Source of the DNA: an uncultured Victivallales bacterium
GTDB taxonomy: Bacteria; Verrucomicrobiota; Kiritimatiellia; UBA8416; CAYSRM01
NCBI GenBank assembly: GCA_964543205.1
Contig: CAZIXB010000002.1
Coordinates: forward strand, 1-38,812
Length of the DNA stretch: 38,812 nt
Direction of reading: 5' to 3'
The position numbers were made by a program, and so were the translations under genes. The notes beneath the pieces are model-generated. The model was not told the origin of the DNA. It did not search any database and saw only the letters and a program-made list of their open reading frames with translations. Position 1 is the stretch's first letter. Each line of letters begins with the position of its first letter. Of this stretch, positions 1-38,812 are shown piece by piece.

Positions 1-2
1 GC

Positions 3-1154
3 CTGACCAGCCTGTTCAACGACTGGTCAAGCGAGATGATATTTCCGCTTCTTCCAGCCTTCATGGCGCAGATACTCAACATCCCCAAGCCTTTGATCGG
101 CCTTATAGAGGGCGTTTCCAGAAGTCTGGCCTCTGTGCTCAAAGTATTCTCAGGCTACATATCAGATCGACTGGGACGAAGAAAGGCCCTGGCAGTCACC
201 GGCTATACTCTTTCAAATATAGTCAAACCTTTCCTTGCGCTTGCGCATAGCTGGGGGGCAGTACTGGCGGTTCGGGCAACGGACCGGTTGGGAAAAGGCA
301 TACGCACCGCCCCGCGGGATGCTCTGCTGGCATCTTCAACCGAGAAAACAAAGGAGAGAAGGGGCAAGTCATTCGGATTCCACCGGGCCATGGACACCGC
401 CGGGGCAATGCTCGGAACAATCTGCGCTTATCTTCTTCTGCGCCTTCTTCCCTGGGAACTTGAATTCAACTACCGGATGGTCTTCCTTCTGGCCGTGATC
501 CCCGGCGCCATCGGAGTAGCCTGCATAATCCTGGGCACAAGAGAAAAACCCGTTACCGGCTCACGCAAAAAACCTTCCCTTAACTGGCGTAAACTGCCGC
601 CAAACGTCCGCAAACTGGTTGTCGCCTCCGTAATTTTCGGCATCGGCAATTACACTTTTACCTTCTTCGTTCTGCGTATACTGGAGATGGGTATCTCCGA
701 GATAGTTGTCCCGCTTGTCTACCTGGCCTATAACATAATCTACATGGCAGCATCGATACCCGCCGGACAACTCTCGGACAGGATCGGCCGCAAGAAAGTC
801 CTTATGGCAGGGTTTGCGCTCTATGTTCTGACTGCCACAGGCTTCGCTCTTCTCGACAGCATGTTCATGGCATGGGTACTGATGGGTTTCTTCGGTCTTC
901 ACATGGCGCTGACCGACGCGACCGCAAGAGCCTTTGTCAGCGACCTCGCAAAAGAAGAAGTCAGGGGCACAGCCCTTGGCATCTACCACACAGGCGTCGG
1001 TGTAGCAGACCTTCCCGCCGGGCTTCTTGCCGGTTTCCTATGGGCACAATTTTCCTCAACTGCCACATTTCTCGTCGGGGCCGTGCTGGCGCTCGTCTCA
1101 ATCGCCGTGCTTGCAACAGTAAAAGAAAAATCGCCGACCGGGTTTGCTGATTAA
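3..1154 (+). CDS. MFS transporter, 5' end cut by the window edge
   Basis: The frame is open from base 3 (LTSLFNDWSSEMIFPLLPAF...), upstream of the first Met at 36. It has many hydrophobic TM-like segments. The MFS loop signature GYISDRLGRRK is repeated in the second half as GQLSDRIGRKK. Confidence 0.85.
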   Translation: MTSLFNDWSSEMIFPLLPAFMAQILNIPKPLIGLIEGVSRSLASVLKVFSGYISDRLGRRKALAVTGYTLSNIVKPFLALAHSWGAVLAVRATDRLGKGIRTAPRDALLASSTEKTKERRGKSFGFHRAMDTAGAMLGTICAYLLLRLLPWELEFNYRMVFLLAVIPGAIGVACIILGTREKPVTGSRKKPSLNWRKLPPNVRKLVVASVIFGIGNYTFTFFVLRILEMGISEIVVPLVYLAYNIIYMAASIPAGQLSDRIGRKKVLMAGFALYVLTATGFALLDSMFMAWVLMGFFGLHMALTDATARAFVSDLAKEEVRGTALGIYHTGVGVADLPAGLLAGFLWAQFSSTATFLVGAVLALVSIAVLATVKEKSPTGFAD

Positions 1155-1162
1155 AAGAAAAC

Positions 1163-1762
1163 ATGGCAAAAGAAAAAAAACGCACAGTCTTTGAGAAATC
1201 TTATTACAAAAGATTTTACATCAACCCCGAAACTCGGGCGGTTGATGAAGCAGACATAACCTTGCTAGTCAATCATATATGCAGCTATCTCCGCTATCTC
1301 AGAATACCCGTCAAATCAACAATCGACATGGGCTGCGGGCTCGGACTCTGGAAAAGGCCGCTGGAAAGACAGTTTCCAGGCATCAGATATACAGGAGTGG
1401 ATTCAAGCGCCGAACTCTGCAAACAGTACGGCTGGAAACGCGGCTCCCTGACTTCATATCGCGCAACGAAACAGTCCGACCTTGTTATCTGCCAGAGTGT
1501 GCTACAGTACCTGCCGGCAAAAGAGGTCAGGCCTGCAATCGCTAATCTCCACAGCCTCTGCAAGGGCGCAATGTACCTTGAGATTGTGACCCGCGAAGAC
1601 TGGGAGGAAAACTGCGATCAAACACGAACCGACGGCGATATTCACCTCCGCTCCGCCCTGTGGTACCGCCGCATAATCGAAAAACACTTCACCAATTGCG
1701 GCGGCGGCCTTTTTATCCCCGAAGACTCCACCACAGTCCTGTACGAACTTGAACACCTTTGA
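1163..1762 (+). CDS. class I SAM-dependent methyltransferase
   Basis: ATG at 1163 lies 8 nt after the MFS stop. Motif I is IDMGCGLGLW, followed by an acidic residue after beta-2 (YTGVDSS) and a post-I region DLVICQSVLQYL. Substrate unknown. Confidence 0.7.
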   Translation: MAKEKKRTVFEKSYYKRFYINPETRAVDEADITLLVNHICSYLRYLRIPVKSTIDMGCGLGLWKRPLERQFPGIRYTGVDSSAELCKQYGWKRGSLTSYRATKQSDLVICQSVLQYLPAKEVRPAIANLHSLCKGAMYLEIVTREDWEENCDQTRTDGDIHLRSALWYRRIIEKHFTNCGGGLFIPEDSTTVLYELEHL

Positions 1763-1867
1763 TGCGAAAAACCAGCCTCCGCAATACCATAAGGAATACC
1801 CATCAGAAACATGCGGAACAGTAGAAATCAAGGCCCCAAAAAACCAATTTTTCCTTATATATAGTGG

Positions 1868-1896
1868 TTGCATCTGTTATGACCACATGATATAGA
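1868..1896 (+). promoter_or_regulatory. sigma70-like extended -10 promoter for smc
   Basis: TTGCAT (1868-1873), a 17-nt spacer, then TGaTATAGA (TG at 1888-1889, -10 hexamer at 1891-1896). The -10 overlaps the ATG at 1896 of the long ORF. Confidence 0.45.
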
Positions 1897-1946
1897 TGTT
1901 CAAAATTCAAAAGTACCACCCCAAAAAAAAAAGAAAGGTTCTTACA

Positions 1947-4900
1947 GTGTTTCTCAAGACTCTGGAAATGATCGGTTTCAAGAGCTTCTCGGAAAGGACC
2001 GTGTTGCATTTTCAGCCCGGCATGACTGCCGTAGTCGGTCCAAACGGATGCGGCAAAAGCAATGTATCAGACGCAATTCGCTGGGTGCTGGGAGAACAAA
2101 GCGCTAAAGCTCTCCGCGGATCCAAAATGGAAGACTGCATTTTCAACGGCACGGATTCCAGGAAACCGCTTGGTATGGCGGAAGTGAGCATCACCTTCGC
2201 CGACTGCGAAAACACAATAGGAACTGACTATCACGAAATAACCATCACCCGCCGTGTATTCAAGTCCGGAGAAGGACAGTATTTCATAAATAAAACGCCA
2301 TGTAGATTGAAGGATATCCAGAGAACTTTCATGGATACAGGGATCGGCACCACATCCTATTCGGTGCTGGAACAAGGAAGAGTCGACCGGATCCTCAGTT
2401 CGCGGCCCGAAGATCGAAGAGCCGTTTTCGAGGAAGCCAGCGGTATAATGAAATACAAGGCCGACAAGAAAGAAGCAATCCGGAAACTCGAACAGACCGA
2501 AGCAAACCTCATCAGGCTCGCGGATGTTATACGCGAAGTAAAAAGACAGATAGGTTCGCTTCAGCGCCAGGCAGGCAAGGCGCGAAGATACAAGGCAATG
2601 CGAGAAGAACTGCGAAAACTCGATATCTTCCTGGCAATACGCCGCGCCGAAAAATTCGACAAAGAAATGGATATAATTAAAACACAACTGCTCGAAATCC
2701 AGCAGAACAGAACATCAATCCAGGACGAAATCAGGGAAATCGAAAAAGACACATCTTCAATAAGACAAAGCGTAATGCAGACCGAAAGAGAAATTGCCGA
2801 ATGCCACGAAAAAGAAGTGGAAGCACGTAGTTCATTGAAACATACCAGAGAATTGATTTCCATGAACCGGAACCGGATCGAGGAATACGCTGCGCTTTCC
2901 CACAGGGATCAACAGGAAATCCAGCGCGCCCAGAATGAAATATCCGAACTTAAACAAAGCCTTACGGGTTTGAAACAGAAGATCGAAGAGGCAACCGTCG
3001 GAAAAACCAACGCCGAACAGGCTGCGGACACAGCCAGGCAAAGTCTTGAAGAACATAATTCCAGGATGGAAAAACTCCAGCAGTTGCTGAAAACACTCCA
3101 GGGCCAGTCAATAGAAATGGAGAGCAGGCGTTCATCACTGGAGAACAGACGCACCGAACTGGAATCCCGAAAGTATTCAGAAGCCGCCCGGAAAGAAAGG
3201 CTCTTCGCCGAACAGGCACAGCTTCAGAAAGTCCTTGATTCCTATATGGCCCGGCAAGATGAAACATCAGAGGCGCTGGCCAAGGCCGAAGAAGAATCTG
3301 CCAGGCATGAGTCCGAATTATCCGAACTGAAAGACCGGCTCCGCTCAGCTTCATCACGAACATTGGAAATTCAACGGCATATTTCTTCGCTGCGGGAAAA
3401 CATAACATCCGTTAAAGCTCGTAAAGAAATGCTCCAGGAATCACTCCAGATGGATTCGCCGCTTGCCGATGATAATAAACCGGGAACAAACGGAATCATC
3501 GGCAAACTGATCTCCTATATCAGTGTTGCAGAGGGCTACGAGACCGCCCTGCAGGCAGCCCTTTCATCCTGGATCAATGCAGCGCTTGTGGAAAACTGCC
3601 AAACAGCCGTTTCGCTGGCGCAACAACTCAATACTGAAAAAAAAGCTCCCGCCCGACTAATCGCAGTAGACGGCTATAGTACGCCCATTTCCAACCGCAA
3701 GCTGCCTTTCGACCAGCTCGCGGAATACGTCAAGTGCCCGGACAACATAAAGCCCGTAATAAAACGCCTCCTCGCGGATTTATACATTATAAATTCATTG
3801 GACGAAATTCCCTCCGACCATCCACCCGGAATCCGTTTCGTGACGCCAGATGGATTGATGGCGCATCCCGACGGACGCATATTTGTTTTCGCAGAAACAG
3901 AAGAAACAGCAGCAGTCCGCAGAAAACGAGAACTTGAAAAAACACTTGAAAAAACAGCGCAGCTTTCTTCAAGACTCAAAGTTCTGCAAGCAGATTTTTC
4001 CGCGGCTTCCGCCGAACAGAAACAACTCGAAGCCGGAATCGAGAGCAAAACCCGCGAATACAACGAGAAACACCACGAACTTGCTGTAAAGCAGGGCGAA
4101 TACCAGGTGGTTTCATCAGAAGCCGAACAGGCCGGCAAACGTCTCAACACCGTCACATGGGAAATAAATTCACTTGCCGGGGATGATGCCTCCGGCGAAA
4201 CAGATGATGCCGAGACGATCTCACAGCAGATTTCAGAAATGGAAGAAACCCGCTGTAAACTCTCTGCTTCAATAGCCGAACGCACAACAGAACTGCACAA
4301 CATGCAGAACGCCCAGGCTCAACTCCAGTCAGTTCTGACCGAAAAACGCATCGCGTCAGCGCAAGCTTCACAGAAACTCGACATGCTCCAGAACCAGAAA
4401 ACAGTAACAGACAAGCGCATAAACGAATTGCAAAACCTGGCGGAAGAAAGAACCCGTAATGCCTCGAGCTACTCCGATTCCATCAATAACCTCCGCCGAT
4501 CAATTGACGGCGCACAAAACACAATCGCAAAATTCGAAAAAGCCGCCGCAGATAACGCACAGAAAGCCGAGAGCCTTAAAGCAAATCTTGAACAACAGAA
4601 CAACCAACTCGCGAGCCTTGAAGATGCAGTCTCTGAAAAAAGAACTCTGCTCGATGAACTCCGGGAAACAAAAGGAGAGCTAGACCTTAAATACAACCAG
4701 GCATCAATGAAAAAGCAGAACGGCTTCGAAAAAGTCTGCGGGGATTATAATATATCCGAAGAAGCGCTCATGGCAGAACCTGAACCTGACTGGGAAGGAG
4801 AAAAACCTTCGGAAGAAACCGCTGAAACCCGAACTACAGAACTTCGTACCAAGCTGGAAGCCATGGGGCCTGTCAACCTCGTAGCCATAGAAGAATACGA

Positions 4901-5510
4901 GGAGTTGAAAGAACGATACTCCTTCCTCACGAAACAGGAAAACGACCTGACGGAAGCAAAGGATCAGCTTCTTAAAGTAATAAGAGAAATCAACAAAACA
5001 AGTTCCGATATGTTCCGGTCGACTTTCGAACAGGTTAACTCCAATTTCCAGAAAATGTTCAAACAGCTATTCAAAGGGGGGTCAGCTAAACTGGTCCTCG
5101 TAAACGAGGAAGATGTTCTTGAATGCGGCATTGAAATCATCGCCCGGCCTCCAGGCAAACGACTGCAGAACATTACCTTGCTCTCCGGCGGCGAAAAAAC
5201 CCTGACTGCTGTTGCCCTGCTTTTCGCCATTTATATGATCAAACCAAGCCCGTTCTGCCTGCTTGACGAACTTGACGCTGCCCTTGACGAGTCCAATATC
5301 GGCAGGTTTGTGGGAATACTGAAAAATTTCCTTTCCCAGTCACAGTTCGTGGTGATAACACACAACCGAACAACTATAGCTGCCGCAGATACAATATACG
5401 GAGTGACGATGCCGGAAAAAGGGGTGTCCAGGATCGTATCGATGCGCTTTAAAGACCACGAAAAAAATCCGGCCCCCGAAGAAAAAGAAGAAGCGGGAAT
5501 CGAAACCTGA
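1947..5510 (+). CDS. smc: chromosome segregation ATPase SMC
   Basis: Walker A GPNGCGKSN, a long heptad-rich coiled coil, a hinge (GIIGKLISYISVAEGYETALQAAL), the ABC signature LSGGEKTLTAVAL and Walker B LLDELDAALD. The ORF-track start is ATG 1896. I prefer GTG 1947 (VFLKTLEMIGFKSF, the canonical SMC N-terminus), which is preceded by AAGAAAGG at 1931-1938 and lies downstream of the candidate promoter. Confidence 0.95.
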   Translation: MFLKTLEMIGFKSFSERTVLHFQPGMTAVVGPNGCGKSNVSDAIRWVLGEQSAKALRGSKMEDCIFNGTDSRKPLGMAEVSITFADCENTIGTDYHEITITRRVFKSGEGQYFINKTPCRLKDIQRTFMDTGIGTTSYSVLEQGRVDRILSSRPEDRRAVFEEASGIMKYKADKKEAIRKLEQTEANLIRLADVIREVKRQIGSLQRQAGKARRYKAMREELRKLDIFLAIRRAEKFDKEMDIIKTQLLEIQQNRTSIQDEIREIEKDTSSIRQSVMQTEREIAECHEKEVEARSSLKHTRELISMNRNRIEEYAALSHRDQQEIQRAQNEISELKQSLTGLKQKIEEATVGKTNAEQAADTARQSLEEHNSRMEKLQQLLKTLQGQSIEMESRRSSLENRRTELESRKYSEAARKERLFAEQAQLQKVLDSYMARQDETSEALAKAEEESARHESELSELKDRLRSASSRTLEIQRHISSLRENITSVKARKEMLQESLQMDSPLADDNKPGTNGIIGKLISYISVAEGYETALQAALSSWINAALVENCQTAVSLAQQLNTEKKAPARLIAVDGYSTPISNRKLPFDQLAEYVKCPDNIKPVIKRLLADLYIINSLDEIPSDHPPGIRFVTPDGLMAHPDGRIFVFAETEETAAVRRKRELEKTLEKTAQLSSRLKVLQADFSAASAEQKQLEAGIESKTREYNEKHHELAVKQGEYQVVSSEAEQAGKRLNTVTWEINSLAGDDASGETDDAETISQQISEMEETRCKLSASIAERTTELHNMQNAQAQLQSVLTEKRIASAQASQKLDMLQNQKTVTDKRINELQNLAEERTRNASSYSDSINNLRRSIDGAQNTIAKFEKAAADNAQKAESLKANLEQQNNQLASLEDAVSEKRTLLDELRETKGELDLKYNQASMKKQNGFEKVCGDYNISEEALMAEPEPDWEGEKPSEETAETRTTELRTKLEAMGPVNLVAIEEYEELKERYSFLTKQENDLTEAKDQLLKVIREINKTSSDMFRSTFEQVNSNFQKMFKQLFKGGSAKLVLVNEEDVLECGIEIIARPPGKRLQNITLLSGGEKTLTAVALLFAIYMIKPSPFCLLDELDAALDESNIGRFVGILKNFLSQSQFVVITHNRTTIAAADTIYGVTMPEKGVSRIVSMRFKDHEKNPAPEEKEEAGIET

Positions 5511-5538
5511 ACCCGCCAGAAAATAAAAGGATCTCGTA

Positions 5539-6360
5539 ATGACTGACACATCGAAACTTCTTGATTGCGCGATTGAAACAGCTCAGGCTGCCGGCCGCCA
5601 TGCAGCTTCAAACTGCAGCAGAAGAGCAAATACTGTTCTAAGAACTTCGCATGATGTCAAGCTCGAGCTAGATCTCGAATGCCAGAAAATCGCCGCCGGT
5701 ATTATCAGCGAAACATTTCCGGATCATTCGTTCCTTGGCGAAGAAAACACAGGACATAACGCCAGCAAAGACTCACGATTTCTCTGGGTCGTTGACCCCA
5801 TAGACGGAACTGTGAATTTTTCACACGGCTTCCCTTTCTGGTGCAGCTCAGTAGCCGTGCAAGACAGAAAGGGCAATACCATTGCCGCAGCAGTATTCGC
5901 GCCCCATACAGACGAACTCTACACGGCTTCCCTGGATGAACAGGCGAAACTCAACGGCTCGACCATCTCAGTGTCCAAAACCTCGCAAATGACTGATGCA
6001 ATGATTCTTACCGGCCTGGACCAGGATATAGTCAGCAACCTGCCCCCCATGTATTTTGCAAAAACCATAGCCTTGGCTTCGCAGAAAGTGCGCGTGGCAG
6101 GCGCCGCCGCCCTTGACCTTTGCAGAGTCGCTGCAGGACAATCCGACGGCTACTTTGAAGCTGGAATCTTTACATGGGACATAGCGGCAGGAGGCCTGAT
6201 CGTGGAAAAAGCGGGCGGCAAATCAGAAATGCTTGCGAAAATAAGCAACCAGCCCCATAGAAAAGCATTCATGGCCACCAACGGCAGAATACATGAGATG
6301 CTCAAATCAATTCTCAAAGATGGAATAGCCTCTATTCAAGGTTCGAAAGATCAGCATTGA
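5539..6360 (+). CDS. suhB: inositol monophosphatase family protein (SuhB-like)
   Basis: Motifs FLGEE and WVVDPIDGTVNFSHGFPFW, plus a C-terminal WDIAAG. SD AAAGGA sits 7 nt upstream of ATG 5539. Confidence 0.85.
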   Translation: MTDTSKLLDCAIETAQAAGRHAASNCSRRANTVLRTSHDVKLELDLECQKIAAGIISETFPDHSFLGEENTGHNASKDSRFLWVVDPIDGTVNFSHGFPFWCSSVAVQDRKGNTIAAAVFAPHTDELYTASLDEQAKLNGSTISVSKTSQMTDAMILTGLDQDIVSNLPPMYFAKTIALASQKVRVAGAAALDLCRVAAGQSDGYFEAGIFTWDIAAGGLIVEKAGGKSEMLAKISNQPHRKAFMATNGRIHEMLKSILKDGIASIQGSKDQH

Positions 6361-6781
6361 CCCCTTCGCCGCCCGGGCGACCGTCCGCACCGTAACTTAT
6401 AATCTCATACGAATGGCCATCTGGACCTGGAACAAGATACGCATACTCGTTTCCCCACGGATCCTTAGGCACATTAGCGCTCCTTAGATACCCGCCGGGG
6501 GGATAATCCGATGGCGCCGGTTCCGCTTCAGGCCGCCTGCACAAAGCTTCCAGGCCCTGCCGCTGGGTAGGCGGAGCGCCATGATTCATGGTATAGTGAT
6601 CAACAGCGTTGGCAAGCATCTCAATTTGCGCCCTCGCTGCAGCGACTTTTGCTTTTGCGGGCTCCTGGCCCACGCGCACTGCAACAATGGTTGCAAGAAT
6701 GCTTATTATAACAATCACGGCAAGAACCTCCAGAAAAGTGAAGCCTTCTCCGGCAGGCCGCTCAAAGAAAAATTTTTTCAT
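6332..6781 (-). CDS. gspG: type II secretion major pseudopilin GspG-like protein
   Basis: Prepilin cleavage/methylation motif G|FTFLEVLAVIVIISILATIV. GspG body motifs are QIEMLANAVDHY, GLEAL and PKDPWGNEYAYLVPG...YGADGRPGG. The ATG at 6781 overlaps the polB stop (ATGA). Confidence 0.85.
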   Translation of the reverse strand: MKKFFFERPAGEGFTFLEVLAVIVIISILATIVAVRVGQEPAKAKVAAARAQIEMLANAVDHYTMNHGAPPTQRQGLEALCRRPEAEPAPSDYPPGGYLRSANVPKDPWGNEYAYLVPGPDGHSYEIISYGADGRPGGEGVNADLSNLE

Positions 6782-9093
6782 AATTCAAACTCCTTTTGTC
6801 GATCTTCAAACATGAATTTTCCGGCAAGCGAGTCAAGCTTGGCAATATAAAAATCCACATTCTCGTCCCTGCACCCTTCCTCAGCCTCGCCAACAAGCTT
6901 AGCCGCCTCATGCACAGCTACGTTTTTCTTCGTCCCTGTCACATAGTACGAAACCTGATCGCCCGCCCTGTATTCTCTGTCCGAACGCAAAGCAAGCTCA
7001 TAAGCTGCGGCTCTGCCCCGTTTACCCTTTTCCACCTTGTTCCTGTAAACCGACGGAGAGTCCCGGAGCATTTCAGTCTTTGCAAGCCTTTCAATCGGCC
7101 AGCGGCTCTCACGTATTGCGGATTCATATTCCTTCTTCAAAGCCGGCACCATCTGTTCCTTGTCTTCCAACAACAATCGTATGGCATCCTTCATGAAATC
7201 CCTCTGAAATGGCTCAAGTCCGCGAGACCTGAGGGCGCCGCCCTTGATTATAACCTCGCCATCGTAAGTCAGAAGCGCATAGTTTTTCATCTTGTAACTG
7301 AACATGCCCTTATATTCACCGTCGAATTCTACTTCAATTCCTTCGGGAAGCCATTTGTGAAACTCCCCTCGAAAGCGCTCTTTTTTCTCCTTGCCCATAT
7401 CCTCAGAACCGCCTGGCGGCACAAAGTAGATTCCGTCGGTATCGATTTCTACAGGCTTCGCGCCGCGACTTCTCATCCATTCTATCATGGATTGGAGAAG
7501 CTCGCGCCCCTCGCGTGTAACTCGAGCAGCCGCATCGTAGTCGTTGAAATGACCCTGCGAAAAACCAAGATAGCCATAAAATGAATTTATAAGAATTTTA
7601 AAAGCCGATTGCGCAGCATCCCAGTAACCGGCTTCGGAACCTGTTTCCGCCCGGCGGGCCATGTCTTTGGCTTTGAATCTCACATCTTTCAAGGCCTTCA
7701 GCATACGGAGAAAAACACCAAGTTTATCGCTGCGAGGACCGATCCCCCTGGTCAACATCAAGGAAGGATAAAGAGAACGGACATCACAGTGGTGAACGTT
7801 GTGAACAACACCCTTTACAAAAACATCAGTGTAACCGCCCTCAAATTTCCTGGCTGTATCCTGCAGAGATATTGCCCGGTCTGCAGCCATATATTCACGG
7901 AGCATCAAAGAATCAATTTTTGTGGCATTGCCCCTTACACAGACATTCTGATAACTGTATGGCAGGAGACCCGCCTGGACAAAATTACTCCTTGAAAGCA
8001 AGGCTGCAAGAGCGCCGGTCTCATAAACGTCGTCAAGAACATACTTGAGTATAAGGTCCGGGTCATCCTTGAATACAGCGCTGATCCGGCTTCCTTCTAT
8101 ATAAGTCCTCCCTTCAGGAGAGAGACCGAAATGCGAAGCCGCATCCTTCAAGCCGTATCCACCCAGCGCCCTGCTTGTTACATCATAAGCGTGAACAAGA
8201 AAAAGCGTATCAACTATGTGCCGTCCGAAAATCTCACAGCGCTCATAAGACAGCGCCCGCTCTGCAACATTAAAGCGGCTTGGCCTGAAATACGGCGCGC
8301 TCCCGTCCCTTCCAATCAAAAGCGGGACGCCGTTTCTCTTTGCCCTTTTCTTTATATAGGGCAAATCAAAGTTGAAAATGTTGTGACCCTCTATAACGTC
8401 AGGATCTCTCTCTACTATCAGTTCAACCATCCGGCGGAGCATTGCAGCTTCATCCATCTCAACAATTGAGAGCGCCTGTTTCCACCCGGAGCTGTCCGCA
8501 AGGCCTATGGCAATGATTTGATCCTCTTCCCTGTCCGCATTGCAAAATTCGAAACCCTCGGCAGTGGCGCATTCAATGTCAATCTGAAGCCTTTTAACAT
8601 CACTGAAATCCAGGCCCCCGAATAAAGTCAAACCTGTATCCATTAGATAAAGCTGCACTGGATCGGAAATCCACAGGTAAGGAGAGCCGGGCGCCGAGGA
8701 AGAAAAACCGGTAGAAGCGGCGAGCCACTTCCGGGCGCTGACACAATCTTTCCAGTTTGCAAAGTAAACCCTGGTATTGAGCGGGGCATCCCCCTCCATG
8801 GACCGGCGCTCATGCTCAACAGGCATCCCTGAAAGAACCTTATCAGAAACAATCATAAACGGACGGAAAGAAACCTCGCTGGTAACAACACGTTCCCCTT
8901 CCCTCACAAAAAGAACCAGATGATCGCCACCGCCACCTTTCCCCTGCACATATTCAACGGCAACAACACCATCCCGGCAAAACCGGCCGGCCAGCAAAGA
9001 CTCCGCCATAGAGCCGTAACCTTCGGCTATGTTTTCCGCATTGCCCGCTGTCATGTTGCCGGCAGTCCCGGCATCAAAAGCATCTTCCACCAT
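6778..9093 (-). CDS. polB: family B DNA polymerase with 3'-5' exonuclease domain
   Basis: Exo I QIDIECA, Exo II HNIFNFDLPYI, Exo III YVLDDVYET. Pol motif A CDVRSLYPSLM, motif B KILINSFYGYLG, motif C VEIDTDGIYF, and KxY as KMKNYAL. The ORF-track start at 9111 is TTG. ATG 9093 is preceded by AAGGA with a 7-nt spacer, so I prefer it. Confidence 0.9.
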   Translation of the reverse strand: MVEDAFDAGTAGNMTAGNAENIAEGYGSMAESLLAGRFCRDGVVAVEYVQGKGGGGDHLVLFVREGERVVTSEVSFRPFMIVSDKVLSGMPVEHERRSMEGDAPLNTRVYFANWKDCVSARKWLAASTGFSSSAPGSPYLWISDPVQLYLMDTGLTLFGGLDFSDVKRLQIDIECATAEGFEFCNADREEDQIIAIGLADSSGWKQALSIVEMDEAAMLRRMVELIVERDPDVIEGHNIFNFDLPYIKKRAKRNGVPLLIGRDGSAPYFRPSRFNVAERALSYERCEIFGRHIVDTLFLVHAYDVTSRALGGYGLKDAASHFGLSPEGRTYIEGSRISAVFKDDPDLILKYVLDDVYETGALAALLSRSNFVQAGLLPYSYQNVCVRGNATKIDSLMLREYMAADRAISLQDTARKFEGGYTDVFVKGVVHNVHHCDVRSLYPSLMLTRGIGPRSDKLGVFLRMLKALKDVRFKAKDMARRAETGSEAGYWDAAQSAFKILINSFYGYLGFSQGHFNDYDAAARVTREGRELLQSMIEWMRSRGAKPVEIDTDGIYFVPPGGSEDMGKEKKERFRGEFHKWLPEGIEVEFDGEYKGMFSYKMKNYALLTYDGEVIIKGGALRSRGLEPFQRDFMKDAIRLLLEDKEQMVPALKKEYESAIRESRWPIERLAKTEMLRDSPSVYRNKVEKGKRGRAAAYELALRSDREYRAGDQVSYYVTGTKKNVAVHEAAKLVGEAEEGCRDENVDFYIAKLDSLAGKFMFEDRQKEFEL

Positions 9094-9119
9094 AAGTGTT
9101 TCCTTATTCAATATGCGGG

Positions 9120-11294
9120 CTAGTTGCCGTGAACACTGGAAAGACTGGCCTCCGGAAAAGCTGTAAGCCAGAATTCAAAAATCACCCGCCATTCGTCTTC
9201 CCGCTCCGCGCCGCTTTCTGTTGTGTGCCCGGGCCTGACACCTAACCCGCTTCTTATACTCATACAGTCCAGGTTTCTCTGCGCATAAAGCCACTGTTCT
9301 TCTATGCGGCTGTCCATCAACCTGTAACGCCATTCGGTTTCCAAGGTCCATGACTGCTGCGGCCATAAGGTAAAAATGCCGCTCAAGATGCTTCGACTGT
9401 CTTGGATATATCTGTATTCAGCCGATGCATGCCATATATTATCCTGGCTGCGCAAATTCATCCGAGTGTTAAAACTGTCAAGCTGCGAATCTTCTAAGTC
9501 CCACCTTCCGTCAAACTCAATGCTGGAACGCTCATTGGGCATGATTTCTGTATCAAACCAGAAGTATTTCAATGCAGCCTCGCCCTGATCCCGTTCAATC
9601 ATGTAAACGGTATAACCATCAATATCAACAAAATCAAAAGGCCTGTTACCCTGTTTTGACTGCAGTTTGTTGCGCATGCCAATCCTGAGATCATGCCTGC
9701 TGTCAAGCGCATCCACCCCGTCAAACTGATAGATGTTGACCGGGGAAATATTCGGCTCCGGAATATATGTGTAGTCGGTATATGGCTCAACAACATGGCG
9801 CATCTTATTGCTCCGGAACATTTTGAACGCCTTGAAAGACGTCTTCTGGCCAAGCTCGAACACATGCCTAAGCTCCGGCCCTTCCTCGGTCTCAACTGAA
9901 GAAACTGCCTCATTAGTTCCCGATCCTGTTACCTCGCTGAAAGAATCACGCGTCTTCGAGTAGTAAGTAGCCCTGTAAGACGCCCTTGGAATAAAATTGA
10001 GAAAACCAAACCACTTGCCGCTGTGCAATACCCTGTTTTCAGAATCAAATCGAAACGCAGAATAGTCGTCTGCTGAAGACAATTCCTCATGAAGCTTCTC
10101 AAGACTAACCGCAGAATTTCTACTCTTGTAATAAAATGACGTGTCGCCAAGCTTCCGCTCAAAAATATCAACCGACGCCTCTGGCATACGATTCACGCTG
10201 GAATAAAAATCATTGAGTCTAAAACGCGCAATGACACTTGCAAGATATCCGTCTCCCCTGTAGCTATACCACAAGTAGTTCTCGGGCTGCGAATGGCGTT
10301 TATAATCACTCTCAAAGAAGTCCTCAAGAACTGCGCGGTCGCTCCAGTATTCTAACTGTCCCATTGCATAATCGCTCGGTCCCGGCTTATACCGATGGCG
10401 GATCTTCAAGCTGTAACGGTTATTGTCAATGTCCGGATTGTTCTCCTGGTCCGGCTCCAGGTCGTGAATGTAGTATCCAAAAAATTCGCCGTCATATCTG
10501 TCCTGATTCCTCCACTTCAAGCCCTCGCCAATGCCTATCCCGCGGCTGGAGTAATAGTCAAGGTGCGGTTCGGATTCCAAATTTTCGCTAAGCCTGAACC
10601 TGTGGGAGAGAAGAAGGAACCCGCCTAAATCGCTAGTGTAGCCTGCCGACATCCTCAAACCTCGGTCGTTAACATTCTGTTTCCAGTATGGCAGATACAT
10701 CACTGGAATATTGCCGAAATACCACACTGCGTGCCTTACCTTGAGATATTCATCAGGAACAAAGGTCAAATTTCTGGCCTTTATCCGATAATGCACATGA
10801 TCGGGCGCGTTGGTGCAGGTGGTCACAACAGGATCATTAATAACAACAGCGCTGCTGCTTTCGCGCTTTGCGCTGCTTGAAGCCAGAAGCCTGAAGGGCG
10901 TCATCTTCAATGTAAGTCCGGACACCTCGCCAACCCGACTCTTGAAGTTATGGCTCAACTTGCTGCCTCGCCATACTCCGCCTTCAGAGTCAACCAGCTT
11001 TACATTGCCTTCGGCATAGGCCTGGCCGGTGCGAGTATTAACGCGTATACGCTCCGCCGTCAGCGTCTCGCCTCCCCGCCGAATTACCGCGTTGCCCGTA
11101 GCCTTGACCCACCCGGCGCTTTCGTCATATTCCAAACGGTCGGCGGTAACATCAATAGGCTCCCCGGAGCCTGGGATTCCCGCCTTTTCGGCCAGAACCC
11201 CTGCATCCGAAGTAGTTTCGGCGGCACAAACTGTTCTGCAAAAAAACAAAGCCGAAACAGACAATCCGGTCAAAATCAAAAACAAACACTTCAT
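9120..11294 (-). CDS. lptD: LPS-assembly outer membrane protein LptD
   Basis: Signal peptide MKCLFLILTGLSVSALFFCRTVCAAE. OstA/LptD N-terminal jellyroll (DVTADRLEYDES...ATGNAVIRRGGETLTAERIRVNTRTGQAYAEGNVKL). The C-terminus is long and rich in aromatic beta-strands, ending WLTAF. The ORF-track start at 11321 is TTG; ATG 11294 gives the clean signal peptide. Confidence 0.8.
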   Translation of the reverse strand: MKCLFLILTGLSVSALFFCRTVCAAETTSDAGVLAEKAGIPGSGEPIDVTADRLEYDESAGWVKATGNAVIRRGGETLTAERIRVNTRTGQAYAEGNVKLVDSEGGVWRGSKLSHNFKSRVGEVSGLTLKMTPFRLLASSSAKRESSSAVVINDPVVTTCTNAPDHVHYRIKARNLTFVPDEYLKVRHAVWYFGNIPVMYLPYWKQNVNDRGLRMSAGYTSDLGGFLLLSHRFRLSENLESEPHLDYYSSRGIGIGEGLKWRNQDRYDGEFFGYYIHDLEPDQENNPDIDNNRYSLKIRHRYKPGPSDYAMGQLEYWSDRAVLEDFFESDYKRHSQPENYLWYSYRGDGYLASVIARFRLNDFYSSVNRMPEASVDIFERKLGDTSFYYKSRNSAVSLEKLHEELSSADDYSAFRFDSENRVLHSGKWFGFLNFIPRASYRATYYSKTRDSFSEVTGSGTNEAVSSVETEEGPELRHVFELGQKTSFKAFKMFRSNKMRHVVEPYTDYTYIPEPNISPVNIYQFDGVDALDSRHDLRIGMRNKLQSKQGNRPFDFVDIDGYTVYMIERDQGEAALKYFWFDTEIMPNERSSIEFDGRWDLEDSQLDSFNTRMNLRSQDNIWHASAEYRYIQDSRSILSGIFTLWPQQSWTLETEWRYRLMDSRIEEQWLYAQRNLDCMSIRSGLGVRPGHTTESGAEREDEWRVIFEFWLTAFPEASLSSVHGN

Positions 11295-11329
11295 TAAAAA
11301 CAAAGCCCTTCCTGCCGACAACCGCAGAA

Positions 11330-12910
11330 CTACTTCTCTTCAACAGCGTAAAGCACTTCTCCTGTGCCCGCATCTTTAATTTCAAAAGCTTCAATATGCT
11401 TGCCGGAATCTTTTCTGAAGCTCAGGTTTCCGTCCATTTTCTTTTCCAATTCTACAAGAAACACCTCGTCCTCGCTGCGCAGCCTGTCAAGAATGGCCGG
11501 GTGCACAATAACCTGTAAATCCCTTTTCTTGTTATCCCGCATATCGCCTCGCATAATAGCCGCAAGATGACGCTGTATATCTACACTCATCCCCAGGTGC
11601 GACTTCACATTGCCTCGTCCCCTGCAGTAAGGACAATCCATATACATGGAGGACAAAATGCTCTCTTCCGCCCGCTGCCTGGTCATCTCCATGATGCCCA
11701 GCGAAGAAATCGGCAGAACGTTTGTCCTTGCGCGATCCCTTTTTAATGCATTTTTCATCTCCCTGTATACCGTGCTCTGGTGCTTTTTGTATCTCATGTC
11801 TATCAGGTCAATAACCACCAGTCCTCCGACATTGCGCAGCCTCAACTGCCTGGCCACTTCCTCCACTGCTTCTCGGTTGACCTTTAGGATCGCCTCTTCC
11901 TGCGAGCCCTTACCCTTATGTCTGCCGGTATTGACGTCTATGGAAATCAGAGCTTCTGTTTCTTCAAGAATTATATACCCTCCGCAATCAAGCTTGACTT
12001 TCCGCTGAAACGCTTTTTCCACCTGCTTTTCAACATTGTAATATTCAAATATCGGCTTCTCGCCTTCATACAGTTGTATTTTGGCTTTGGATCTGCGAGA
12101 TATTCGCCCGGCCAGATTGCGCAATCGTTCGAATCGCTCCCTGCGGTCAACAATAATCCTGTCTACATCCTCAGTAAGCCAGTCCCGCACCACCCTTTCA
12201 ACAAGGTCAAGCTCCTGGTATACACATGTTGCCGGAGGTTGAGCCTGGATGGCCTCCTGGAGATCCTCCCATATCGCATTCAATGATTTCAAGTCCCTGA
12301 CAAAATTACGCTTGCTTGCCCCCTCGCCTGCAGTGCGCACAATCACTCCTACATTGCCAGGCAGCGCAAGCTTGTCGAGAATTTTTTTCAAACGCTGCCT
12401 TTCGCTTCTATCCCCTATCTTCCTTGAAACACCCCTCAGGCTGCACCCGGGCATAAATACTAGATACCTGCCGGGAATGCTTATACTCGCCGTAGCACGG
12501 GGGCCCTTGGTTCCTATCGGACCCTTGGTAACCTGAATCACTATCTCTGAGCCGACAGGAAACATCTTTTCTATTTCCTTGTTCGAAAGCTTCTTGCGTT
12601 TTGAAGGCCTGCGCCTCTTGTCACTGTCGTCCAAATCAAGCTCAGGAATCTCGGGAATCATGTCCCAATAGTGAAGAAATGCGTTCTTTTTCATGCCTAT
12701 ATTAACAAAAGCCGCCTGTAGATCATGTTCCAGGTTCTGAATCCTGCCCTTGTAAATGCTGCCCACTACCCTCTCACGGGAAGGATGTTCAACTTGAAAC
12801 TCCTCCAGACAACCATTCTCCACAACAGCAACACGAGTTTCCAGGCTCTCTGCATTAATTATTATTTCTCTATTCATCTGCGACTTCTTCCTGAATTTGA
12901 ACATTTCCAT
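11330..12910 (-). CDS. rng: ribonuclease G/E family (RNase G)
   Basis: S1 domain GSIYKGRIQNLEHDLQAAFVNIG, RNase E/G catalytic core (GGYIILEETEALISIDVNTG, GGLVVIDLIDM) and zinc-link CPYCRGRG. The start could be ATG 12904 instead, given the spacing from GAGGTG. Confidence 0.9.
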   Translation of the reverse strand: MEMFKFRKKSQMNREIIINAESLETRVAVVENGCLEEFQVEHPSRERVVGSIYKGRIQNLEHDLQAAFVNIGMKKNAFLHYWDMIPEIPELDLDDSDKRRRPSKRKKLSNKEIEKMFPVGSEIVIQVTKGPIGTKGPRATASISIPGRYLVFMPGCSLRGVSRKIGDRSERQRLKKILDKLALPGNVGVIVRTAGEGASKRNFVRDLKSLNAIWEDLQEAIQAQPPATCVYQELDLVERVVRDWLTEDVDRIIVDRRERFERLRNLAGRISRRSKAKIQLYEGEKPIFEYYNVEKQVEKAFQRKVKLDCGGYIILEETEALISIDVNTGRHKGKGSQEEAILKVNREAVEEVARQLRLRNVGGLVVIDLIDMRYKKHQSTVYREMKNALKRDRARTNVLPISSLGIMEMTRQRAEESILSSMYMDCPYCRGRGNVKSHLGMSVDIQRHLAAIMRGDMRDNKKRDLQVIVHPAILDRLRSEDEVFLVELEKKMDGNLSFRKDSGKHIEAFEIKDAGTGEVLYAVEEK

Positions 12911-12954
12911 TTCACCTCTTTCACTTCGGCTGTCCTTTCTCTGTTTCAGACAGA

Positions 12955-14157
12955 CTAATCAATAAATTCCTGCCTCCGAGGCAGCGACCTCACATACACA
13001 CTCTGAATCAAGCCGAGCCCTGCCATGGTCATTACCATAAAACTGCCACCATAACTTAATAACGGCAGCGGTAGCCCCGTAATAGGCATCAACCCGATGG
13101 TCATTGCAATGTTTATGAATGCATGACAGAAAATCAGCGTTACAACACCAACACACAACAGCCTGCCAAGCATGTCCCTGGCCATAAAAGCTGCCTGCGC
13201 GCCAAAACCAATGAGCAAACCTAACAGAATCAGAGCCGCAAAAGAGCCGGCAAAACCTTTCTCCTCGGCAATAACCGAATAAATAAAATCCGTTGGAGTT
13301 ACCGTCCTCGGAAGAAAACCAAGTATGTTCTGTGTCCCCTGCTTCCAACCTTTGCCCCATACACCGCCGGAGCCAACCGCAATCTCAGACTGGATTTTGT
13401 TCCAGCCGGCATCCCTGGGATCTTTCTCAGGATTCAGAAAATAAACAATTCTGTCCCTGTGGTACGGATTTAATCCAATGGCTCTGACTATCTCGTCCTG
13501 CCTCTCGGGACTGGCCCCCAGTTTCTCCGGCAAAAGAAACAAACCAAGAACAATGCCAATAAGCAGTGCCCCGAAAACAACCATAACCCCCAACATCCTC
13601 AGAGATATTCCGCCCGCATACATGAGGATGAAAGCCGTGGGCAAAAATACCATTGCGGTGCCTAAATCCGGTTCAGCCACAACAAGAAACCAGGGGATAC
13701 TGACAATTAGAATCAGCCAGACCACAAGCTTAAAGCTCCGCCGGTTTACGTCTGGCCGGCTCAGAATTACGCTCAATACCAACACCAGCGCAGGCTTTGC
13801 AACCTCGGATGGCTGCAAGGTAACTCCGCCAAAAAGGGTCAGCCATCGCTTTGCGCCTGTAGCGCTGCCGCCTACCAGCAGAACCAGAACAAGAAGAAAC
13901 ACAGTGGCGCCATAAGTTAACCACACGAACTTGCTGAAACTGCGATAGTCGCAAAGTGTTAAAAACAGATAGACAGCGGTCCCTATTGTAAACCACACAA
14001 ACTGCTTGTAAGGCAGTTTCCATGCGTCCGGATCAAGACTGCCGTTAACAGCGCTGTGTATAAACATTATGCCAACCGCTACCATGACAAAAATCACAAG
14101 GTTCAGTCCCCAGTGCATTTTCCTTAAATCTTTCAATCTATTCAGCATGCCAGCCAT
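12955..14157 (-). CDS. rodA: SEDS peptidoglycan glycosyltransferase RodA
   Basis: Polytopic membrane protein of the FtsW/RodA/SpoVE family. Motifs are EPDLGTAMV, DFIYSVIAEEKGF and PITGLPLPLLSYGGS. It sits directly downstream of mrdA. Confidence 0.9.
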   Translation of the reverse strand: MAGMLNRLKDLRKMHWGLNLVIFVMVAVGIMFIHSAVNGSLDPDAWKLPYKQFVWFTIGTAVYLFLTLCDYRSFSKFVWLTYGATVFLLVLVLLVGGSATGAKRWLTLFGGVTLQPSEVAKPALVLVLSVILSRPDVNRRSFKLVVWLILIVSIPWFLVVAEPDLGTAMVFLPTAFILMYAGGISLRMLGVMVVFGALLIGIVLGLFLLPEKLGASPERQDEIVRAIGLNPYHRDRIVYFLNPEKDPRDAGWNKIQSEIAVGSGGVWGKGWKQGTQNILGFLPRTVTPTDFIYSVIAEEKGFAGSFAALILLGLLIGFGAQAAFMARDMLGRLLCVGVVTLIFCHAFINIAMTIGLMPITGLPLPLLSYGGSFMVMTMAGLGLIQSVYVRSLPRRQEFID

Positions 14158-14163
14158 TCAGAT

Positions 14164-15987
14164 CTAACCCCTGTTCCCGGCATTTAATTCAAGATCAAAA
14201 ATACTATCCATAAGTTTGCCCATCCGCGGCGCCACAGTTATCCCGCCGGAAACTCCATCCTCTATCACCATAGCCACCGCATACCTGGGATCTTGAAATG
14301 GCGCAAAGGCAATCATCCATGTATGCTGCTTGTTCTGGCCCGGCCGGCCGTATTGGGCAGTTCCTGTTTTGCCTGCCACAACCGCAGCCTCAATCCTGGC
14401 CCGCTTTCCCGTCCCGCTATCAGCATTAACCACGTCCCGCATTCCGCCCCTGACAACTTCAAGGGCGCTCCTGCTCCAAGACAGCCTGTTCAAAACTTCG
14501 CCATCCCTGCCTCGTCGCTTAACAAGGCGGGGCCTGTAGACAACGCCGCCGTTTGCCAGGGCCGCGGTGTACACGGCCATCTGCAGAGGCGTTACCAGTA
14601 AAGCCCCTTGTCCAATGGAAATATTGCACGTGTCACCGGACCGCCAGGAATCACCGTATACTCTTCTTTTCCAGGCGTTATCCGGAACAAGTCCAGCCCT
14701 CTCAGCCCCAAGCCCGATACCGGTTTTGCGCCCAAGGCCAAGCGATTCGGCCATGTGAACAATTGACCGATGCCCCGTCTTTAATCCAATCTCACAGAAA
14801 TATGCATTGCATGACTGCTCTATAGCCTTTCGCATGGCAATGCTTCCGTGCCCTCTTTTCAGCCAACAGCCAAAAACAGCGCTGCCCAGGGCAAAATAAC
14901 CAGGACAATTGAACCTCTGATCAGAGCCAACATCACCGTTCTCTAATGCTGCGAGCGCAACAATCGGCTTAAAAATGCTTCCGGGGGGATATGCGCCGGA
15001 AATCGCCCTGTTCAGCATCGGGCGGGCAGAATCATTTCTCACGCGTTCCCAATCTTTGACTGATAAAGAAGGAGTAAAAATCCGGGGATCAAAGGAAGGA
15101 CCGCTAGCCATCGCTAGAATATCGCCGTTGCTCGGATCAATAACCACTATCGCCCCCTTCCGAAGCTCCTGGGAATTCCGCCTGCGCCTCAACGCTTGCT
15201 CAGCCAGCTTCTGTATCCTGACATCAAGCACAGTGTAAATGTCTTCCCCAGGATAAGGATGCCTCGACAAATCTTTCAGTATGCCGCGCCTGTAATGCGA
15301 AACGTCAATTCTTATCAGGTCGGCTCCAGGCAGTCCGGCCAGTTCCCCGTTGTACACTCGCTCCAGTCCCCTTTTACCCTCCATCTCAGGAAGATAATAA
15401 TCCGGAACTTCGCCCGCCTCAGATGAAAAATCGGCCTTGCCTACATAACCCACAACGTGCGCAGCAAGCTTTCCGCGAGGGTACACGCGAACAGGACGCA
15501 CATATATATCCACTCCGGCTATCCTTGTGCCCGACTCCTCCAGCTTCGCCACAATATCTTCCGGCAGATCTGTCCACGCCAGAAAAGGAAGAGGCAGACG
15601 CAGCCTTACATGCCTGACAATATCCTCGCGCGTGGTCTCCCTCGAAATCCCCAGGGATTCCGCCATTTTATCAATCTGCATGTCAACATGATCCACGGTG
15701 CGAGACCAGCCTCCGGGCTGGCGCAACTCTTCAAGATAAAAGGCTATGCAGAAGCTAACCCGGTTCCTTGCCAGGCAAACGCCGTTCCGGTCAAAAATAC
15801 GGCCCCTGTTGCCCGGTACGCGCACCCGTCTGACACTCTGCCTGCGCTGCTTGCCGATATAACGGTGTGCTTGCAGAATCTGCAGTCTCCATAAAACTGC
15901 GCCAAGAAAAAGCAGCGCCAGCACCATTCCCGCGAACAGAAACTTCAGCCTCGTGGTGTCTTCTCCATATCTTCCTCCCTGTATCAT
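14164..15987 (-). CDS. mrdA: penicillin-binding protein 2 (elongasome transpeptidase)
   Basis: N-terminal TM anchor and PBP dimerisation domain, then SxxK (PGSIFKP), SxN (EQSCNAYF) and KTGT (AGKTGTAQ). The track start at 15990 is TTG. ATG 15987 overlaps the mreD stop by 1 nt (TGATG). Confidence 0.93.
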   Translation of the reverse strand: MIQGGRYGEDTTRLKFLFAGMVLALLFLGAVLWRLQILQAHRYIGKQRRQSVRRVRVPGNRGRIFDRNGVCLARNRVSFCIAFYLEELRQPGGWSRTVDHVDMQIDKMAESLGISRETTREDIVRHVRLRLPLPFLAWTDLPEDIVAKLEESGTRIAGVDIYVRPVRVYPRGKLAAHVVGYVGKADFSSEAGEVPDYYLPEMEGKRGLERVYNGELAGLPGADLIRIDVSHYRRGILKDLSRHPYPGEDIYTVLDVRIQKLAEQALRRRRNSQELRKGAIVVIDPSNGDILAMASGPSFDPRIFTPSLSVKDWERVRNDSARPMLNRAISGAYPPGSIFKPIVALAALENGDVGSDQRFNCPGYFALGSAVFGCWLKRGHGSIAMRKAIEQSCNAYFCEIGLKTGHRSIVHMAESLGLGRKTGIGLGAERAGLVPDNAWKRRVYGDSWRSGDTCNISIGQGALLVTPLQMAVYTAALANGGVVYRPRLVKRRGRDGEVLNRLSWSRSALEVVRGGMRDVVNADSGTGKRARIEAAVVAGKTGTAQYGRPGQNKQHTWMIAFAPFQDPRYAVAMVIEDGVSGGITVAPRMGKLMDSIFDLELNAGNRG

Positions 15988-16490
15988 CAAACTTCAAACC
16001 CCTCAACATTGCCTACCCACATATCAAGACGCCGCACAACCAAGAAGACCAGAGGCGTAACAACAGCAGCAAGAGTCGCAACTCCAGACAACTTGAAGAA
16101 AAGCCATCCAGAACCACAGCCCGCAAGCCCCTGGCTCCGCAAAAGGATGTAGAGACACAATAAAGCCAGAGGCGCGGCAACGGCGCCGAAAAGAACAGGC
16201 GTGAACATGGTGCCAAGCATTATAACAGACCTGAAACGACCGGCAATCCAGACTACAAGAAAGAAAATGATTGAACTGAAACCAAGAGGAATCAAACTCA
16301 GAGAATCCTGAAACACCCCCGCAAAAAGACCGGCCATCATCGCGATGCCGATTTCGCGATTTAACGCGTAATACAGCACGACCCCGAGAAGAAAAGGAAA
16401 TTTAGCCTGGCCAAACAAGGAGTACGCAGGAAGGACAAGCTGCAAATAAGCCGCGCCGACAATAGAAAACAACATTACCACCCAGTTCAT
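15987..16490 (-). CDS. mreD: rod shape-determining protein MreD
   Basis: 167-aa protein of about five hydrophobic segments. It sits between mreC and mrdA, with a 4-nt overlap with mreC. Confidence 0.8.
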   Translation of the reverse strand: MNWVVMLFSIVGAAYLQLVLPAYSLFGQAKFPFLLGVVLYYALNREIGIAMMAGLFAGVFQDSLSLIPLGFSSIIFFLVVWIAGRFRSVIMLGTMFTPVLFGAVAAPLALLCLYILLRSQGLAGCGSGWLFFKLSGVATLAAVVTPLVFLVVRRLDMWVGNVEGFEV

Positions 16491-17365
16491 GGCCCGGCCT
16501 CCATATCTATTTCCTGCTTCTCTGCGCCGGCCTCAACAACCACAAAAACGTAACGCAGTTTTGCAAGATCGGCAGAAGGCACAACCTCCGCAATCCTGTA
16601 CAATTCAGACCGATGCACATCCACTCCGGAAACATACCCCACCATAATGCCTCGGGGGAAAATGCCGCCAAGTCCGGAAGTTATAACCTCATCATGCAGC
16701 TTTACAACGCGGTCCCGGTCTATATAATCCATCCTGCCGGGCGCAGGATTGTACAACAGGTCCAGCTTCTCTTTTCCTGAAAGGTCAACCCCGCCGCCGC
16801 GCATAATTCCAAATCCGCCGGATTCAGCAAATTCACACGATACTTTGCACTTCGGGTCAGTAATAAGAAGCACATCGGCGGTGCGTTCTGAAACATTGAC
16901 TGTTTTGCCTACAATCCCGTCGGCAGTCACTACGGCAAGTCCGCTCCTGATACCGGCTTTGGCGCCCCTGTTGAGGTGAAGGGTCTGCCACCATCCTACA
17001 GCTCCGTTCCTGGCTACAACTTCACATAAAACAAGATCATGTTCGCTTTTGCGAAGGAAAGTCAGAAGAGAAGAGAACTTCTCCTCTTCCCTTACAAGCC
17101 TCTCCAGGGATTCAATCTTAGTTTTTAGACGGGCAATCTCCAGGTTCTTATCGCGGACCTCTTCCACCGCCCGATTGGCCCGGGCAAAAGAGCGGAAATA
17201 ATTGCGGACGTTGCTGATAACAAGCGACATCACATTCTGAAACGGCGCTATTCCGTCTTTGGCCGTAGAACTGACTCGCCTGGAAGCCGAAACCGGCAGG
17301 TTCAAAAGGACAACTATGGCCAGCAATGCCAACCATACAAAATATTTTTTCTGGCTCACGATCAA
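16487..17365 (-). CDS. mreC: rod shape-determining protein MreC
   Basis: N-terminal TM segment, coiled coil (EEVRDKNLEIARLKTKIESLERLVREEEK), then beta-rich domains with GIVGKV- and GIFPRGI-type motifs. The start codon is TTG in the ORF track and I cannot refine it. Confidence 0.85.
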   Translation of the reverse strand: MIVSQKKYFVWLALLAIVVLLNLPVSASRRVSSTAKDGIAPFQNVMSLVISNVRNYFRSFARANRAVEEVRDKNLEIARLKTKIESLERLVREEEKFSSLLTFLRKSEHDLVLCEVVARNGAVGWWQTLHLNRGAKAGIRSGLAVVTADGIVGKTVNVSERTADVLLITDPKCKVSCEFAESGGFGIMRGGGVDLSGKEKLDLLYNPAPGRMDYIDRDRVVKLHDEVITSGLGGIFPRGIMVGYVSGVDVHRSELYRIAEVVPSADLAKLRYVFVVVEAGAEKQEIDMEAGP

Positions 17366-17415
17366 TTACCGTCGCGAAGCACTGCAGAAAAAACGGAATC
17401 CGAGCAGATGCGCCG

Positions 17416-18447
17416 TCAAGCCTTGGTGGCGCGAGCCGAACTCCTCAGGAAATTCAACTCGTTAAGAACAACGCCGGTGCCTTCCGCTACAGCGCTGAGC
17501 GGATCATCCGCCAGATGAACAGGCAACCCGGTCTGTTCGGCAATCAGCTTATCCATATTCTTGAGCAGGGCGCCACCTCCTGCAAGAATCATGCCCCTGT
17601 CTACAAGGTCCGCCGATAATTCAGCCGGACACCTCTCAAGAGTTATCCTGATAGCGTCAATAATAGAAGAAACCGGCTCCTGTAAAGCTTCACGAACCTC
17701 TTCGGAAGTAATGGTCAAAGTCTTCGGAAGCCCGGCTACAAGGTCTCTTCCCTTGACCTCCATGCTGGTCTCTTCATCAACAGGATATGCCGAACCCATT
17801 GACATCTTGATCTCCTCTGCAGTACGTTCTCCCAACATTAAGTTATAAACACGTTTCATGTACTGAACTATACATTCATCCATCTCATCGCCGCCGACTC
17901 TTACTGTGCGGCTGAAAACTATGCCGGCAAGCGATATCAAGGCCACCTCCGTGGTCCCTCCGCCTATGTCCACTATCATGTTCCCCGCTGGCTCCTGGAC
18001 AGGCAATCCTACACCAATGGCAGCAGCCATCGGTTCTTCAATAAGAAACACTTCCCTTGCCCCGGCATGAGTCGCCGAGTCCTTGACCGCTCGTTTCTCA
18101 ACTTCCGTGATGTCACTGGGAACTGCAATGATGATCCTCGGACGAACCATCTTCTTGCGATTATGCACCCGCTTGATGAAATACCGAAGCATAGCTTCTG
18201 TTATCTCAAAATCAGCTATTACACCGGCCTTCATCGGCCGCACAGCCACAATGTTGCCCGGTGTCCGTCCAAGCATGCGCTTGGCTTCATCACCAACAGC
18301 CAGAATTCGCTTGGTTCCAGCCTGAATGGCAACAACTGAAGGCTCACGAAGCACAATGCCGCGATCCTTCACATAAACCAATGTATTGGCTGTCCCTAAA
18401 TCTATCCCGATATCGTTCGAGAATAACCCTAAAAACCTGCTTAACAT
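17416..18447 (-). CDS. mreB: actin-like rod shape-determining protein MreB
   Basis: Motifs GIDLGTANTLVY, EPMAAAIG and VDIGGGTTEVA. Length is 343 aa. No obvious SD precedes the ATG. Confidence 0.97.
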   Translation of the reverse strand: MLSRFLGLFSNDIGIDLGTANTLVYVKDRGIVLREPSVVAIQAGTKRILAVGDEAKRMLGRTPGNIVAVRPMKAGVIADFEITEAMLRYFIKRVHNRKKMVRPRIIIAVPSDITEVEKRAVKDSATHAGAREVFLIEEPMAAAIGVGLPVQEPAGNMIVDIGGGTTEVALISLAGIVFSRTVRVGGDEMDECIVQYMKRVYNLMLGERTAEEIKMSMGSAYPVDEETSMEVKGRDLVAGLPKTLTITSEEVREALQEPVSSIIDAIRITLERCPAELSADLVDRGMILAGGGALLKNMDKLIAEQTGLPVHLADDPLSAVAEGTGVVLNELNFLRSSARATKA

Positions 18448-18610
18448 TTAATTAATCCAATATACTACGCCTTGGTAAATAAACGGTTCTCACGTACTTT
18501 GAGCTATACGTGGACGAATCGTCAAGCAATAAACACACACAAATACCGACACCTCTCAAATACCTGCGCCACCCGGCCTGACCCGCCGGCGGCACAATTC
18601 TTCTTTCCCC

Positions 18611-18637
18611 TTGCAATCATCATGAATTTTGCATAAT
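18611..18637 (+). promoter_or_regulatory. candidate sigma70-like promoter for the 18673 ORF
   Basis: TTGCAA (18611-18616), a 15-nt spacer, then CATAAT (18632-18637). GAGGA at 18656-18660 lies upstream of ATG 18673. The spacer is short, so this call is weak. Confidence 0.3.
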
Positions 18638-18672
18638 CAGGACATGTCAAAATACGAGGAATCATAACAGCT

Positions 18673-19257
18673 ATGCAAGGCTTGAATTACCTGTTGGCCA
18701 ACCGAAGTCAATTGGTTGTGCTTCGAACGCTCTACCAGGCAGAATCCCCTGTCTCCGGAAGAGATGTCGAAAAAGCTTCTGGACTCTCCAACCGCGCTAC
18801 AATGATGGCTCTGCATACGCTCACCGACGCAAATGCGGTTCATTGTGAAGTTCTGCCCGGCAGGCACTGCTATTCCCTTAATCATAATCATTACCTGGTT
18901 GCCAAAGCGCTCAAACCAGCATTCGAAGCCGAAGAGATGTTCTGGAATGATGTCCGCAAAACTGTTCGCCGCATTGTCAAACCACGCCCGAACGCAGCCG
19001 TAGCAACCGGCCCCCTGGCAAGAGAAGAAAATGAATACGGAGGAAGAGTCACACTCATTATGCTGTTTTCAAGCGGGTCGAACCGCATTAAATCGCTGGC
19101 GTCAATCCAGAAGCTGGCCCAGGCTTTCCGAGACAGATACTCTCTGACTCTAGAACATTACCTCATGGATCCGCGGACAATGAACCGTCCCGAAAACGAG
19201 ACCCTATGGAATAGAATCGAACGCGAAGGAATCCTGCTTTTCGGTTCGCTTCCGTAA
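18673..19257 (+). CDS. hypothetical protein: N-terminal winged-HTH plus degenerate minimal nucleotidyltransferase-like C-domain
   Basis: Residues 8-75 look MarR/ArsR-like (RSQLVVLRTLYQAESPVSGRDVEKASGLSNRATMMALHTLTDANAV). The C-terminal half resembles MNT-type NTases (ATGPLAREENEYGGRVTLIMLF ... NRIEREGILLFG), but the G-S and DxD catalytic positions are substituted. Confidence 0.45.
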   Translation: MQGLNYLLANRSQLVVLRTLYQAESPVSGRDVEKASGLSNRATMMALHTLTDANAVHCEVLPGRHCYSLNHNHYLVAKALKPAFEAEEMFWNDVRKTVRRIVKPRPNAAVATGPLAREENEYGGRVTLIMLFSSGSNRIKSLASIQKLAQAFRDRYSLTLEHYLMDPRTMNRPENETLWNRIEREGILLFGSLP

Positions 19258-19271
19258 TCCCAGATAAAAGT

Positions 19272-20507
19272 CTACATCGCCTTCAGTAATAACGAGGCAT
19301 TGTGCCCGCCAAAACCAAGAGAATTGCTCAAACAAACCGACAACTTCTTCTCTCTGGCTTCATTTGGAACATAATCCAGATCACATTCGGGATCAGGGGT
19401 CTGGTAGTTTATTGTGGGAGTCACCACACCATGCTTCAATGCCAGAGCACAAACAACAGCTTCAAAACCGCCAGCGGCGCCAAGCATGTGTCCGGTCATT
19501 GATTTACTGGAACTAACCATCACCGACCGCGAAGCTTCATCGCCCAAAGCGCCCTTAATCGCCGCAGTTTCCATCTTGTCGTTCAGAGGCGTACTGGTCC
19601 CGTGAGCATTGATATAATCAACGTCTGATGGCGCAACGCCGCCGTCTTCCATTGCTTGAACCATTGCCCGCCTTGCCCCGTCGCCTGTCTCCTCGGGCGC
19701 AGTAATGTGATAAGCATCACAAGTCATTCCAAAACCCGCTACTTCGGCGTAAATCTGTGCGCCTCTTGCCCGGGCGTGTTCCAGTTCCTCAATAACAAGG
19801 ATGGAAGCCCCATCAGCCATCACAAAACCGTCCCGATCCCTGTCAAAAGGCCGGCTTGCCTTTTCCGGCTCGTCGTTCCTGGTGCTTAACGCGCGCATAG
19901 CACAGAACCCGGCTATTCCCATGGGAGTGGAAGAAGCCTCGGCTCCGCCCACAAACATCAGATCCGCGTCATTCTCCCGAATAGCGCGCATCCCCATGCC
20001 AAGAGCATGAGCCGAAGACGCACAAGCTGTAACAGTGCAGTAATTCAACGCTCTCAGGTCGAATTCAATGGCTATCAACCCGCCTGCCATGTTGGATATC
20101 ATCTGCGGGATCATAAATGGAGAACAACGCGAAGGCCCCTTTTCCAGCAACACACTATGCTGGATCTCAAATGTTTCCAGCCCGCCGATGCCTGAACCAA
20201 TGACAGCGCCCCGGCGCTCCGGGTTGCCAAGTTCCTTGTCCAGACCAGCATCATTGGCCGCAAGCTTAGCCGCGCCCATTGCGTACTGGCAGAAACGGTC
20301 CATCCGGCGACGTTCCTTGCGAGGAATAAAGGCATCAGGATCATATCCTGAAACCTCGCCCGCAATCTGGCTGGCAAAAGCCGAAGCATCAAAATGCTCA
20401 ATACGCCCGACGCCGCTACGTCCGGATTTGAGTTTCTCCCAAACATCCTGAATCTCGCAACCCAGCGGAGACACTACACCAACACCTGTTATTACTGCTC
20501 TCCTCAT
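19272..20507 (-). CDS. fabF: beta-ketoacyl-ACP synthase II
   Basis: Active-site Cys in VTACASSAHAL, His motifs HGTSTPLND and GHMLGAAG, and C-terminal NSLGFGGHNASL. SD GGAAAGAGGA precedes the start. Confidence 0.96.
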   Translation of the reverse strand: MRRAVITGVGVVSPLGCEIQDVWEKLKSGRSGVGRIEHFDASAFASQIAGEVSGYDPDAFIPRKERRRMDRFCQYAMGAAKLAANDAGLDKELGNPERRGAVIGSGIGGLETFEIQHSVLLEKGPSRCSPFMIPQMISNMAGGLIAIEFDLRALNYCTVTACASSAHALGMGMRAIRENDADLMFVGGAEASSTPMGIAGFCAMRALSTRNDEPEKASRPFDRDRDGFVMADGASILVIEELEHARARGAQIYAEVAGFGMTCDAYHITAPEETGDGARRAMVQAMEDGGVAPSDVDYINAHGTSTPLNDKMETAAIKGALGDEASRSVMVSSSKSMTGHMLGAAGGFEAVVCALALKHGVVTPTINYQTPDPECDLDYVPNEAREKKLSVCLSNSLGFGGHNASLLLKAM

Positions 20508-20672
20508 TAATCCTCTTTCCTCAAGCCAACGCTCTGTATCAGGAGAATATTCTCAGACTATCCCGATCTACCCATATACCGCCTTTGCAAGGCTGCAACC
20601 AACCCGCAGACAAGTATGCCGGATGCAGGCTGTCACCCTGCTACGCGCCGTCAATTTTATGAATAGTTTGAT

Positions 20673-20912
20673 CTAAGCTTCGTAACCTTTCTCCTTCAGG
20701 TAACTGATCACCGCGCCAACATTTGTAAGCTTCTCTGCGTCTTCATCCGGAATCTCAGCTCCAAATTCTTCTTCAAATGCCATGACCAGTTCCACCGTAT
20801 CAAGCGAGTCAGCTCCAAGATCCTCAATAAACGAAGCATCCTGCGTAACCTGCTCGGCGTTCACTCCCAACTGTTCAACAATAATTTCTTTTACTTTATC
20901 TTCTAAGGCCAT
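20673..20912 (-). CDS. acpP: acyl carrier protein
   Basis: 79 aa with [20 protein letters not shown], which carries the phosphopantetheine-attachment Ser. Confidence 0.97.
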
Positions 20913-20929
20913 CTTTCTTTTCTCCTTTC

Positions 20930-21673
20930 CTACATCACCATACCACCACTGACCGTCAACACCTGTCCCGTCATATAAGAAGATGCTTCACCGGCCAGAA
21001 ATAACACAGCTTTAGCCACGTCATCCGGCAAACCCATACGGTTCATCGGTATGGCATCAAGCATTTTCTTTTTTATCTCTTCGTCCAGCGCCTCCGTCAT
21101 TTTTGTTTTTATATACCCTGGAGCAACAGCATTAACGCGCACGTTCCGTGATGCCAGTTCTTTGGCAGCGGACTTTGTAAGAGCTATTACCCCTGCTTTT
21201 GAAGCGGCATAATTACACTGTCCCGCGTTTCCAATCAAGCCAATAATCGAAGCAATATTTACTATCGCCCCTCCCCTCTGTTTCATCATTGGTTTAGATA
21301 CAGCTTTAGTAAAGAGAAAGGCGCCCTTTAAGTTTACAGCCATGACCGCGTCCCACTGCTCCTCAGACATCCTCAAAAGAAAAGAATCTTTGGTAATCCC
21401 GGCATTATTGACCAGGATGTCAACATGGTCAAAGCCACCAAGCACAGCCTTAACCGTCTCTGTTACAGCTTCTGTATCGCTTACATCAACACTGAAACAT
21501 TCCGCTTTGCGCCCGTTTGATTTTACCATTCCGGCTGTCTCTTCCAGCCATTCAGACTGTAAATCGCAAAGAGCCAGATCTGCGCCTTCAGCCGACAAGC
21601 CAACTGCTATTGCCTGTCCTATGCCTCGAGCCGCCCCAGTTACAATAGCGGTTTTGTTTTCAAGAACTCCCAT
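20930..21673 (-). CDS. fabG: 3-oxoacyl-ACP reductase
   Basis: SDR motifs [13 protein letters not shown] and YAASKAG. The ORF track starts at ATG 21688. ATG 21673 ([13 protein letters not shown]) has GGAGG 8 nt upstream and gives the usual ~247 aa. Confidence 0.93.
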
Positions 21674-21727
21674 TTTCATAGCCTCCATTCTCTATACCAT
21701 CGGGCAACAATATTGTCCAGCCCTGAC

Positions 21728-22654
21728 TCAAACGCCCAATGCTTCACAAGTTGCGTCCAGGGTCTGAACGTCCTGAACATTCGTAACCTGCGCCTTACGG
21801 TCAATCCTCCGTATCAGCCCCGAAAGCACACGACCCGGGCCAAGTTCTATAAAACGCTCAACACCATGCTGCCTTAACCAGTCAATAGAGTCGTGCCAGT
21901 GAACTGTCGAGGTAACCTGTTCTAGCATTCGCGAACGAATCTCGCCAGGCTCGCCATGAGGCCGGCCGGTAACATTAGATAATACCGGAACCGCCGGTTT
22001 TTTAAATTCAACTTCATCAAGAACCTCGGAAAGTTTTTCTCTTGCCGACTGCATCAATGAAGAATGATATGCCCCCGCCACCTTTAATACAACAGCCTTC
22101 TTGGCGCCCGCTTCCAACGCCAATTGCTCCGCCTCTGCAACTGGCCCGCTCCCGCCCGAGAGCACAGTCTGGCCAGGAGAATTCAGGTTCGCAGTCTCGA
22201 CACCAGCCCGTGCCCTGATCTCATCAACTTTCTCGGGCGCAAGACCAATAACACTTACCATCCCCCCTTCGGTCGCTTCGCATGCCTCCTGCATGAACTT
22301 GCCCCTGGCGCGCAGAATTTTTAAAGTCTCCTCAAAACCCAGCGATCCGCAAACATGCAATGCCGTCCATTCGCCTAAGCTCAGACCCGCGGCTCCTGAA
22401 TAAGATATCTCACCGGTGCGCGCTCGTAAGGCGCACATGCAGGCTACGCTCATCACAAATATGGCCGGCTGGCAGTTATCAGATCGCTGCAATTCATCGG
22501 AAGGGCCTTCAAAACAAAGTTTCGAAAGACTGAACCCAAGCACATCATCTGCCTGCTGGAAAAACTTTCCGCAATCCGGATGTGCCTGGACAATACTCTT
22601 TCCCATTCCTGCAAATTGCGCGCCCTGCCCGGCAAATACCAAGGCTGTTTTCAT
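21728..22654 (-). CDS. fabD: malonyl-CoA:ACP transacylase
   Basis: FAGQGAQ at the N-terminus, nucleophile-elbow motif GLSLGEW, and VAGAYHS. Confidence 0.95.
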   Translation of the reverse strand: MKTALVFAGQGAQFAGMGKSIVQAHPDCGKFFQQADDVLGFSLSKLCFEGPSDELQRSDNCQPAIFVMSVACMCALRARTGEISYSGAAGLSLGEWTALHVCGSLGFEETLKILRARGKFMQEACEATEGGMVSVIGLAPEKVDEIRARAGVETANLNSPGQTVLSGGSGPVAEAEQLALEAGAKKAVVLKVAGAYHSSLMQSAREKLSEVLDEVEFKKPAVPVLSNVTGRPHGEPGEIRSRMLEQVTSTVHWHDSIDWLRQHGVERFIELGPGRVLSGLIRRIDRKAQVTNVQDVQTLDATCEALGV

Positions 22655-22693
22655 AATCTAACCCCATGTGCGGCTTCAAACTCACACCTGCTT

Positions 22694-23701
22694 CTAAAAC
22701 TCCAGAACTCCAGCTCCCCACGTAAAACCACCGCCGAAAGCTATCAACAACAGTTTGTGCCCTCTCTGAATTCTTCCATCTCTAACAGCTTCGTCCATCG
22801 CAAGCGGAATGGACGCAGCCGAAGTATTGCCCACATTCTCCAGATTATTGCAAAAACGCTCCAGGGGCACCTTGAGCCTGTTCGAAATCGCCTGTATTAT
22901 TCTCAGGTTGGCCTGGTGCGGGATAACCCAGTCAATGTCATCGGTTGTCAAGCCGCTCTTTTCCATTGCCTTCCTTGCAGCCTCGCACATGCGCAAAACT
23001 GCGTGTTTAAACACCTCGTTGCCCGACATCTGCAGGTAATGCAGTCTGTTCTGAACAGTTTCAGCCGTAGCAGGATTCCTGCTGCCTCCACCGGGCAACT
23101 TGAGAAGATCAGCAAGGCCTCCATCTGAACCCATTTCAACATCCATCAACCCAATACCATTGTTATCCTCGCAGGGCTTCACAACCGCAGCGCCTGATCC
23201 GTCTCCAAACAAAACGCATGTTGACCTGTCCTGCCAGTCGGTTATTGCGCTCAACTTTTCCGCCGCAATTACCAGCCCGGTATTTATCCTGCCGCAAGCT
23301 ATCATCCGCGCTGCAATGTCCAGACCGTATAGAAATCCCGAACAAGCAGCTTCTATATCAAAGCAAAACGCATTTTTTGCGCCCAGTTGTTTTTGCACAA
23401 AACAGCCTGTGTTAGGAAAAACCATGTCGGGAGTTATGCTCGCAACAAGAATCATATCAACTTCATCGGGACTGACTTGCGCCATTTCAAGAGCCCTTTG
23501 GGACGCAATAGTTGCCATATCCGAAGACGCTTGGTCTTCTGCCGCAATATGCCTCTGCTTTATGCCGGTTCGCGTGGTAATCCATTCATCCGAAGTGTCA
23601 ACTATCTTCTCCATCTCGGCATTTGTAAGCACACGATCAGGCAGGTATGAACCTATTCCCGCTATACGCATTCTTCTCATACTCTCTTTTGAATTTCCCA
23701 T
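22694..23701 (-). CDS. fabH: beta-ketoacyl-ACP synthase III
   Basis: Motifs EAACSGFLY (Cys), HQANLRI (His) and GNTSAASIP (Asn). The ATG at 23701 overlaps the plsX stop by 1 nt (TAATG). Internal ATGs at 23680 and 23671 are alternative starts. Confidence 0.93.
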   Translation of the reverse strand: MGNSKESMRRMRIAGIGSYLPDRVLTNAEMEKIVDTSDEWITTRTGIKQRHIAAEDQASSDMATIASQRALEMAQVSPDEVDMILVASITPDMVFPNTGCFVQKQLGAKNAFCFDIEAACSGFLYGLDIAARMIACGRINTGLVIAAEKLSAITDWQDRSTCVLFGDGSGAAVVKPCEDNNGIGLMDVEMGSDGGLADLLKLPGGGSRNPATAETVQNRLHYLQMSGNEVFKHAVLRMCEAARKAMEKSGLTTDDIDWVIPHQANLRIIQAISNRLKVPLERFCNNLENVGNTSAASIPLAMDEAVRDGRIQRGHKLLLIAFGGGFTWGAGVLEF

Positions 23702-24765
23702 TATCTTACCTTGGCGACTTCCTTAATCTTATCCATCATCATATTATTCAGGTTCTGATTCTTTGCCAGACCCGTTTCTTTAAGCTTCTCAACCATCAAG
23801 TCATTAATATTGCAATGAATTGATTCCGAAGCAACTCGAACAGCATGAAAAATGGCAGGCGCCTTCGATGATCCATGCGTGATAATACACACACCGCCAA
23901 CACCAAGCAGGGGCGCGCCGCCATACGTCTGGGGATCGGCTTTCTTCTTCATCTTTTTCAGGCTTTTCCAGAGAAAAGCAGCGCCTATCCGGCTCATCAC
24001 AGAACTACGAAATTCTTCCTTCAACCAATGCCCCAGCGCGCCCACCGAACTCTCAGCGGTCTTAAGCACAATATTGCCCACAAAACCATCGCAAATCACA
24101 ACATCAGTTTCACCGCGAAACAAATCGTGGCCTTCAACATTGCCGCGGAAATTTATGCCCGACTGATCCAGAAGCTTATAGGCCTCCCTTGTTGTCTCAT
24201 TGCCCTTTGTTTCTTCGCCGCCAATACTCAACAGGCCAGCAACCGGATCGTTCCGGTTCAGAATCATCCGGGAATATAACGCGCCCATAACACCAAATTG
24301 CGCCAGAAGTCTGGAACTGCAATCAATGTTGGCTCCTGCGTCAATAAGAACAAACGGATTTTTTTCGGTCGGTAGAACCGCTGCAATTGCAGGCCTGATA
24401 ACACCTTCAAGCAACCTCAACTTCAAAGTGCAGGCAACAACCGCAGCGCCTGTATTTCCGGCCGAAACCACAGCATCAGCTTCACCTGCCTTGACAAGAT
24501 CCACAGCCCGGCCTATGGAAGAATCCTTCTTCTTTCTCACTGCCCCGGCAGGAGTTTCGTCCATCGACACAACTTCCGACGCATGCCTGATTTCTATTTT
24601 GGATGAAACACCGGAATAACAGCCCAGTTCACGCTTAATAGCTTGTTCATCGCCGACTAGAATAATCCCGCCGACAGAATTCAGCTTTTCAGAAGCTTCA
24701 ACACACCCCGCGACTACTTCGCGAGGGGCATAATCCCCTCCCATAGCATCAACAGCTATCTTCAT
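23701..24765 (-). CDS. plsX: phosphate:acyl-ACP acyltransferase PlsX
   Basis: N-terminus MKIAVDAMGGDYAP, then GNTGA and GAPLLGV motifs. It occupies the canonical position between rpmF and fabH. Confidence 0.95.
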   Translation of the reverse strand: MKIAVDAMGGDYAPREVVAGCVEASEKLNSVGGIILVGDEQAIKRELGCYSGVSSKIEIRHASEVVSMDETPAGAVRKKKDSSIGRAVDLVKAGEADAVVSAGNTGAAVVACTLKLRLLEGVIRPAIAAVLPTEKNPFVLIDAGANIDCSSRLLAQFGVMGALYSRMILNRNDPVAGLLSIGGEETKGNETTREAYKLLDQSGINFRGNVEGHDLFRGETDVVICDGFVGNIVLKTAESSVGALGHWLKEEFRSSVMSRIGAAFLWKSLKKMKKKADPQTYGGAPLLGVGGVCIITHGSSKAPAIFHAVRVASESIHCNINDLMVEKLKETGLAKNQNLNNMMMDKIKEVAKVR

Positions 24766-24781
24766 CAGATACCCCTGACTG

Positions 24782-24964
24782 TCATCCCGTCTCTACAGTA
24801 AGCACCTGCCTGCCTTTGTAATAACCGCAGGCCGGACAAACCCGGTGAGGCTGCTGCGACTCGCCGCAGTCAGGACACGGCTTAGCTTCCACATATGATT
24901 TCTTGTGAGCCATCTTGCGCATGCGCTTTCGACTCTTTGATGTTCTACGCTTTGGTACTGCCAT
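24782..24964 (-). CDS. rpmF: 50S ribosomal protein L32
   Basis: MAVPKRRTSKSRKRMR plus a zinc ribbon (CPDCG...CPACG). Confidence 0.95.
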   Translation of the reverse strand: MAVPKRRTSKSRKRMRKMAHKKSYVEAKPCPDCGESQQPHRVCPACGYYKGRQVLTVETG

Positions 24965-24967
24965 CTT

Positions 24968-25447
24968 TTACTCCTCCATCAAGCCCAGTTCGTCCAACGC
25001 CGACCAACGCGAGTCCCGTTCAGGCTCGCATTCACATTGGCCTTCATTGAGATTCTTGCCGCATTGTGGACACAATCCCATGCAGCCAGACCGGCAGACT
25101 GGATATCCAGGAAAAGCGAGAATAATAGCTTCGCGTATATCCTGGGTCAAGTCCACATATTCACTATCTTTTTCCAATTCCTTTGCCGCTCGAAAGTCCG
25201 GAACCTTCACATTAAGCGTACCTTCAACTGCACAACGCGCACAGATGAATTTCACCCTCGTCCACAGCGAACCTTTCACTGTAAACCTGCCGGAAACCTC
25301 CTGAACAAAAAGATCATAGGAAACCACATCAAGAGATGTGTACTCCACATCATCGGATAATGCAAGAATGTCTCCAGATACCTCGCCCCTGTACCGCTCC
25401 CCCTCCGGCGGGATTTTAGCCAGCCTGAAACTGATACAACGTTCCAT
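24968..25447 (-). CDS. yceD: YceD/DUF177 family protein (large-subunit accumulation factor)
   Basis: 159 aa immediately upstream of rpmF. It contains CARC and CPQCG cysteine pairs and an acidic C-terminus. The yceD-rpmF-plsX arrangement is conserved synteny. Confidence 0.8.
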   Translation of the reverse strand: MERCISFRLAKIPPEGERYRGEVSGDILALSDDVEYTSLDVVSYDLFVQEVSGRFTVKGSLWTRVKFICARCAVEGTLNVKVPDFRAAKELEKDSEYVDLTQDIREAIILAFPGYPVCRSGCMGLCPQCGKNLNEGQCECEPERDSRWSALDELGLMEE

Positions 25448-25487
25448 AATCTTTCACCCGGACCTTTTTCTCTTCCAGTATGCAATA

Positions 25488-25994
25488 TCAGGACTTATTC
25501 CCGCTCTTTCCGGCGCTGAAGCGCTTCCGGAGCGCTTCCTCAACGTAAGGGGGAACAAAACCGCCAATGTCTCCGCCGTGGATGGCAACTTCTTTTACAG
25601 CGCTCGAACTCACATAACTGTGCGATTCTTTGGGCATCATGAACAAAGTTTCTATCTCGGGAGCCAGCTTCCTGTTGGTTAATGCCATCTGAAACTCATT
25701 TTCAAAATCCGAATATGCGCGCAAACCCCTCAGCAATACATGGTATCGCTTCCGACGCGCAAACTCTACAAGCAATCCATCAAAAGAACAAACCTCAACA
25801 TTGTCCATGCCATGCGCCACAGCGCCAACCATATCAAGACGCTCTTCAATACTGAAGGTGTTGTTCTTTACAGGCTCCGAAACTACAGCTATTAGAACCC
25901 TGTCAAAAATTTCAGATCCTCTCTCTATAATGTCAAGATGTCCAAGGGTCAACGGATCAAATGTTCCGGCATATATCGCCCTTTTTTTCTTCAT
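25488..25994 (-). CDS. coaD: phosphopantetheine adenylyltransferase
   Basis: AIYAGTFDPLTLGHLDII (T/HxGH nucleotidyltransferase motif) and ISSSAVKE-like SSSAVKEV near the C-terminus. Confidence 0.94.
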   Translation of the reverse strand: MKKKRAIYAGTFDPLTLGHLDIIERGSEIFDRVLIAVVSEPVKNNTFSIEERLDMVGAVAHGMDNVEVCSFDGLLVEFARRKRYHVLLRGLRAYSDFENEFQMALTNRKLAPEIETLFMMPKESHSYVSSSAVKEVAIHGGDIGGFVPPYVEEALRKRFSAGKSGNKS

Positions 25995-26021
25995 TTCCTG
26001 CGCCTCCCTCTTTACAGGCTT

Positions 26022-26609
26022 TTAACCGCGTAAATAAAAACATAAGCCTGTGCCACCATACGTGCGAATGTCAATAGTCTTCCAACCCTCATGTTTCCGG
26101 GTCTCTTCCCCGACAATGTCTCTTTTCTCTGATTCAAATATAAACAACCCGCCATCAGCAATAACATCAAAAGCGGGAATTTTTCTCAACAAATATTCCC
26201 TCCAGCCCGCTGCCCCGCAAGCTCCGCCATCCGCCGGCCCCGGCTCCAGATAAGGAGGATCCGCAAAAACAATATCAAACCTCTCCCCTCGCAGAACTCC
26301 CCCGAGCGCCCGGCCGACATCAGCCCTGATAATACGTCCGGCAAAATCAGGAAACTTTCGCGAAACCCGCTTCAGAACACTGCAGGAACTCCCGGCTCTC
26401 TCAATCCACCAGACTTCATCCGCGCCTCGACTCGCAGCTTCCATTCCCACAATACCCGAACCTGCAAACAAGTCCGCAAACTTGACCCCTGTTATTTGTT
26501 CTCCCAGGATAGAAAAAAGCGCTTCTCTTACCATATCCCGTGTGGGCCGCATGCGCCGGTCGGGAGCCGAAACCTGCAATCCGCCAAATCTTCCGCCTGT
26601 AATCCTCAT
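26022..26609 (-). CDS. rsmD: 16S rRNA (guanine966-N2)-methyltransferase RsmD
   Basis: MRITGG..G..L, RPTRDMVREALFSIL, SAM motif DLFAGSG and catalytic FADPPY. rsmD-coaD is a conserved gene pair. Confidence 0.9.
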   Translation of the reverse strand: MRITGGRFGGLQVSAPDRRMRPTRDMVREALFSILGEQITGVKFADLFAGSGIVGMEAASRGADEVWWIERAGSSCSVLKRVSRKFPDFAGRIIRADVGRALGGVLRGERFDIVFADPPYLEPGPADGGACGAAGWREYLLRKIPAFDVIADGGLFIFESEKRDIVGEETRKHEGWKTIDIRTYGGTGLCFYLRG

Positions 26610-26876
26610 TGCCCAACTATAGATAACACAGACAGATTCTGCAAACCCATCCTGCCGGTATCATCAGTTCTCCCGCATGTTTTTTCGGGGTCGTCCGTAA
26701 AATCTGCGGGTAAGGTCGGCTCCTTATATGTGCCAGAATCGATACTCATCTTTCGCTAGAATTCCACCCATTTTCAGTGTCACAGAGCCATTCTCCAACC
26801 ACAGTTTCTCCTGGCGAGCCATCTTCTGGAGGGCTGATCCAACATTATCGTTGGCCCTCGTTCCGCCAATTTAACC

Positions 26877-26906
26877 TTGTCAACATACAGTTCCCCAACG
26901 CATAAT
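26877..26906 (+). promoter_or_regulatory. candidate sigma70-like promoter for the accD unit
   Basis: TTGTCA (26877-26882), an 18-nt spacer, then CATAAT (26901-26906). The -35 hexamer contains the TTG that the ORF track used as the accD start. Confidence 0.4.
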
Positions 26907-26933
26907 TGCTTGCTTAAAGAAAAAGGTTCCAAA

Positions 26934-27767
26934 ATGGCATGGTTTAGAAAAACACGAAAAGAAAAGCCGACGCCTGAAAAATCCCATATGTGGATGATAT
27001 GCCCGGGCTGCAGCGCACACGTATTCAGGGAAGAATGGAAGAAAACAGACAACGTCTGCCCGAAATGCAATTTCCATGACAAGATTACTGTCCACCAGAG
27101 ACTTGATCAGTTGATCGACAAAGAATCATTTGTGGAGCTGAATCAGAATCTGGCGTTCAATGATCCGCTCTCCTTCGCCGACGCAAGGGGCGCCTACAGT
27201 GAAAAAGCCCGACAGGCCACAGAAAAAACCGGGCTGAAAGAATCAATAGTAACAGGCAAAGCCAAAATGAAGTCTATCCCCGTTGTTATAGGCATCATGG
27301 ACTTCCGGTTCCTTGGAGGCAGCCTGGGCAGCATAACGGGAGAGAAAATACTCCAGGCCATGAATTATGCCCTGAAACATCGCATGCCTTGCATAATGGT
27401 ATGCGCTTCAGGCGGAGCAAGAATGCAGGAAGGCATCATCTCATTAATGCAGATGGGCAAAACGTGCGCGGGGATATCAAGACTGAACGAAGCAGGCATT
27501 CCCTACATCTCTGTCCTGACCCACCCCACCACGGGAGGCGTCTCCGCAAGCTTTGCCATGATGGGAGACATCAATATTGCCGAACCAGGCGTCCTGATAG
27601 GCTTTGCGGGGCGCAGGGTAATCGAACAAACCATTAAACAGAAACTGCCGGATGACTTCCAGACCGCCGAGTACGTGCTGGAACACGGTTTTATTGATCA
27701 CATCGTAGACCGGAAAAACCTGAAAGATTTTATCTGCAACGTATTGAAATATTGGAATGCATCATGA
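26934..27767 (+). CDS. accD: acetyl-CoA carboxylase carboxyltransferase beta subunit
   Basis: N-terminal zinc ribbon CPGCSAHVF...CPKC, then GGSLGS and SGGARMQEG motifs. ATG 26934 (MAWFRKTRKEK) is preferred over TTG 26877. Confidence 0.95.
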   Translation: MAWFRKTRKEKPTPEKSHMWMICPGCSAHVFREEWKKTDNVCPKCNFHDKITVHQRLDQLIDKESFVELNQNLAFNDPLSFADARGAYSEKARQATEKTGLKESIVTGKAKMKSIPVVIGIMDFRFLGGSLGSITGEKILQAMNYALKHRMPCIMVCASGGARMQEGIISLMQMGKTCAGISRLNEAGIPYISVLTHPTTGGVSASFAMMGDINIAEPGVLIGFAGRRVIEQTIKQKLPDDFQTAEYVLEHGFIDHIVDRKNLKDFICNVLKYWNAS

Positions 27768-28183
27768 GCGAAGGTGTCAAAAAAATGAAGCAGAAATTCA
27801 CAGAACTTGAAATCAGCCGGATAAAAACCAAGGCCAAAGCGCTAAGAAATTCGGGGGATACAACAACTCTCGAAAACTCGATAAGAAAACTGGGTTTACT
27901 GTCCCCTCTGATTGTAGACCCTGACAACATTCTTATCTCAGGCTACAGGCGGCTCTCAGCCTGTGACCGAATCGGACTCAAAAGCGTTCCGGTGTTACGC
28001 GTCGATGTTCCGGCAGACAGCATGGAAGCGCTGGACATCCAGACCGATGAGAACCTGTGCAGAAAACCGCTCTCCCACGAGGAACTACAGCAGCATATAC
28101 AGGAAAAAAAACTCCGGATGGAGAAAAACACTGGCAGCAAAGGCTTTGTTGACAAAATCAGAAAAACTTTCTCGCAACACTGA
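27764..28183 (+). CDS. ParB/Srx N-terminal-domain-only protein
   Basis: LENSIRKLGLLSPLIVDPDNILISGYRRLSACDRIGLKSVPVL matches the ParB box I/II region with the GxRR arginine patch. DENLCRKPLSHEEL matches the ENxxR..L.P.E box III. There is no HTH or dimerisation domain. ATG 27764 overlaps the accD TGA (ATGA); the ORF-track start 27752 is TTG. Confidence 0.7.
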   Translation: MSEGVKKMKQKFTELEISRIKTKAKALRNSGDTTTLENSIRKLGLLSPLIVDPDNILISGYRRLSACDRIGLKSVPVLRVDVPADSMEALDIQTDENLCRKPLSHEELQQHIQEKKLRMEKNTGSKGFVDKIRKTFSQH

Positions 28184-28285
28184 TTTAAATTATACGCCTC
28201 GATGCCGGAATAAGGGCAATCCGGGATTCACCGCTCGATAGCGCCGGTGATAGCAAACGGATAATAGAGAAAAGATCAGGTTAAT

Positions 28286-29248
28286 ATGAATCTCGACTTT
28301 GAAAAGGAAATAGCGGAAATAGAAAACAGAATTTCCGAGCTGAAAAAATTAAATGAAAACCCGAACGTTGAGTTCGATACCGAAATAGCTGAACTTGCTC
28401 GCGAACTGGAAGCAAAGACAAAATCAACCTACCGGAATCTTTCCCCATGGCAGACCATACAAATAGCAAGACATCCTGAACGACCGTCCATAAAAGACTA
28501 CGCCAGTGGAGTTTTCGGCGAATTCATAGAGCTGCACGGAGATCGCTGCTTCGGCGACGACCAGGGCATTATAGGCGGTTTTGCCAGCATAAAACAAAGC
28601 AAACACAAAGTTATGCTCATCGGACACCAGAAGGGTAAATCCGTAGAAGAAAACCTCCGAAGCAATTTCGGGATGGCAAACCCCGAAGGCTACCGCAAAG
28701 CCCTGCGGCTGATGAAACTGGCGGAAAAATACAAAATCCCGGTAGTATGCCTGATAGATACCCCCGGGGCCTACCCCGGCGAAGAAGCAGAGGCCCGCGG
28801 CCAGGCCGAGGCCATCGCGCGCAACCTTACGGAGATGTTCAGCATTAAAGTTCCGATTGTAGTAATAGTCACAGGAGAAGGCGGCAGCGGAGGCGCCATC
28901 GGAATCGGCATAGGCGATGCCGTGCTGATGCTTTCAAATGCTGTGTACTCGGTCATATCCCCCGAAGGATGCGCCTCCATATTGTGGCGCGACGGCTCAA
29001 AAGCTTCGGATGCGGCCTCGGCATTGAAAATTACTGCAAAGGATCTCAAAAAACACAATATAATAGACGAAATAATCGAAGAACCCGTCGGCGGAGCACA
29101 CAGGAACCATCAAGCAACATTCGAATCAGTCAGGAAAACTCTCGTGACCCGCCTGACAAGACTTAAAAAAATGTCGTCGAGAAGGCTTTTGGAAAAGAGA
29201 TTTGAAAAATTCGCTTCAATGGGCAGACCTGAAAGAGTCAAACGATAG
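28286..29248 (+). CDS. accA: acetyl-CoA carboxylase carboxyltransferase alpha subunit
   Basis: Motifs RHPERP, IDTPGAYPGEEAEARGQAEAIARNL and GEGGSGGAIGIG. Confidence 0.96.
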   Translation: MNLDFEKEIAEIENRISELKKLNENPNVEFDTEIAELARELEAKTKSTYRNLSPWQTIQIARHPERPSIKDYASGVFGEFIELHGDRCFGDDQGIIGGFASIKQSKHKVMLIGHQKGKSVEENLRSNFGMANPEGYRKALRLMKLAEKYKIPVVCLIDTPGAYPGEEAEARGQAEAIARNLTEMFSIKVPIVVIVTGEGGSGGAIGIGIGDAVLMLSNAVYSVISPEGCASILWRDGSKASDAASALKITAKDLKKHNIIDEIIEEPVGGAHRNHQATFESVRKTLVTRLTRLKKMSSRRLLEKRFEKFASMGRPERVKR

Positions 29249-29264
29249 AAAAGAAGGACTAGAC

Positions 29265-31229
29265 ATGGCCCGATCAAAAAAAGAAGACAGAGGAACCACC
29301 CGGAAATCTAAAAAACAAACTTCCGCTTCCTCTAAAAAAACAACGCCGCTTCGTATCACCGACACCACACTGCGCGATGCCCACCAGTCGCTCTGGGCAA
29401 CCAGGATGCGGACCAGTGACATAGAAGGCATACTGGAAACAATCGATAACGCAGGCTATTACTCTCTCGAAGTCTGGGGCGGAGCAACTTTTGATGTATG
29501 CCTTCGTTTCCTGAGGGAAAACCCATGGGAACGTCTCCGGTTGATGAAATCCAAAGCAAAGAAAACTCCCCTGCAGATGCTTCTCCGCGGTCAGAATATA
29601 CTCGGATACAAGAATTATCCCGACGATCTCCTCGACCGCTTCGTAGCTCTGGCTTGCAAAAACGGGATAGATATTTTCAGAATATTCGACGCGCTTAATG
29701 ATAACAGGAACCTGGAACACGCTATCAAATCCGTCAAAAAACACGGCGGACATGCGCAGGGCACCCTCTGCTATACAATCAGTCCGGTCCATACCGTCAA
29801 CGAGTTCGTGCGTGTGGCTGAAGAACAGGTTCAAATGGGCATCGACTCCCTCTGCATTAAGGATATGGCGGGAATCCTGTCGCCCGTTTCCGCAGAAAAA
29901 CTGGTCTCGGCCCTCACCACGAAACTGGACGTGCCTGTCCAGCTCCATTGCCATATGACAAGCGGTATGGCCGTGGCAACATATACCGAAGGGGTAATGG
30001 CCGGCGCAGGGGCGATCGACTGCGCAATATCGCCTATGTCGGGTTTTTCATCTCAGCCACCGGTAGAAACCATGCTTTCGATATTTGACCAGACCCCGTA
30101 CAATGCACAGCTTGACGTTGATTGCCTACGCAAAATCTGCAAATACTTCGGTAATCTTGCCCCGGAACGGAAATTGTCGCATCAACCCATTAATATCATT
30201 GATCCGGAAATACTTATCCACCACATACCAGGCGGAATGATATCCAACCTGCGTTCACAGCTCGATCAGCAGGATGCATTAGACAGACTTCCCGAAGTCC
30301 TCGATGAAATACCCGAAACCCGAAAAGACATGGGCTATCCTCCGCTGGTAACCCCAACAAGCCAGATAATCGGCATTCAGTCGGTAATGAACATCCTGTC
30401 AGGCGAAAGATACTCAATGGTGCCCCAGGAAACAAAGAATTACATAAAAGGCTTTTACGGAAGACCACCAGCCAAAATCAATCCAAAGTTAAAAAAGAAA
30501 ATACTTGGCGACGAAAAACCGATAACCTGCCGGCCGGCGGATCTGCTAGACCCTATGCTGCCTAACGCAACAGACAATATCGATCCCGTGCTGATAAAGG
30601 AAGAAGAAGATATTATATCCTACTGCCTTTTCCCGGAAACAGCAAAACAATACCTGGAATGGCGCAGTTTGCCCGAAGATCAACGTCCTGAACCGCCAGC
30701 AGAAACCGAGAGAAAACAACATGATGAGGTGGATGAGGTGGATAACAATAGAAATATGGAACCACCGCAAAACGGCAAACCCTTCCTCAATCCTGAAGAC
30801 TACAAGGAATTACACGAAGTCATCGAAAAAGTAAAAGAACTGGGCCTGGACGAACTCACCATCCGCAGGGGAAACGCCAGCCTCAGCCTCAGCGGAGGCG
30901 AGGTTTCACAATCCGCCAACGCACATGCAGAAGAAAAACCGCAAACAGCGAAATCCGAAGAATCAACCAGCGCCAAGACCAAAACAGACGGTCCGGCAAT
31001 CGAAGCGCCGCTAAACGGAACCTTTTACACCTGCCCCGGCCCCGGACAACCCGATTTTACAGCGCCTGGCGACATTGTCGAGCAAGACGAACCGGTTTGT
31101 ATCGTCGAAGCAATGAAGCTCTTCAACCAGATCAAGACCCCTTTCAAATGCAAAATCAGGTCATTTCTTGTCAAGCACGGAGACACCGTGAGCAAAGGGC
31201 AACCACTGATCTCCATTGAACAACTGTAG
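29265..31229 (+). CDS. pyruvate/oxaloacetate carboxyltransferase (5S / OadA / PycB type) fused to a full-length AccB-like biotin carboxyl carrier protein
   Basis: N-domain motifs are TDTTLRDAHQS, CIKDMAG (carbamylated-Lys context) and LHCHMTSG (metal site). The C-terminal ~150 aa align by eye to AccB: EKVKELGLDELTIRRGNASLSLS, a Pro/Ala/Ser/Lys linker, GTFYTCPGPGQPDF, then CIVEAMKLFNQI with the biotinyl-Lys. ATG 29265 has AAGGA 6 nt upstream; the track start 29202 is a TTG inside accA. Confidence 0.85.
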   Translation: MARSKKEDRGTTRKSKKQTSASSKKTTPLRITDTTLRDAHQSLWATRMRTSDIEGILETIDNAGYYSLEVWGGATFDVCLRFLRENPWERLRLMKSKAKKTPLQMLLRGQNILGYKNYPDDLLDRFVALACKNGIDIFRIFDALNDNRNLEHAIKSVKKHGGHAQGTLCYTISPVHTVNEFVRVAEEQVQMGIDSLCIKDMAGILSPVSAEKLVSALTTKLDVPVQLHCHMTSGMAVATYTEGVMAGAGAIDCAISPMSGFSSQPPVETMLSIFDQTPYNAQLDVDCLRKICKYFGNLAPERKLSHQPINIIDPEILIHHIPGGMISNLRSQLDQQDALDRLPEVLDEIPETRKDMGYPPLVTPTSQIIGIQSVMNILSGERYSMVPQETKNYIKGFYGRPPAKINPKLKKKILGDEKPITCRPADLLDPMLPNATDNIDPVLIKEEEDIISYCLFPETAKQYLEWRSLPEDQRPEPPAETERKQHDEVDEVDNNRNMEPPQNGKPFLNPEDYKELHEVIEKVKELGLDELTIRRGNASLSLSGGEVSQSANAHAEEKPQTAKSEESTSAKTKTDGPAIEAPLNGTFYTCPGPGQPDFTAPGDIVEQDEPVCIVEAMKLFNQIKTPFKCKIRSFLVKHGDTVSKGQPLISIEQL

Positions 31230-31278
31230 TTAACCCGCATATCTCACACTTTTCAGGAGTGTGAGATATGCGGGTTAA
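31230..31278. terminator. bidirectional hairpin terminator between convergent genes
   Basis: Perfect 21-bp inverted repeat: TTAACCCGCATATCTCACACT (31230-31250) and AGTGTGAGATATGCGGGTTAA (31258-31278), with a 7-nt loop TTTCAGG. It starts 1 nt after the TAG at 31227-31229. No clear U-tract on either side. Confidence 0.6.
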
Positions 31279-31301
31279 ACAACTCATGGAAAAACACGCC
31301 G

Positions 31302-31889
31302 TCAAGGCCGTTTTTTGCGGTCAAGGAACAGGTCAAGTTGCTCGTCCCTTATCAAATCATAGTTTTTGAGCAAACGCATAATCTGTAAAAGGTCGGACTT
31401 TCCGTAGTTCCTGTTGACATCAACACTCCTGGCCAATTCCATGAGCATGGTCCCAAAAGTAATCACCCCGTCAATGCCCCTTTCTTTCAACAACTCTACA
31501 CTCCGGGATCTTAAATCCTCCCCCACAGGCAACCGCGGCAAACAAAGAATTCGGGCAAATTTGCCGGTTCCAAGCAGATTTTGAGCATATTGAAGCGCTT
31601 CTTTCTCGGCAAATCGATAAAGATCAGGTTCCTTTTCCAGCCTCGACGGATAAAGCCGCTCCGAGTGCCACCCCTGGATCCCGACAATAGCCCCGGCAAC
31701 AGACCGAAGATCATCTCCTGTCCAGACAAAACTGCCAGCGACACCGTGAGTTGCATTCACCGGCCTGGTCAGGACAAAGTCCACCTCCTCACACGCAGTC
31801 TTGTGCCTGCCGGGAACAGTATGCTTCCTTGGCTGCAACACGTGAAAGCCGTTTAACTCAAAATACTCCCTTACAATTGTCTCGTTCAT
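31302..31889 (-). CDS. hypothetical protein, possible degenerate PD-(D/E)xK-like N-terminal domain
   Basis: No family recognised. The N-terminus IVREYFELNGFHV ... EEVDFVL ... AIVGIQGWH loosely resembles a restriction-endonuclease-like fold, but Q-x-W replaces E-x-K. The track start 31895 is GTG; the ATG is at 31889. Confidence 0.4.
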   Translation of the reverse strand: MNETIVREYFELNGFHVLQPRKHTVPGRHKTACEEVDFVLTRPVNATHGVAGSFVWTGDDLRSVAGAIVGIQGWHSERLYPSRLEKEPDLYRFAEKEALQYAQNLLGTGKFARILCLPRLPVGEDLRSRSVELLKERGIDGVITFGTMLMELARSVDVNRNYGKSDLLQIMRLLKNYDLIRDEQLDLFLDRKKRP

Positions 31890-31928
31890 ACCCACGACAA
31901 ATCGATTCCTCCATGTATAAAACCGGAA

Positions 31929-33029
31929 TTACATATCTGCGTATACATCAGACAACAAACCCTCTTCCACAACGCATCCCACACAAACCCGGCCAAGACT
32001 TTCAACCAGGGTGAACCTTGGAACACTGCCCAACGCCTTCTTGTCTCTGGTCATGGCCTGCCGAATCTGTTCCCACCCTGGTTTTCCGCCGTTTTCCGCA
32101 GGCGATACAGGCAGCTTCAACCCGGAAAGCAAACGCTTTATGCGGTCCGCATCTTTTTTGGAAAACCCCCTGGTCTCTGTAGCCAGATCAGCCGCATATG
32201 CCATCCCCGCAGCAACAGCTTCACCATGAAGATACTTGCCGTATCCGGCCACCTTCTCAAGCGCGTGGCCAAGCGTGTGCCCGAAATTCAAAGCAGCCCT
32301 CACCCCCGATTCCCGCTCATCCATGGCAACCACTTCTGCCTTGATCTCACACGAGCGAGTAATTACTTCCTGCAGAAAAACAGGATCCCGCTCGACAAGC
32401 CGCTCCGCTCCCGACTCCAGATTCCTGAACAGCTCAGCATCCCATATCACCGCATGCTTAACCAGTTCAGCCAGCCCGGATAGATATTCTTTCTCCGGAA
32501 GCGATACAAGAGTTGAAAGGTCGATGGCAACCTCCACAGGCTGATAGAAAGCTCCTACCAGATTTTTGCCTTCCTCCATGTTCAAACCAGTCTTCCCTCC
32601 CACCGAGCTGTCCAGCATGGCAAGCGTGGTAGTAGGCGCCTGCACATAACGTATACCCCGAAGATAAGTGGCGGCAACAAAGCCAGCAAGATCGCCTATA
32701 ACCCCGCCGCCAAGAGCAAAAATAAAAGAGGATCTGTCAAGTCCGGCTTCAATCGCTTTAGAATATAATGCCCCGGCACAGGACAGATTTTTAGACGCCT
32801 CGCCGGCGGGAACCTTCTCCCTGCGCACGTTGAAACCCAGCGCGCCAATTCGCCTTTCAAAAACATCTCCGTAAATTGCATCCACATTGCTGTCAGAGAT
32901 TATCAATGCTCGCAACCCGTCGACCCTGTCACAATATCCGGCTCCCGGCGTCAAATCTGCGCCTATGCGAATATCGTAACTTCTGTCACCAAGGAGCGCT
33001 TTCACTATGCTGCAATTCTCAGTCACCAT
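31929..33029 (-). CDS. aroB: 3-dehydroquinate synthase
   Basis: Motifs GGGVIGDLAGF, GGKTG, NFGHTLGHALE and HGEAVAAG. The track start 33050 is TTG. ATG 33029 is preceded by GGAAGGAGAGAGGA. Confidence 0.93.
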   Translation of the reverse strand: MVTENCSIVKALLGDRSYDIRIGADLTPGAGYCDRVDGLRALIISDSNVDAIYGDVFERRIGALGFNVRREKVPAGEASKNLSCAGALYSKAIEAGLDRSSFIFALGGGVIGDLAGFVAATYLRGIRYVQAPTTTLAMLDSSVGGKTGLNMEEGKNLVGAFYQPVEVAIDLSTLVSLPEKEYLSGLAELVKHAVIWDAELFRNLESGAERLVERDPVFLQEVITRSCEIKAEVVAMDERESGVRAALNFGHTLGHALEKVAGYGKYLHGEAVAAGMAYAADLATETRGFSKKDADRIKRLLSGLKLPVSPAENGGKPGWEQIRQAMTRDKKALGSVPRFTLVESLGRVCVGCVVEEGLLSDVYADM

Positions 33030-33966
33030 GAATCCTCTCTCCTTCCGCAATTCTCAAGCCCCGGGCAAACTCTGCCCCGGACATTTCTCTTTTTCCAGCA
33101 GGCTTAACCCTGAGCAGGCATACAGAATCATCTCCCCCGGAAACAGCGCCTGTCTTTATCACCAGGGAATTCCTTCCCGACTCCAACACCGTGCCGGCAA
33201 CCGCATCAGCCGAACCCGACCGCATCCCGGCAACTTCAAGGAGGACAACCCGGCGGCCTTTTAAATTACAATACGCTCCAGGCCATGGCGTAAATGCCCG
33301 CACCCTGTTGTAAATATCTTCCGCCTCCATATCCCATGATATCAAACCGTCTTTCTTGCTCAAACGCGGCGCATAAGTGGCCAGGCTTTCATCCTGGGGC
33401 CTGCGCGGCGCTATACCGCTTTCGACATCCTTAACAGTCTGCTCCAACAATTCTCCGCCTGGCGCAGCCAGTCTGTCCATGAGCTCCCCGGCATTTTCTC
33501 CGTTTTTAATCTCAACTTTCAACTGATAAATAACATCCCCGGCATCCATCCTGTCATCCATGTGCATTGTTGTAAGGCCGGTCTGGCGCCGGCCATCAAG
33601 CAGCGCATGCTGAATAGGCGCCGCGCCACGGTATTCCGGAAGAAGCGAAGCATGAAGGTTAATGCAGCCCAAAGAAGGAAGCTGTAGCACAGCTTTCTTC
33701 AGAATCTGTCCATACGCAACCACCGCTATCAGATCAGGAGCAAGGCGCTCAAGTTCTTTTATGCTGTCTGCCGAGTTTACGTTCTCAGGGGTCAAAACAG
33801 GCAGCCCTAAATCTTCGGCAGTAACCCTGAGTGCGCTGGGAGAAGGTATAAGCTTCCTGCCACTGGGCCTGTCGGGCTGGGTTACCACCCCGACTATGCT
33901 TTCACCACTCAAGGCGCGCAGACTCTCACAGGCAAATCCGGCCGATCCCATGAAGACAATTCTCAT
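33019..33966 (-). CDS. fmt: methionyl-tRNA formyltransferase
   Basis: MRIVFMGSAGFA, HASLLPEYRGAAPIQ, and a C-terminal Fmt domain. Its 3' end overlaps the aroB start by 11 nt. Confidence 0.94.
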   Translation of the reverse strand: MRIVFMGSAGFACESLRALSGESIVGVVTQPDRPSGRKLIPSPSALRVTAEDLGLPVLTPENVNSADSIKELERLAPDLIAVVAYGQILKKAVLQLPSLGCINLHASLLPEYRGAAPIQHALLDGRRQTGLTTMHMDDRMDAGDVIYQLKVEIKNGENAGELMDRLAAPGGELLEQTVKDVESGIAPRRPQDESLATYAPRLSKKDGLISWDMEAEDIYNRVRAFTPWPGAYCNLKGRRVVLLEVAGMRSGSADAVAGTVLESGRNSLVIKTGAVSGGDDSVCLLRVKPAGKREMSGAEFARGLRIAEGERIHGD

Positions 33967-33996
33967 GTATCAAGCTCCCTCTGTCATCTCACGCCG

Positions 33997-34569
33997 TTAC
34001 CCGCGCAATATGGTCTCAAGAATTCGTTCAGACTTCTCAGCTATATCATCATGAAGACTGCAGCCGTCCGAATCAATGGTTACAATGCCTTCCATCCCCT
34101 CAACATCAAGCTCCCACATGGCTTCGGCCGGTCCAAAGCGATCCAGATAATGCACGCCGCAGACATCAACAATCCGTTCGGCCAGCGCCGCCCCTGCGCC
34201 CCCGACAACATGTACATACACGCAGCCATGACGTCTGCATGCCTCTATGGTAGCTTTGTGCATTCCTCCCTTGCCGATAATAACACGCACACCATGACGC
34301 CTGATAACTTCAGCCATAAAAGGCTCCTGGCGCGAAGAAGTGGTCGGACCAGCCGCGCTGATAACCCACCTGCCGGAACGAAGAACAGCAACAGGCCCGC
34401 AATGATAAATTGCGCCGTCCCTCATATCCACAGGCGCTTTATCCTCGCCCGCCAGTTCCTCGTGAACACGGTCGCGTCCTGTAACAATCCTCCCCGATAA
34501 ACTGATGCGGTCGGATGCGCTCAAAGACCTCACTGCGTTTTCTTTAAATGGATACCTAAGATTATTCAT
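33997..34569 (-). CDS. class I (Fe-S) fumarate/tartrate hydro-lyase, beta subunit
   Basis: Motifs SGRIVTGRD, HCGP, IIGKGGM and VHVVGGAGAL are typical of the FumA C-terminal / TtdB domain. The track start 34584 is GTG. ATG 34569 is preceded by GGGAG. Confidence 0.85.
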   Translation of the reverse strand: MNNLRYPFKENAVRSLSASDRISLSGRIVTGRDRVHEELAGEDKAPVDMRDGAIYHCGPVAVLRSGRWVISAAGPTTSSRQEPFMAEVIRRHGVRVIIGKGGMHKATIEACRRHGCVYVHVVGGAGAALAERIVDVCGVHYLDRFGPAEAMWELDVEGMEGIVTIDSDGCSLHDDIAEKSERILETILRG

Positions 34570-34642
34570 CACTACTCCCGGCACGGACGGGCTTTGTGCC
34601 TGCGCTTCTCAGCTGCCCGCCGCTCGCCGCATTCACCTCAGC

Positions 34643-35527
34643 CTAAAAAAACCATCTGTCTACGCCACCCTCAACTCCGAGCCGTACCCCTCGTCTGCGT
34701 AACGCCCAGCACATGTAAGAAACGGAAACAAAAAAACTCGCAGGCAACCGGCCAAGGGAAGCGATCTTGACGTCCAGCAAAGTGGTCTTACCCCCAAGCC
34801 CCATTGGTCCGATCTTTAACTCATTTGCGCAATTCAAACACTCTTTCTCAAGTTCAGAAAGCGCCTTGGTTCGAGATCGCCGTCCAATCCTTCTTAGAAA
34901 CTGCTCTTTCGAATAAGCATAGCCCGTAGCCCGATCCCCGCCGATACATACCCCGAGCGCTCCGGGAGAACAACCGCGGCCCTGTGTCTGCCAGACCGCG
35001 TCTAGAATGCACTTGCGCACACCTTCAAGGTTCCGCCCGGCCCCAAGCCGGGAATCAGGCAGAGAATATTGCCTGCCGACATTTTCACTCCCGCCACCTT
35101 TCAGAATTAAACGAACGTCTACGGTCTTCCGGGCGCCCTGGCAAACTTCCACTTGCGGCACACCGTTTGCTATGTTCGTGCTGTACAGGCCGCCGGTAAT
35201 TGCGTCAACCGTGTTTTCCCTTAAATAACCATATCGCGTTGCGCGGGCCACAGCCGAACGCACCGAGGAAACAAGCATGTTGGAATCAAAACCAACTGGA
35301 ACACTGAAGTAAAACATAACAGTCCCAGTATCCTGGCAAATCGGCCTGTTTTTTTCCCTGGCTATCCGGGCATCCTCAAGCATGGTTGACAATGCCCAGT
35401 ATGCCATGCTTCCCTTGTTTTCCTTTTCAAGCGCGGCACGCAAGGCTTTTTCCACATCCCGCGGCAAATCCGTCGAGGTGCGCCGAATTAATTCAAGCAG
35501 GTTCTTTTCAAATTTCTTTTTACTCAT
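34643..35527 (-). CDS. class I (Fe-S) fumarate/tartrate hydro-lyase, alpha subunit
   Basis: Contains the CQDTG motif, GGGSEN, and the Cys ligands typical of the FumA N-terminal / TtdA domain. The track start 35536 is TTG; the ATG is at 35527. Confidence 0.85.
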   Translation of the reverse strand: MSKKKFEKNLLELIRRTSTDLPRDVEKALRAALEKENKGSMAYWALSTMLEDARIAREKNRPICQDTGTVMFYFSVPVGFDSNMLVSSVRSAVARATRYGYLRENTVDAITGGLYSTNIANGVPQVEVCQGARKTVDVRLILKGGGSENVGRQYSLPDSRLGAGRNLEGVRKCILDAVWQTQGRGCSPGALGVCIGGDRATGYAYSKEQFLRRIGRRSRTKALSELEKECLNCANELKIGPMGLGGKTTLLDVKIASLGRLPASFFVSVSYMCWALRRRGVRLGVEGGVDRWFF

Positions 35528-35570
35528 GGCGCTCAATTTCGTACAGGCTAGACTCTCCCCTTCTCATCAC

Positions 35571-36425
35571 TCACGCCGCAGCTCGAACAGTCTCCGCCCT
35601 ACGGCGAAGCAAAACCAGGATATCATCGGGCACCACCAGACCCCCGAAACCCCGGCCAAGCTTGATCCCCGGATTAGCATCCCCGTGAAAATCCGATCCG
35701 CCTGTCTTCACCAGGTCATAACGTTCAGCAAGCTTCTCACATTGCTTCACATAAGCCTGGCTGTGTTCGGAATAGTATACTTCTATTCCCTGTAACCCGA
35801 TTTTTGCCAGACTTCCAACGTAGTCATCAAGTTCATGGTCAGAAATATCAAGAGTAAACGGATGCGCAAGCACAGCCACACCCCCCGCTCCGGCAATAAC
35901 ATCCACACTCTCGGCGGGACTCAACCTGAACCTGTCCGCATAGGCAGATTTACCCCTGGCAAGATATCTGTCAAAGGCTTCCTTCTTCGATCCTACAAAG
36001 CCGCGTTCAACCATAGCCTGCGAAAAATGCGGGCGGCCAATAACATCCTCCCCGGCATATGAACTGACTTCCTCCCACGATAAATCCATTCCAAGTTTAT
36101 TCAGCTTTTTGAGAATCTTTCCATTCCTTATTTCCCTGCCGTTCCTTATCTCTTTTAGAACTGACTGCAATCGCTCATTTTCCCTTTCTATGTAGTACCC
36201 AAGCATATGCAGTGTGCCCTTTGGAACCTCCGCGCTGATCTCAACGCCGGGAACACACTCCACACCAGTTCCGCGGCAAGCCGCACTGAAAGAAGATAAC
36301 CCGTCGGTGCAATCATGATCAGTTAAAGCTATCGCAGTTAAACCAACCTCTTTCGCAAGCTGCACCAGTTCAGGAGGCCTCAAACTTCCATCCGAATAGG
36401 TCGAGTGTGTATGCAAATCAATCAT
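35571..36425 (-). CDS. PHP-domain phosphoesterase (TrpH/YciV-like)
   Basis: MIDLHTHSTYSDGS, ALTDHD, VLAHP and GGSDFHG. The ORF track begins at ATG 36494. ATG 36425 is preceded by AAAGGACAGGA and gives the family-typical N-terminus. Confidence 0.85.
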   Translation of the reverse strand: MIDLHTHSTYSDGSLRPPELVQLAKEVGLTAIALTDHDCTDGLSSFSAACRGTGVECVPGVEISAEVPKGTLHMLGYYIERENERLQSVLKEIRNGREIRNGKILKKLNKLGMDLSWEEVSSYAGEDVIGRPHFSQAMVERGFVGSKKEAFDRYLARGKSAYADRFRLSPAESVDVIAGAGGVAVLAHPFTLDISDHELDDYVGSLAKIGLQGIEVYYSEHSQAYVKQCEKLAERYDLVKTGGSDFHGDANPGIKLGRGFGGLVVPDDILVLLRRRAETVRAAA

Positions 36426-36507
36426 TAGCTCATCCTGTCCTTTCATCTGCCGATAACTCAATTCATCCGCCCGGTCAATACTCTGGCGAAACATACAAAC
36501 CCGCCAT

Positions 36508-36888
36508 TCACTCCTCGGCCCTGTAAGTCACGCTGCTTCCACTTTTCTCCCACACACTCACTTGCGCCAGCCGGCATCTCTCATCATTAATCCTCAACAC
36601 AAGTTCTTGGTAAATCCTTGCGGCCACATTCTCACAGGTCGGATTCAATCCGCCCATAAACTCATTTTCATTCAAGTCTGTATGATCAAGCCGCCCGGTA
36701 ACCGCCTCAAGTTCGGACCGGAAAACGCCGAAATCTCCCACCATCCCTGCTTCGTTAAGCTCCTCGCTTCGTACAACTATCTCTACGTTCCAGTTGTGCC
36801 CATGCACCAAAGCACACTTTCCCTCATACCTTGCAAGATGATGCGCGGCAGAAAAACTTGAACCGACGCTTAATTCATAAATTCCCAT
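36508..36888 (-). CDS. queD: 6-carboxy-5,6,7,8-tetrahydropterin synthase
   Basis: FSAAHHL...C..VHGHNW motif (the Cys and His triad of PTPS/QueD). The track ORF extends to 37014. ATG 36888 follows GGAGAGAG and gives the typical ~126 aa. Confidence 0.88.
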   Translation of the reverse strand: MGIYELSVGSSFSAAHHLARYEGKCALVHGHNWNVEIVVRSEELNEAGMVGDFGVFRSELEAVTGRLDHTDLNENEFMGGLNPTCENVAARIYQELVLRINDERCRLAQVSVWEKSGSSVTYRAEE

Positions 36889-37044
36889 TTCTCTCTCCAT
36901 CCAACCCAAATCCCACACTCTAACCCTCTGCCTAATGAACGTCTCGAGCACGCCAGCGCCTCGGGACAAATGACGCGAGCAAAGCGAGCAAATGACCCGC
37001 CACAAGCTTCGCAAGCAGGCGGACAGGCCAATGCCACCCCCCTT

Positions 37045-37731
37045 TTATCCCTCAGTCCTGTAACTCCCCGCTACATCCAATTCCTTAACAGACTCAAAAT
37101 AACCTGCAATAGCTTTATCATATTCCGCGGTATGAGCGAATGCTTTCCTTGCCAGCCTGAACCTTGTACCCAGGCAAAGCTTCCCATAGTTGTCAGACAA
37201 TTCCTGTACTATCCCGGCGTAATCCCCCGGATCCGTTACAGAAGCAACCCGAAGAAAATTCTTGGCCGCCGCGCGCACCATACACGGGCCGCCTATGTCA
37301 ATATTAGTTCTTGCCATCTCAGGGGTCACGTTGGATGCCCCCACTGTCTCCTTGAACGGATAGAGATTCGCTGCAACCATGTCAATAGAAACACCGCCAA
37401 CCCTGGAAAGATCTTTGGCATGCGCCTCATTATATGTTTCGCTTAACAAGCCGAGATAAATCTTAAAATCAAGAGTTTTAACAAGTCCGCCCTGCATCTC
37501 CGGCTGCCCTGTGTATGCAGAAACCGAGACAAGATTTCTATCTTTCTGTTCAGGCGTAAGCGAGGCTTCAATAACACGGTATGTGCCACCTGTTGAATAA
37601 AACACCACGTCCGGATTAATATCTATCATGGAGCTGACAAATTCCTCCACCCCAGTCTTGTCAGAACAACTTACAAGAATATGCCGCACCCTGATTTCAT
37701 CGTCAATCCGCTCTACAATATTTAATGCCAT
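37045..37731 (-). CDS. stand-alone IMP cyclohydrolase / MGS-like domain (PurH N-terminal domain only)
   Basis: By eye it aligns to the first ~200 aa of PurH: ILVSCSDKTGVEEF, STGGT, VKTL, ANLYPF, NIDIGGPCMVRAAAKNF, RFRLARKAFAHTAEYDKAIAGYF. It ends where the AICAR transformylase domain would begin. A strong SD, AAGGAGG, precedes the start. Confidence 0.8.
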   Translation of the reverse strand: MALNIVERIDDEIRVRHILVSCSDKTGVEEFVSSMIDINPDVVFYSTGGTYRVIEASLTPEQKDRNLVSVSAYTGQPEMQGGLVKTLDFKIYLGLLSETYNEAHAKDLSRVGGVSIDMVAANLYPFKETVGASNVTPEMARTNIDIGGPCMVRAAAKNFLRVASVTDPGDYAGIVQELSDNYGKLCLGTRFRLARKAFAHTAEYDKAIAGYFESVKELDVAGSYRTEG

Positions 37732-37864
37732 CTGCCTGCCTCCTTCTTTATCTTCTCAGAATAAGCCAGATTCTAACGCCCCTCCACCATAAAAACAAGC
37801 TCCCCCCGTACCGGCAACACCCGGCTCAACACATTTACCCCTCACGCCCCCCTCCTCTTTCAGC

Positions 37865-37893
37865 TTGCCACCGGCTTTGCCGGGATTTACCAT
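37865..37893 (+). promoter_or_regulatory. candidate promoter giving a near-leaderless tsaB mRNA
   Basis: TTGCCA (37865-37870), a 17-nt spacer, then TACCAT (37888-37893). Only 9 nt separate the -10 from ATG 37903 and no SD is visible. Confidence 0.35.
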
Positions 37894-37902
37894 TGCGCCA
37901 CA

Positions 37903-38580
37903 ATGCTTATACTAGCAATAGAATATTCTACCCCGCAAGGGAGCGTGGCAATATCCGACAATGGCCGTGTGCTTGCATGTGACGCCTGGCAGGATACAGG
38001 CTTGCGCAACAATGAGTTCTACAAGACTCTACCCGCAACGCTCAGCAAAGCGGCCATAAGCCTGGATGATGTCCAGACCATAGCCATCGGACTGGGGCCC
38101 GGGAGATTTTCCAATCTCAGGATAGCTTTATCAACCGCGCGCGGAATTGCCGCGCCAGTCCATAAAATCATTTACGGGATCACAAGCGTAGAGGCGCTTG
38201 CCCGGCCATACAGCATCGCAAATCCCAATAAAACAATAACAGTTATCGGTGACGCACGGCGCAATACTATATGGCACGCGGACTTCAAATACGACTCCAG
38301 TCAAGGAGGCATCTCGGAAACCAGGCCTCTTTCTCTGACATCGAACAATAACGCTGAAACCGCTTTTAAAAATTCCGATCTCGTGCTGACATCCGAATGG
38401 GACCGGCTTTCAGACCTGTTAAAGAAACACGCCCCGGCACATTCGGTCATTGAAAAAGATGTCTATCCTAAAGCAGACGATCTCGCAGAACTCGCAGAAA
38501 CAAAACTGAAGTTTGGCATCAAATCAATGCCGCTGGCTCCCGTCTATATGCATCCGCCGGTGAGGAGCCCGGTGGAGTAG
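37903..38580 (+). CDS. tsaB: tRNA t6A37 threonylcarbamoyl-transfer protein TsaB (YeaZ)
   Basis: MLILAIEYSTPQGSVAI N-terminus, then AIGLGPGRFSNLRIALSTARGIA (the TsaB GPGSFTGLRIG-like motif). The last codons and the stop lie within the tRNA-derived repeat. Confidence 0.85.
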   Translation: MLILAIEYSTPQGSVAISDNGRVLACDAWQDTGLRNNEFYKTLPATLSKAAISLDDVQTIAIGLGPGRFSNLRIALSTARGIAAPVHKIIYGITSVEALARPYSIANPNKTITVIGDARRNTIWHADFKYDSSQGGISETRPLSLTSNNNAETAFKNSDLVLTSEWDRLSDLLKKHAPAHSVIEKDVYPKADDLAELAETKLKFGIKSMPLAPVYMHPPVRSPVE

Positions 38581-38593
38581 AGGCGGAGGGATT
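38572..38593. repeat. direct repeat copy 1: duplicate of the tRNA-Lys 3' end
   Basis: GTGGAGTAGAGGCGGAGGGATT is identical over 22 nt to 38762-38783. The sequence diverges immediately afterwards, within the T-loop position. Confidence 0.9.
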
Positions 38594-38761
38594 GCTGCGG
38601 GCGCCTCCCGACACCCTTGCCCTGCGGGGCTGGCTCAAAGCCAGCCACTACCTCGGGGGCCCCGCGCCGAGGTAGACAAACCCACTTCGCGGGTTCTCAT
38701 CCCTCTTCGAAAACACGCTTCATTTCAGTCTAAAGATTGGTGATGTGCCCGGAATGTACCC

Positions 38762-38783
38762 GTGGAGTAGAGGCGGAGGGATT
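38762..38783. repeat. direct repeat copy 2: authentic 3' end of the tRNA-Lys gene
   Basis: The same 22-mer, here continuous with the T-loop, T-stem and anticodon arm of the tRNA on the minus strand. Confidence 0.9.
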
Positions 38784-38812
38784 CGAACCCACGACCCGCG
38801 GATTAAGAGTCC
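38768..38812 (-). tRNA. tRNA-Lys(CUU), 3' part only; the 5' part lies beyond the window edge
   Basis: The minus strand reads GGA-CUCUUAA-UCCGC (anticodon loop with CUU), variable loop GGGUC, T-arm GUGGG-UUCGAAU-CCCUC (one U-U mismatch), acceptor 3' strand CGCCUCU and discriminator A. CCA is not encoded. Confidence 0.7.

What the first reader, a model, noticed from the sequence alone, without database searches (positions are those of the whole stretch)
26877..31229. accD - parB(N) - accA - (5S carboxyltransferase::AccB) unit: candidate ATP-independent oxaloacetate:acetyl-CoA transcarboxylase
Seen in sequence:
- Four co-directional genes have junctions of -4, +102 and +16 nt.
- There is one sigma70-like promoter upstream and one perfect 21-bp hairpin downstream, so this looks like a single transcription unit.
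- The last gene carries the hallmark residues of the pyruvate/oxaloacetate carboxyltransferase domain (TDTTLRDAHQS, CIKDMAG, LHCHMTSG).
- It ends in a complete AccB-type BCCP with the biotinyl-Lys motif EAMKL.
- No biotin carboxylase (accC) and no free accB occur in the window.

Established knowledge:
- AccA/AccD move CO2 from carboxybiotinyl-BCCP to acetyl-CoA.
- 5S / OadA-type domains exchange CO2 between oxaloacetate and biotinyl-BCCP without ATP. Known examples are the Propionibacterium 12S-5S-1.3S transcarboxylase and the Na+-translocating oxaloacetate decarboxylase.

Inference:
- Tethering an ACC-type carrier to an oxaloacetate carboxyltransferase inside the accDA operon would allow oxaloacetate + acetyl-CoA -> pyruvate + malonyl-CoA.
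- That would be an ATP-sparing route to malonyl-CoA, located a few hundred bp from the fab/acpP cluster.

The trivial alternative is a PycB/OadA subunit that merely sits next to accA.
Basis: partly seen in the sequence, partly recalled or inferred. Interest (0 to 1): 0.7.

Follow-up and report, generated by a model that had tools for sequence, protein, structure and literature searches.

The report
Biotin carrier fused to oxaloacetate carboxyltransferase
In this uncultured PVC-group (probably Kiritimatiellota) bacterium the biotin carrier protein of acetyl-CoA carboxylase exists only as the tail of a pyruvate/oxaloacetate carboxyltransferase encoded in the accD-accA operon, so one swinging biotin can probably serve both enzymes; this conserved arrangement, uncharacterised in the literature I could search, could let cells make malonyl-CoA from oxaloacetate without ATP.

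Summary
The four-gene unit is real. It comprises accD (26934-27767), a ParB-N-only protein (27764-28183), accA (28286-29248) and a 654-aa fusion (29265-31229).

The fusion is more than an ordinary PycB/OadA. Its last ~150 residues are a complete AccB, with the N-terminal domain, a linker and a thumb-bearing biotinyl domain.

Main findings:
- accD-accA-fusion is co-conserved in 35 of 37 informative PVC-clade loci, in different flanking contexts.
- The ParB-N gene sits between accD and accA in a subclade and was seen nowhere else.
- AccB-tailed carboxyltransferases group apart from classic PycB/OadA/5S in a rough tree.
- In Firmicutes, including Carboxydothermus hydrogenoformans, the same fusion occupies the accB slot of the conserved spoIIIA-accB-accC-asp23 synteny, next to a biotin carboxylase.
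- No oadB or biotin carboxylase lies within about 10 kb of any PVC-clade locus.

I could not test whether accC or a free accB exists elsewhere in these genomes.

Best reading: the fusion is the ACC carrier, shared by AccAD, its own oxaloacetate/pyruvate carboxyltransferase domain and probably AccC. Oxaloacetate:acetyl-CoA transcarboxylation would then be a built-in capacity. An obligate, ATP-independent enzyme is not shown. This is a new variant of known enzymes.

The parts
26877..26906 (+). sigma-70-like hexamer pair (TTGTCA-18-CATAAT) upstream of accD
   Evidence: 10 of 12 consensus positions match. The number of such sites in the region equals the shuffle expectation (5 found, 5.4 expected). 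This is a weak lead only.
26934..27767 (+). accD, the carboxyltransferase beta subunit of acetyl-CoA carboxylase, with an N-terminal zinc ribbon
   Evidence: TIGR00515 at 362 bits (cutoff 317). Carboxyl_trans plus Zn_ribbon_ACC. Homologue alignments start at this ATG.
27764..28183 (+). 139-aa ParB N-terminal-domain-only protein whose start overlaps the accD stop (ATGA); conserved between accD and accA in a subclade
   Evidence: PF02195 is the only domain, and the GxRRxxA and ENLCR motifs are invariant; the AF2 model (pLDDT 80) matches CTP-bound ParB N-domains and PadC. The position between accD and accA is shown by tblastn and by gene tables. There is no HTH.
28286..29248 (+). accA, the carboxyltransferase alpha subunit of acetyl-CoA carboxylase
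   Evidence: NF004344 at 473 bits (cutoff 357) and TIGR00513 at 431 bits. PF03255, full length.
29265..31229 (+). 654-aa fusion of a pyruvate/oxaloacetate carboxyltransferase with a full-length AccB
   Evidence: PRK09282 scores 763 bits. oadA TIGR01108 scores 686, below its 756.5 cutoff. The fusion is conserved at 64-96% identity in more than 120 protein clusters.
29349..30719 (+). carboxyltransferase domain (residues 29-485; TIM barrel plus PYC_OADA domain) with metal and carbamyl-lysine motifs
   Evidence: 472 bits to V. cholerae OadA (2NX9), 449 to M. flagellatus PycB (5KS8), 417 to the 5S subunit (1RQB). D33, K199, H228 and H230 are invariant in 13 sequences.
30783..30899 (+). AccB N-terminal domain (residues ~507-545; DYKELHEVIEKVKELGLDELTIRR...), followed by a low-complexity linker
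   Evidence: aligns with E. coli AccB from Asp2 onward. D512, Y513, L526 and E530 are invariant; classic PycB/OadA have no such domain at this position.
30990..31226 (+). thumb-bearing biotinyl domain (residues 576-654); the biotinyl lysine K618 in EAMKL is encoded at 31116-31118
   Evidence: the spacing from the P-x-x-G motif to the biotinyl Lys is 36 residues in nearly every AccB-tailed protein that could be scored, and 29 in classic PycB/OadA.
31230..31278 (.). 20-bp perfect inverted repeat with a 9-nt spacer, between the convergent fusion gene and ORF 31302-31895(-)
   Evidence: free energy -37.8 kcal/mol, z = -9.7, unique in the window, no U-tract.

Best explanation
The unit encodes the carboxyltransferase half of acetyl-CoA carboxylase (AccD, AccA) together with that enzyme's biotin carrier. 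In this lineage the carrier exists only as the C-terminal part of a pyruvate/oxaloacetate carboxyltransferase. One tethered biotin can then visit three stations:
1. its own 5S/PycB-type carboxyltransferase domain (oxaloacetate + biotin <-> pyruvate + carboxybiotin);
2. AccAD (carboxybiotin + acetyl-CoA -> malonyl-CoA);
3. most probably a biotin carboxylase, AccC, encoded elsewhere (ATP + bicarbonate -> carboxybiotin).

The complex would therefore be a shared-carrier acetyl-CoA/pyruvate carboxylase. Because both carboxyltransferase half-reactions are reversible, it would also be able to pass CO2 from oxaloacetate to acetyl-CoA without ATP.

Shown here: the domain anatomy, the invariance of the active-site motifs, the AccB identity of the tail, co-conservation with accDA, and the accB-slot synteny in Firmicutes.

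Inferred: that the carrier actually docks on AccAD, that AccC exists in these PVC genomes, that the keto acid is pyruvate/oxaloacetate, and which direction carries flux in vivo.

In a subclade, a ParB-N-type (CTP-binding-fold) small protein is an added, conserved member of the operon. Its role is unknown and may be regulatory.
For: AccB identity of the tail:
- end-to-end match to E. coli AccB, including the N-domain and thumb.
- thumb spacing is 36 residues in nearly every AccB-tailed protein that could be scored, against 29 in classic PycB/OadA.

Catalytic competence of the carboxyltransferase domain:
- D33, K199, H228 and H230, and the RDAHQS, KDMAG and HxH motifs, are invariant.

Co-conservation with accDA:
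- accA lies directly upstream in 35 of 37 informative full-tail PVC-clade loci.
- The flanks differ between loci: a fab cluster, tuf/rpl genes, ftsK, his genes.

Distinct subfamily:
- AccB-tailed proteins cluster apart from classic PycB/OadA/5S.

The fusion is the AccB orthologue by position in Firmicutes:
- the order is spoIIIA - fusion - biotin carboxylase - asp23 (- nusB - xseAB in C. hydrogenoformans CP000141.1).
- This matches the conserved accBC-yqhY(asp23) operon described in bioRxiv 10.1101/2024.02.19.580884.
- NCBI names many members 'ACC biotin carboxyl carrier protein'.

No stand-alone AccB of this type:
- the closest short proteins among 1.84 billion representatives that I examined (3 of 3) are fragments or frameshift splits of fusions.

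Not an OAD pump:
- no oadB in any PVC-clade flank.
- the score is below the oadA cutoff.
Against: - No biotin carboxylase was found in 762 kb of PVC-clade flanking DNA, and I could not search whole genomes. The AccC partner is therefore assumed.
- A divergent free AccB elsewhere cannot be excluded.
- Co-transcription and physical interaction are untested. The promoter call is at chance level.
- A nested group of PVC relatives has shorter or divergent tails and no accDA linkage, so the linkage is not universal.
- Substrate specificity of the carboxyltransferase domain cannot be read from sequence here. One relative carries a truncated UniRef name that appears to begin '2-o...', which I read as possibly 2-oxoglutarate carboxylase.
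Confidence: 0.55

Rival explanations
1. Obligate ATP-independent oxaloacetate:acetyl-CoA transcarboxylase. These bacteria have no biotin carboxylase. All malonyl-CoA carboxyl groups come from oxaloacetate through the fusion and AccAD, in analogy to the 12S-5S-1.3S transcarboxylase.
For: - No biotin carboxylase in the window or within about 10 kb of any of 78 PVC-clade loci.
- The operon contains exactly the three parts such an enzyme needs.
- Both half-reactions are established activities of the parent families (my own knowledge).
- Of the named members listed, most belong to taxa I know as strict anaerobes, for which saving one ATP per malonyl-CoA would matter.
Against: - Absence from about 20 kb around a gene says almost nothing about a genome of several Mb.
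- The same fusion in Firmicutes is adjacent to a biotin carboxylase.
- The AccB N-terminal domain, which E. coli AccB needs for complex formation with AccC (my own knowledge), is conserved in the PVC fusions.
- Victivallis vadensis was scored positive for an ACC biotin carboxylase in PMC3199775, supplementary file 2.
Confidence: 0.07
2. Ordinary two-subunit pyruvate carboxylase beta subunit (PycB) that happens to lie next to accDA. A canonical accB-accC pair elsewhere serves ACC, and the biotin carboxylase (PycA or AccC) serves PycB.
For: -: full-length match to the 'pyruvate carboxylase subunit B' model PRK09282.
- Carboxyltransferase plus BCCP is the standard PycB layout.
- Some PVC relatives carry the gene away from accDA.
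Against: - The carrier is a full AccB (N-domain plus thumb). Classic PycB carries a thumbless carrier instead.
- Linkage to accDA persists across 55-96% identity and changing flanks.
- In Firmicutes the fusion replaces accB in the accBC-asp23 operon.
- No free AccB of this type was found.
Confidence: 0.15
3. Alpha subunit of a Na+-translocating oxaloacetate decarboxylase, with OadB and OadG encoded elsewhere.
For: - The best solved relative of the carboxyltransferase domain is V. cholerae OadA.
- JGI and some NCBI records name members 'oxaloacetate decarboxylase alpha'.
Against: - oadA equivalog TIGR01108 scores 686, below its 756.5 cutoff.
- OadB is adjacent only in true OAD loci (L071, L083, L054, L044, L080, L065) and in no PVC, Firmicutes-fusion or WOR-3 locus.
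- The region where OadA and classic PycB carry a short beta-hairpin-like motif is occupied by the AccB N-domain. Assigning that motif to the OadA association domain is from my own knowledge.
Confidence: 0.04
4. The carboxyltransferase domain is a non-catalytic scaffold or keto-acid sensor attached to AccB. It would, for example, dimerise the carrier or tune ACC to pyruvate/oxaloacetate levels. No carboxyl transfer to or from a keto acid takes place.
For: AccB normally relies on its N-terminal part for oligomerisation and regulation (my own knowledge), and fusion partners can take over such roles. No activity data exist.
Against: The metal ligands, the carbamylated-lysine motif and the substrate-binding RDAHQS motif are invariant across the family, and about 69% of alignment columns are conserved. 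That is the pattern of an active enzyme.
Confidence: 0.08

Closest known systems
Multi-subunit bacterial acetyl-CoA carboxylase (E. coli AccA/AccD/AccB/AccC)
   Same: AccA and AccD pass the equivalog models. The carrier has the AccB N-domain, linker, thumb and (E)AMK motif. In Firmicutes the gene sits in the accB-accC-asp23 operon.
   Different: AccB is not a free ~16-kDa protein. It forms the C-terminus of a ~500-residue pyruvate/oxaloacetate carboxyltransferase. In PVC bacteria it is encoded after accD-accA and not with accC. A subclade has an extra ParB-N gene inside the operon.
Two-subunit pyruvate carboxylase beta subunit (PycB; e.g. Methylobacillus flagellatus 5KS8)
   Same: Same carboxyltransferase fold and catalytic motifs (449 bits). 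The layout is a carboxyltransferase followed by a C-terminal biotin carrier. A separate biotin carboxylase subunit is expected.
   Different: The carrier is AccB-type (thumb and N-domain), whereas PycB has a thumbless carrier. There is no pycA next to the gene in PVC loci; it is linked to accDA instead. It forms a clade apart from classic PycB.
Propionibacterium transcarboxylase (12S-5S-1.3S, EC 2.1.3.1)
   Same: A 5S-type keto-acid carboxyltransferase (417 bits to 1RQB), an acyl-CoA carboxyltransferase and one biotin carrier would give ATP-independent carboxyl exchange between oxaloacetate and an acyl-CoA.
   Different: The acyl-CoA carboxyltransferase is AccA/AccD, not a 12S PccB-type hexamer. 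The carrier is AccB-type and covalently fused to the 5S-like domain. It scores below the 5S equivalog cutoff (497 against 827). A biotin carboxylase partner is likely.
Na+-translocating oxaloacetate decarboxylase alpha subunit (OadA; Vibrio cholerae 2NX9)
   Same: Closest solved carboxyltransferase domain (472 bits). The first half-reaction (oxaloacetate to carboxybiotin) is the one needed for transcarboxylation.
   Different: No OadB or OadG in any related locus. Below the oadA cutoff. The tail is AccB-type.
ParB N-terminal CTPase domain / PadC (for the 139-aa protein)
   Same: The fold and the GxRRxxA and ENLxR nucleotide-binding motifs match. The model superposes on CTP/CDP-bound M. xanthus ParB at about 2.9 A over ~99 residues, and matches PadC 6RYK.
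   Different: No HTH DNA-binding domain and no C-terminal dimerisation domain. Encoded only between accD and accA in every context I examined; no parA was seen in those contexts.

Membership tests
Multi-subunit acetyl-CoA carboxylase (AccABCD) | AccA and AccD carboxyltransferase subunits; AccD has a Zn ribbon | tested here: met
   TIGR00515 at 362 (cutoff 317) and NF004344 at 473 (cutoff 357). CPGC...CPKC.
Multi-subunit acetyl-CoA carboxylase (AccABCD) | AccB-type carrier: N-terminal domain, flexible linker, thumb-bearing biotinyl domain, AMK biotinylation motif | tested here: met
   The match is full length, but TIGR00531 scores 90.7, below its 115.2 cutoff, and the carrier is present only as a fusion.
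Multi-subunit acetyl-CoA carboxylase (AccABCD) | Biotin carboxylase AccC in the same genome | not testable with these tools
   None in the window or in 762 kb of related flanks. In Firmicutes relatives a biotin carboxylase is adjacent.
Two-subunit pyruvate carboxylase, subunit B | Keto-acid carboxyltransferase domain with Asp/His/His metal site and carbamylated Lys | tested here: met
   D33, K199, H228 and H230 are invariant.
Two-subunit pyruvate carboxylase, subunit B | Short thumbless BCCP preceded by a short beta-hairpin-like motif | tested here: not met
   thumb spacing is 36, not 29, and an AccB N-domain replaces the hairpin motif.
Two-subunit pyruvate carboxylase, subunit B | Partner biotin carboxylase subunit (PycA), usually adjacent | tested here: not met
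   Adjacency is absent in all PVC-clade loci. Presence elsewhere in the genome was not testable.
Oxaloacetate decarboxylase Na+ pump, alpha subunit | Passes the oadA equivalog model; OadB/OadG partners | tested here: not met
   686 against a 756.5 cutoff. OadB lies only beside classic OadA loci.
Methylmalonyl-CoA:pyruvate transcarboxylase (12S-5S-1.3S) | 5S subunit equivalog, 12S PccB-type carboxyltransferase, free 1.3S carrier | tested here: not met
   NF008984 scores 497 against an 827 cutoff. The acyl-CoA carboxyltransferase is AccAD. The carrier is fused and AccB-type.
Methylmalonyl-CoA:pyruvate transcarboxylase (12S-5S-1.3S) | Works without a biotin carboxylase or ATP | not testable with these tools
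   Needs whole-genome gene content and enzyme assays.
ParB/Srx superfamily, CTP-binding N-domain | ParB_N fold with GxxRxxA and ENxxR motifs | tested here: met
ParB partition proteins | HTH parS-binding domain, C-terminal dimerisation domain, ParA partner | tested here: not met
   The protein is 139 aa with only PF02195. TIGR00180 scores 41.5, below its 58.45 cutoff.

The most novel reading that the evidence does not exclude
In energy-limited anaerobes of several phyla (Kiritimatiellota/Lentisphaerota, Desulfotomaculia-type and Thermincola-type Firmicutes, some Actinomycetota, WOR-3), fusing AccB to an oxaloacetate carboxyltransferase creates a physiological ATP-sparing route. PEP carboxykinase would make oxaloacetate while conserving ATP. 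The fusion would then hand that carboxyl group through AccAD to acetyl-CoA. Malonyl-CoA for lipid synthesis would thus cost no ATP, and AccC would be only a back-up. In the PVC subclade, the operon-embedded ParB-N protein would act as a CTP-dependent switch that couples this supply to phospholipid synthesis.
Probability: 0.25. Interest if true: 0.85.

Novelty: new variant of a known kind. Interest (0 to 1): 0.62.

Why it matters
Malonyl-CoA synthesis is regarded as almost exclusively the ATP-dependent AccABCD reaction. Here the only recognisable ACC carrier is covalently tied to an oxaloacetate/pyruvate carboxyltransferase.

That arrangement links fatty-acid initiation physically to the PEP-pyruvate-oxaloacetate node. 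By established half-reaction chemistry it also gives the complex a transcarboxylase capacity.

The idea is directly testable in cultured organisms with complete genomes, such as Carboxydothermus hydrogenoformans and Desulfofundulus kuznetsovii. If transcarboxylation is real it would be:
- a natural counterpart of engineered ATP-saving malonyl-CoA routes;
- a correction to annotations that currently call these proteins OadA, PycB or AccB interchangeably.

The ParB-N protein locked inside an acc operon is a second, unexplained lead on ACC regulation.

Tried and rejected
1. Finding accC, free accB or oadB in genomes that carry the unit.
They gave flanks only.
- The window's own contig is not in the contig index.
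- No PVC chromosome is held among the 'plasmids'. Only a Neochlamydia replicon was found, with the classical rpe-efp-accB-accC order.
- A biotin carboxylase query against the protein database was judged pointless, because only the 120 hits nearest the query are listed.

2. Searching for a stand-alone AccB of the fusion type. All three candidates I examined were fragments or frameshift splits of fusions.

3. Literature.
- Nothing on this fusion or on an oxaloacetate:acetyl-CoA transcarboxylase.
- The only 'alternative malonyl-CoA route' paper concerns an oxaloacetate dehydrogenase.
- The Kiritimatiellota genome papers do not mention biotin enzymes.

4. The OAD-pump reading was rejected (no OadB nearby; below the model cutoff).

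5. The promoter evidence was discounted (chance level). The 102-nt gap between the ParB-N gene and accA was not followed up, because in relatives the two genes abut or overlap.

Full report
**1. Observation**

The region holds four co-directional ORFs:
- accD, 26934-27767. The maximal ORF starts at TTG 26877, but homologue alignments begin at ATG 26934.
- A 139-aa ParB-N protein, 27764-28183. Its start overlaps the accD stop (ATGA).
- accA, 28286-29248, after a 102-nt gap.
- A 654-aa gene, 29265-31229, after a 16-nt gap.

Profile searches agree with these assignments:
- AccD and AccA pass NCBI's equivalog cutoffs (362 against 317; 473 against 357).
- The small protein has only PF02195.
- The last protein has HMGL-like, PYC_OADA and Biotin_lipoyl domains. 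It matches the 'pyruvate carboxylase subunit B' model end to end (763 bits).
- It falls below the oadA (686 against 756.5) and 5S (497 against 827) equivalog cutoffs.

All the quoted motifs are present.

The downstream hairpin is real. It has 20 perfect base pairs plus loop-proximal pairs, a free energy of -37.8 kcal/mol and z = -9.7. It is unique in the window and has no U-tract.

The promoter match is at chance level.

A Pfam scan of the other 30 large ORFs and tblastn with E. coli AccB/AccC and a Marinobacter OadB found no accC, free accB or oadB in the window.

The fab genes are on the other strand. accD lies 325 nt from rsmD, about 2.2 kb from plsX and about 6 kb from acpP.

**2. What the last gene is**

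A carboxyltransferase followed by a BCCP is the normal PycB/OadA layout, so the fusion as such is not unusual. The kind of carrier is what is unusual.
- The last ~150 residues align with full-length E. coli AccB, from Asp2 to the C-terminus (E 6e-15). This includes the N-terminal domain and the 'thumb'.
- The carriers of transcarboxylase 1.3S, PCC and PYC reach only 1e-5 to 1e-6, and only over the last ~55 residues.
- A simple metric separates the two kinds. The spacing from the P-x-x-G motif to the biotinyl lysine is 36 residues in the window, in PVC relatives and in a Firmicutes/Actinomycetota/WOR-3 set. It is 29 in classic PycB/OadA.
- Where classic proteins carry a short beta-hairpin-like motif before the carrier, these proteins carry the AccB N-domain.

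The carboxyltransferase part is closest to V. cholerae OadA, M. flagellatus PycB and the 5S subunit (472, 449 and 417 bits). It keeps D33, K199, H228 and H230 invariant in 13 sequences.

**3. Conservation of the unit**

Homologues (64-96% identity, all about 650 aa) come from Kiritimatiellia, Lentisphaerae and Verrucomicrobiota MAGs. They are named PycB, OadA or AccB, depending on the source.

Context was examined through contig look-ups, a sample of species-representative genomes and a metagenome scan seeded with the tail. All were analysed by tblastn.
- Of 37 PVC-clade loci with a full AccB tail and at least 1.2 kb of upstream DNA, 35 have accA directly upstream. accD lies before accA in those loci that extend far enough. 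The script counted 32; I added L011, L012 and L014, which it had mis-scored.
- The exceptions are L102 and L122.
- The surroundings differ between loci: a fab-plsX cluster, tuf/ribosomal genes, ftsK or his genes. The unit itself is therefore what is conserved.
- A nested group has short or divergent tails and is mostly unlinked to accDA (L015, L017, L018, L135, L141 and others).
- No biotin carboxylase and no OadB occurs in 762 kb of PVC-clade flanks. OadB lies next to classic OadA only (L071, L083, L054, L044, L080, L065).

**4. The Firmicutes counterpart**

A rough neighbour-joining tree of the carboxyltransferase domain puts all AccB-tailed proteins in two neighbouring clades: Firmicutes/Actinomycetota, and WOR-3 plus PVC. 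Both stand apart from classic PycB/OadA/5S.

In the Firmicutes clade a biotin carboxylase follows the fusion immediately. That enzyme is 54-59% identical to E. coli AccC.
- In Thermincola the order is spoIIIAB...AF - fusion - biotin carboxylase - asp23.
- The same pattern holds in Desulfosporosinus and other loci.
- In the complete genome of Carboxydothermus hydrogenoformans Z-2901 the order is spoIIIAA-AH - fusion - biotin carboxylase - asp23 - asp23-like - DUF2273 - nusB ... xseA - xseB.
- The accBC-yqhY(asp23) operon is described as conserved in Firmicutes (bioRxiv 10.1101/2024.02.19.580884). From my own knowledge of the B. subtilis map, spoIIIA precedes it there.

The fusion therefore occupies the accB position next to accC. 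RefSeq calls many of these proteins 'acetyl-CoA carboxylase biotin carboxyl carrier protein'.

**5. Is there a separate AccB?**

I searched the tail exhaustively against 1.84 billion representative proteins. Several short proteins with the fusion-specific motifs came up. All three that I examined are artefacts:
- a frameshifted long-read contig with accA and the carboxyltransferase upstream;
- a gene overlapped by a 485-aa upstream gene;
- an ORF open to the contig end that continues into carboxyltransferase sequence.

Among the listed representatives, proteins that look like genuine free AccBs are about 41-45% identical or less. This does not exclude a divergent free AccB in these genomes.

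**6. Biotin carboxylase**

I found no way to interrogate a whole genome that carries the PVC-type unit. The indirect evidence favours a biotin carboxylase partner:
- The fusion is adjacent to accC in Firmicutes.
- The AccB N-domain is conserved in the PVC fusions (D512, Y513, L526 and E530 invariant). From my own knowledge, that domain is needed for AccB-AccC complex formation in E. coli.
- Lombard and Moreira (PMC3199775, supplementary file 2) scored Victivallis vadensis positive for ACC biotin carboxylase, alpha and beta subunits. A Victivallales MAG (L008) carries the unit.
- A chlamydial replicon shows the classical rpe-efp-accB-accC order.

**7. Mechanism**

Established enzymology (my own knowledge) supplies the two half-reactions:
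- AccAD catalyses reversible carboxyl transfer between carboxybiotin and acetyl-CoA.
- OadA/5S/PycB domains catalyse reversible transfer between oxaloacetate and biotin.

If one carrier reaches both sites, then oxaloacetate + acetyl-CoA <-> pyruvate + malonyl-CoA follows, whether or not a biotin carboxylase is also present. By my recollection the two decarboxylation free energies are similar, so direction would be set by mass action.

My best reading (0.55) is a shared-carrier complex:
- AccC charges the biotin.
- The biotin can then carboxylate acetyl-CoA on AccAD, or pyruvate on its own domain.
- Oxaloacetate is an alternative, ATP-free carboxyl donor.

The obligate, carboxylase-free version gets 0.07. 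The 'ordinary PycB beside accA' reading gets 0.15. A non-catalytic carboxyltransferase domain gets 0.08. An OAD pump subunit gets 0.04.

**8. The ParB-N protein**

- It belongs to a small family: 19 hits in the word-indexed search, 128-142 aa, PF02195 only.
- Every context I examined places it between accD and accA and before the fusion, down to 41% identity and in different flanks.
- GxRRxxA and ENLCR are invariant.
- The AlphaFold model (pLDDT 80) superposes on CTP/CDP-bound ParB N-domains at about 2.9 A, and matches PadC.
- It has no DNA-binding domain.

Its role is unknown. A nucleotide-dependent regulatory or assembly function on ACC is speculation.

**9. Comparison and novelty**

The system works like a hybrid of AccABCD, two-subunit pyruvate carboxylase and the 12S-5S-1.3S transcarboxylase.
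- It fails the defining tests for OadA, the 5S subunit and classic PycB.
- It meets those for AccA, AccD and, as a fusion, AccB.

The architecture is present in public annotation, under conflicting names. I found no functional description in the literature I could search. Multiple BCCP-carboxyltransferase fusion and fission events had been noted in general terms (Jordan et al. 2003, as cited in PMC3199775).

I rate it a new variant of a known kind, with interest 0.62.

Noticed in passing
window 27764-28183; L007, L090, L099, L100, L106, L119, L173-L178: A ParB N-domain-only protein with conserved CTP-binding-type motifs lies between accD and accA in every context examined. It is an unexplained, conserved passenger of the acc operon in one PVC subclade.
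   Followed up: yes
L180 (Carboxydothermus hydrogenoformans CP000141.1, 1778100-1795953); L019-L026: Cultured Firmicutes with complete genomes carry the same carboxyltransferase::AccB fusion in the accB slot (spoIIIA - fusion - accC - asp23 - nusB). Databases name it AccB, OadA or PycB inconsistently.
   Followed up: partly
L015, L017, L018, L135, L141, L154, L163 and others: A nested PVC group has the same carboxyltransferase and a thumb-bearing biotinyl domain. Its N-domain is missing or divergent, and it usually has no accDA linkage. Its partners are unknown; nothing relevant lies next to L017.
   Followed up: partly
L170 (ENA contig_54003), L171, L172: Apparent 'free AccB' proteins in the big protein libraries are frameshift or contig-edge fragments of fusions. 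This is a caution for anyone counting accB genes in MAGs.
   Followed up: yes
window 31230-31278: A very stable 20-bp perfect hairpin lies between convergent genes. It has no U-tract on either strand and does not recur elsewhere in the window. Its function (terminator or RNA stabiliser) is open.
   Followed up: partly
window 31302-36494; L004 12059-17391: The downstream block is conserved with a 65%-identical relative. It comprises an unknown ~200-aa protein, aroB, fmt, class-I fumarase beta and alpha subunits, and a PHP protein. Fumarase next to an oxaloacetate-handling enzyme may or may not be meaningful.
   Followed up: no
window 37045-37731 (-): A 228-aa PurH-like protein has only the MGS/IMP-cyclohydrolase part and the first ~60 residues of the AICARFT domain. 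A gene of the same size is present in L004, so it appears to be a truncated or split purH.
   Followed up: no
window 6778-9111 (-): A family-B DNA polymerase gene (777 aa) lies between an inositol monophosphatase and lptD.
   Followed up: no
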